Shown: in pieces, positions 1 through 64,000 of the stretch
Layout: every line of letters starts with the position of its first letter
Numbering within the stretch: the first letter of the stretch is position 1
DNA from: Utricularia gibba
Taxonomy: Eukaryota > Plantae > Magnoliophyta
DNA length: 64,000 nucleotides
Reading direction: 5' to 3'
Assembly (NCBI GenBank): GCA_002189035.1
Contig: CM007992.1
Span: 3,782,001 to 3,846,000 of the forward strand
Translations under genes and position numbers: made by a program
Notes under the pieces: model-generated
Told to the model about the DNA's origin: nothing
The model's database searches: none
What the model saw: the letters and a program-made list of their open reading frames with translations, nothing else

Positions 1-942
1 TTTCTGGATCTGGTATGGCCGCTCTTGCAGGGTCTTGTTGGCGGATTAGAATCTAAAGATTGGTTGAAGGTGTGTGGATCTCTGAACGACGCTAGGCGAT
101 TCGCGCTCCATCACTCTGATTACCTTGAGCCAATTATGTAAGTTGTAGATCGTTCTCATTTTCTATTATCCTGTGCTGCTTTCAGCATTTAAGAAGGAAT
201 GCTGGTTTATGCAGGGAAAAGGTGATTCTAGCCATGGTGAAGGCAATCAAAAACCCTAGAAGTGCATTGTGCAAAACTTCTATCATGGCTGCTGCGGATA
301 TTTTCAAGGCTTTCGGTGAAAAGTTGCTTGAGACTGAATCTGATTCATTCAACCAACTAGTGAGTGTTTGACTCAAACCTTTTGGCTTAGTCCTCAAGAT
401 AGAGTAAGATTTTCGTGTTTTTGGCATGTAGTTGCTACAGCTGTTGCTGAAAGCTTCTCAAGACAAGAAATTTGTGTGTGAAGAAGCATCCAGGGCGTTA
501 GCAGCAATGGTGGAATCGATAGCTCCACTTTCTCTGCTTAAGTGCCTTGAACCATACGTTGCACACTCGAACCTGAGAGTCAGGGCAAAAGCTGCAATGT
601 CCATGTCCAACTGCGTGTCAAGACTGGTATGACGAAAATCCAAGCATCCTTTTTCAACTTGACTCCAGCTCAAGGCTTTACATTGATCCTGTCATTGTAA
701 ACACTCGACAGGATCTGAAAGGAATGGAACAGTTGGGGTTGGTTGAACTGATCAAAATGGCTGCAATTCTGATAAATGACAAGCTCCCGGAGGCAAGGGA
801 AGCGGGTAAATCCATTGCAGTTTCGGTGTATGAGGCCAGCACAGAGAACGAAGAAGAGAAACAGCAGTTTTGGCAAACCTTTTGCCACTCCAATTTGCCA
901 GCCATTCTTGCCCTGGCCATCGTTAAACTTGTTTCCTCCTAG
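1..942 (+). CDS. TOG/ARM(HEAT)-repeat protein (CLASP-N/TOGARAM-like), 5'-truncated by the window edge; 4 exons visible
   Basis: Exons read LESKDWLKVCGSLNDARRFALHHS / EKVILAMVKAIKNPRSALCKTSIMAAADIF / LLLKASQDKKFVCEEA...HSNLRVRAKAA / DKLPEAREAGKS, with GT-AG introns; stop at 940-942. Confidence 0.75.
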
Positions 943-2256
943 TCCCCAAGTATGGAACTGCGTGCCGTGCAGTTGTTACTGAGGACACCGTTATTATCCT
1001 GAGTCTACATTTTTTTTTTCAAAGTAAATCGATCCAAGCAAGGGGGGAGGGTGATGGCGCCAATACCTCCTTGCTTCAAACATCCTATTCAGCTTATAAT
1101 AAGAACAGGGCATGCATTCAGAACCATGCGCAAACGAATAATGCAGAAACTTTGATCAACAAAGCATCTTTTGCAGAAGCGTGAAGCGCATAAAAATCGT
1201 ATGGTAAAACTAGGGAACCATGAAAACGGATGCTTGTTTCACTGATAATTCTCATTATTTGTTGCAGCAAATGGTCACTGCAGGGGAAGGATTCAATCAA
1301 GGCATTTGAAAAGAATGATAATGAGGAGCCTTCTTGAGCTCAAGCTTGCCAGAAGAAGATGCAACACCGAAGAGCATTTTGATGAATGAAACTTCTGAAA
1401 AGCCGACCACATAATGCAAGGTACGACCAATAACTCTGAGCTTTATGGGATACTAGGAATCTTGATGAACTCTGATGATGCCAGTATACCTGAGGTAGAA
1501 GTGAAATGTATGATGTGGGAGGTTTCTGGAGCCCCCGATAATCGCGGGTCAATGGCATCTTGGATATCAAGATGAAATGTTAAAAGACCTAAGACTACAT
1601 ATGATGATTTCCTCTGGGGCTCGCATGAACAACAAGAACTCTGGTTTTCAAACACTATTCATGTAAAAAAAACACATCCATTATCATACTGAAAGTATCT
1701 CCTGATCAGCAATCTGAACTGTGGAATGCCGTTCTTTCAAGACACAACAGCAGGGAATGCAACTGAAATATAAAAAAACTTACATCGTTGAGTGGTGTAC
1801 TGTCCAAGCACAAGCTAACAAAAAATTTGTGAGAAGTTCCGTGCTATGAAGAGTAGTCAGGTTCACACCAGAATAATTTTGTTGCTGGGAAAACAAAGCC
1901 TGAACCAAACGAAGACACGAGATTGGATCAGGAGTACAATAAGATGATTCTCATGAATCTTTTAAACGCCATATTTACATCACATTGCAGCAATAGCAAG
2001 GATTTTCAGGATACACGGGTTACGCGGAAACAAGTCACCATAAATCGTGAGAATTATCATCTCTATTACAATATAATAAACAGAAGAGAGGGAGGTCGAA
2101 GAGTTAAAGATTGAAACAGACAATGGTCTCCAGATACAAGTGGAAAACCTAAACCTTGATCCTCCTCACCATATGTACAGCAGAATTGGATCACGTCGAC
2201 GCAGGGCTGAACACGATCTTGATCCTCCTCACCATATGTAAGTTACAGATTCACAA

Positions 2257-3434
2257 TCAGAAATCGAACCCGCCGCTACAGACATTGTCGGAAACAAGGT
2301 CGCCGAGCAACAGTCCCCCGAGGAGCCCAGCTCCCAGTCCCAGCCCCAAGTTGTTGCTTTTCTTAGTCGGTTTCGCCACTGGTGGCGGTGCGTATCCCGC
2401 TTGCGGCGGAGGAGGGTATCCGTACGCAGTCGTATGCTGTTGAGGACCGTAAACTCCGGCTGGCTGCGGCGGATACGCTGTCGCCGGTGGATATACTCCA
2501 ATTTTTCCAGGCCCTCCATGTGGATCTGCAGGTGGGTAATCTCCCGCTGGTTGCGGGGGGTACGCCGTTGCCGGCGGATATACTCCAGTTTTACCGGGAC
2601 CCTCGAATGAATTCTGAGGTGGGTAGACTCCTGGTGGTTGGGGCGGGTACGCCGTCACTGGAGGATATACTCCAGTATTTCCCGGCCCCCAATGTGGATC
2701 TGGAGGTGGGTAACCTCCGGCTAGTTGCGGGGGGTACGCTGTTGCCGGAGGATGTGCTCCAGTTTTTCCGGGGCCCTCGTATGAATTCGGAGGTGGGTAG
2801 ACTCCTGTTGGTTGCGAAGGGTTCACCGTCACTGGAGGATAAACTCCAATTCCCCGGGGTTACCGTATGCACCTAGAGGTGGATACGTTCCTGGTGGTGG
2901 ATAAAGTGAACTGGGACTGGCTTGGTACGCCATATTTGGCTGATTTTCATGTTTTCCAGTAGTAGAGAGCTCAGGAATGGCTGGTTCGTAAAGCGGAGCT
3001 GCGACGGGTTTTCCAATGAACCTGCAGGAAAACGAGATCTGGCCTTTGGATTGGCCGCCGGGCTTCCTCACCTGGTAACTGAGGAATACTTTCCCGTCGG
3101 ATTTGCCTTTCGTTTGAGATAATTCCTTCAAGGCAACGCGGACTTGACCCACTTCCTTATCCCCCAATGCCCGCTGGCAAAGGAGTTTGAAATTTAGCAT
3201 AAGACGATTCATTTGCAGCTCCGCGTCGTCAATAGTGAACTTCATCGGAAAATTCCAGGTTGGGTTGGCGTCTCCCTCGTGATCGACGGAGGTCTTGATT
3301 TTCTGACTGGCTGTTTTGTTCCCGCCGGTGATGGTAACCACCGCGTAAACATCCATCCTAGTCAGCAGGTTGACTTTGCTCAAATCCTTAGCAGATAGAA
3401 GAGTGATCTCCATAACCCGATGATTCATATCCAT
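2257..3434 (-). CDS. SRC2-like C2-domain protein with expanded Pro/Gly/Tyr repeat tail; apparent -1 frameshift at ~2850
   Basis: N-terminal C2 domain (MEITLLSAKDLSKVNLLTRMDVYAVV...NPTWNFPMKF...LSYQVRKPGGQSKGQISFS) and SRC2-type C-terminus (KKSNNLGLGLGAGLLGGLLLGDLVSD). ORFs 2829-3659 and 2257-2832 join if one A is added in GGGGAATTGG. Confidence 0.85.
2445..2847 (-). repeat. Coding tandem repeat, 87-bp (29-aa) unit arranged as a 174-bp higher-order dimer
   Basis: Units of the form GVYPPATAYPPQPA+GxYPPx(NSYE/DPHW/NSFE/DPHG)GPGKT; about 4.5 copies with alternating NS.E and DPH. variants. Confidence 0.85.
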
Positions 3435-3592
3435 CCCTTCTCCCCGGACAGATTCCAAGAAACCAAAGAAAAGCTCAATTTGCGAGTTCGCGGCGAGGAG
3501 CCGAGAAGGGGAGATGTAGAGTACCCAATATACATAGAAGCCGCTGTTGACGAGTCTGCCTGCCAGGTGCCAAGGAAGAGTCAGTCCAAGTA

Positions 3593-3605
3593 ACGTGGCC
3601 GCGTT
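3593..3605. promoter_or_regulatory. Overlapping ABRE (ACGTGGC) and CAMTA/RSRE-type (CCGCGTT) element ~160 bp upstream of the SRC2-like ATG
   Basis: Sequence ACGTGGCCGCGTT. The motifs are established, but function at this site is inferred. Confidence 0.4.
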
Positions 3606-5283
3606 GGCAACCTTCCGCGAGTCAAACCCTATGTTTGGAAAACAAAATATTAATAACATTTTTTTTCACGTAGTTTGACCACTTTTTTCACACATTAAAA
3701 TGAGATTGGCCACTTTTATATATCACCCTATTACTTCTGGGAACTGCTACTCTGCCCCCACATGGTGCTGGCCGTGTTTATTGCTCTCGTTCAGCTACTG
3801 CGTACGTTGCTGCTGGAGCCTCAAGCAGCAGTCAACTGGAAGGACCATTTCCCGATAGGCCTGGCCATCCAGAATACCATGAGTATTTAATGCAGGTATC
3901 ATCATCGACGACACACAGGCTGCACTGTGGACCAGCTTTGTACTTGGTCCAATGGGGATGGGGCGGCAAGCGTTGTAGTGTTTTATGCAGAAGCTTAGCC
4001 GTCTTGCTTGGATTGTTCTTCGGGCTGCGCTGAGGTATTCCTACTGTGTAAACAATGGTGCATGGAAAGTGGGGTCAGATCACTACCTAAGACAACTTCT
4101 TTAGGCCTGAAGGAGAAGAAAGCTTCGGCGAAGCTTGAGCGGCTGGGAGCGTGGCCCTCTCTTCCCAACAAACCTATTTTATCTCTTGCATCTCTGTAAC
4201 CTAAAACCATGTTTGTATCCACAGTCCTTACCTCCTCATAGTATTTTTCATGATAAGCAATTTAAAACGAAAAAAACCACAATGCAAGCTTTGGCTGCAA
4301 GGTAGGTTCTGCACACAATTGTAGTAACTGTACAATAAAAAGGGAAGCAAATTCAACAGTACTAAGTGCCAGAGCAAGCATATGTCATGAAGAAAAAAAG
4401 TGGAGCACAGATATTTGGTCTCCTGAACTAGGATATGGTAGAATACCAAATACATGAAACTTTTATGATTTATGATTTTAGCATTAATCATTTTACCATA
4501 GTGTTTTAGATGAACTCATCATCTATGTGAATTTTTCCCATCTGTTCACAAGTGGTTCACATTGCAAAAGATGTGTGCAAGTCAATTACTACAGTTGTTC
4601 TTTGTTATCATGAACTCATTCATTTCTGTCTAATTCAAATATGAGATTGCACCCCTTTTCAGACATCGTTTCAAGCAAGAGGAATCTTAAATACCTCAAA
4701 GATACCATACGTATGCATAACAACAATCAGCAAGATGTGCTGTTATTCATTCCCTTGATAATGTATACGTACCAAGGAGGGATGATGGAGTTGCACTCTG
4801 ACTGAGGGGTTGGCTATAATGCTGCTCGGAGACTTTTCACCAATTCCTTGGCAATTAAGTTGAATTCTTTCTCCATCTGAATGATTAAGATAGATAAACG
4901 GGTGGCTGAGTTTGATCTCTACAAAGACGACTGTCTGATCAGTGTTTTACTTTTAGTATTACCTCTGCGATGATGGTAACGTCGATGGCCAAGCTTCCAA
5001 AAGGGGTGACATTGGTGTTCATGACCACCAAATTGAGCATCTCTACTTTGCTGAGCAATTTCACCATGATCCCTTTTTGTTTCTCGCAATGAACTCTCAC
5101 GAGAATAAGATTGTGGCATACTCTGGCCTCGACCTCTGGAAGAGAGTGCTTCGATTCGCCCTCCTCCATGATCTGCGATTTTTTAACCAGAACTACTGAT
5201 TCCATCCTTTGTTTAGTTGTATGTTCTTTCAGCATCTTCACTTTCTCTTGAAGGTGCTTCAGATACTTGATCACATCCCCAAG

Positions 5284-5773
5284 TGTTGCGAATTTTGTGA
5301 CCAATTATCTTGTTAGCGCGATCAAATGAGCAAAACAGAAAACCAAGAACCCAGAAATTTTAACGTGGAAAACCAAAAGAGGTAAAAACCACAAGTGCTT
5401 GTCACACCAGACCGAAACCGCTTCACTAGTCACCAAGTTTCGTTTACAGGAGCAGAACCGCTTCAAGAAAACAGGCTCTACCGGCCAGATGTTATTCTTC
5501 CAGAAAATGGGATGTAGTCATCGCCTTCTCCATTCACAGATTGGAGGTATATCCAGGTGGTGGGCAATTCGATCGCCGATCAAGAATTCTCAGATGCTGA
5601 ACTCCTGCTGCCCTCCCCTGAGTTTCTACGACAAAAACTGCTATAAACAGTCACACTCTTGGAGCAGATTTATAGTTTCATTGTTTGGTCTTTAATGCTT
5701 AAACTTAAGCTGGATTTGGGCCAAGACAATTGATCTCCAGCTCATTTGGGCTTGTGGTACTGTCAGCCCAACA
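5284..5773 (-). repeat. 3' LTR (490 bp)
   Basis: On the + strand TGTTGCGAATT...CAGCCCAACA; about 95% identical to 10068-10559 by manual alignment. Confidence 0.95.
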
Positions 5774-5787
5774 ATTCCCTCCCTCCA
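5774..5787 (-). other. Polypurine tract
   Basis: Minus strand GGAGGGAGGGAAT immediately before the 3' LTR. Confidence 0.85.
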
Positions 5788-5789
5788 GC

Positions 5790-8700
5790 TTACGTTTGGT
5801 ATGAATTTCCAGCTTCCATCAGTCCCAACTTGCTCATATGAGACTGAAGTTTAGCGGAGGGCAGAAGTTTTGTAAGCACATATGCGATATTTTCATTGGT
5901 GTCGATCTTTTCCAAGTTGACATCTCCTGATGTAATGACGTTTCTGATCCAGTGCCATCTGACATCAATATGTTTAGTTCTGGAATGGAAGGTTGCGTTC
6001 TTGCTGAGTTGGATGGCACTTTGACAATCAGAGTATACTGCAGGCCTTTCTTTCTGGAGGCCAAACTCATCCATGATCCTTCCAAGCCATAGGGCTTCCT
6101 TCACACCCTCTGTTAAGGCCATATACTCAGCCTTGATTGTGGACAGAGCAACTGTTTTTTGCAGGCGTGAGCTTCATGTAACAGCAGCTCCAGCAACCAC
6201 ACTGACCATTCCTGTTGTTGATTTTCTTGAGTCAATATCTCCTGCCATATCAGCATCTATGTACACTTGAGGGCTGATGCTTCCTTTTCCATAGCTCAGT
6301 TTGTAGTCTCTTGTACCTTTAATGTAACACAACAGCCATTTTACACCTTCCCAATGTTGTTTTCCAGGATTCTCCATATACCTGCTTATCATACTTACAG
6401 CATATGCTATATCTGGTCGAGTGCAGACCATGAGATACATCAGTGATCCAACGCAGAGGAGTAAGGTAACTATTTCATTACCTCCCTTTCAACTTCAGTT
6501 TTGGGACACATAAGGGATGAGAGTTTCAGGTGTCCAGGGAGTGGTCCCAACACTGGTTTTGCTCCTTCCATCCGGAATTTCTTGAGGATAGAATCAATGT
6601 AATTACCCTGAGATAGGCTCAAGGTCATCTTGGCTCTGTCTATGGTGATTTCTATTCCTAAGATTTTCTTAGCCTTGCCCACATCTTTCATCTCAAAGAC
6701 AGTGGCCATTTCTTTCTTCAGCTCTTGAATTAGTGACATATTTGGACTGGCAATGAGCATATCATCTACGTACAAGAGCAGGAAGATGCATTCACCTTTT
6801 TCATTTTTCTTCCAGTAAGCACAGTGATCTCGTTCACACCTCTTGAATCTAGTGTTTTCCATGAAGGTGTTAAATTTCTGATACCACTGGCGAGGTGCCT
6901 GCTTTAGTCTATACAGACTTCTTCTAAGTCTGCACACGAGATCCTCTTTTCCATGTTCTGAAAAACCTTCAACTTGCCTCATATACAATTCTTCATCAAG
7001 GTCACCATGTAGGAACGCGGTTTTGATATCTAGCTGTTCAAGTTCCCAGTTCAGATGAGCTGTTAGAGACAATATGAGTCTTACCGTGTTCAACTTCACA
7101 ACTGGAGAGAAAATTTCTTCATGGTCTAAGCCCTTCTTCTGCCGGTACCCCTTTACAACTATCCTTGCTTTATATCTGGTACTACCGTCAGGATTGTGTT
7201 TCAGCTTGAATATCCATCGATTTTCTAAAGGAGCTTTTCCAGCAGGCAATTTTACAAGGTCATAGGTGCTGTTTTTCCTTAGAGACATTATTTCTTCCTG
7301 CATTGCCTCCATCCATTTCTCTCTTTCAGGTGAGTTTAGAGCTTCCCTTACTGTCTGCGGTTCTCCCTCTTTAGTTATTAAAGCAACATCAAGCAAGTCT
7401 TCTCTGCTCAGGTCATATTCTGTTTCAGGATATCTTGATGAGGGAACACGTTGTCTCAAAGATCTTCTCACATTAGGCACTTCCCTTTGATCTGAGTTCT
7501 CAACAAGTTGAGAAGTTAGTTTTGGTTCTGATGACCTACTTGGTGAACTAGAGCAGTCCAGCCTTTCTGAATTTTCAGGTGTTAATTTTACCTTCATTAC
7601 CTGATTCGTGTCATTTTGTCCTGGTATGTCAAGAATAGTTTCAGTTTCCAAAAATCTCACATCCCGGGACCGGATTAATTTTTGGTTGATGGGGTCCCAT
7701 AATCTATAACCCATCTGATCTCCTCCATAACCCAAAAATATACAGACTTGCGATCTTTCATCCAACTTGTGTCTGTGGTCCTTCAAGATATGAGCATAGG
7801 CCTTGCAGCCAAATACCCGCAAGTGATTATAGCTTGGTACCCTTCCCGTCCATACTTCTTGTGGAGATTTGAACTTTAGTGCTGTCTTAGGTGATCTGTT
7901 GGATAAGTAGCAGGCTGTATGCAAGGCCTCCCCCCAGAAATGTTTGGGGAGTTTTGCTGATTTCAGCATAGATCTCACTTTGTCAAGAAGGGTTCGATTG
8001 AACCTTTTAGCCACAGCATTGTGGGCGGGAGTACCAAGGATTGTGGCAACCTTTCTGATTCCCAAATGTACGCAGTATTCCTCAAACTCTTGAGAACAGT
8101 ATTCTCCTTAGTTATCGGATTTAAACTTCTTCAATCTTTTACCCATCTCTCTTTCAAGCCTAGGAAGCAATTCTTTGAAGCAGTCAAGTACATCACTCTT
8201 CCTTTCAATCAGATAGATCCATGCCTTCCTGGAAGAGTCATCTATGAAGGAGACATAGAAGCGCTTACCAGACCCTAAGGCCACATTGACAGGTCCTCCA
8301 ACGTCCGATAGCATCAAGTCTAGAATCTTTGTGCTTTTCTCTAGTCTGCTCGTAAAAGGTAATCTATGATGCTTTCCTATTATGCTGCTTTCACAAACCT
8401 TGTTTCCTGATTTTACCTTTTTGACAAGTCCCTGTTGCATTAGGTGTTTCAAGCCTGCGTCTGCAATATGACTAAGTCTTTTATGCCACAAGGTATAGTC
8501 TGAATCACTTCCACTCACCAGATTAAAACTTGATACATCATATTCAACAACTGTTTTATACAATGACAATGTTCCTTCCATTCACCGAGTCTTTTATGCC
8601 ACAAGATATAGTCTGAATCACTTCCAATCACCCCGTTAGCAATCTCCAATGACCCTTAGAAAATGTGCTGGTGAATCCAGCTTTGTCCAGGTTGTTCACC

Positions 8701-9898
8701 GACATGAGATTCATGCGTATATCAGGTACATGTCTCACATTTTCTAGCATGAGGACATGTCCACAATTCGTTTTTATCAGTAGCTCTCCCAATCCTACGA
8801 TTTTTGCTTCTGAGGAGTTTCCCATTTTTACAGATCCATGATCTCCTGCATGGTAGTTTATGCGATGGTCCTTTGAGGGGTTGCATGATAGCTGGCCGCT
8901 GAGTCGATGATCCACAATTCTTCCGGGGGAGCAATCCTAGATTCTGCAGTTAGCAGGACCAATAGTTCCTCTTGGTTTGAGTTTCCCAACATCCTTTGAT
9001 TGGAGCTATAGGCATGCTCGGTTAAAACCAGAATTTCTTCTTCAACTTCAGTGGTAAAGGCAGCATCCTCTCCTTTGAATTTGTTTTTATTGTTATCATC
9101 CTTGTCAGATTGTTGCGTGCACAGCCAATATCTGCATTGTCTCTTGAGATGCCCCAATTTTTTGCAATAAAAACAAGACCTGGTTTCCTTTTGTGCATCT
9201 TTCTTTGGTTCTGAGGGTTGGTCTCTACGATTCTGGCCCTTTTGTTTTGATTCCTTCTTGAACCTACCATGTCCTTTGTATCTGGTGTTTCCTTTGTGCT
9301 CTGTGACTGTTAGTGTTCCCTTGGAGGTTGATCCATTTGAGAGACGCCGTTGTTCTTCTTGCAGGAGAGCATTTGCCACTCTGTCAAACTCTAATTTGTC
9401 CAGGGAATTGTTGCTGAGAGTGATCACCATCGTCTCCCAACTTGGTGGTAGAGTGTCCAGGAGTTTGATAGCTTGTGTTTCATCATCAAAAGACATACCA
9501 GCAGCTATCATGCGATCTGCAATTTCTTGGAAATTACTGAGATGTTCAGCCATTGAACCTCCATCTTTGAACTTCAGGTTGGACAGCCTTTAATCCAGCA
9601 TTATTTTGTTTTGAGGGTTGTTTGGTTGATAAATTTCCTCCAATTTATTCCACAACAGCTGGGCGTCTTCAAACTTTGAGATCTTATGTTGAATGGTTCT
9701 CTCAACATGTAGTAGTATGTACGATGCTGCTTTCAGGTGTAAGTCATTCCAGTCATCAGCTTGAAGTTTTTCTGGTTTGGCTTTCCCCAACACTACAGGT
9801 TTCCAGAGATCCTTGCAAACAAGAAGAGCCTTCATTGTAGATTTCCATGTGGCATAGTTCTGGGAGTTCAGTTTAAGCACAGACATTGATTCTTCCAT
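5790..9898 (-). pseudogene. Copia gag-pol polyprotein broken into at least 7 ORF pieces
   Basis: Gag (LNSQNYATWK...LWNKLEEIY; zinc knuckle CFYCKKLGHLKRQC), protease (WIIDSAASYH), GAG-pre-integrase (LWHKRLSH), integrase (FIDDSSRK...W.KLPKHFWGEALHTACYL.NR), RT (QLDIKTAFLHG, YRLKQAPRQW, LLYVDDML), RNase H (DCQSAIQL...HSRTKHIDVR). Confidence 0.95.
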
Positions 9899-10053
9899 TT
9901 CCAGTTAAAGAGTCGTGGCCTTAATCAGACAAGACTTAGCATATCAGAAAGATTTAAGAAGACCAGCAGCCTATTTATGGCCAAGAAACTAAAGTATATG
10001 GTGGTAGAAAATAGCAACAAATCAGAATTTATCCCAAGAACTTGCAGCCTTCA

Positions 10054-10064
10054 CTCTGATACCA
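10054..10064 (-). other. Primer-binding site, tRNA-iMet type
   Basis: Minus strand TGGTATCAGAG, 3 nt after the 5' LTR. Confidence 0.9.
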
Positions 10065-10067
10065 GTT

Positions 10068-10559
10068 TGTTGCGAATTTTGTGACCAATTATCTTGTTAG
10101 CGCGATCAAATGAGCAAAACAGAAAACCAAGAACCCATAAATTTTAACGTGGAAAACCAAAAGAGGTAAAAACCACAAGTGCTTGTCACACCAGACCGAA
10201 ACCGCTTCACTAGTCACCAAGTTTCGTTTACAGGAGCAAAACATCTTCAAGAAAACAGGCTCTACCGGCCAGATGTTATTCTTCCAAAAAAATGGGATGT
10301 AGTCATCGCCTTCTCTGTTCACATATCGGAGGTATATCCAAGTGGTGGGGCAATTCGATCGCCAATCAAGAATTCTCAGCTGCTGAACTCCTGCTGCCCT
10401 CCCCTGAGTTTCTACGACAAAAACTACTGTAAACGGTAACACTCCTGGAACATATTTATAGTCTCATTGTTTGGTCTTTAATGCTTAAACTTAAGCTGGA
10501 TTTGAGTCAAGACAATTGATCTCCAGCTCATTTGGGCTTGTGGTATTGTCAGCCCAACA
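10068..10559 (-). repeat. 5' LTR (492 bp)
   Basis: TG...CA ends, adjacent PBS, and TSD at 10560-10564. Confidence 0.95.
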
Positions 10560-11877
10560 CCAAGAACAGACGTTTTGTCAAGTTGCCAAATCAACACACG
10601 GTCAATCCATTCTCCTGCCTGGAAATAACGATAATATGTTTTCTCTGAATGAATGCATCAATTTGATTTACTTTCTTGAGTCCGGGGACGATGGTGGATA
10701 GCGCCACAAATTTCTGACTGAGCTGCTCGCGCCTCTTTCTCTCGGCAATTATGTGATCATATATTTGCGATGGCGGCCTAACACGACTGCTCTTTTTACC
10801 CTTTCTCATTTTCAACTGCTCTTCATGGGAACCTGTGGGACTCATGACTTCTTAGACAGCTGCCTCTTCTACTAGATTCAGCTTCAGATTCTCTCCGTCT
10901 GCTTTACCAAAACTGAGAATCACGGGAGTCGATGCAGGATTTGGTGGCTTTGGATTTACAGTAGAGAAGCTGTTGGGTTTCAACTGTTTCGTCGGCCGCT
11001 CAGTTTCGAAGATTAATGAATCCTGGCAGGGAGAACTGCACATAGAAGTTACGGAAATGGTGCTGCAGATGTCGATCAGATTAGAGGATTCAGGGGACGA
11101 GTTCCCCGAGGAGAAACATGCCTCTAACTCCGGCCCAGCTGCGACTTCTTCGTCCATGAGGAAATCAAACTGCTGATCTATGAAGACGCAACCACCTAAC
11201 CCCTGATGTTCAAAAACGAATCATTTAGATGGGATTTCACGAAACAAAACTTTTTGTCAAGCCTGAACCAAACACAGTGAAGAAGAAAGAAGGTTACCAT
11301 TTCTGCGAGCCATGAAGCATCAGGGGAATCCATTGCAGTGGTGAAGTAGCTCGCTGCCCTGCATATGCATGTACCAGTAAATAGTAATGGATATTTATAT
11401 ACAGTAGTTATGATGTTTTTCTGAGGCCAGCAATGGAAGTGGGATTCGTCTAATCTCCACTACCCCTAGATTTTATGGACACCGTTGCTCCCCAGTACCG
11501 CCATCACAAAACTCATGGTAAAGAAAAACTTCAAGGGATGAAGACGAATCATGTCTGTGACTGTGTTCAAAACTCATCCAAGCGGCTTTCTTTTTTGTGC
11601 GGTGCATAATATAACCTCAGTTTTGGAAGCATGGGGCCATTGCTGTTCAAATTTCAAGACAATGCCGTTGTCTTGTCTAGCTTTGGGAATGCTTGACAGT
11701 CAAATCACGTTGAAGGGAAAGGACTGGCGTAAGTTCTTTTACAAAAAGAAACAGTCTTGCATCAAGTGTACTACAAAGAAGCATCAGAACATCAAGGAAC
11801 AAGCCAACCGACATAGACAAACAATGACAAGGGATGCAAAGCGGCACAGCCTGATGACGGATCCTATGTGAAACTGA

Positions 11878-12574
11878 TTAACTGCGGACGATGCCAGTGT
11901 CTTCCCTCAGAGCTGAAAGGATAGCAGCAGCGATGTCTTGGGCAGGGGGCGGTGAAGCGAATCTTGGTTCATCTAGCAGGGAAACCAACTCACATCCGTT
12001 AATCACTAAAGAAAACAAAACAACCAAAAGTGAAAAGGCTGAGATCACCTCAGCCACGATGGTAGCGTGAAGGAGCGAGCCCCCAAATGGTACAACGTTG
12101 ACGCTAACGACTGTGAGATTGAAATTGTCCAGCTCGGATAGAACCTTGACCAAGACGCTTTTGCGTTTCATGCAGTGCAGTTTGAGGAGGAGCGAGTTCT
12201 GGTTATACACCTTGGCCTCAACTTCCGGTAGCACATGGCCCGTGGCGTCGTCAGTTGGTTGCTCCGCGGCTTGGGATTCTTCAAGTAGCTTGACTCTTCG
12301 GGTGAGGTAATTAATAGAGTCGATGAGCTCCCCGACAAGAGCAACTTGCGGGTCTTGGTCTTGTTCTTGTTCTCTACTCCCCATCCTGGATGGTGCGCGG
12401 ATATGGGGGAAGGATCAGAAACCCAGGAAAGACGATTGGGTGGGAATCCAATAGAGGAAGTGGAAATTGGGGATTTCTCGGCCGAAATGTCCGGTGGGGG
12501 GGCCGATCGGACAAGAAAGCAACAGCATTCTGCATCATCGCCATCTTTGCCCTTACTTTCTTCTCCAATTCCAT
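11878..12574 (-). CDS. Atypical bHLH-IVa-derived HLH+ACT-like protein lacking the basic region
   Basis: Helix-1-like VRAKMAMMQNAV, helix-2-like ELIDSINYLTRRVKLLEE, and ACT-like LPEVEAKV...LKLHCMKRKSVLVKVLSELDNFNLTVVSVNVVPFG. It has the paralogous AE|intron|M last-exon junction. The first intron (12512-12386) is predicted from a weak donor. Confidence 0.7.
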
Positions 12575-13050
12575 TTATGGGCTCGCCATCAGCGAAAGGA
12601 GAGCTTGAAATTTTAAATTAATAACGTAGAAAAGGTCATTTTTCCTTTTTTTTTTTTATAATAATTAGTCGCTGGGACGCGACGCGAGATAATAAACGAC
12701 ACTTGACGGACACGTCGAGATCAAAAACCAGCAACCAGCCACTAGTTTTATCAACCGTTATGGGTGGTCAGTATGTCGTTCGTTACATGAGTGGTCAACC
12801 AGCCGCTATTCCAACTCATTTCTTCTCACTTGAGTGGGGGTTACTTTATGTGTTTTTTTGGATGCAACACACCACAATGAGCAGCAACTTTGCATAACAC
12901 ACAGAACAGAAATCACACCGCAATCGGTGAACTACTCGGGATTTCTCCCTACCGACAGAATTTTGTATCTTTCATCCTCAACCATCACAGCAACGTGCAT
13001 AAGGGGTATGCTAGGCACAACGTGGCCCAGCGCCAACCTCCAGCCACTGC

Positions 13051-14418
13051 TTACTCTTCACAGGGACTGCGGTGGGCTAGGCGTTGGATGGCGGCGCCTA
13101 GTCTTGTGGCGACCTCTATCCCCGTGGCATTGAATTCTTTCTCCATCTACAACAACCCGCGAGAGCAACATAGATTCGCCACGGCGGCGCGTCACTGAGG
13201 TGGTGGTTGGGGAGGGGGTAACTTTTAGTTAACTTTACCTCGGCGTTGATGGTAATATCGAGGGCGAGACCACCCAAGGCAGTGAGATTGGCGGTGACCA
13301 CCGCCAGATGGAGATCCTCCACCTCCCTCAGCAAATTCGCCAATACCCCTTTCTGAATCTCGCACTGGATCCTCACAACCACCTCGTGCTCCTTGATCCT
13401 TGCCTCCACAGCCGGCAGCGCCTGCTCCTCCTCTTCTTCATTCATATCTTCGCGTCCCCTGTTTTTCCCAAATCCATCGATTAGAGATTTTCTCACCAAC
13501 ACCCCCCAATCCCGCGACTGATTCTCTGCTTTTTCTTCCAATATTTGCACTTGCTCTTGGAGGTGCTTCAGGTAGTTGATTGTACTACCCAGTACCGAAT
13601 TTTTATCCATCTGAAACAGTATCAGCGAATCAGGTAAAAGTGATAGATTTCATAGCATAAAGTGAACTTTTCGTAGGAGGCAAACAAACTTTCTTGATGC
13701 CGGGAACAATGGCGGAGAGAGCAGAGAAACGCTGGCCCAGCAGCTCCCGGCGCTTACGTTCAGCGATAATGTGGTCATATGTCTGCTCAGGAGGCCTGAT
13801 TCTGCTGTTTTTCTTACCCGGAGGCGCGGTTGCGGCTTTCGGTAGATCCCCTCTCCCTGCAGTAGAACTGGAACACCTTAGTGCTTCTGAAACAGCAGCT
13901 TCCTCTTCTGGGGTCAACTCTCCTCTGGTTTGTCTCTTCTCACTGTTTTTTTGATCCCCATTCAGCTTCCCGAAGCTTATAACTATCGGAGCAGAAGAAC
14001 CTTTGCAGAGCTTCTTCCTTGTGCTACCAGAACTTTTCGTCTTCTTCGTTGGCTCAGGTGGAGCTGGAGCTGCTAAGGCTGCCTCTAAACTTCGCTGGAG
14101 ATCCGCAAGCTCGTCTTCGTCGAACAAGTCATCCATGAAAACACAGGTTTCCTCCAGTCCCTGTAAACAAAAAAAAAAAAAAAAAAAACATAGAGCTGCT
14201 GGCGGTGATGAAATAATCGAAAGTAACGACGGAAGATGTGGAACTGGGTAATGGCGAATTCAACGAAAGGTTGATAAATACCAATCTTTAATACAGCATA
14301 TATGACGGCAATGAACAGTGAAGAGTTGTTCATTGCCACGCAGCCGAGATGCAGGAAGTGTGTGGCAGTTAGGTGATTGCTTTACCGTTTCAGATAGTGC
14401 GGAGGAATCCATCTCCAT
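13051..14418 (-). CDS. bHLH subgroup IVa transcription factor (bHLH18/25-like), intact 4-exon copy
   Basis: Exons 14418-14386, 14160-13690, 13610-13239 and 13146-13051 splice in frame: DHIIAERKRRELLGQRFSALSAIVPGIKK|MDKNSVLGSTINYLKHLQE plus C-terminal ACT-like domain. Confidence 0.9.
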
Positions 14419-14827
14419 CTCCGCCCCCGTAACAGGAAGAGTTTCCTTTCCTGTCCACCGCCAGAAGGTAATGCTGCCCCACGCTTGCGTCGTCAGTTAC
14501 CCTCCGCCCGCCAGGAAGTCGTAATTTTATTTGCAAACGAAACGAAGCTGCAGAACCGTCGGCTGCGGTGAAAGGATAGAAGTAATGCTGGAAAAGCAGC
14601 ATTTACGTGTTCTCTGGGTACCCCTGCTCTCAATTCCAGAAAAGCCCTCCGCATCCTAAGAATGACAAACACAATTCCCGAAATGCCCTCGGCGACAAAC
14701 GACGGCTACCCCCCTACCCACCTCTACGTTTTCTCTGGCCCCCATCTCGTTTTATAATAATGCCTGCTTGCCTGCAGGAATGTCTGCCGTCAAGAACACC
14801 GAGCCAAGCCAAGGTCCTTAGCCGGAT

Positions 14828-14833
14828 CACGTG
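14828..14833. promoter_or_regulatory. G-box CACGTG ~410 bp upstream of the intact bHLH (T/G-box AACGTG at 14962-14967)
   Basis: Motif match only; a hexamer can occur by chance. Confidence 0.3.
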
Positions 14834-15121
14834 ACCCGCGACTTTTGGTTGTGTGGCACCTACCGGCCCACCACAAACACTCAGTTGCCCAAATGTAGAA
14901 TATTTTTTTAGATTGATTGATTACACACCGCCACCCAAGGCTTACATTGCCCAACAGAACAAACGTGGAATTCAGATTCTTAGTTGTTAGGTAGATGACA
15001 ATTAGTGGGTAGTACTGCAGAGCATGTGAAGGGAGGAACGAGATGGCGCCATTGAAAAACGAAAAAAAAAAAAAAAAGGAAGCCTTGGGCTCAGTACACA
15101 GGGGGTCAGAGGTGGAGATAT

Positions 15122-15847
15122 TTAATAGGAGATGATCTTGAGAGTCAGGGCCTTTGGGAACCATAGGCGCCATTTGTTGTTTAGTTTCCCGGGGACGGTG
15201 ATCATCGTTTTCGCCCTGCTTGCCTCCTCAGTCATTCGTGGTGCTTGCCTCTGCTTCTTGCAAAGAAGGAATTTCCGAGCTCCAGTGCAGTTGATTTGCT
15301 CCCATGATTTCATGGCTGCAAATCACGCCACCAACCGATCCCATACTATTAACACACCCACGTGTAGAGTTAACAAACAAAAGATTAACTAATGCTTTGT
15401 TGGTTTACCTTCGAATCCGGCGTCTACGGGGTAGAGATGAAAATCATCGGCGTTGGAGCCGAGAACGGGAAGGCGGCCCTCACGCGCGTAATGCTTGAGA
15501 GCTTTGTAGATCACGGTCCGGGTGTCGTCATCTTTGTTGACAAGAAACTTGATCGGCCCGGTGCTGCCGAAAATTTCGACGATGATCAAGAATCTGTTGC
15601 AGTTCTTGGAGTTGCTGGTAGCTTCGACTTCCTTGTTCCTCCTCGTGGCATCATGCAGGGACTTGGTCTTCCTCATCATCATTATCATATTGCCGCCGGC
15701 CTCCACTCCCTTCCTCTCGTCCCTGCTCTTGCTCAGCGTCAGTTTCCTCTCCAGAGAAGCTCTCTTGGGATCCATGTACGATGTTGCTGTCACGTGCCCC
15801 CCTGGGAGATGAGCCTTTGTCACTGGCACTGATGCCTGCCTCTTCAT
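15122..15847 (-). CDS. Conserved plant protein, DUF7054-like; 2 exons, start codon uncertain
   Basis: NRFLIIVEIFGSTGPIKFLVNKDD...ALKHYAREGRLPVLGSNADDFHLY, second exon ...GARKFLLCKKQ...WFPKALTLKIISY. Confidence 0.75.
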
Positions 15848-16587
15848 GTCTTGTGGGATGGAAGGGCTTTATATTCCACAATCCACATAGAGGGCTCTGC
15901 CTAATCTATACCACCTCCCCCGAATATGATTCATACCTAGGAAATTACAAAAAAAGAAAACGAGTGGGAGTGCTTAGAGCTTTGACTTTTTGCATTCGAT
16001 TACCGCCGTTGGTTTACTTTGCGGTTACAGGCGCGTTGACATGCGCATGATCCTGGAGTTAGGTTACTACTCACAAAGTAAAGGGGGAAAAAATAAATAT
16101 CGGGGGTCTGTCGTTCATTGTGTAGAATTGTGGAGTTTTCAGTGTATGTCCAACTTCCACGCTCACGAGCAGAGAGATGTGTCATCGTACGTGACACCCT
16201 CAGACTACCTGATACCTGACGTCTGCTCTGCTGCTGCATGAGGCTACGTAGTCCTAGAAAAAGAGCCATGCATCAAAATGAAAATACTAATGTTTTCTGA
16301 GTCCCTATTCAGTGATCACATGCGCTTCATGGTAGTGAGTAGGGGGGGCCTCAGACTGAATCATGTGTCTCCCTAATTTATGAAATGAAAACAAAAACTA
16401 GGGTTGAAGAAAGCTTGGAACCAACCAGCATTAAACAATGGTGTTAGCCCATCCCAGCTGACTTTCCGGCTTTTCTCTGATAATCTAATCATTGCTGCAG
16501 GCCGCTGAGGGGAAGACAAACGCAACTGGGCAATCCAGAGGATTAGATTAGAGTAGATAGGCGCTGACTTGAGCAGACGGCTGCTAG

Positions 16588-18222
16588 CTATTCCACTATG
16601 AGTAGGTTGTTCTGCATCAAGCCCTCACCAACACAGGGGAGCTCCGGAGATAGTTGCCACTCCCCATCAACCAAAAACTTTATCTCATACCTTAAGAAAG
16701 TAAAGAGATGTAATTTATTGGTTGATGAATTTCAATCCCTGCTATAATAATGTGTTACCACCTTCCAGGTCTCAACATCAGTGTAGTGGAAAACGTTGTG
16801 TATGCACCAGTGTACTCAGCGGAAAGACCTTCTCCTTCAGTCCAACCATTAAAAGAGCCCATCACTTGGACACTCTGAAACTCAACATTCAAATTCCACT
16901 GGTAAGTCTTAAGGGCTACCCATACACCATGTACTTTACTAGTAAATCATCGTCAATTCAAGTATGAACGATGAATATGAATTTCCCAACTTTAGGTTAC
17001 CTCTGCTAAGCCATACCAAAACAAAGGAACCTGTTTTGATTCTGCTGCACCAATTTCCTTGATTTGTTCCTCCAATTTCCCTTGGACAGCTTTTTGCGCA
17101 GGGAAAATGAAAACAGTAACAAATTAATCTAGCACAGCATCTCAAATAATGCAGACATCTAGTGGATCTTGTCTTTCAATTTCTTTACCTTGCAGTCGCG
17201 AAAGAAGATGCATCTGGATGTATATCCCATTGATCTTTCTCGAAACATCTGGAATGCTATAGCTAGAGATCTCTTCTGCCAAAGTAACAAGAGCCTGGAG
17301 GTGGAAAATAAAGTACTTGGTTCTAATGTGAGTTTAATAGCTTAAATTTTGTGAGAGTATACGTTGCCAGTACCCGAATCTCACATTCTACCATTGCAAT
17401 CTCTTTCTTGAAGTTAACCAAATCATCTTCCTTCGCTAGCAGCTTCATCCACAAATGTCCAACAATAATCCTCCACAAAATCAATGATCCTCAAAAATAT
17501 CCATAAGATCACAAAGTTCCCCTCGTAAATCATGGAGAGCAAACACCACCACGATTTATCAAAGAAAGGCACAATTTTAGACCCAACCTGACGTTTTTGG
17601 AGCCGGTTTTTCTGATTTGCTTCACTGAGTTTCCTCAAAAGATTTGTTCTGTCTGAATCCAGAAGTAATGCCTTTAGCTGTTAACAAACAAACCATATCT
17701 GAACAACAAGAATGCTTTATCCATGGAAATCCCTAGAAAAAACCTAGAGATCAATAGCCCAAGTAACAGGAAAATCGACTAACTGATTTACCAATAAAAC
17801 ATATACATCCAAGAGACCTACCTCGTCGCTACTTGGAGACCGTGGGAGGGGCTCCTCCAAGGAACTCTCATGATCGAAGTTATCACGTTTACAGAATTTC
17901 TTTGACTGTAATGCAGAGAATTCCTCTTCCAAACTAAAGGGCTCACAAAACAATCTCCATCGCATATAGTAACCACACTTTCTACCGACCCAAAATGGGG
18001 CTATTCCTCTCCATTTAGAACAATTTGAAATGGCATGAGATTTATCGATTTTATTCGCATTCATCCTGCCCGGAGACAACAAAGATCGTTAATCTTTGGA
18101 CGCCAAAAACTACCCATCAATTTACAGACAAGGTATTATAAATGTGTCTGCACAACAGAATAGCACCTTGTGGACAAGCTCGGGATGGAACTGGTAACTA
18201 CGTTGCACTCCGCAAGAAACAT
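16588..18222 (-). CDS. PTST1: PROTEIN TARGETING TO STARCH 1 (coiled coil + CBM48); 5' exons tentative
   Basis: Exons encode LRKLSEANQKNRLQKRQ, ALVTLAEEIS, VPLFWYGLAE|SVQVMGSFNGWTEGE...LMLRPGR|YEIKFLVDGEWQLSPELP...NNLLIVE*. Confidence 0.85.
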
Positions 18223-18857
18223 TTCCTATAAACTTCAAATCATCATGGCGGAAAACGCATGGAGCAATAAAAGGCCAGAGAAAACAATTCGAAAATGCAG
18301 TAAAATCAAACCCTCCCACCACGCAAAAGCTTGAATCGTTAAAATTAACCAGCAAGACGTGCAAGATAAAGTAATCGATCGAAACAAAGAGATTCCGCAG
18401 ATATGCAATGCAAGGACGAATCCAAACAAAGGAGCATTTGAATCCTGGATATCATTGAAAATAAACATTTACCCCAACTGATCCTGACTCAGTCGGAAAT
18501 CCTCTGAACTCTCCCGTTCCTAGCAACTGTAATTTCTTCAGAAAAATTTATCAAAATCTGCGCGCGGTTAACCGCAACTCCTCCCAAGTCGCAAGCAAGA
18601 AACAACGTATGATGTCCACTTGCGGGCCTCAAGCCCACATTCTGAATTGGAGTTTTGGGCCACTGGCCCTAACATGGATAGCATTCGACATTCACTGGTG
18701 CTGGTATACATAACCAGTTGCATTGTCCCGCGAACCTGGGTTTTTGATACATGAGTTTTCCCAATTTTTCTGGTTCTGTCTCCAGAGCACATTCCAGAAC
18801 TCTCTGCTTTTGGCACGGAATTTGAGTTCTAGCAAGGAGGAGAATAAGCGATCAGAA

Positions 18858-21800
18858 ATGGACACAGATACAGCTGTACGGCTAGTGAAGAGCGGCGTTA
18901 CTCTTCTTCTTCTTGACGTTCCTCAATGCACCCGCATTGGTGTTGACACACAGGTGAAATTATGTTCTTTTATTAAAGGTGGTGTTCCTGGAATCATCAT
19001 ATTTACGAGTATTGGCATTTTTTCAGGTGTTCTCAGCTGGTCCCAATTTCAAAGGTATCAAGATGATTCCGCCTGGCGTTCATTTCGTCTACTACAGTTC
19101 TTCAGACAGGTTTCGGGTGTTTTCATTCTTTCGGCACCTTTGTGTCCCTTTATTGGAGCAAACTCATTATTTGATGATGAAATTTCCATTTTCTTTTCTT
19201 TTTCTTGTTCTTTTTCCTTTTGTTTTGAAATATCCTGTTTCGCTTTTCTGATAAGTACCGCAATTCAGAACTAGATCTTTATGGATAAGTTGTAGTGTTC
19301 TAAATTGAAGGAGATGAGTCTGCAGTATATTTTATTTGCTCATTCATATTGTGACATAATAATGCAGGGAAGGAAGTGCATTTTCTACCGTCGTTGGTTT
19401 TTTCATGGATGCATCCCCTCAGAGGTCAATCTTTCAAAGTTTATTTTGTCGTATTTTCCCCTTTCTCACTGATCAACATTTTGGAATAGGTTGTTGTGCG
19501 GAAATGGGTTTCCCGAGAAGAGCGGTTTGTCAAGATTCCAGAAGAAGAGGTGAGCCTAGTGTAACGTCATGCATTAGCACATAAGTTCGTAGCTGCGAAA
19601 AAAGCATGTTTGTAGATTATTATTGTTATAACCTGGTGACTCTTTCTGACTGCACCTAAAACTCTCAAGTTCATAAAGCGGTCATGATGAGAATTTTTTG
19701 TTACTTTATTCACAACTGGTTTGAAGTTTTTCATGCTGCCACCGCCCCCTTCTCCTTTTCTTTCATACAGGAAGAAAGATATGCCAGTGCTGTGAGGGGA
19801 TTTGAGTTTGATCGGCAACTTGGACCATATTCATTGAGTCAGTTTCTTGACTGGAAACATTTATCATGCTATATTACAAGGGATGCCATTGAACGCACTG
19901 GTAGACAGTTCTTTTTGAATTGCTGCATTTTTTAATTTTTGTTCTAAAACTTTTCAGTTTCCTCGCCTACATGATATTCTGCAAAAACATAAATTTTGTA
20001 CTAAAGTAATTAGATGCTGGACACTTAGTAATCTAATCTCAATTTAAAATTTATGCTTTGTAGCATAAATTGATTGCCCTTATTTTCGAAATTTGAAGTT
20101 AATTGCACGAAAGAAAAAGAGTGTGTAGGATCCATTTTTTTGTGTATGAATGACTTTTTTGTAGCTTTCTCTTTTTTTTTTCATGTGATTCAGTGTATTA
20201 ATGACTTAGAGTATGTATAGCAGAACCCATTGGAGGAGAGATCACAATTTCCAGTGAAGCTCAAACTTTGGGAAAGATTGGTGGGACTGCAGCGGAGGAA
20301 GCGTTGGCTGCTCAGTTGGAGTCCAAGTTTTCGACGCCTGAAGAGAAGTCTGTGAGAAGGGGTTGTTTCTATGCCACAATTCCCCGTGTTGTCAAACACA
20401 AAGGAATTTCTTCTGAGGAGCTTACTATTTTGAATTTGGACAAAGTACATAGAAGAAGTTATTCATCAAATTTATGTATTTTTATTGTCCTTACTAAAAC
20501 TCTCTATTTGCTAGTCCTATCTACTTGAAAGTGTTTTGATGAAAGAGTACAGAGGTGATGAGGGTGCACTTCTTGCAGAATTCCAGTTCGCATTTGTTGC
20601 ATTTTTGGTAATCTCTTCCACCCTTTTCTCTCGGGCCATACTTATGTGCATCATCTATTCATTTTATTTTTCTTGTTCAAAGGAAATATTTTTCAAATGG
20701 TCTTTCCATACAAAAGCCTAGATATTGATTGCATGCACTCACATGCAAAACTTGCATATTCTGCATATCAATGTCAACCCTTTACAAAACTTGCATGATT
20801 ATGCAGATGGGCCAATCGCTGGAGGCATTTATGCAGTGGAAAAAATTATTAAACCTCTTATTGGGGTGTGCTGAAGCGGTGAGTAAATTGTGTTCTGCAA
20901 ATCATCGATTGCGGCACTATGTTAGATAAGTTAATATTCTTTGTGGCATATTAGTCACTGATTCCATACACTTCTCTATTTTTCTTTTTTCGGTTTCCTT
21001 CTTGACGGATTCAAGACACTTATTGAGAACTTCTCTGTTTCACTTATCTTTGTTTCTATTTTTGCTTTCTTGCAGCCTCTACAAACAAGGACTCGGCTGT
21101 TTTCCAAGGTTTTGAAATTTTCTTTTTTCCTGAACTTACATGTATTGAGATTTTTATCTATTAAAATGTTATTCGGTTCACCGACTTGCTGCACTACGGT
21201 GTGGTTTTTTTGACGTTTATGCCAAAGACGTACCTGATTTCCAGATTTGTATTATGCGGTCATGTCGTCATGCTTCCTTGACCTTTTCTTAATCTATTCG
21301 TTCTTTTTTAAAGATCTTCAAGTCATCTTTTGTCTTGATAATTTCTCTTGGACCTCTCTCCTGAACTTTTTATTTAATGTAGAAATTATTTGCAGTTTAT
21401 TGAAGTAGTATATTATCAGTTGGAGTATGCATTTCAAAGCAATAAGAAAGATAGCAGTGTCGTGAGTGATGGATCATCCGTGTTACTGGATGAATCTTGG
21501 TTGTGTTCTGATAGCTTCCTGTGTCATCTATGCAAGGTAATCGTAATTCTTTTCCGTGTGTTTTCAAGTTTTGTTTTACATTTTTAGTTCATTAGTAGCA
21601 CTTCGAATTTAATACACTGGAAGGTATTTCTCATTCCAGGCTTGGAAGACTCTTCCTTCCTTGCCTAACAACTGCCTGCTGTGTTGGGATCTAAGTTGTA
21701 AATTAACGAATTAAATCCAGGACTTCATCTCGACTGTGGTGGAGGCTCCAGTGATCGATGGGGACCTTCTTTCTTGGGTACGCACCACAAGTTTTGTCTG

Positions 21801-22055
21801 ATTTGCAGAACTTCAAATAAGTTGTTTATGATGAATGCTAATCTTTTTTGAAATCGGGCTCACCTTCCCAAGACTCGAAAACTCCAAGTGCTGCTCGATG
21901 AGTGTTTGGGATGGAATGTTCAACCGGATACGATTCATTTTGAAGAGGGTGACGAGGTATGCACGCCGCTGAATTCTGTTTTTTTAGTGATGTGCCTGTC
22001 ATTTGTCTTTCAATTTGTGCAGTACGCTCCAGTGATAGAGAATTTAGATGACTAA
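18858..22055 (+). CDS. AAR2: AAR2 U5 snRNP assembly factor homolog; apparent -1 indel at ~19419
   Basis: TLLLLDVPQCTRIGVDTQ|VFSAGPNFKGIKMIPPGVHFVYYS; RGFEFDRQLGPY; QFAFVAFL|MGQSLEAFMQWK; C-terminal DGDLLSW|TRKL...DE|YAPVIENLDD*. Confidence 0.88.
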
Positions 22056-22148
22056 GCAACAAAACACACGCCTCCTCAAGGATGCGATCGCAAGGATAAA
22101 GGCCATTTCGTCTCTTGAGGAATGTATAAATAAATGGACATGTTTTTA

Positions 22149-23598
22149 TTAAACTTGGTGATACTTGTACTTTTGTCCAAGATTAAATCTGTTGACGTTA
22201 CTACTGAATCCTTCTAGTATGAGTGTCCTCAGGGCATCAACCCCTTGTTCTAGAGCAGCGTCCACCTGTGCAGGAAAGAGTAATTTCTCTGTACAAGAAA
22301 GGTTCCGATAATACTAAGGGGTACGGCATCAGTAGTAAGCAGGGCACCTGTTCTCTTTCGTTTGAGCTGAACTTCTGAAGAAGAAATGCCTTCATATCCA
22401 TGGTACCCGGGGGGTTCCCTACGCCTTTCAGTATGAAAGATTGTGCTCAGATCCTGAATTGGGGAAAATTACGTGAAAAAGCATACCTATGCAAAGACGG
22501 GGGAAGCCACGATTACCATCCAAATGTCCCATGACGTTCTTGACTCTGTGAACATGTCTAGTACAATAAGCAATAATCTTAATGCCTTCCACGAGCTTAA
22601 ATCAAGGAACAAACCCATTATGATGACCGTGGCCTCCCCTAGGTTGAAGCCTTAGCACTCCATTCGGCAGGCTCATCTCATCATAAATCTTCAGTGATAA
22701 TCCAAAAGGCTGTTTTAATTCAATCCGCCATCGAAACATATAGGGGAGTAAGAGCTCACCAGCAGGATGTGACGAAGAGGCACTCGATAATAGGCGGCAA
22801 GTGGCCCAACCTGGTAGACAAGACTCAACTCTGTGAGCGTATAATTCCCAGGATACAGTGACAGACAGCAAGGAAAATCCAAGTTTGTATCAAGCAACTT
22901 GATCTCAGACAACACGGAACATAAAAGAACAGCACACAGATAAGCATGGAAACCTGGAGACTGCCAGCATACGGAAACAAAATGATAATTGAGGGAACAC
23001 ATAAACAGGCGAAAGGTAAAAACGGCCTACCGATTCACCAGTGAAATTCATATATGTCTGAGGTTTGGCCAGTAAAACCGGTACCTCTCCAATAGAACCT
23101 GCGCTGGTTGGGTCAAAACAGCATATAATCAATATAAGGTCATTGTGATGGAAAACTAGGCATAATTACTTATAAGTCCGAACATCTTGGAATTGTTAGG
23201 AACTGAGTTAAGTGGATGTTTAACCACCTATACCAATCAACGCCTTGGATTGTATGGTATTCATCACAACCCCTCAGCCTGGGAGAAGCGGTCCACCATT
23301 TCAAATCCAACCTATTTCATTCAAAACAGGCTGATCAGAACTAAATGAAGTTACAGTCAACCTCAAGAACAAGATAAGCACTGCAGTTACGTACATTGTG
23401 ACGGGTTCCATGATACTTGTTGCCAGGATTTCCAAGGCCGACAATCAGCCAGGGGGTAAACTCTGTTTTGGCCCCACCGGGTTCCACCTTGGAACACCAG
23501 ACCTGGAGCTTCGTAGAACCATAATTCCTTGGCCTTCTGCAGTCGGTACTAAAAACGTTGCTTGGGCAACTTCTAGGCAAACAAACAGCGTAGAACAT
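22149..23598 (-). CDS. Chloroplast peptidyl-tRNA hydrolase family / CRS2-like protein; apparent -1 indel at 23270-23273
   Basis: PWLIVGLGNPGNKYHGTRHN|VGFEMVD; LLAKPQTYMNFTGES|VGPLAAYY; YDEMSLPNGVLRLQPRGGHGHHNG; FPRLCIG; C-terminal RFNLGQKYKYHQV*. Confidence 0.88.
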
Positions 23599-24456
23599 TG
23601 ACCTATCACAGGAGCAATATGTGAGATATCTTAACTAGATTAAAGCTGCTAACTTTACTAAAATAAACAAATAACACGAGAATATAATTACTAAGGGGCC
23701 CAGTTAAAGCTCTAATTCATCAACGGTATCCTGACAAGATATTTTTCTCCGGCAGTGCTGCCGAGCACAGAACATATCGTAAACATAGAACTATAAAAAG
23801 AGCAGGAACTGGAGGTGAAGCAGCTAACTTTATTTTTGAAAAAGGACCGAGGGAGAGCTACAGTGACACGGAAAAACGACACAAAGCTCCGATATTCCAC
23901 CAAAAAACCCGGAATTTCCTATAATCAGCAGGTAAGCGGTGTATATCACGATAAACATTGAAGATGGAGAGGCGTCAGATGAAGAACCTCTTGATGACGA
24001 GCTGCGGATTGGTTAGGACCCAAAAACCGCCGTAGATTGAAGTGAAGCCAACGTCTTGGTTGATACTGAACTCTGTCACAGTTATATGGGCCATAACTGG
24101 CCCAATCTGGGAGCCATTGTCATTTATTTATTCATGGGCTGGACATCGAAAGTCGTGGCCCACATCCGCAGGGAACTATTTGGGCTTGTTACAGCAACTC
24201 GCCTCTTAAACGGTAATTGGGAATCATTTCTTCATGGGCTGGGTAGTGAAAATCGAGGCCCAAAACTGCAAGCAACCATTTAGGCTTATTTTGTTTGTAC
24301 GGCAGCTCCGCCTCTCACAGTTTATGGGATTCCTCGACTATGAAACCATAGGTCTACAACCAATGGCTGTTCTCCACCAAAACTACATTGGCTCTCATTG
24401 CTTGCTTGCTTCTAACAGGTTCAAATTCCGATGAGGTGGGGCTCTGACCCCTGCTC

Positions 24457-25538
24457 TCATCTTTCGAATATGCCTTTCACATACACCATGCCCTTCTCCC
24501 TCAGCATAAGCTCCTTCCTCATCTGCTCAACTTGCTCGTCGTCACCTTGAACGATGATCTCCGATAAGCTCCCATCGTCTCCGACCATCATTTTCACCTT
24601 TATCTGCTCCTTCCTCGAGGCTTTAGTCCAGTAGTAAACTCCTCTGTCAGTCATGCCAACATCATCCTTGTTAGTGAGAGTTTAATGCAATGAGAAACTA
24701 AAGATAAACTTACGCCAATGGGCCGAACGAAGTTAGCCAGAACCAGTTGTTTCCTATATCAGGGACTGTAATTGTGAGGACAAGGGCGACACTTGCAAGG
24801 CTAATACAGGTGCAGAAAGTAAGCAGAGCTGCTTGGCCTCGGCTCGGAACCATCATCCCTTCAAATCTGAAACAATTGCCTACAAATATCATTATGCTAC
24901 TACATACACACCATTGCTGACAAGAATGCCACTATTGTTTTAGTTAAATTTCAACTACAACGCCTAAAGCTAAGTCTGATTTTGGTCCTGAAATTGTGCT
25001 GCAATTAATGGCTTACGTGATGGTCTCTCCCCTGCTGACAATAGAGAAGTTGCTACGAGTGAAAACGGATAGAATTTCCCCAGCCAGCTGGTTAGGCTCC
25101 TTCTTGAAATCTCCTTGTATAAATGTCTTCTGAACAACCTGAACCGACCAATATTCATGTCTCCAGTCCCGTAAAAGAAAGTGTTATCGTATATTAATCA
25201 AACTGGTGCGAAATGTGTGATGGTACCTTAGATTTAACAGAGCGCTTTATTAGGGACCAGACGCCAGGAACAGAGATGAGAAAGAGACCCAAAGACGTGT
25301 AATAACTGGCCAAGGAGTAACCAGCGGTTTCAGCTAGCAGAAAGAGTGAATTCTCAGGTAGATGCTGTTCTATAAAAGCTGAGGAAGTGGATACAACATC
25401 GTTCATTGAAGAAGGCATCTGAACCACAAATCTCCTCGGTTTGATAGACATTGAACCCCATGGGTGAACACGTTCTGGGTATTGGCTGTAGGTCATGGGA
25501 CGACAGAAGATGGGAGAAACCCAAAGCTTTGTCGCCAT
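24457..25538 (-). CDS. CCB1: COFACTOR ASSEMBLY OF COMPLEX C SUBUNIT B CCB1, chloroplastic
   Basis: GYSLASYYTSLGLFLISVPGVWSLIKRSVKSK; FEGMMVPSRGQAALLTFCTCISLASVALVL; GVYYWTKASRKEQIKVK...KGMVYVKGIFER*. Confidence 0.88.
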
Positions 25539-25929
25539 CGTTCCTGCGAGACTCCAGTTTTCAATCACCCATTTCAAAGTTGCAAATTTTCCAGAAAATT
25601 TAAACCTTTGCCCTTTCGCATCAGCAAGGAAAATATCCGAAGAAAAGGATATACCTACGAAATCCAAGCTCCGAATGAGGTAGTGACCGATGACAAAGCT
25701 CGCTGGCCGTTACCCAGCTCAGGGATTATTACAACACAACAGTGCAGCGTTATCCAGACGATGACTCACCACGTCCACAAAATTCCAACCAAGCTCCCTA
25801 CAAAAAAAACACATAAAAAAGAGAGACAGTTATTACCATTTGAACCTATTCAAACGTGAATTTAAGTTAGCTGTGAGCGTAACATTGTAAGCAGACTGTA
25901 AAGTTTTACATTGTAATAGAAAAGGGTGA

Positions 25930-27421
25930 TCACCCTGGGTAAGAGCAACCATGTGCGGCTGGCTTCCCACGCCATATGGTTAACTTCCAGAGAGGCTCTG
26001 TGGTTATGAACTCATTGGGAACAATCATGTACTGCTTTGCCTTGCAAGCAGGCTCCCATCTTTGTTTATTTTCTACCCAAGCCCTTGCCTTCATCGAGCT
26101 ATTTCCAACTTCAACAACGAGTTCGTAATAGAAAACCCTCCCTGAAGACGCAGGGGCAATGCAAGCAACAAAGCCAAAAAATCCTTCAGGGGCAATACAA
26201 GGGCTCAAACCCAGAACGAAAATTAGCCCTTCATTCTTCTCTAGGAGAACAATATTAGTCCTCTTAGAGTTGTCCCATGCAAATGCACGATCAAGGTGAA
26301 TTTTGTCCACTGAGAAGGTGAAGGTACCATCAAGGTTGATTTCTTGATAAGAGGACGAATGCTCCACCGAAAGGTGGTTATGCAAGTCCTTGTAGAAATC
26401 AGAATGAGAGCAGCCATCGAAGGGGCATAAGCAAGGCCCATACATGCATCTCTTCTCGTGGTCAGATTTCTTACTGTAGTTGATGAACTCCATGCAACCT
26501 CTTTCCTTGTATGAACATGACTAGAATTGAATCAATAACCTTTTCAAGTGCTCTGCAGCGGTTATACCCTATGGGTAAGCAGCAACTTCCGCATTCATTC
26601 CTCATTTTTTTGCAACAACATTTGCAGGCAACGTGGCCATTATCACACTGCATACATTGGATCAAAAGAGCGCGACGAATTAGACCACCCAATAAGACTA
26701 ATTTGTCTCTGACGATGTTTCAAACTTCTAAGCTAATGAGGGAAAAACTCGGAGACGCTCTAAAACAGTTTTCAAAAATTAAAAAAAAAAAAAACATAGA
26801 ATGCTGGCATACGTTGCAGAAGGATAGCTACCTTCATTAGAGCACGATCATACAAACAAAAAGAGGGAATTTTTCCACTTCGAATCTAGAATTGACTTTC
26901 AGAAAAATTTAATCTTGAGTTACGCAGTCACGAATACTGAGAAGTGATGGTGCATATACGGGTGGGGTGAGAAAAAAAAAACACATCGTACACACAAAGA
27001 CCTGATATACGGGTGCGGTGAGAGGCTCAAAGCAAATGGGGCAATCTAGCACATCTGAGTCAAGGGTAACGCCAATCCGCGCCTGCTGGTTTTCACAGAG
27101 TTGAAGTGGCTCCGAAACCCTATGGTCATTCATGTTAGGATTTGAATTAGCGTGCCCATTGGCAAGTAGCTCCTCGGCTCCCAGTTGCTCTTCTTGGTCG
27201 TCTTCCTCCTCTGGAAAATCATAAGAGGAGGATTCGTCACGAATCCGATTACCCGTTTCGAATTGGTCGCCGAGATTCGAAGAGGGGGATTTACTGCCGA
27301 CATGAGCCGTTCGACGAGTCAATGAAAGATTCAAAGGCAGGAGCCGAGGCCTTTTCGGCGGTGGGGATTGACCTTGCTGTCTCCGTCTGTTTTCATCTCC
27401 GCCGATAGAAAACCTCGCCAT
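25930..27421 (-). CDS. SINA-like RING E3 ubiquitin ligase; frameshift at ~26520
   Basis: MARFSIGG start; RING LDCPICFEPLTAPVYQ|CDNGHVACKCCC...CGSCCLPIGYNRCRALEKVI; zinc finger HEKRCMYGPCLCPFDGC...HNHL in a different frame. Confidence 0.8.
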
Positions 27422-27863
27422 CGTTGGTCCTTCCCGGGAGCGGAACTCGGTAGAAGCGATGACCACGAATATGACAAGTTCAGGGAAAGTAGGCTCAGCC
27501 TCAATATTCTGAGAAATAGCACTTAAGCCCTTAAACTGTTGCTTATTACAAGTTTTAATTACAATTTCATTGGCAGACATCATTACTCATGCATTTGACT
27601 TGGAAACCAACTAGTGCATGCGTCTACAGGTAACGCATGCGCTGTACCACCCCCTCTGACGTAGCATAAGAATAGTGTTGGAAAGAAATGTTGGAAGATC
27701 GTGTGCTTTTCCAAATCCTTCCCATGACTACGGCTGTTAGCATTCCCTCTGCACATGCAATTACCAGGACTCGGTTGTATTTTTCAACAATGATGATGGC
27801 CGTATCTTGCATTCAGATCTCAACTCGAAGGGCATTGCAGATTTTGGCCGGTCATTTGGAGTA

Positions 27864-29418
27864 TTAAACCGAGAAGGTATCCGCATCGCTGCTTTCACTG
27901 CTGCTTCCACTACCGCTCCCACTTCCACTCTCACTGTCGCTGCTACTACTCTCACTCCCACTGCTGCTATTGGAGCTTGATGTCTGGCTTCTTCTTTCCT
28001 GTGCTCGTAGTTCTTGGGCAGCATTCGTTCCCCTGTTGGCTTCACCGTCGCTAGCATCACCGTCAGCAATCTCATCGTCTGAACCACCTTGGTGTGGTTT
28101 GTTGATATCAAAATCAAGTTCTTTCAGAACAACAGCTCCTCCAGAAGTGCCTGCATCCATCTCATCATTGATTGCATCCATTATATCCACAGGCTCATCC
28201 TGGTCGTCATTCTTTGAGTTGGAGTTCGGACCTCGTGAGGTTGTTTGAGCAGAGGATGGTTGTTCCATGGTCTTCTCCCTTCCAGGCTTGGCATCTTATA
28301 GGAAAATCAAAAACTCAGATGCAAATAGAAGCAAGGGACTCAACATGTTCAAAAACCTATCTCATAAAGTTATCCATTGGCAGCAAAAGCATATTTACCT
28401 GCGGTTTTGAAATCTCCTACCTCAATTCGTTCAATTTCACCCTAGATGAAATAGAAGGCTCTTTAAATCTCTAGAAAGACCATCATACATTTCAAGAAAC
28501 TATATATGGCCGACTTGAAATCTTTCGACTTTCTTCTTTCGACTTTTTAGGCATGAATAAGAAATAACACTCCCTCAATAGAAAGTAAGAATAAAACATC
28601 GGCAGCACAACCCACAAGATGAGCAAGGCTGCAGACGAGAATTGACCTAAGCAACAGTCTCATCTGTACCCATTCTCTGTTGCATCAAATTTGAATGGAA
28701 ACCATTCCAAAATCTAAAAGCAACATAAATTTGCCATTTTTCTCCCGGCAAAAAATGGAAATGTATACAGCTCTCAAGAGGTAAATACTTACCGGCAGTG
28801 GAAGATAAAAGTCCTTGCTCAGAGGCACAGGTTTAGCCATTTTCCCAATAGGTGGAGAACTTGCATCGGTGTGGCCAGCTGATGAAACTGCAGCCCCTGC
28901 AGACTCCCCCAAAGCCCTGTTGTGTCTCAGCCGCTTTACAGCACGGTGCAACCGCTCCAAACGAAATGATTGCCCATCGAAAAAAAGAACTGCATCATTG
29001 TCTTTATGATCCTCACTAATACCATCGAATATCACTTTAGGCTTTCCAGGCTGAATATTTTGAAATTCAACAGTGACCTTATTATCCTTGCCCTTGTGCA
29101 ACATACCCCGTTGATTTTTATCAATTGACGCTGGCTTGAAATCGTCTAATCACACGCAAAAACAAGAGTCAAAAGAGCCACAGCCCTACCGAGAATCGCA
29201 AACCCAAATAAAATATACACGCCATTCAAAACGCACATTCCCCGCATAAAGATCCCAACTTTAATCGAAAAAAAAAAGAACACGGGCAAGGGAAACTTAC
29301 AGCGAAAAGTGCAGAACTTTGAGGTATGATCCTTGAAGGAGGAGCCTAGAGTTAAATTGAACCAGCGATCAGCTTGCGGCGCAGTGCTTGGCTCGTTGTT
29401 GCTGCTGATTCCTGCCAT
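27864..29418 (-). CDS. ELL-associated factor (EAF) domain transcription elongation protein
   Basis: NEPSTAPQADRWFNLTLGSSF...FR|YDFKPASIDK...VEFQN.QPGKPKV.FDG...DAVLFFDGQSFRLERLHRAVK.LRH, with Ser/Asp-rich C-terminus; 4 exons in frame. Confidence 0.85.
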
Positions 29419-29793
29419 TTTCTTCCGTTTCCAACCAATTCCACGGAACGTGGATTTGGGCGACAACGGATAGAAGGCGCAGGCATAAAATTTTTGATAT
29501 TTTTTCCCGGAAAAAGGTATCTTTTAATATAATTATGCATTTAAAAATATTTTGATTACAAAATGAAATACTATAAAATATTAGATTATATATACTAAAT
29601 TAAACCCCATAGTGATGATTCAATTCAAACTGATATTTTCAAATGGACCGAAAGTCAGCTGGTTTGGGGTTTTATTTTTATATGGATGAACCACAAAGAT
29701 TTCAATTAATATTTAATTCCATTTAATAGCCTATAAAAAGGGGTGAGTTGAGGGTTGATCTATCCTTTGCACCAGGAAGGGGGGATTGGAAGA

Positions 29794-30113
29794 ATGAAGA
29801 TCTTGCTGTCCGCGATGCTGCTAACTCTGCTGCTCTCTTCGTCCCTCGGTAAATTTACTAACAAAATCTTCTCCATTTTAGTCTTAGATCAAGGCAAGGC
29901 ATGCTGTGGTTGTGAACAACAGGGCAGCAGCTGAAGTTCTGCCCCGTGAAGCCCCTGGATAGGAGGGGTTCCTGCAGCTCAGCCGTGGATCGGAGCTGCT
30001 TTTTCATCGTGCTCGGAGAGTTTGCGGCGAGCGTTATGCCAAGAAACATTCGATGCGTCGACGTGGGGTCGCACCGGAGTCGATGCACATGTGATGTAAT
30101 ATGCGGATCTTAG
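29794..30113 (+). CDS. Secreted SCR-like / defensin-like cysteine-rich peptide (not in the ORF track)
   Basis: Exon 1 29794-29848 signal peptide MKILLSAMLLTLLLSSSL, phase-1 74-nt intron, exon 2 29923-30113 QQLKFCPVKPLDRRGSCSSAVDRSCFFIVLGEFAASVMPRNIRCVDVGSHRSRCTCDVICGS*; TATA-like CTATAAAA ~60 bp upstream. Confidence 0.8.
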
Positions 30114-30956
30114 AAACAAGGCAAAATGTCTGCTGCAATAGTGGCTTCTGTATGTCGACCATCTGGTCTCCTTTACAATGAAATGAAGCCCAGAGGAGTT
30201 TGTCTTTCGTGCCTTGCCTTGTTTAAAAGCAATGGAGTGAGGATGCTAGATCTGGGACATGATAGCGTAGCAGAATAACGAGTGGACCACAAGAACAGTG
30301 CATGTGAGGTCTACATCACAAAATTCATACATAAAATCGATGAAGATGGATGTTTCTCTAAACAAAGGCGTTTGTGGGGTGATTTGCTACCCAAAAGCGA
30401 TGCCTCCGCCGTAACAACAACAGCAACATGATACAACCCAGACAGAAACACATGGGAAGGAATGAATATGCGTAACATACAGTTCCTGTTGGCCGTTTCT
30501 GGAGACCACCCCAAAATTAGATTCATTGTCATATCCAAAAACAAACCAGATTCATACAGTGGAGGAATGAATAATAAATAAATACATGGTGTTAGGAGTC
30601 AGACGGCTGCTTTTTCTAGTATTGTCTGATCCACCGTTTTGTTTGAAAGTTTCAGACGTCTGCAGCAAAGCGTAACATGCTGTTCTGGTGAAATCGAATA
30701 GAGACCCACGTACAGCCGATTAACAACACTCTCTGGATCATTCAAAATTACTATGTAATAAAATAGTCCATAGGCAGGAGAGCAGCGGGAGCGTTCAAAT
30801 AGGACCGTTGGAATTTCAGGACTACAGTTTCCCTTGTTCCCCTTTTGCCCTCGAGTATCCATATGACCGTTGCATTTGCGATTCAAACCAATGAAACTCC
30901 TGGATCCCCTCCAAAATCTCCATCGCAGAGGAACTTGCAATCTCACCTCATCATCA

Positions 30957-31505
30957 ATGACTGAGATCAGTAGCAGTGTCTCGCCTTCGCCATGTAACTC
31001 CGACCCCCATCATCTTTCGCTCCCAGCAGTCGTCATCAAGCGAGGCCCCAGATTCGGAGAGTACTCTGCTCTCAGAGAAAAAAGGCTCCGGATGAAGAGC
31101 AATCAGCCTCCCCGCCCACAGATAGCGCAGGTCGAGGAAAAATATACATCTAGATCGATTTTGGCTCCACCCAAATGGGGTCAGAATTTGGGTACGCCGC
31201 CGTCGCGGAGGTCTGACTCTAAATGTCCGTCTCCTCTTACCCAATCCGTACCCGATTTCACTTCTGTGTTGAGGAAGGAGAATCGGAAGCCTGTGAAGAT
31301 GCTTCTTCCGTCGCTGTCGCAAAAATCTTTAACTCCGCCTCTGGGGCCATCTGCCAACGCACTTTACGGGAAGAAGATTGTGGTAGCAGGGAGCAGTAGT
31401 AAGTCGGCGGGTAAGAGTCTGACGACCAGGAAGAGCTGCGCAACCATGCAGGAATTCAGAGGCTTGTCCCTTGCTGCTGCTCGTGCCATTAGTGGAGAAA
31501 GGTAG
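30957..31505 (+). CDS. Conserved uncharacterised plant protein, single exon
   Basis: Motifs KRGPRFGEYSALREKRLRMK and LTQSVPDFTSVLRKENRKP, recalled from a plant unknown-protein family. The start (30957 vs 30870) and the C-terminus are uncertain. Confidence 0.6.
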   Translation: MTEISSSVSPSPCNSDPHHLSLPAVVIKRGPRFGEYSALREKRLRMKSNQPPRPQIAQVEEKYTSRSILAPPKWGQNLGTPPSRRSDSKCPSPLTQSVPDFTSVLRKENRKPVKMLLPSLSQKSLTPPLGPSANALYGKKIVVAGSSSKSAGKSLTTRKSCATMQEFRGLSLAAARAISGER

Positions 31506-32149
31506 AGTATTACGGGGTACAACTACAAGCAGGCGGCAGTATAACTAGTTTTTTCTAAGTCTCTACATCATCTTTTGACTTCACACTACTGTTAACCGGT
31601 TGTTCCTGCAAAGAGTTTTTGATTTGACGGACTCTAGAAAATTGATTTCATTACCTGGTTGGAATTGCTAGAAGGTGAGAGAGAAATACAATTTGGAACA
31701 GCGTGCTGAAGCGACATCCCTAATTCAGATATTAGCTGTGACGGTGCTTTTAGATGCATTGCAGGGACGGTGTTTTTAGGTGCTAATTCACCTAGCCTCT
31801 AGCCTTGGGAGTTCAGTTCCTTCAACCTCTGTTCCAAAGTGCACTCGATTGATCTCTACTTTGGTACCACCGTTTCCTTCTTAACCAGAGAATCAGTTGC
31901 AAATGCACAGCTTCCACCTTTTTTGCAGGCATTGTAAGAAGATGACCTCTTTTGTGCTAGTGGCACAAATTTATCAGAGCTGATAAACGAAGCCGGGAAT
32001 GACCTTTTACTGACCAAGCAGGGGGAAGTGCTCTATTGTCAATCCCAAAAGATTTGGGAACAACCATGGGATGCTTCTTGCGTCGTAGAATTGCATGATA
32101 ATACTAATCTCGCTCACAAAGCGGAGTCCTTTCATGATATTTGTCATTC

Positions 32150-32790
32150 CCAAGCAACTTGAATGTGCCCCGCAGGAGTCCAGGTTCCAAATTTTTTGTT
32201 GCCGCAGTAGTCAACAATTCTGATGGCCTTTCCCTTGAATGATTCCCGGGGCTTTTTACATGAAATGGAAATACAGGATGACGATGCTTTCTTGACTTGG
32301 GATAAAGAATCCATCAATGGCAGATTCTCTGGCTAGAGAACACTTGTCGTTAGTTGCTACCTCTCGGAAGCATTCTGAGGTCCTAAACCCTCTTCTCCAT
32401 AGGAGAATTGCAACTGCAACCATGACTTTCATGCATTTTAGTGATCGTGGCAGCAACTTTCTTTGAGCTTGCTGTTGCTGGTAATGGACTCCAGTCCCAT
32501 AAGCTTGGCAACCAATCCTGGCTCTCGCATCTCCAAATCAACAGAATCATCAACGATCAACAATCTACACCACATAATCTTAAAGATGGTGGCATCAAGT
32601 TTTTATTGAGCATAGTACCAATCCAAGTTTGGGGCGCTTTTCAGTATCTACAAACATGTATGAAGCTCAATTTAACAGATAAGAACAAAAACAGGGAGCT
32701 TTGAGCAACCTGGTGAGGGGAGGTTCTTACTCAATCTACGGTTTCCATCCAAAAAATTGAAAGAAGATGCCCACACAACCTCCTGCCCTT
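32150..32790 (-). pseudogene. Decayed TRM/LONGIFOLIA-like (VARLMGL motif; DUF4378 family) gene remnant
   Basis: Ordered motifs in broken frames: AGGCVGIFFQFFGW (~32740-32785), EPGLVAKLMGLESI (~32490-32525), KSRKHRHP...VKSPG...AATKNLEPGL (~32170-32290), with intervening stops and frameshifts. Confidence 0.7.
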
Positions 32791-33423
32791 GGGAATTTAT
32801 TCTCTACAGGTGCAGCATATTATCATTCATCCCGAGGAGTAACTGGATGTCTACTCTAGGCCCCAGGCCTGGGGTCATCAAACTGGGCAAGTAGCAATAT
32901 TTGTTTATTATATTTAATATATTATGCCAAGTACGAGGCTCGTTAGGCCAAGTTCTGTGTGTAGTGGGCTTGGAAGCCCACCCATGGAGAGAATGTGACG
33001 TTGTGGTGGTTGGGCGGGCTGCCCTTCAACCCGACCGCCGACGGACCGATCATTTAATTGGCGGATGAGCCTCGACGCGAGAACATGTTAAATGCTGCGT
33101 TGTTGTACAAATGTTGTCGTGCACTTGGCACAAAATAATAATAAGTAACATGCACTAATAATTAGATGTATTCCAATTTTGTTTTCTTGCATGGCACCTG
33201 TTTCTTATGCAGGCTACATGGCCCCATACACCACTAACTCCCATGAATGGGGTTTAGATTATATCCTGGAGGCTGGATCTACTCAATGTTACTCTTTCCA
33301 TTTCATGTTTGGCATGGGTTCTTGTGTAACGTGCTCTGATTCATTTTCAGTCGCTCAAATTCCTCTCATGACATTGAAAAGTAATAACAAGAAAACCCGA
33401 ATTAAAGGAAAGGAAAAATGAGC

Positions 33424-34074
33424 TCAGTTCTTCTTCTTGGTCCTGCCTGAAAACATGGAGCCCAGCCCGAAGAGAGTTGCCGGAGGGATATTAAGTACAG
33501 GGTTGAATTTCACAGCATGGTTATAATTGTTGCGATTGTTCTTCTTCAGCGGCGGTCGTGAGTTATGATAACCGAAGCCGCTGTTATGTTGCGTTTGTTG
33601 TTTCTGCTGATTCTTGAGATGCTGCTGCTTTTGCCCACACGCCCGTTTTCCGGTGGCTGTGGAGCCCGTCGAGTAGCTTCTAGACAAAAGGGGCAACGGA
33701 CAAAGGCCGTGTCCACCTCCTGAGTTCAAGCTATAGCTGCGCCTGAATCTCCAGAAATACTTGGGGTTTTCTTCAGTCGTCTCAACCATGTTCCGGCTAT
33801 TCCAATCGTCGTTGGCACTTGCACTTTTGCTCGTTGGTGGTGGCGCCGGCGGCGTCGGAAGCTTGTTCTTGATTTGAAGAGGGAGGATCTTACCATCGGA
33901 GAACAGCTCTTCGGTGGAGGAAGGTTCGTAGTTAGGGGTTTCACGGGAAGCGCAGAAATCGAAATCGATTGATGCCGGCGCAGGAATGTAACCGCTGTCG
34001 ACTGACAACTGGGAAAGGTCATGGGAAAAGGAGATCCGAGGACTATCTGGGAAAGCGTGGATCGGGCTTGCCAT
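33424..34074 (-). CDS. Uncharacterised SPRISFS/ELFSDGKILP-motif protein (DUF1645/MAKR-like)
   Basis: SPRISFSHDL...DFDFC...EELFSDGKILPLQIK...FWRFRRSYSLN...LLSRSYSTGS...VKFNPVLNIP. The ORF extends upstream to 34209. Confidence 0.75.
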   Translation of the reverse strand: MASPIHAFPDSPRISFSHDLSQLSVDSGYIPAPASIDFDFCASRETPNYEPSSTEELFSDGKILPLQIKNKLPTPPAPPPTSKSASANDDWNSRNMVETTEENPKYFWRFRRSYSLNSGGGHGLCPLPLLSRSYSTGSTATGKRACGQKQQHLKNQQKQQTQHNSGFGYHNSRPPLKKNNRNNYNHAVKFNPVLNIPPATLFGLGSMFSGRTKKKN

Positions 34075-35275
34075 GTCTTGTCGATCAACCACCAATCTCT
34101 CGTCGGAAATACCAAGATATCCTGCGGTTGCAGAGGATGATGAAGAACAACATCCGAATGGTGGAAATCTGAAAGTATGCATGGAAGTGGAGTTGTTTCC
34201 AGCGACCATGATTAATTATTGCTTCTCGTTGTCACATGGAAGACAAACAAACAAAAAAAAAAAAAAACAGAGATCAGGGCGATATGATTCCCCGGATTGG
34301 TGATGGGTACACACAGTCTTAGCAAGTGCCGTGTGATCATCGCGCGCTTTTGCTTTTATGTGTGTGTTCTTTCTCCATAAAATCTTCTCCCATATAAAGG
34401 AGATGGGATGATCGCTAGCTATTGCTTTTTTTGCTGAACTTGGACACGGGCAAGAACGTAAAGCAAACTTTCTAGGAAATTGAAGAGGATGAGACTTATC
34501 GATTGATAGCTGCTGTTGCATAGGTGTGGGCGTTCCCAGTTTTTAAGGTAGAAACTGAAATTTTTACAGAAGAAAGGAAAAAATTGGTGAAGTAGATATA
34601 ACAAACAACACAAAAGCAAGGCGTGGCCTTCATCAGGCGTATGCACAAAAATCCAATTGAACAACACAAAAGCAAGTACATGAATTTTTTCCTCACTGTG
34701 GCTGTGGGGATAGAGGAGATGGGTCCAATGCTCCACAAATCGGGCCACCTGTTCATGTGAACCCACAAAAAGCAAATGATTGACAGCACACTTCTCCCCA
34801 AAGAACCTTTAACCAAATCACAGACGTTCTTGCATCCTCACCACCATATTCCGCAGGTGCCACATTGGACATGCTGTCACCAAACATCAGATGATACTAA
34901 TATGCCATGTACACCCACCGAAACTTCCAATAGACAGCAGATAAAAGTAGTTAATTGCCACGACCTTTATGCAGAGGCCACGTTAAAAGCTTATCCGAGA
35001 ATCCGGCAGCACCAGAAAAATAAAGAATGCATTTGCCAGTTCGAAGTCACGATATGTCATCATATGCATAGATAATGGCTTCAAGATATTAATGGATCTG
35101 TTTCCAAGTTAACTCATGTAAAGGGGCAACCTTACGAATTAGGTCATCACAAATTTGTAGTGTCCCTATGATGAAGAAAAAGGGCACCAACAATCCAACT
35201 TCACAAAAAAGAATAATCCAAATCACTGGTTCTTTATCAAACCAAGGGCCGGGTCGTCAAATGAAATGAAGATTT

Positions 35276-36209
35276 TCATGCCTCCACTACAGGGAAGTCA
35301 AAGACAACATCTTTCCCTGAGAGTTTCCTATACACACAGGCGAATGTTTCCAACTTGTTCTCTGTGTCGTTCTTAGCCTTTGGGTCCAAGAAAATCTGAA
35401 GATCATCAATGAAGCGGAGCACGTTTGAGTGCAAAGTAATGGGACTTCAGATATAAGAACAATTGGGGACAATCACCTTGATGATCTTTGACCCATCCAC
35501 TCTGTATCTTACACGTTTTCCAACAATCTCAGCAGGATAAACAACATCCTCAAGGATAGCCTCATGCACAGAAGTTAGAGTGCGGGATCTGGGTCTTTGG
35601 ACAGCCGAACCCTTTTTTGGTGGACGCACTATCCTTCTGGTGGCAACCAGCACAACTTCCTACAAGCATCCAAAGATAAACAACACGGGGAGTTTCAGTA
35701 AAACAAAATGCATTATTGATACCTCCGCGTGATTGTTTTTAAAAGTAAGCTATAACCTTTCCACTGAATTTCTTCTCAAGCTCCCTAACCAGCCTAGGGT
35801 GAATCTTGCGAAAAGACTTCCTCAATCTATAAGGCACATGGATGACAACCACCTTTTTACTTCCCGAAATGTCAATCTGCCTGAAAAGCCGCCGCGAATT
35901 ATCAAATATTCATCGAGGAGGCCCAGCAACAAAGCAAAAGCATAGCATTAGAACTCTTACAGAGCAGAGTTGATGAAGAGATCTTTCAAGTCGCTCTTGA
36001 GTTCTTGGTTGGTGTTTTCCAAGTCAAACAAGGCCTGAAGATACAGATGAAACCCATAAAAGCAAAAGTTAAGAAAAATAAAATAAAATAAGTTGGTTAA
36101 ACAGAACAACTCAACAGCTAATTTGGTAGACCACCTGAGCAACATTTTCTTCAAATTCACTGGGTTCAGCTTCCTTGTCTTTACGGATTTTCTGCAACGC
36201 CGTATACAT
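35276..36209 (-). CDS. RPS7: 40S ribosomal protein S7 (eS7); 5'-UTR intron upstream
   Basis: [21 protein letters not shown]; [24 protein letters not shown]; [45 protein letters not shown]; [20 protein letters not shown]. Confidence 0.95.
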
Positions 36210-36985
36210 CTTTGACCTAGAAAAAGTAACATGACTAAAGCGCTGGCGACCTTCAGATTTCCAATTTAACATGACTAATTAATAAACCAAGAACGATTAA
36301 GAACAAGAATCCGAATTTCTAAATGAAAAAGGTACTCGCAGACAAATCTTCCTACAATGAAGAAAGCACCGTAGTGCACAAAGAAGCGCGCAGAGCACAC
36401 GTAGCTAGTCAACATAACTCATGAACGATATGCACACACGGCATACCCACCCAACGACTACATTCCAAATAAATCTCACGCGAATGATGCAAGAGAAAAC
36501 CGAATGATAAATATCGAAAGGAGCTTCTTACCCGATATGCTCACTTCGTCGCACTGAAGCGCCAGAGGCCACTCGCTGTAAGCTCGGGAAAGGGCCGAAT
36601 GAGTGTTTATATCAGACTTCAGAACCCTAGAGGATTTGGAAGAGTCCGACCGTCTGCAACTAGACTACGATCTATCTGAAAGAAGGATGCCGGCCCAGTC
36701 TGTTGATAGTTTCGACAAGTCCAATTCCATTGTTAGATATGGTCCAGAAATCATGTCCCAGGCCTGGACCCAGTACCAGACCCAAGATATCCTCATCGGC
36801 CATAGCCACGAGTTATGAGTTACCACGTAGAAAAACTGAACATCAGTGAGGAATTTTTGGTGCTAAATCTTAGAGTTTTGAGTTTGATGATCGTGTTCCC
36901 ACAGAAGTACAGGTACATAACAAGTTCTTTGACGATGTGGTTAGACCAAACACACACGCGCGCAGAAGAACGAGCACGTTGCTGG

Positions 36986-38653
36986 CTACTTATTATCAAG
37001 TGGACGCGGAATTCCACCTTCCTCATGTCCCCTGCTGGGAGTCAGAGATTTGGTGATGAAATGAACCAGAACTCCAATAGGGCAGAACAGAAGGCAAAGC
37101 GTGATCGAATGCCTCATCTCCAAATTGTTCTTCAACCCGTCAAAGTAAATCTGCCTGTTTTCACAGATACAACAAACACAATTCTCATGTACATGCATTT
37201 GAAAGACATTTTACCTAATTACTGGGATGTATTTTGCATGTTTCACCTTGCTGCAAAAAGATCGATGGCTAGCAGATGAATCCAAGCTGAACTCAATGTC
37301 ATCTCACTCGAAAACAACTTCCCTATACCCGAAAGCTAAACGAACATGGGCATTTGGGTCAAATTAGTCGCTTCAGCCATAAGAAACACACGAATCACAC
37401 GGAAAAAACACACCTCTGGGAGCCAGTATTCATTGGCAAACATCAGGTGCATGGTTTCAGGGGTCCATGACTGATAAAGCAGAAAGGCATAAAGTAATCC
37501 GAGAGCAATGTAAGGAATGCTGTTTGCCATTAATTTCTTAGTCTGCACAAGACAATTTTCCCGGGAATTGAGAGATTAAACAGATAAATCTCTAAACACT
37601 TCAATCTAATGCCTGAAGGAATGAACAAGAATTTCGGAAGGATCAATAAATGAACAAGATTTGAAGGAAAGGCTCATAAAAACGAATATGCAAGGTAAAC
37701 ACTCTCTTACAAATTCACACTTGGGAGCCACAACCATAGCAGTGTAAAATGGAAGAACAGCGACAGTTCCAACGGTAAACGCACTGCTAGCAATCTGTGA
37801 ACTTGCAAGCCCTGCGGACACACATCATACAGAGTAAATTAACAAATAGGAAACCACTGGACAACTCATCAGGTGTTCTCAACAGAAATGCCACATTTTA
37901 CAGCCTGGTAAAAGCCGTAAGATTGGAAAGCTTTCAGCCCCAAACGACTACCAGCATAAACATGTGCTCTTACAAATATGCCTCCCGCACATTTTTTGCA
38001 GGATGTTATCAAGTATCTGACAAGGATATTAAAGGTGCTAGAATGCCTGGTTAAACACTTAAAGAACATCATAGGGTATTACATGAAGCAGATACAACTG
38101 AGTTCCGTCTGTACAGAGAGCCACTTCCAGGGTTTGGTTGACTGGGGATTCTAGGAACCCCAACAAAGCCAGGAATGTGGTTCATTTTTATCCCAGTGAA
38201 TGCTAGGCCAAAGAAGTCGGATTTCTTCATGCCTTGGCCAGCAGCATGCCCATGTATCTGACACAAGGCAATGTTGTTGGAAGGGTTGCAGGACAATCTT
38301 GGGCGCTCACTCTACCATGTGGATAAAAAGAGAAGATCAGTCATCAAAGTACTTCCAGAGGTCACCAAGATGACTTACCATATGAAAAAATTAAGGAAAC
38401 CATGTTAGAACATAATATGGTCCTGAACAAAACTGTGATTTTCCAAAACAACCTACCGGCGTTCAAAGCACAAGACTGATATCATTAAAAAAAAAAAAAA
38501 AAAAAAAAACCAACAGCAGTAGAATCAGAAATTCATGCTTGATGTACGGGCCCAACGTCGAAACCCATAAAAAATAAGGGTTTCAGAAAAGGTCCCCCTT
38601 ACCTGGTAAGCGACACAGATCCTTGGAGTAAAAAGATGAGAGAATAACGCCAT
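36986..38653 (-). CDS. ABA4: ABA DEFICIENT 4 (neoxanthin biosynthesis), chloroplastic
   Basis: [26 protein letters not shown]; [23 protein letters not shown]; [23 protein letters not shown]|QIYFDGL...[14 protein letters not shown]. Confidence 0.9.
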
Positions 38654-39622
38654 TCAGCCAACGCCAGAAAAAACTTGTACAGGAACTGCAGGGTACTGCG
38701 CCCCAAGTGGAGGTTAAAGTAAGGATCTTGATTGAGTTCCTCCGTCAAGAAGCGTGCTGGAAGGTTGAGGTAGTTACACGGGAAGAGTTGTTAAAAAGCA
38801 ACTAAGTGGGAAGGCGACCGTTAATTCGGAAGGCAAATCTAGCGAAGCAATGATGTTGGACAAGGACGATGGTACTCCAACACATCCCATTCTTTGCTTT
38901 ATCGAGCGAGCAGAGAAGCGTAGTTGAGACCTCGTGGTCACACATGGAATGGAAGACTTCCATGGCCGCCCCACCTTCACCTCGCCTGCGCAGAAAGTAG
39001 AGTAGTGGACGGACATTGATGAGTGTTTGAAGTTAATTGTTAGGTTTACTGCTAATGCGATTGGAATTTAAGTAATTGGCAACTTGGTCAAACTTTTTCC
39101 CACGCTAACCATCCACACTCCATTCAGAGAGAAATCTGGAGAGAACATGTCCAGAATCTGAACCGTCCAATCATCCAGAGAGAAATCAGCATTCAAAACT
39201 TCACATCTGGGAAATCTCTGGAGCGTGCTCCGCCTCTACTTCTGTGTATGTGACCGTTGTAACATCAAAATTCCTTTTTTTTTCACATCTCAGATAATTC
39301 TTTCAGGACCGCACAAATTGTAGAAAAATAGGTAGTCCAGGATTCCGTTGATGGGAGCTACACAGCAACCATGAGGAGTTGTGTATGAATGGATCATAGG
39401 CAAAATTCAGTAAAGCGCAATGTGGAAGAAGATACATGAAAGGGATGTCTTTTGAGGGGAAATAAAATTGTTATTACACAAAACAAACACAGCACCGAAC
39501 TCGAAAAAAAAAACAAAATGGTGAGAATCAAGCAACGAGTCTCAGCCAAAAAACACAACACCAAAGGAACATAAGGAAACTCTTATTGAGCCAACAGGAA
39601 GAGTGTGCTGGTTCGTGGATGC

Positions 39623-40472
39623 TTAGGTAGATGCGGGCTTGTACGCGATGAAACTGCAGATCTGGACTTGGCGCAAGTTATCGAATCCAATGACTCGGAT
39701 ATGAGCATCGGGGTGTTCCTTCTTTGCCTCCTCCAGCTCGGCCAGCACCTGGGACGGGTCTGTGCACCCGAACATGGGCAGCTTCCACATCGTCCAGTAC
39801 CTCCCATCGTAGTACCCAGGAGAGCTATGGTTCTCACGGTACACAAATGCCGCCTGCCAAAAACCCAAAAGGAAGATGATGATGATCATAGTGGGCTCAC
39901 ACAACGTTTCTTCTAGATGTTGCAACCGTTTTTAAGAATAACACTCCAAGAAAACATTTTTCCCCTCTGTAAACACTCACATAGATAATAGTGTGGCTAA
40001 AACAGAAACTATTAACATTTTCCCACTTCGCAACAAATATGTAAGGCGAAGATGCGGGAGTGAAAACGAAGGCGCAAAGATCGAACCCCGAGTGTGAATT
40101 CGAGGCAAGGAATGAGCTTCAAACGGAGAAGGTAATCAATTTGCTTCGCGAGTTGGTCTGAGGTAAGCTCAGGGAGGTAAGACAGAGTCTCGAACTTCTT
40201 AGCCCCAACAGTCGGCCACACCTGAAAACCCAATTAAACGGATATATTTAAAATTATCACATCACACACAGAGAGAAGGCATGGACAATTTAAAAAGTTC
40301 CGACCTTCATGCATTGCACTCTTCCTCCGTTGCTGGGGAGGGAGGCGAATTCAACGGACTTCCTGGTCACAGGGAAGGAGGTGGCGACGGATTTGAGACC
40401 GGTGAAGGGGGCCACCATGTTGGCCTGGGCGGCAGGTGTGGCAACGGCGGAGGAAAACATGGAAGAGGCCAT
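39623..40472 (-). CDS. RBCS: Rubisco small subunit, 3 exons
   Basis: Transit peptide ...SNGGRVQCM; [10 protein letters not shown]; [22 protein letters not shown]; [10 protein letters not shown]. Confidence 0.97.
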
Positions 40473-40549
40473 CGGCTAAGGCGCTGTGAATTGTGTGTTC
40501 CTCTGCTCTACTACCACTGCAGTATCTTTTTTTATTCACAAGGTGTTCA

Positions 40550-40680
40550 TGTGTATATAAAGTTGGATCCTTGCCGTCATTTTGGGAATTGGATTGGCAT
40601 CGTGTGGCTCATAGAGGAGAAGAGCAGAGCCTTATCGTCAAGAAACAACCACACACCAAAACACGTCTTATCCGATAAAG
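40550..40680 (-). promoter_or_regulatory. RBCS light-responsive promoter: TATA, CCAAT, two I-boxes flanking an ACGT core
   Basis: TATATA ~40554-40559, CCAAT ~40593-40597, GATAAG at 40631-40636 and 40667-40672, ACACGTC at 40661-40667. Confidence 0.6.
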
Positions 40681-41798
40681 GAGGGTCACAAAACTTGCTT
40701 GCGCTAGCCTCCAAGACGTTTATTATGCTCGCTGCTCAGTCTCATCCTCCATGCCTTTTCAGGACCATACCATCCGAATGCATTTGAAACAATCACTTCA
40801 AAATATAAACTCCCCAAATGCTCCGAAAACAATATCCGCTGCAATTCAGTTCAGCTGTCTCACAGCGCACTGGGCCTAGTGTAATGACAAACCATTCAAG
40901 GCCCATGTGAGTCGCACGTTAGCTCCAGAAAGCGAAAATGACCTTGAGGAATTGTGCTTTTCCCATGAGCTTGGTTTATGTTATTGGACTTCAAACATCT
41001 ACAATAGTTGAACAAATTACGTATTCTACGAAAGCTTCAATCAACCAGGTCCTTGTGCTAACAAGCGAACGGAGAGTCTCTTACTTGGGTGTGCCTTTTG
41101 ACTTTCAGTGTGAATCATATGCGCAGTAGTTGGTCCCTGGCCCATGTTCGTGGTCGGGGCAAGCTCGGAAATCAAGTTTGTTTGGTTCATCCAACAGTTG
41201 GTCCACGCTCTAAACTCCCGAGCACAGAGGTAAAAATGAAGAACTGGAGCCCACCCAGCTCACACTCAAATTTAATTTTTCCATGCAATATGCACACAGC
41301 ATGTCGATATGCATTCCCTGCCATGGATGAGCGATCATTAGAGAATAGTAAATCCATCTTGCGTTTCATTATTATGCATCAAATTGCGCTACAAGACACT
41401 CGTATAATACCCCTTTCTAACTTGAATTTGATTAGGTTTAAAAATATGAAATCAATCCAAACTTCATACATAGAGCGGATTTAGGTGGATTTTTCCGATA
41501 CACATGTGAACGACAACAAGGGCCTTTTATGACAAGTATACTTATTGTTCCACCGCTTTAGAAGCCGCACCTAACCAACCCATACGGCTGAGTGAGATGC
41601 CTTATATCATCGCCGAATTCCCAGGGAATTTGTGAACAATCCATCTACACACCGAGCGATACTTTCGCTTCATTATTTCATTCCGGACGGGACAGACGAA
41701 ACTTTGGAGTAAATGCAGCACGACTGCTTCATCATTTTTCTTTTTTACCTTTTACTCCCGTACCCAGAAAATACGGACAGAAATGGCAGTTCCATGCT

Positions 41799-43286
41799 CT
41801 ACAGCTTGACAACTTCAGGGATGAAAACGGGGTATCTCTCGATGCAATCGACCCAGGGGCTATCCTCCGGGCATTTTTTTACAGTCCTGTTGCATTTCCA
41901 AACTGCGCTGTTACACTTGGAATCCACTCCCGAACGCAATCTGCCATACTCTGTCACCTTTCTTCATCCTCCCTTTAGCTTCAATGTAAGCGATTTCGTA
42001 CCAGAGTGAAGACGAAGACGTGTTTCCAAAGCGGTGAAGCGTCATGCGAGATGCCTCAACGTGTTCCGCAGAAAGCTGGAGACTCTTCTGCAATTCGTCA
42101 ATCACAGCACGACCTCCGGCGTGGATGCAAAAGTGTTCGAAAGCTAGTTTGAAATCGGGTATGTAGGGCTTCCACTTGGGATTGAAAATCTTCCTTCCAA
42201 TTAGTGTTAACAGAAACAGGAGCTGCTCTGACGCCGGGAGAACTAAAGGCCCGATGGTGGTGATGTTGGATTTCAGGGCTTCTCCGGCGATAACCATCAA
42301 ATCTTTAGACAGATCTATGCCAACCTTACCCTGAGGATCTTCTTGTTCGTAAACGCATTTGTAAGCTTTGTCCTCCGAGCCTTTATGGGTTCGGACGACG
42401 TGGACGAGCTTGTATTTGGCACGGCGGCTGTGGCGGCGTTTATTGGAGAGGAGAACTGCGGCGCCGCCCATTCTGAAGAGACAGTTGGGGAGGAGCATTG
42501 CCCTCTCCGATCCCCTGTAGTAGTTGGGGGTGATGATCTCGGTACTCACGACCAGCGCATTGGAATCGGGATGAACCTGGAGCAAATCCCTGGCCAAATC
42601 AATGGAAATCAAGCCTGCGCTGCACCCATGCCTGAAAGATTGAAGCTTTTGATATTGCTCCTGAGCTTGTACTTATTGACCACCATTGCTGAAAAGGATG
42701 GAGTGGGTGAAAACAGACTGCAATTGACGATCAGAATATCGATATCCTTAGGCTTGATTCCAGTTTTGGTCATCAAGGCGTCGATGGAGGAAAAGATCAC
42801 CTCCTCCGCTTCGCTCCTAGCGGCCTCCATAGTGGGCGTGGGAGGAATAAAATGAATAGCAGGGGGTAAACATGTTTCTTCCCCAAGACCCGATCTTTCG
42901 AGAATTCTCATCTGGAACTCGACGCTTTTGGGATTGTCCTTGAGAATCAAGCGGGAATGCTCCATAAATGTTGAGAAGGGAACTCTGCAGGTGACCGGGG
43001 GCTTGTAGCAGGTGTAATCAACTAGGTAAATGGAGCGTGGCTTCGACATGAAGTAGATGGTGGGGATGATGATGGCTAAGAAAACAGAAGAGAGAAGCAC
43101 GACAAGGTCCATGCTAAGGAAACTCCAAATCTTGGTAAGTATCTCGTCGGGGTTGTGGAAGAGCTGTGGAGCTACGGCTACGACGATGGGTATGAGTAGC
43201 AAGGTGAGGAAGTTGTTGACGGTGTACTGGTATCCCAGCTTCACGTACTTGAGGTGCTTAGCTACTGGCCGCGTCGGCGTCGGCAT
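41799..43286 (-). CDS. KCS6: 3-ketoacyl-CoA synthase, KCS6/CER6(CUT1)-like; two apparent single-base indels
   Basis: [10 protein letters not shown] start, [23 protein letters not shown](C)[40 protein letters not shown]-terminal [16 protein letters not shown]. Indels at ~42626 (-1) and ~41919 (+1). Confidence 0.88.
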
Positions 43287-45284
43287 CTTGTTCCGGTTGT
43301 ATGCGTGTGCTGTATGAATTTGGATTTCGAAAGAGAGTTGGGGGAAGGGAGATGAATTTAAAGACGGGGGAAAGAAACAGGGAAGAAGGCGGATTGTGGT
43401 GCGCTGGTGCGGGTGCGGGTGGTGTTGACAGAGGAGCAGCATTCAATGACACAGGTGAGGAGTTTAATGAACCGGCGCCTCAACAGTCGCTTCGCTTCGC
43501 TTCCCTTCCCCTCCCCTTAGCTGGACTGGTACTGCACCGGCTAACTGGACTAGACTTTTTTTATCTTCTATTTTTCCAAAAAGAATTCACACGCAAAAAA
43601 GGAGGGGATATTTAAGTAGTGTTCATTAATATTTATTCGCATTATTTATACTTTCCGAAAAATATAAAATATAAGTAAAAATAATTTATAAAAATAGATA
43701 TCTTACTATTTTTAATTATTACTGTTCATATAACTTGATTTTAAAAAGATTTTTACTATAATTAAAAATAAAAATTGATTATATTTCGTGAGCAAATTAT
43801 TTTTATTATTTCAAAAATAGAAATAATTAGGAAAAATATTTCGAATTGTGTGAAGCTTGTGGAGACAAGTGATGAACTTAATGGTTATAGTGTGGTCGGC
43901 GACAAGAAGATGAATCACTGGGGAGCGCCCGTAAATCAACGAGTTGTTAGTGAGCGTTCCTTCACTGTGGAACCGTTACAATTATTTCATTCTGATATGC
44001 CGAAAATCTCATTCATTCAAAAACTATGAGGTATACTGCTGTAGACAATGTGGGGGCATCATCACTCGAGTCGAGGAGTAGTTATCGACAATTATGGCAG
44101 ATATTGGGGATTCGGGAAAACATTCCAAGGTCGGTTACCTTTTACTGCGTCTGACTGGATGTGGGTGTGGTTGTGCAATAAACTTAAGATTCTATTGCAA
44201 TTTGCAGTGCAACAGATCTAGAGAGAAAGCTCCACATTTGACTGCAACTAATTCATCTAGCCTAGACTAGAATGTGCGGTGAAAAGGATGGATGGGCCGC
44301 GGAGAGTCATCCGATTCTACAAACGCGTTTTTTCTTTTATTGCGAGTTTATTTATTTCGGAAGAAGGAGATTCGATCACGTCATGTGGTGACTGGTGTGT
44401 GTACATGGGCTGGGATGGATGGGTTACAAAATCACGGTTTTACTGATTGATTTGAGTTGCGCCGAGTGTCCAGTGGTGCCCTCCGTCAATTTTGAACTTG
44501 GTCTGGGTCTTTCAAGCTAAGAATGTTGTCAAGGCGCAAGAATACAGAAAGCCATTCCTGCCTGCAGTGCATGTGCCATTGTTGACTTGGATGCGTAATT
44601 TGGGATGGGGTCTTGCTCTAACGGAAATATCAGAGCAAGATTGAAATATAGGTTAGTAAAGTTACGGGGACATGTGTTCCAGCGGATACCGTGACTGGTT
44701 AAGGCCAGCCGATGACGGAAGGTGGAATGCCAATTTGTGGGTGGATGGGAGTTGTTGGGTTGACTCTAGGAAGACCGTTTTCTCTGTCTTGGAAACTCAG
44801 GATTCCAATATGGACCCACGTCTCCTTGATATGTGTGGTGTGAACTCTACTCTACCCAATTCAAGAGCTCGGTCCCAGGCCACGCCACGCCCGAGACAGA
44901 GGAGTCTTTGAGGAGAAACACAAACTATTATGTGTCCATTGACACGCACACGCTGCCAGTGCCTGTGGAGGAAAAGGATGGGTTTGTGTCTGAGCTTGAT
45001 AAAACTCAACGTGCAACAGCCAGCCACCAGCCAGCATGTGGGTGACTGCTGCTCCGCCGTCCTTCTGCCAGAAAATATTAACTGTGCATGGTGACACCTT
45101 ACGTTCCATCTCCACATGCTTCTCTATTTCAATAAAGTCATATGGACCTATCTTCCTCAATCACCTATTCCTGTGGAATCTATCTATATCACATGATGTT
45201 TTCGTTTGGCTAATGTTGGGGTAGGAGGTGCGCATTTTTTCTTCAACAACTTCGGTACTTCAGTATTTCGCCAGTACAAATATT

Positions 45285-45306
45285 CCCCCCCCCCCCCCCC
45301 CCCCCC
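45285..45306. repeat. Poly-C (22 nt) tract followed by an A run
   Basis: Directly visible; length may be imprecise in the assembly. Confidence 0.8.
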
Positions 45307-46078
45307 ACCACCAAAAAAAAAAGCATTTACATAGACAGGAATGGAATTGGATTCTTCACCACTAACTGCATGCCTTTGGGCAAACCTTGATCTTGAATAT
45401 CGATGATCATTTATTTTTTTTTATCCTTATTCTAATCATAGTTTTCTTTTGCGCTTCAAAACTCATAAGAATTGAATATTTGTCCAAACAAAGTGTTGAA
45501 TCTTACGGGATACTTTACTGCCTTGGCAAGCCAATGATACTTCCTCAAGGTAAAGAAACTCAACCAAGTAGTCGCCGAGTATTGAGGAATGAGTATGCGA
45601 ATATTTTCTCAATGGTAGATGATGGAGATTTGCACCTGGGGAGGTCAATAAGAGATGGTTTGATTTCAACAAGTAGAAAAGGCCATTGATAAAGTTGCTT
45701 GTTCTATATTACACCGTCAAAGGCTTACAGCGTCAGATTGGTTTTGTTTTGTTACAGGGGAAAAAGGACCAGTCGCAGGTCAGGGGAGCCACTGGGCATA
45801 CACACTACCTGCTCTGTTTTGGAGGGGGAATATTTTCCTACCTTTGAGCTAACTCAAAGTTGGCTGCATGTGAACTCGGTGAATACTATCGCCCACTGCA
45901 TGGGTGTGGTCGTTTTTCCTTCTTCTTCGCACCATTACTTTTTTACATTAAAGATGAGGGGAATCATATTAGTGAGTAGCGCCGCTCAACGCATCGATAT
46001 TAGGAAAATTTAGTGACAGGGTGAAGGTGTTGTGGTAACCAGAATGAGTAAGTGATGTGACTGGGAATGCAGAGTTCC

Positions 46079-47759
46079 CTAGTTCATACAATGTTCTTTC
46101 TTCACTGGAGCAGCCATTGGCGTGGTAAAGGATAGTGTAGTAGTCTTGGAATTTGGTTTGACCTTGTTTGCCCTCCTCCAAAGGATGCTGAGTGATAAAC
46201 AGCCCCACTTGCCGCTGCACTTGCTCCTCGGCAGCTTTGCTCCCTTTTGTCTAGTTTCTTTCAATTCCACCTGCAGCACCCCTTTTTCCTACATCATGAT
46301 GTTTTCAAGATACAGAAAATAAGTTTTGAATTGTCATTGGTGTGAACCATCGTCCTTAAGCTGGTTGGAAGGGTGTGTGGATGATCCTGGGGAAACTGAG
46401 GGAAATGAAACATAAACAAAAGTTTACAGGGGACCGTTTCCAAAATGCAGAAAAATATAAATTGAGAAACAGCTACTTCTCAACATCTTTCATTTCTTAA
46501 TGTATTTATGACTAGTTTTTGGACCTCTGCAGAATTTGATAATGAGTTGCCTTCGTTAAACCCCCTCTATCAACCAAGATGAAGACAGCGGCCAGAGAAT
46601 ACACATGGAGCACATGCAACTCAGACCTACGCACCACCTCAAATTCGTTGGCTTAATAAAGCTGTTGGAGCATGGGAAAGATACTTTTGAACTACATTAA
46701 TCCGTTCCTCGATGATTTATTAATGGGTTTTTCGATCACCTATTTAGTAAGAGGGGTGGGGTGGGGTGGGGGCTGTGTTTTTTTTTTTCTACCTGTGTCC
46801 TTGAGCCCAGGTCTTCACTGCGAGGGGATTCCTTCACATATTCATCTACCCTGGCTGGTTTTTCGTCAAATGGAGGACGACTCACAGACTCGTTGGGAAA
46901 TGGTTTTACCGGTGTGCTTTGAGTTCCCACGTCCCTAGCTTCACCCCTTTTCTTCACTGCACATTATCATCGTATATGAAAATAGTTCCCAGTGAGGAGT
47001 TGCAAATGAAGTAAAGAAAGGTGACATTTTCGAAACCATGGGTCATGAGTTGGACTTGAGTTTCACGCTTGTTGATGGGGGAGTTGGCGAGAAGCTTTCC
47101 TTGCAACTGCGAAGGATAAACTAAGGGAGCTGACATCATGATTCTGCTGCTATGGAACGATCTTGCACTCAGCGTTTTGGCCGATAAACATTCAACAGGA
47201 AATTTTCCAGACAAGGGATTGCAAATGTACTTCTCAGCTTCTTCCCACTTGGAATTGAGAGAGACTCCATCTAAACATTCCCATGTTTGCATCATCGTTT
47301 TAGCTTGTAAGGCTGGAATTGGCCACGAAAACAAGTTCTTTTACCTTCTCTAGACAGAAAAATACCAGGATTGCTTGTGAAATATGAAAACTGCAATCTC
47401 TAACCTTTCAAAGCGGTGGTGAATGAATACGTTGAAGGGTCGATCTCTTCTGCACAAGAAATGGCAACTTGAGAAATCTATCGACTGTGCTTTGTGAAGC
47501 ATGAGTTGATAGATTGCACGTCCCTGTTAGAATAAAAGAACAGCAGCAGACCTTTATCTGTAAGAGTGTAGCCAGGAGAAGAAGCAGTGCTGGAAATAGT
47601 GATGTTGGATCTAAAAGACAATGAAGTGGATTCTTCTTTGAAACTCCTCAATTTGAAGGCTGAAAACCTCCTAGAGATGGTGTTTTCATGGCTAATTCGG
47701 GCCCTGAAACTCCAATCTTTCAGTGCCAATTCCTCGCGATGTCTTAAGGAGTTGGCCAT
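46079..47759 (-). CDS. Conserved uncharacterised plant protein, multi-exon
   Basis: SFRSNITISSTASSPGY|EEIDPSTYSFTTALK|ALQA...WECL...LNSKWEEAEKYICNPLSG.FP.ECLSAKTLS.RSF; RDVGTQSTP; C-terminal GCLS..W.R. Confidence 0.75.
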
Positions 47760-48798
47760 GGGGAAAGGGTTTTTTCCTCTTCTACTTGTTAATGAAATGG
47801 AAGAGGCAGAATTGAAACATGTGGCGATTGCAGTGCAGTATGATGATGATCAAGTTTGATATTTTGCGTACGAGACTAGCATTATGTTTGCTGAGCAATG
47901 GTCCCGGTTGGCGTTATGTGCATGTGAATATCGTTCTCAACTCAGCAGGGAAGTAGGCATAGTATTTTGTATTTAAATGACAAGGGTGAATCATTTCATT
48001 TGCTGGTCGTACAAGTGGCCTACACGAGAGTTACCCATCATGCTCCGTCGTAAAACAGTGTCCAGAGTCTAGTTGTCTCGACTCCATTGTGCTCACAACG
48101 CATCTGTTTGCTTGTTGGAAATCTTTGGATTTTAGTTGTCCCTGCTAAGCGATGTAATCAGCTATACCAGGCTGAAGGAGACGTTCTCCATGTATCAAAT
48201 CCGTGGAGATGAGCGTTGCGTTTTAACGCCATGCCGGTGGTTTTTCCCCAGTTCCTCAGAGGACACGGTCACCTTCAGTATATCATCCACAACCCGATAC
48301 ACCGCGCATATTGTCTCAATTTGACTAATCTACCGTCTTTTGCGCTCCCGAAGATGGTCCTGATCACGACGGAGACTTTCAACACCGCTGCTGCTTTGTG
48401 GAGATGGATAAACTCCAAATGGCCCAATCCCACATCGCCCATCCATTCAGAGCGTATATCCACAGTTAACAGTTTGTCCTGGAATCAAACCTGCCGCACC
48501 GATAGTGGCGGAGGCGACATGCTCGGGGGAGTACGCTGTCCCCTGCAAGAATAGCCACATCCAAAAGGGCTTCCCCTGCGAAGATCGTTTCACTAATAAT
48601 TTCTACCGAGAGTAGAAGCAAAATAGAGATAATAGTGAATTGGTTGATTCTCGTTTTGAAGACAATTACATCCAACAGGGGGATGGTTTAATATGAAACG
48701 GCGACCAAGAAGGCGTGCAATTTTTATTTAATTTCATTCACGGAATGAATCGAGATTTGATGATGATGATGATGCAGTGGCGTCCAAATCAAATCAAA

Positions 48799-49365
48799 TC
48801 AAATAAATTCTTGTGATCTGATGAAAATCTGCTTGTGGGGTGGTGTGATGAATGCTGAGAATGACCTGGATCTCAACCGGCACAGCCTTCTCTGATCCGG
48901 CGACCTCCTCTGCACGACCTCGACATCCCACAAGAGCTTTTCTCGAGATTTGGGGCGGTGGTAAATGTCATGGGTGATAGAGTTTCGCCACGGCGGAAGC
49001 CCACCGTTGGGGCGCAGGTAGTTTCCCCAAAATGATCTTAGCTTCACCTGCATTCCGTCCCTCAACGGGGTCCACTGGGTCGCAGGATCAGAGTAATACG
49101 GCGTCGTCGTCTGGTGGACCTTTTTGGCGGTGACCCCCGGCAGAAACGGAGAAGATGAGGCTGTTAAATAGGTTCCATGGCGACTCCTGAGACGAACGAC
49201 GTCATCGCTGCCATCCACCAGTTCCACCTGCCAAATGGAACGTTCCCTTGATCCCTCCTCGTCTTGTTCTTGGGTTGTTACCTCCTCAAGATCATTTCCA
49301 GCCACGAGGTACTTGTCCCGGTAGCTTATCAGCCGCACCGATTCCGCGTTACGGAATACATCCAT
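48799..49365 (-). CDS. DUF569 (actin cross-linking/fascin-like) protein
   Basis: MDVFRNAESVRLISYRDKYLVA...VRLRSRHGTYLTAS..PFLPG.T.KKVHQ...QW.P.RDG.QVKLRS.WGNYLRPNGGLPPWRNSITHD...LWDVEVV. Confidence 0.88.
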   Translation of the reverse strand: MDVFRNAESVRLISYRDKYLVAGNDLEEVTTQEQDEEGSRERSIWQVELVDGSDDVVRLRSRHGTYLTASSSPFLPGVTAKKVHQTTTPYYSDPATQWTPLRDGMQVKLRSFWGNYLRPNGGLPPWRNSITHDIYHRPKSREKLLWDVEVVQRRSPDQRRLCRLRSRSFSAFITPPHKQIFIRSQEFI

Positions 49366-49776
49366 CTCCACAAACACAAATGGGAGGAAAGGCAACAAAC
49401 AAACAAACTTATAATCTCGTTTGTTTCTCAACAAACAATTGTGAGCTAATTATAATCTTGAAAAGCATTTTTTTGATTCCGTATGCCACTAAATATACAC
49501 AATGTCACCTCGCATATTTCACAGACGGCGAAACCCAATTTAAGGGGCTGTGTTATGTTGCTTACCCATTGTCCCTGTGCCTTGCTTTTTCTTGCCCGTG
49601 AATGTGAAATTGGGAGCATTGAATTGGGTCAGAATCTATGGACTATCCCTCTCTCTCTCGCTTAACTATAGCTTTATTGCCTGGGAAGAGGATTTGGTGG
49701 CCGGTTCCTTGTGCGACTTGTGTATGCATGCCTATAAATTCTTGATTTCCAGGGATACGCATGGTTTGATTCGTTG

Positions 49777-52093
49777 ATGAAGGGTTATGCGGGGAGTGAC
49801 ACTGATTTTTAATTCGCAGTTTAGGGAGAAAAGAGTTAAAATTTAGCATTTTTCCGAGAGTAGGTTTGGGCTCTGTCCCACTGGAGGCGGAGAAACGTGT
49901 CCAGAATTGCAGACCCGATCTATGCATCAATTTGTTCTCGAATCTTGCCACTGCCGTTACCGTTTTTGGGGATTCGAGTTGTGATCGTGTCTAGGCGAAT
50001 CCATTACTTCTACAAGCAACGGAAATCACAGGGAAATATCGTGGTTTGGAAGAACTATCTTGAGGATTGGAGGGCTGCCGTAGGCGTGTTATGATGAACG
50101 GTGGTTCAGTGGGGAGAACCTGGGGGGTTAGTAGGACATGGGGTTCAGCGTCCCAGGCTGACATTTGGCTTTAGGAGTTTGTAATCAGGTCGCTCAGGAA
50201 AGTGACGATTCTGCCGACCCAACTCGAAGTGAGGGGTTTTCAGCTTTTATCGATGACTTTTCTTCAAGGATTTCACCTATCGCATGGGTACTTTCCGAAA
50301 GAAGTGGATATATTGCTGTGTCTATTGTGTAAAATGATATCTCTGGGTGATTCTCAGGGCTTTCCCCCGTTGGGGACTCACAATACTCCAGCGATGCAAA
50401 CTGGGGTTGCATGCTCCGAAGCAGCCAGATGCTCTTTGCTCAGGTTTCACTTTCTGCTCTTTCAGTTTTCTTGCAAAATTCTCTTTTTTATCATGTATCT
50501 TTATTTTCGCGGTTGGGCTCAGGCGTTTCTATTCCTGAAAATGGGAAGGTCATGGAGGAAGTCTTGTGCCAAGGTATGGCAAGAGCCGTAACATTCTTTT
50601 GTATTATGGCTTCACCATGGTGGGAGATTTGATCGAATGGTCTTAGGTTATCGCTTCAACATGCTAGTAAAACAAGTTGAACATTGTTTCTTCCCTTGAC
50701 AGCCTTACGCCCACTTAAACTTAGCAACTTTTTGGTGATTCTGAGGATTCACCGTGTTCTATACATAATCTTCTCCAAGCCGGAATTGCTTATGGCCTTT
50801 CCCCTGGATCATGGGTCGGCCCATATGCCGTGTGCCGGGCTTGGGAGTGTTTGCTGCGCAATACAAATAGTGAAGTCTTTGGCTCATTGATGACCATACA
50901 TGTGGTTTCTGGTGATGAAGATGGTGAAAGAGGTGGTGCACCATTTCTGTGCACGGAGGATGTATCCAGGCAATGCTATGAGTTCGGTAGGGGCCAAGTG
51001 GATTGGGCATCTATCCTGTTGTTGGGTCCTTTGGTTCTAGGATTGGAGAAGGTCAATCCAAGGTAAACTATAAATACTTCAAAATATTTTGTTGGCATTT
51101 TTTATCCAGAAGTTTGCTATATTCATGTCACTCTTTGCCGCATGTAGCACCTATTAGTGTGTGATTTCCATGAACCACTGCACAACATGGAATCACATCA
51201 ACATTTTTAATGTTGGAATTAGGCCTTTCTCAATGATCAAGGCTCACATTTTTCTGCTCTCTGGTGTCCTCAAAAGTACATTAGAACTCCATTTAACAAC
51301 TTCTGTGGAGTTTTTGTTGCCCTTTCATTGCTGATGCTCTCAGTGCAGCCCTTCTCTTTTCATGTTTTTCCTGATTGTTGAAGGAATACGGTAACTAAGA
51401 AATCTAAAAATTTTCTCGAGTGTTATCATTTGTAAAGTTCATACTTTCGCAGTTTGTTAGAAATAGACTGAATTTATACTCTACCATGGAATGTGCAGCC
51501 TGACTTTCCCTGCTATCTTTGAGATCTCCTGTTCTTGCTTTCAGGTGGTTCACATGAGGAAGGATGACATAGGTTCTGGAATGTTGTCGTACCATCGCAA
51601 GTAGGTGATTCCTGCCTGTTAAATGGCGTCACGCAGTTGATTTAAAAAGAAAACTTTGATCCAGCAAACGTTGATATTTTGTTGGCACGTGATGATGCTT
51701 GTTTTGCAGCGTTGTCCGGCAAATGCCTCTGGATTCAATCGATTCATCCCTGGCAATTGGCTTTTTTTGCAGGGTCAAGACAAGGTCACAAGAGTACGCA
51801 GGCTCCATCTTTAAAACAAAAAAACCTGAATATCATTTTTGATGAGCTGAATAGGTTGATGGTGTTTGTTGGTTGCGACAGGCGACTTTGATGATTTCTG
51901 TTCACGTGCCTCAGAACTCATCAAGAAGTCGAATGGTGCCCCACTGTTCACAATCCGTTCCTCAAGGGCTGAAAATAATAGTAATCACTGTATGGTGAAT
52001 GGAGGAGATACCGCCACAATACCAAGTGATGATCCCGTTGAGGGACTGTGCTGCTTTGAACAGCCATATGAAGACGACTGGCAACTTGTTTAA
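49777..52093 (+). pseudogene. ATG4: ATG4 cysteine protease pseudogene
   Basis: DIWL.GVC, DDFSSRI, GDSQYSSDANWGCMLRSSQMLFAQ, SIHNLLQAG..YGL.PGSWVGPYA.CRAW, SGDEDGERGGAP, PLVLGLEKVNPR, DSID.SLAIGF, DFDDFCSRAS...GAPLFTI, terminal EDDWQLV*. Many frameshifts, and no recognisable YLDPH exon. Confidence 0.85.
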
Positions 52094-52428
52094 ACCCATA
52101 TGAACGAGCACTTTCATCTTTTCAGATGTCCGACGTTTTTGAATCAGGATCACGAGCTCAAAAAACTTCAGCAATGTTAAAATCGAAACCAGTCAGAATA
52201 CAGACAAGGCATCACCATTCAGATCCACGGCCATGAAATTTGTATTATTATAAATTGAATTCTTTTTCTAATAAGATAAATAGTTATCCCAATTTTCAGG
52301 AATCAGCTAATCCTAATCGTGCAACAAACAGGGTTCGTAATTTGCCAAACTCAAGATGATAGAACCTTTTGTATTTTAGTCTCGGTCCGGAGCGAATGGA
52401 AGATGAATAGCATCACCACAGGCTTCTG

Positions 52429-54049
52429 ATGCGGCTGACTGGTATGCAAATGGACAGGATTTCGCAACGTGGAGCCCCTAGAAACCTCAGAATACCCCCG
52501 TGCATTACTTGGTTCCGACGCTTCTCCCTTACGAGGCCTGTTTTCCAATACCCGCAAAACATCAACCCAAAATTCGTTCTCCTCTCATCATTCAGTGCCG
52601 ACATTTCATCTCATCAGCTCATCATGGAAAAATGCTCACAAGGTGTCCTTATTGCCTGCCTGTGATTGAACATTTAATCTTTCACTTCGTGTATCTTTGA
52701 CGAGCCATATTCGGTCGTTGTGATTTTTGTTTGTCTTTTATTTACTGGATTGGTGGTGAAGAAACTGAGTCAAGTATGAAAGATCAGTTAAGGGGAGGCG
52801 ACTGCAAGGAAACTTCTGCTGCCAAAGAAACCTGCCATATATCTGATATTTTACTTCCTCATATACTCAAATTGTGAGTGCGTGTTGTCATATTATGTGT
52901 TTTTTAGATGTTATTTGGGACTCACTTCCCGCAAGGTTTCTCATCATATCCTCACACCAGATGTTGGGATATAGTTGTGTCAGGTTGATCTTGGTCTGTA
53001 CTCTGTAGCATGATTGAAGCTAATGACATGATGGGAGATTTGAAGCTGCATTTTATTTTCTTCTGGTTTAAGTAAAGTAAAGCCCATGTTTTCTTTCTTT
53101 GTTACGTATTTGCTGCCACTGATTTCAGATATGCATCTCGTGCTGAGCCTCAAGATTTTGAAATCTACGCACCAGAGGCCACCTTCGAGGACCCGCTGAT
53201 GCTTGGAAGGGGGTATGCAAGAAACCTTATAATGAGTTATATATCTTAAAACTGTGGGCAACTGCCATGCTTTTTGATAATTTTTTTTTATCAGTAAAGG
53301 AACACAAAACCATGCTTTTCGATAATAATACGCCTATGTATGTGGGTAAATTTTTGTAACAATGAGGATCAGCCCGGATAACGATGAGATTATTGTTTTC
53401 CTGATTTCTTGTCATAGGGTGAAGGAGATCAAGTCAGCATTCTATTCACTTGGCAAGGTTGAGAGGCCCGCGCTCATTTTCTAGTCAATAGCTAGTTCTT
53501 AAGCTTTATACGTGTGTTGTTTTCTGCTTCAGGTCTTCAGCGAGTCCAGAATCGTGGAATACACTGTCCAAGAACATGAAACCTCACCTGGAAAGACAGA
53601 GGTAAAGAAAGGATTTTTTTTATATCTTTTTTGCATCGTTACAGTGGCAGGCACTCTTTAATCTCAACCACTAACTATGTTGTGCGACATCATTTACACT
53701 TGAATGGAGTCCAGATATTAATTGACAACAAGCAGTACTACAAGTTCCTGGGGAAGGACGTAGATGTGATCTCTCTTATCAAGATATACACTGAGAATGG
53801 GAAAATTGTTCGTCATGAGGACTTGTATGATGAAACGAAAACACTTATTCCAAGGTTTATTTGCTCTAATTTTAACATCTTTTTTCTCTTGTGTGTTACA
53901 ATGTCTTAAACAGGTGGGACAAGAAGGCGTTACGGAACAAGGAAACCATTAAATCACCGCTCTTTGGCAGTCTCATGGAGGCAACAAAACGAGCATCTAT
54001 GTTCGCAACCCATGCACTCATGAGGTTTGGGAAGGACCCACCCCTGTGA
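52429..54049 (+). CDS. NTF2-like/SnoaL-like superfamily protein; start uncertain
   Basis: ISDILLPHILKL|YASRAEPQDFEIYAPEATFEDPLM; VKEIKSAFYSL.K|VFSESRIVEY; ILIDNKQYYKFLG...IVRHEDL|WDKK...FGKDPPL*. Confidence 0.8.
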
Positions 54050-56367
54050 AGACAAAAGCCCCATAGGATGAATGCTTAACGTTATTGAGGTACACACATA
54101 AGTGATACGTAAACCTTTGTCGTTGAGATACATAAGATTGTTGTTATTGTAAGAATCAGTTTGTTTTCCCCGGTCTTCACAAGTAGTTGCCTAGCTCAAC
54201 GTTAGCATTAATGAATAATCATGGAATGAGTGCTTTAGTTTTCCGTTTCTCTCTTTCTCCAGCTTGGTCTTTCGTGTGGATGAATGCTTGACCGAAAGAT
54301 CGAACATGAAATATCCCACAGCTAAGATAATCTCCGTCAACATAAAAAAAGGAAAAAAGATGACTAGCAGGGACAATATTTTCCAACCTGAGCAAGCCGG
54401 AAATACTTCTGAATTTGGAGGGTTGAAAATAAAGGAGAAGGTGGACATTCTTGTTCCTTTCTGTTCGATTTGATCATTTTTCTGACTGAGATCTTCTTCG
54501 CTTGCAAGACCCCGGCTCACGTGATCAGTTACCGTTTTCTTTGTGATTGAAGTCCATGTCAATGATGAATGTGAATCTCACTCGATCATATTCGAGAGAT
54601 CGGTGGCACTCTTCATATCTCTTTGCACAAAATCAGGATGCCAGAAAAAAAGAACCAGAGGGCAGCTCTTGTTTAGCTTTTATTATATGAAATGGGGTAC
54701 TGATGGAAGAAAAAGGGAAAAGAACTGTAGGCCTATGGCTGTGAGCAGATTTTGACAGGGCCTTCTCCATCTTTTCCTTCTTTTTTCTTAAGGATTCCTA
54801 TAAAATGATTTATGTATGGTTACATTGCCTCTATTACCCACTGCTTACTTAAAGTCAAATCCTCGTGTTGTTGCGCACTGACGCATACACGATGATCGAT
54901 TGATATCCAACCAAGAACCATAAAAAATTGCATTCCGTAGCCAATGCTGTAATGCCGGTTCTAACTTAGTCATGAAATCAGCCGATGAAGAGTTATCTAG
55001 TACAAAGAACTACCATAAGTGGTAGCAGCTGCTCAACTGAAAACAGCCGATGCATAAACCCTTTGAGGTTTGTTTGGTCTTTTGCATTTGGATTAAGGAT
55101 TTGTGCTGTAGATTTTGTGAATATAAATCACCGCAATCTGGTTTCATATCCTTCTTCTCGAACTTGTATATTGCTCCTTCCACCAAAGTCTCCGTGGTGT
55201 CTATGTGTTTCGCTCATGACGACCATCTTCACTCATTTCTTACTCACCATGGAATCTAAAAGAGCCAACACACCACCATTCTCATATTTATTCATTCCGG
55301 ACTCTGGAGCTGACAGAAGACAATGCTGATGTCAGAGATTCGCAACTTTGATGGCTAATACATGTGGCTGCTGCTACTGCTGGTTTTCAATGGAGACGCG
55401 GTGCTGGTGTGCCTGCAACGACGGCATGAAATTTCCGTCCCGAAATCTTCTCAGATTGAAAAAAAAAAAGGATTCCATAGTTTATCGATGGAATAAATGA
55501 TTAATATAGTAATGTAAACTATTATTTGAATATAAACATGTATTGGGGTTACAAGTTTTATTCCAATGTGTACACGTGCACTTGTATATAAATCGATCGC
55601 ATATTTATAAGAATTTGGTGTGCGCAAAAATTATAAATAAATATCAAGCTACAGCGATACAGCCAGCCAGCAAGCATGTAACAAATAAAATAATTATTAT
55701 TATGTACTAAATAAATTAGTGTGGATCATTCCAGCATACCAGAAAATAGATAGATTCTAGGGCATCCCCGCCGGTTTCCTCGCCTGCTGCTCCTTTCTTT
55801 TTTCAGTTCGAAGGTGAGTTTTATTTTTTCTGCTTGATACTTCTCTTGAATCGATCTCTGCGGCAGGGATTTGTTGATGTAGTTGCTGTTGTTCGCCTGC
55901 CTATCCGCTTGCTTAATTTTGTTTGGTTATGGGTGGTGTTGTACCGGATTTGAATTAATTGAAAAGTATGATCCTCTTTTGGTTCTATGTTTCATCGAGA
56001 AAGATAGATCATAGCTCCCATGAATTGCTTAAGGTGCTGAGCTGAATGGGGCATTTTTTTTTTTTTTTGCGTGGATTTCTGTTATAGTGTAGTGGAAAAA
56101 CTCGGCTAATTTTACAGCGATATATTGTTGTCCCGACGATAGCTTTTTCCCATCTCAACAAGGTGCAAAACCATACTTTTTCACTCATATATTTGAAATC
56201 ATGCGCACACTAGAATAAATTTTATGTTATTGAAGATAAGTTTATCTGGGGCATATCAGTCGTTGATATGGGTTTCTTCCACCACATTTGCTTTGAAAAC
56301 TTGGTGTGTGTGTGTGTGTGTTTTTTTTTTTTTAATTCTGAAGTAGCATTTTCGGCAGGGCATCACC

Positions 56368-57681
56368 ATGGCGGAGAGTCATGAGAATGATAAGAATATT
56401 GAAATATGGAAGATCAAGAAGTTGATAAAGGCTCTAGAGTCTGCAAGAGGAAACGGTACTAGTATGATATCACTCATCATTCCACCTGGTGATCAAATAG
56501 CACGTGTGACTAAGATGCTTGCTGAAGAGTATGGCACTGCCTCAAATATCAAAAGTAGGGTGAATCGTCAATCTGTGCTTGGTGCCATTACTTCTGCACA
56601 GCAGAAACTGAAACTGTATAACAAGGTTCCTGCTAATGGTCTAGTGCTATACACTGGAACCATAGTGACTGATGATGGAAAAGAAAGAAAGATGACCTTC
56701 GACTTTGCTCCCTTCAAGCCCATAAATGCTTCTCTATATCTTTGTGACAACAAGTTCCATACAGAACCTTTGACTCAACTCTTAGAGTCTGATGAGAAGT
56801 TTGGCTTTATAGTCATGGATGGAAACGGCACCCTTTTTGGCACATTAAGCGGCAACACTAGAGAGGTACTACACAAATTCACTGTTGACCTTCCCAAGAA
56901 GCATGGAAGAGGTGGACAGTCAGCTCTTCGTTTTGCCCGTCTTCGAATGGAGAAGCGGCACAACTATGTGAGAAAGACTGCTGAACTGGCAACGCAGTTT
57001 TTCATAAATCCTGCAACTAGTCAGCCAAATATATCTGGCCTAATACTTGCTGGATCTGCTGACTTCAAGACTGAACTAAGTCAGTCGGATATGTTTGATC
57101 CACGCCTGCAGGCCAAGATATTAAATGTTGTAGATGTGTCATATGGAGGGGAAAATGGTTTCAATCAGGCTATTGAATTGTCTGCTGAAATTCTATCCAA
57201 CGTGAAGTTCATCCAAGAGAAGCGCTTAATTGGGAAATTTTTTGAAGAAATCAGCCAGGACACAGGAAAGTACATTTTTAGTGTGGAGGACACATTAAAA
57301 GCTTTGGAGATGGGAGCTGTAGAAACACTGATTGTGTGGGAAAACTTGGACATTAACCGTTATACCCTCAAAAACAGTGTCTCCAATGAGATTGTGATTA
57401 AAAATTTTAATAAGGATCAAGAGAATGATTCAAGCAACTTCAAGGACCCAGCCACCGGAGCAGAACTGGAGGTTCAGGAGAAGAAGCCATTACTGGAGTG
57501 GTTTGCCGAAGAGTACAGAAATTTTGGGTGCTCTCTTGAGTTTGTGACAAATCGGTCTCAAGAAGGTTCACAGTTTTGCCGTGGTTTTGGCGGCATTGGG
57601 GGTATCCTTCGTTACCAGGTTGACATTCGCTCCTTTGATGAACCATCTGATGAAGGAGAATATGATGAGGATTCAGATTGA
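56368..57681 (+). CDS. ERF1: Eukaryotic peptide chain release factor 1; intronless CDS, 5'-UTR intron ~55814-56358
   Basis: Intact 437-aa ORF with TASNIKS, YLCDNKF and GRGGQS motifs. Confidence 0.97.
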
Positions 57682-58370
57682 GTTTTCCCATGCCCATCTC
57701 AACCATGTAACTGTTCCCGTCAACATGCTGGGCGTTGGTTTGTGCTTCATATATGATCAATCCGATGCATCTCTTGGAAGTGTCTCAGATTTAAAATGAT
57801 GCTTTTCTTTTTCTTTTTGAACGCTATGCGATGCTCAGCCTTTCTTGTTTATGCATCATGAAATCTTGACCAAATTTATTCAGACTTTATATTTTGTGCT
57901 GCAAAAAATGACAAATGTTGAGATTATTTTATGCAAAAGTAAGAAGCAATGCCTGCTGATTCTGGATGTGCTCATATATATGGTGCTCCAGTTTTCTGTT
58001 CATGATGTTCGTAGTTTTTAAAGGCCTGCTTATCATCTCATCCTTGCAAGATGGAGGAGGCTATCTAGTGTTCTGGTGTAACAGAGGGCAAGCGTCAGAA
58101 AATGGAGTCTATATTCTTGTTTTGTTTTTTTGAGAGTCCAAAATTTGAGGTATAGAACTGATTCGTCATGCCAACCAATCTCAAAGCGAGCCAGACTGAG
58201 TGAACTCAGCAACTGTAACTGGTTTTCGTGTTTCGCTGCAAAGTAGTATTCACGAGAAAAATCGAAGCGCTATAGACAAAAGAAGCTAGAGACGTGCCCC
58301 TCCGGAGTAATTGTTGGCAACCTACCGGTGTCATGGCTATTTTAAATATTAACATTTGACTAACCCACCG

Positions 58371-58959
58371 TCATGCAGAAACTATCAACCCATGATTCGA
58401 GTTCCTATTCATATGTAGGTACCATCCCAAGAGATGTTCATTCCCAGTCTCCCCAAAGCCTATGAGTCTTCTCCATTTCTTGCACAGTAATCTTGAAGAC
58501 CAAATAAGGATTTCCAACACTGAGGCCAAAATTCCCTTCTTAATGAACCTCAAATCAGAAGAGGAATAGGAACCTGCTACGACTACTTTTTTTTCTATTT
58601 CTACTGCTTCTTCTTCCTTGAGGATGGAGGAGCTCCTCGTGTTCCCTGGCTCAAAAAGCTGCCTCTCTGATGACCTTCATTCGCGGATGATTGTATCCAC
58701 TATCCAGAGGCACTGACTAGATGAGTTCTTCCTCTTCATTCTTCTTGTTAACACTTACAATACCATACATTGGCAAGTTACTGCTGGAGGAGGGTCTGGT
58801 GATGCAAGAATCAGAAGTTTCTTGATCATCTGATGCTTCAAACAAATTCCTGTCGAAAGTGGCTTCTTGCCTTCACTGGCTCGAGAGTAAAGGATTTCAG
58901 GAATGTTGTAAGTGGCTTCATGCTTCAAACATGGTCACGCTCTTCATTTTCATGGACAT
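58371..58959 (-). pseudogene. Decayed OVATE family protein (OFP13-like)
   Basis: QLFEPGNTRSSSILKE, then PYLVFKITVQEMEKTHRLWGDWE* and EHLLGWYLHMNRNSNHGLIVSA* in different frames. These match the OVATE domain consensus PY.DFR.SM.EMV..HGL.DW...EELL.WYL..N....HG.I..AF. Confidence 0.75.
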
Positions 58960-59251
58960 CTCCTTCCTACGTGTCTTCTGTTTGTTCTTGTGGAAGGGTA
59001 TCAGTTGGAAGTAGGAGGTTGTGAGGATTGTGATAGTAATGTATATTTGTATGTGATAACAAGAGAACAGACGAGAAGTGAAGAGGAGGATGGTAATCCA
59101 TAGGGCATCATTTTATGTATCTGTTAAATCAGTGAATCAAGACAGTATCGTGTTGGTGCAGAATCACTTGTGACCAGGCGACTGAGAAGCAGAATTCTTA
59201 TGTGGATCATTTGATGGATGACAAAGAAATACATTTTTTATGCCTAATGAT

Positions 59252-60283
59252 CTAATATAACCTTGCAATTTGTGGACTGCAAAAAACCAAGACTTCAGCA
59301 AGAGTGGCTTTACGATCATCCCCAAATACAGATTCCTTCCCATCGGGCCTTTTGGCATACGAAAGTCCCAGTCTAGACTTAGCCTGCCTTAGATCTCCCA
59401 CCCCTGAATTTGTATCCGGGCCGGTGAAGCCACCCATTACCGGAGACAATGGTGGTCCGATGAGTAGTCCGTCGGCACCAAATTGTGGTCCTCCTCGAGC
59501 GTAATCGAAGAGTGCGGCGCCGCTGCCGCCTACTTTGGGCAAGACGATGGGCTCAATATGGGCTTTGGAGGGCCAATAGAAGAGAAACGCATCAAATGTA
59601 TCGTAGTAGTCATCTGTGCTACGGTAGCCTTCAGGATTGAATGCACCGAACTTGAGGGCTTTCATGTGTGTGTAGCAAATGACGACGCAGGGCCCTTTGA
59701 AATCGCATCTGTCATGGAAATTTGTGGCACTGAAGCCATCGACAGTGGCCTTGTAACAACACTTGAGCTCCCTGCCTGGAAAAGGTGACGGATTTTCTTA
59801 CAATGCATTTGATGAGACGAAAATAAACCAAGAAATGTACTGTGATGTGTATGGATTTAGACGTTTAGTAGCACCAACGTTGGCTTAATGTAGCCGTGAA
59901 TCCTTCCTAGAGTTTCAAATGTGTGTAAAAAGGCGATTAGAAAAAGCAAAGGCAAAAGCATCACCCTTCAAGAATGTTTTGGAGACGAGAGAGGAAGGAA
60001 ACTGAAGATCTGTATCATGGTGATAGCCTGGTTCTGGTGCTGGTTGCCTTGTACCTACGTCCCAGTTGAACATGGACCACCTTGTGGATGATTTCTTCCA
60101 CAGACCAGGATTCGGAATAGATAAGCACTTGATCATGTTTACGTTTTCCTCGTAACCTGGCCGTTTTTCGTTAGACAGCAAATACCACACACAAAATCTG
60201 CTAAACGAGTGGTGGATGATTGTGTTTATATTCTGAAGGATAAGCAAGCCTCTGATCTGATCCTGTGGTGGTGAAGTGTCCAT
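59252..60283 (-). CDS. TLDc-domain protein, probably plastid-targeted; start uncertain (60283 or 60136)
   Basis: TFLK|[32 protein letters not shown]...[26 protein letters not shown]...[15 protein letters not shown]. Confidence 0.85.
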
Positions 60284-60725
60284 GACAGATATCGTGGGGA
60301 AATTTGAATTTCACGCCTCTCTTAAAGCTTCTTCTCTCTCAAACACATTAACTCAACAATACAACTGACAAAACTGCTGGGCATCCTTAAAACAAAAAAA
60401 GAAACAAAAAAAACTTGTCGGCTACGACAAACATCTTCACATCGGCTCTGAGAACTCCCAACCCAAAAAAGAAATAAAAAGGAAAACTAAACTTCTAGAT
60501 GGAATATTGCCTCAAAACTAGTTTATCAATCAAAACAACATGAAGACTTACCCGAAGGTCTCCTTTATTTTTTGTATGATGGCACTATTTTTATTTCTTC
60601 TTATTAATCTAAAATACAATATGGATGTTAGTCTTGGAATTCCATGTTGTCTGTGGGTACAATGATAGCTTGTTAGTGCGAGAAATAATAATATGCTTAC
60701 ATTCAACTCAACTAACCTTCCCAAT

Positions 60726-61343
60726 TCATGGAAGTTTTCTGGTTTTTTTGGACTCGTCTCCGACAGCAGGGAGATTGAGGTCTAGTGACAACACTATTTT
60801 GCGTTTGTTAGCCTCGAGGACTGGCTGTTGCTGGTGATCTATAGCCCTTGGATCAGGTCGGATGATAATGTTGTTGCCTCTATGCTTCCTCATGTGTCCT
60901 CCAAGGGCCTGACCGGATGAGAACTCTGCATCACAAAATGAGCACTCGTGTATCCTGGAAAACTTAGGCCTCGAGGAAAAGTTACTCAGTTGAAGAGAAA
61001 GAATGGAGGGTCCAGGGGAATAGTTCTCCTCATCTACAGCCCGAAACATTCTCCTATCATTCTTCGACTTGTTGTGGCTAGTGCGGTGACCCCCAAGGGC
61101 CTGAAAGGAAGGGAATGCCCGCCCACATGTCTTGCATGTATACGTGTCTTCACATTTTGGACCCTGCGACAGGAGGATGAGGCTTTGGGCTGTGTCAACT
61201 TCGGTGGATGTGGTGTTCTCAATCTCAGTCTCCTCCAAGGCGCTAACAGGGGAACACCTCTTTCCGTTGGCGATGATGGTAGAAGAATGGTCCCCATCAT
61301 CATCATCTCCATCATCCCGAGGCAATATGGCGATTTGATCCAT
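60726..61343 (-). CDS. Two-finger C2H2 zinc-finger repressor (ZAT type) with EAR motif
   Basis: CKTCGRAFPSFQALGGHRTSH, HECSFCDAEFSSGQALGGHMRKH, LSLDLNLP. Confidence 0.93.
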   Translation of the reverse strand: MDQIAILPRDDGDDDDGDHSSTIIANGKRCSPVSALEETEIENTTSTEVDTAQSLILLSQGPKCEDTYTCKTCGRAFPSFQALGGHRTSHNKSKNDRRMFRAVDEENYSPGPSILSLQLSNFSSRPKFSRIHECSFCDAEFSSGQALGGHMRKHRGNNIIIRPDPRAIDHQQQPVLEANKRKIVLSLDLNLPAVGDESKKTRKLP

Positions 61344-62093
61344 TTCTCCTCTGCCAGCCTAGCATCATCACCCATGATCACCATAAAAGAATGGCCATGA
61401 TAGGATGTCAATTTGTTAATATTCAGAGGAAGAGCGGGATGTAGTGGGAGAGAGGAGGAGATAGAAAGTAGGATTTGATAAATAAGCAAGGCAGGAGGCA
61501 GAGAACAAGAGAAACTGGCGTGGCAGTGTGGGGTGCTTATTCAACATAATTAGTGAATGCGAGAGGTTTTTCAAGTCAAATGAGTATATTTTTCCGACCT
61601 AAATATAGTCGATAATCAAATTGACAGAACCATATATACTAGTAGTTCTCATCCCCGTATAATAAAACTAAAGAACCACTTGACTCGCAATTCCAAAAAA
61701 ATGTTGATTACGATTACAATGTGGAAAAAAAGCCTATAAGCTTATACATAGTTTTTGCATTCATGCGACGTGATTTTTTTTTTTTCGCTAGACGTTTAAA
61801 ATCTTGGATTAATTTGGCAACTTTCATTTCATCCCTGGAACCCCAGGGCCCAAACTCCCTTCTCTTTCCCTCTCTATCGCTTTTCTTTCTGGAGGCGAAT
61901 CAAATGAAAAGCTCGCACTTTCAGCAAGTCTTCGCAGATCTCTTCCTTTTGTCCACCCTATTTTTAAGGACTCACTTCCGAAAAACCGCGAGAGCCTGGA
62001 AGGCTCTTTGCGTCTTCTCCTTCTTACTCGTAGGCCTACAGCGTAGGCCCTGCTCTTTATAAAGAAGGAGAAGGTTTTTTTACAACTTCAAGG

Positions 62094-64000
62094 ATGCTTG
62101 GCCGAACTTGCATTCTCTTCTTGTACCTGCTTTTCGTCGCCATTTTTACTTTCTCGGTAGCAGAGAGTTTTATGAATCTCACTCTCCCTAATCAGCACCC
62201 CGAGCCTGAATCGGTGGCTCAAGAAGTAAAACGGTACCTTTCTATTATGTATGTGTTGTTGTGTTGCATTTTTTTTTTAATTTTTCTGCTTAATGCTAGA
62301 AGCACAATATTACTGTGTACGACGAGTAGTCCTGAAGACACCCAATTGTGCATTTTGCTTCTGCTTTTCTCTTTGATGAGGAGGATTCACAGTTTAGGCT
62401 TCTTGTTGTATTTTGTAAAAATGCATCTCAGACTAACTGTTCTCTATGAGCAATGACAGTTCGTTTCCTTCAGGCAAGAGCAGTCTTCTTAATCCGTGTC
62501 TGGAAAATCGTTTATTTATCTTCGATGAAAAAAGAATTTCTAACATTTGAACATCTGTTCATCTCTAGTTTTTTTTTTTTTTTAGATTTTCTCGTTTTTC
62601 CAGCTTTTCCGTGTCGCCTGTTTGCTTCGCTTTTCTCGTGTTACTATGAGACATCATGTGAAAAAAACAAAAAGCTATGGCTACTCTTATTTGCTCATCC
62701 ATTTCTATCTCCCTCGTGGCCATTCTGATCATTTATCGAAATGGTCAGTCGCATGTATTCTATAATACTCGGAAATAATCTCATTTTTCTTGCTGCTGTT
62801 TCTTTTTTCCCATAACATAATAAAGAAGCATTCATGGGTCTTCTTTCCCCCACAGAAAAGTAGCTGCATCAACACTGAAGAGGCGACAACTTATTTCCTC
62901 TCTTGCATCATCAGCCAATCCGGAGTCCCAGTGTCTAACTGGGAATCCTATCGATGATTGCTGGCGCTGTGATTCCAATTGGGCTGCTAAACGCCAGCGC
63001 CTTGCTGACTGTGGCATCGGTTTTGGAAGGGATGCTATGGGTGGAAAAGGGGGTCGTTTCTACGTTGTGAACGACTCCTCGGATCATGACACGGTAACCC
63101 CTACTCCTGGCACTCTTCGCCATGCTGTTATCCAAGATGAGCCTCTTTGGATCATATTCCAATCCAGCATGGTTATCAGACTCAAGCATGAGTTGATTGT
63201 GAACAGCTACAAAACAATCGATGGTCGTGGCGCAAATGTGCAAATCACAGGCAATGGTTGCATCACATTGCAGTATGTGAGCAACATCATCATCCACAAC
63301 GTTCATATCTATAACTGCATGCCATCTGGTAACACCAATATAAGGTCTAGCCCAACGCATGTTGGCTACAGGAGTAAATCAGACGGGGATGGCATATCCA
63401 TTTTTGGGTCGAGGAACCTGTGGATTGATCATTGTGCACTCTCACACTGCACTGATGGCTTGATAGATGCGATCATGGGCTCAACTGCCATTACAATATC
63501 AAACAATTACTTCTCTCACCATGATGAGGTTATGCTGCTGGGCATGAGGACAAGTACTTGCCTGATTCAGGAATGCAGGTGACTAATTTCCCAACTGATT
63601 TCTCTCCCACTCCCTTGTCTTACGTTTGTGATGTGTGGTGGCATTGAAAGGTGACGATTGCTTTCAACCGGTTTGGGGAGGGGCTGGTACAAAGGATGCC
63701 CCGGTGCAGGAGGGGATACATCCATGTGGTTAACAATGATTTCTACGAGTGGAAAATGTATGCAATAGGGGGAGTGCAAGTCCAACCATAAACAGCGAGG
63801 GCAATCGTTACACAGCCCCTGCTGATCCCAGTGCCAAAGAGGTCCTTTTCTTGCTCCTGTTACGTGCTTGCTTTCTTTATCTCGACGGGGGGCCTGCTTT
63901 AATTAAAAAGATGATACTAGCATTGCTGCTAGTTTCTTATATCTTTATCTGGGGTGGGGACTGGCTGGAGAGGGATAGGTTGAAGATGTTGGGAATTGGA
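62094..64000 (+). CDS. Pectate lyase (PL1), 3' end outside the window; two apparent -1 indels
   Basis: Signal peptide exon; [13 protein letters not shown]; [18 protein letters not shown]; [10 protein letters not shown]; DGDGISIF; WIDHC; DGLIDA; [15 protein letters not shown]. Indels at ~63541 and ~63770. Confidence 0.92.

Follow-up and report, generated by a model that had tools for sequence, protein, structure and literature searches.

Can a cluster of genes for transcription factors also carry, among them, the gene for a protein that holds those factors in check? This question is raised by a window of Utricularia gibba DNA (the whole stretch that was analysed, 64,000 nucleotides long), in which three genes derived from basic helix-loop-helix (bHLH) genes of clade IVa stand in tandem on the minus strand. 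The factors of subgroup IVa (BIS, TSAR, NAI1 and their relatives) activate iridoid, saponin and ER-body defence programmes, and their genes often form tandem clusters. How the output of these factors is restrained is, to our knowledge, poorly known. An earlier note on this DNA had proposed that the middle gene is a built-in inhibitor, a relative that lost the DNA-binding basic region, kept its helix-loop-helix and ACT-like domain, and evolved within the array.

Comparison of the locus with its relatives suggests another reading, to which a probability of about 60% may be given. The middle gene would be a copy of an old core-Lamiales lineage that derives from clade IVa and has no exon 1, and this copy would have been recently disabled or else be rescued by splicing.

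The gene array

The DNA of the window comes from a plant and includes Copia elements; Lamiales supply all of the closest protein relatives of its bHLH pieces. The array and its surroundings contain the following features.

13051-14136, minus strand: upstream neighbour, an intact full-length clade-IVa bHLH gene with exons at 14136-13690, 13610-13239 and 13146-13051 and canonical introns
11878-12384, minus strand: middle gene, present as an ORF with an unspliced length of 168 aa
4817-11157, minus strand: downstream neighbour, a full-length-type clade-IVa bHLH pseudogene
11157-10672, minus strand: exon 1 of the downstream pseudogene, with an in-frame stop at 10854-10852
5295-4963 and 4876-4817, minus strand: exons 2 and 3 of the downstream pseudogene, 5.3 kb from exon 1 and behind a Copia element
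9553-8858 (gag) and 8065-6470 (RT): Copia element in intron 1 of the downstream pseudogene
56368-57681, plus strand: intronless intact eRF1 ORF of 437 aa with all three eRF1 domains
42609-43442, minus strand: KCS/FAE1-type condensing-enzyme ORF fragment (context only)
2829-3659, minus strand: C2-domain ORF (context only)

The upstream full-length bHLH is a candidate partner of the middle gene. It is fast-evolving, with a terminal branch of 1.19 against a median of 0.15. Its ACT-like domain (13239-13610) reads NLTALGG in place of NV.PFGS, with the Phe of a Phe-Gly pair replaced, and this pair is invariant among eleven aligned sequences of the short family described below. The partner choice of the upstream gene may have changed. 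The downstream neighbour, the paralog with which the earlier note had compared the middle gene, is no intact gene but a pseudogene interrupted by the Copia element, and its exon 2 has lost the acceptor and the Met-Asp-Lys start. Of the three copies, this downstream exon 2 is the most conservative, with 73% identity to a Buddleja full-length gene.

Content of the middle gene

Most of what the middle gene retains is held in one exon.

12049-12384, minus strand: main exon of the middle gene, homologue of bHLH-IVa exon 2, 112 codons, intact

The main exon begins at a Met homologous to that of the family's MDK and encodes helix 2 and its coiled-coil-like extension, an acidic linker, and that part of the ACT-like domain which has the order beta-beta-alpha-beta-beta. 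These parts were assigned from the ORF translation, Pfam, BLASTP, the alignment of the short family and the fold of the orthologue P0013; the exons of the middle gene were searched singly. Codons 1-112 match PF22754 (plant bHLH ACT-like) at 31 bits (E 3e-7; Pfam cut-off 27.6) and align by BLASTP with exon 2 of the upstream gene (13610-13239) at 28% identity (E 5e-12) over helix 2 and the ACT-like region. The alignment of the main exon extends from the exon-2 Met to the donor GT that follows ...AE, and the intron falls inside the HLH, as in subgroup IVa. The conserved positions of the family are retained in helix 2 (VALVGELIDSINYLTRRVKLLEE) as well as in the ACT core (LPEVEAKV...LKLHCMKRKSVLVKVLSELDNFNLTVVSVNVVPFG...TIVAE). 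The PF22754 match and the exon-2 alignment thus bear out the earlier observation that helix 2 and the ACT-like domain are kept.

Identity between the middle gene and its neighbours is only 28-39%. At the DNA level, an alignment of the middle and upstream genes was tried and set aside because the divergence is too great for it to be useful, and the comparison was moved to the protein and codon level. A word-indexed search of a 5.8-billion-protein collection with the 168-aa unspliced ORF returned 341 candidates, none of them significant, so that the collection contains neither an annotated protein from the locus nor a close relative with a length of 92-294 aa.

The 5′ region and helix 1

The view of the middle gene as a complete HLH protein depends on sequence upstream of the main exon, where three features had been proposed.

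12513-12574, minus strand: exon 1 of the earlier note (MELEKKVRAKMAMMQNAVAF; MELEKK...AVAF), whose coding status or kinship with helix 1 is unsupported
12386-12512, minus strand: intron of the earlier note, 127 nt, 57% GC, weak donor CTT/GTCCGA
12655-12660, minus strand: TATAAA with an A-run after it, 86 nt upstream of the ATG at 12574, a putative element

In that model, the MELEKK...AVAF exon is spliced across 12512/12386, replaces the basic region of an array paralog, and yields a local HLH+ACT inhibitor. Several observations are in its favour. The GT at 12512/11 and the AG at 12387/86 do join the ATG at 12574 in frame, and the TATA-like element, placed by the note at about 85 bp upstream, is found where it was expected. 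The acceptor 'cag' of the proposed intron is what is left of the ancestral intron-1 acceptor, now set off from the ATG by an additional G, and annotations in Buddleja, Sesamum alatum and Fraxinus likewise splice a non-homologous upstream exon onto exon 2.

Against the model, no signal of helix 1 is present. Pfam gives no match, HLH included, for the 66-aa ORF at 12574-12374, which contains MELEKKVRAKMAMMQNAV. An HMM of the basic region and helix 1 built from 87 clade-IVa proteins gives no match in any of the frames of 13050-12385, even when filters are switched off and E values of up to 100 are admitted; on the two neighbours the same HMM scores 74.6 and 66.7 bits. A tblastn search of 13050-12385 with a full-length exon 1 also gives no match. 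The HMM and tblastn results therefore confirm that neither the basic region nor the N-terminal half lies between 12385 and 13050, and they contradict the helix-1 pattern.

The proposed intron joins its exons in frame as described, but its reality is doubtful. An equally good in-frame ATG..GT..AG model to that acceptor is obtained from 79% of shuffled upstream sequences. The intron is also GC-rich and its donor weak; the AT-rich introns of the array (intron 1 of the upstream gene and intron 2 of the middle gene) have 36-39% GC, and intron 2 of the upstream gene has 54%. By tblastn, the 20-residue mini-exon peptide has no counterpart in six orthologous loci. Among nine short orthologues, the ancestral 'cag' before the ATG is kept in four and lost in five, and in five of the nine the annotated protein starts at the exon-2 ATG. 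Taken with the phylogenetic grouping described below, these observations leave the model of a local HLH+ACT inhibitor with a very low probability, and the features that give the middle gene the look of a complete HLH protein are not real.

If transcribed, the mini-exon at 12513-12574 could serve as an upstream ORF. Chimeric splicing from the exon-1 donor of the upstream gene to the exon-2 acceptor of the middle gene was also considered and rejected; the extra G before the ATG puts this splice out of frame, and a stop follows after three codons.

A short helix-2 and ACT family in Lamiales

The missing exon is not peculiar to Utricularia. A phmmer search against 1.84 billion representatives gave 577 listed relatives of the middle gene, and all of these listed matches are IVa-type proteins or fragments thereof. 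The best are only 40-51% identical, and many are short proteins of Lamiales whose first residue is the exon-2 Met. Short proteins without a basic region occur in Sesamum radiatum, S. alatum, Castilleja, Rehmannia, Striga asiatica, S. hermonthica, Penstemon, Buddleja and Fraxinus, to which a profile search adds short proteins with PF22754 only from Paulownia, Rehmannia, Olea, Forsythia, Abeliophyllum and Fraxinus.

Eleven loci of short genes were fetched and nine were mapped, and the nine mapped loci carry the same two conserved junctions. An HMM scan of 1.5 kb upstream finds no basic/helix-1 exon at eight loci (the Paulownia locus L009 lies outside the scan), and tblastn finds none within about 6-10 kb upstream at six loci. 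The lone upstream exon-1 match, in S. radiatum, belongs to a separate neighbouring full-length gene. The entries that bear on pairing and on the Oleaceae are these.

L003 4049-7050 and 10001-10336, and L009: pairing entries of S. radiatum and Paulownia (proteins P0173, P0174 and P0157)
L006, L010 and L011: short entries of Oleaceae (proteins P0141, P0169, P0176, P0178, P0183, P0184 and P0221)

The short gene of S. radiatum has a full-length IVa gene as its neighbour, 3 kb upstream and on the same strand. The short gene Pfo_019299 of Paulownia fortunei and the full-length Pfo_019298 have consecutive locus tags; in L009, the 10 kb upstream of the Paulownia short gene contain no listed gene, so that this pair is linked by its tags, at a spacing that was not seen. 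These arrangements suggest a conserved pairing of short and full-length genes in Sesamum and in this window, and possibly in Paulownia. Within the Oleaceae, two short helix-2+ACT paralogs are common to Olea and Fraxinus, one of which is also found in Forsythia and Abeliophyllum. The Oleaceae genes may have lost exon 1 independently, or they may go back to the same old event.

Four further short proteins, P0160 (Davidia), P0164 (Ilex), P0168 (Cinchona) and P0247 (Sesamum indicum), contain the ACT-like part only; in the tree, each has a very short branch and a full-length gene of its own species as neighbour. They probably represent incomplete annotations of full-length genes or fragments of very recent origin, and not members of the old lineage.

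Phylogenetic placement

A tree was calculated by quick searches from 89 segments that run from helix 2 to the C-terminus (149 columns). Sister to the middle gene in this tree is the S. radiatum short gene P0007 (SH-aLRT 92); a proline-containing insertion close behind the start is common to the two. Together, they fall within a clade (support 95-96) of 16 short genes and one full-length gene, and the short clade consists of two sub-lineages, each with members from Rehmannia, Paulownia, Striga and Sesamum. Short genes from the Oleaceae are grouped in a separate clade (support 99). Of the two neighbours, the downstream pseudogene is placed among ordinary full-length Lamiales genes, and the upstream gene among full-length genes with no firm place. 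Removal of the upstream gene leaves the placement of the middle gene the same, and with the middle gene removed the upstream gene stays outside the short clade.

The tree thus places the middle gene within Lamiales clade IVa, as the earlier note had supposed, but with the exon-1-less genes of Sesamum, Paulownia, Rehmannia, Castilleja and Striga and not with the neighbours of its own cluster. The idea of an activator and inhibitor pair that evolved locally is made less likely by this grouping, which holds whether or not the upstream neighbour is in the tree. An AU test, however, does not reject a tree joining the middle and upstream genes (dlnL 1.41, p 0.46), a comparison made on 149 columns and between two long branches, and a local origin therefore keeps some probability.

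The sole full-length bHLH within the short clade is P0104 of Penstemon smallii (275 aa). Either this protein is the full-length sister of the short lineage that survived, or its position points to more than one loss of exon 1.

Selection on the short genes

The short family is under purifying selection, with dN/dS of about 0.4. Pairwise values were calculated for the short genes, and a branch model was fitted with our own GY94 implementation to nine short genes over 86 ungapped exon-2 codons.

Core-Lamiales short genes, pairwise: dN/dS 0.14-0.45
Striga pair: dN 0.098, dS 0.313, dN/dS 0.31
Oleaceae short genes, pairwise: dN/dS 0.44-0.58
Branch model: background omega 0.40, branch of the middle gene 0.29

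The branch of the middle gene does not differ from the background (p 0.40), and for exon 2, the exon covered by the model, an omega of 1 on this branch is rejected (2dlnL 12.6, p 4e-4). The dN/dS near 1 that would have told against the earlier note is therefore not found. Since omega is 0.29 and neutrality is rejected, the very long terminal branch of the middle gene reflects time or lineage rate and not a long neutral decay. On a branch so constrained, any inactivation of the middle gene must be recent.

The last exon and its frameshift

Evidence for such an inactivation comes from the 3′ end of the gene, which has the following parts.

11973-12048, minus strand: intron 2, 76 nt, 39% GC, T-rich, at the conserved phase-0 position GAG/GT...AG/ATG
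11878-11972, minus strand: last-exon homologue, with a 1-nt deletion between 11962 and 11961
11989-11990, minus strand: alternative AG, which gives a 60-nt intron from the donor at 12048 (69 nt from the GT at 12057) and restores the frame

Ten homologues, both neighbours included, open the last exon with AG/NNN NNN NNN GAA TTY, where the middle gene has ATG AAC CAA GA-TTC, and the deletion hits the fourth codon of its last exon. The last-exon junction that the earlier note had seen as shared is therefore present in its position, with the homologous GAG/GT and AG/ATG places, and lost in its reading frame. Canonical splicing reads MNQDSLHRPLPKTSLLLSFQL up to a stop at 11909-11907, and the conserved C-terminal peptide (FASPPPAQDIAAAILSALREDTGIVRS, stop at 11880-11878) sits in the other frame. 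In the model of P0013, a peptide of the FASPPPAQDIAAAILSALREDTGIVRS type forms the last ACT helix. As a result of the single deletion, canonical splicing is out of frame and the final ACT helix is lost. In published work, ACT-like domains without one element were insoluble (PMC10175843).

The frame can be restored only through the AG at 11990/11989, 16 nt upstream of the canonical acceptor, or by intron retention. This acceptor is weak because the sequence upstream of it is purine-rich. A strong-looking AG at 12007/12006 was examined and rejected, as it would give a 43-nt intron followed by an immediate stop.

One way to keep the middle gene intact and functional is to regard the deletion as an assembly or consensus error. 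The rest of the gene looks constrained, and the frame downstream of the deletion is open and conserved, as an error of this kind would have it. The missing base, on the other hand, belongs to a run of two (GAA to GA) and not to a long homopolymer, where consensus errors concentrate, and an error is accordingly improbable.

At the other extreme, the middle gene could be a plain dead relic, a decaying fragment in a collapsing array, with the frameshift marking its death and the conserved features as leftovers. The deletion itself, the stop, Copia insertion and lost acceptor of the downstream pseudogene, the absence of a protein of this locus from the 5.8-billion-protein collection, the several upstream ATGs that precede 12384 and the very long terminal branch all agree with such a fate. 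They are countered by an intact exon 2 with its 112-codon ORF and by a branch dN/dS that is not above the family background. They are countered as well by the peptide after the deletion, which is open to the usual stop of the family and close to that of the Buddleja orthologue (PAQDIAAAILSAL vs PAQDIVAALRSAL). A simple relic is thus an unlikely description of the gene, somewhat less so than a sequence error.

The preferred reading, a copy of an old short lineage, allows two states for the copy in the window. That it is functional at present, through the alternative acceptor or because the deletion is a sequence error, has appreciably less than an even chance; the rest of the probability falls to recent inactivation. 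The frameshifted copy may do nothing at all.

Proposed mechanism

As judged from the gene structures, the lineage would have lost with exon 1 the activation region, the basic region and helix 1, and would have retained helix 2, the coiled-coil extension and the ACT-like dimerisation domain. Translation of the middle gene probably starts at the exon-2 Met at 12384, as in most orthologues, and not at the upstream mini-exon. The short proteins, presumably unable to bind DNA, could pair with full-length IVa factors, which are often encoded adjacently. By analogy with R, GL3 and SCREAM, pairing would run through ACT-ACT contacts and perhaps also through a coiled coil of helix 2. The resulting complexes would have one basic region or none, by which activation may be lowered or retuned in the manner of a microProtein. 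The copy in the window would be newly disabled, or dependent on the weak in-frame acceptor 16 nt upstream.

The dimerisation and titration steps of this scheme are drawn from other bHLH subfamilies and would hold for the short proteins by analogy. A fuller version, in which the half-HLH+ACT proteins of core Lamiales and, jointly with them or separately, of Oleaceae act in trans through ACT-ACT contacts and the window copy works by means of the 60-nt intron, is possible but rather unlikely, with roughly one chance in four in its favour.

Significance

Relatives that are conserved, under selection and dead for DNA binding would be a ready candidate for the restraint of IVa factors. A short gene stands directly beside a full-length gene at least in S. 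radiatum and in this window. The idea of a candidate non-DNA-binding partner next to full-length IVa genes gains comparative support from the conservation of the short genes in several Lamiales families and from the purifying selection on them. The short family would also be a natural test of whether ACT-like domains work in trans, and a straightforward one, since intact members are available in Paulownia, Rehmannia, Sesamum, Striga and Olea. If the scheme is true, the ACT-like domain would be a new microProtein module that sets the output of regulators of specialised metabolism. For the window itself, the copy at hand is a damaged one.

Comparison with known systems

The descent of the middle gene from subgroup IVa, which includes Arabidopsis bHLH18/19/20(NAI1)/25, Catharanthus BIS1-3 and Medicago TSAR1-3, is clear. 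Common to both are helix 2, an intron placed within the HLH, the ACT-like domain, the junction of the last exon and the tandem arrangement with full-length members. Unlike the members of subgroup IVa, the middle gene has no basic region (of the H-I-I-A-E-R-K-R-R-E type), no helix 1 and no N-terminal half, and its last exon is frameshifted; with the first three of these missing, it does not belong to the bHLH transcription factors. In core angiosperms, IVa genes commonly occur in clusters (PMC7833464).

Derivatives of subgroup IVa without a basic region have a precedent in legumes, where GmbHLH105, GmbHLH106 and LjbHLH021 lack this region and cluster together, with no functional study (PMC7901066). 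They show independently that such derivatives persist. They belong to another order, however, and are reported to lack the basic region only, with helix 1 kept, and they almost certainly arose in a separate event.

Among inhibitory HLH proteins, Id, PRE/KIDARI and IBH1 retain the whole helix-loop-helix and act by poisoning the four-helix bundle. The outcome proposed here is the same, in that a partner without a DNA-binding surface would lower the activity of full-length bHLH dimers. The middle gene differs in having no helix 1, and its pairing would run through the ACT-like domain and helix 2. Without helix 1, the analogy with dominant-negative proteins of the Id/PRE type does not apply as the earlier note had drawn it; the basic-region-less relative is better described as a candidate non-DNA-binding partner than as an inhibitor of the HLH type.

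MicroProteins such as LITTLE ZIPPER, miP1a/b and MIF are small, consist of the interaction part only, and in some cases are encoded by separate genes. By its predicted content, the middle gene, which keeps helix 2 and the ACT-like domain only, resembles them in size and composition, with a putative role in interaction. The short proteins, at 133-150 residues and with two interaction elements, stand at the large end of the class. In a limited full-text search of the literature, neither free-standing helix-2+ACT genes nor ACT-like microProteins were found to be described.

The closest parallel for the proposed contacts is found in maize R, GL3 and SCREAM, whose ACT-like domains form homo- and heterodimers and influence partner choice and DNA binding (PMC10175843, PMC8892516). 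In these proteins, the ACT-like domain acts in cis with the bHLH, whereas in the short family of Lamiales it would act in trans, as a free-standing unit.
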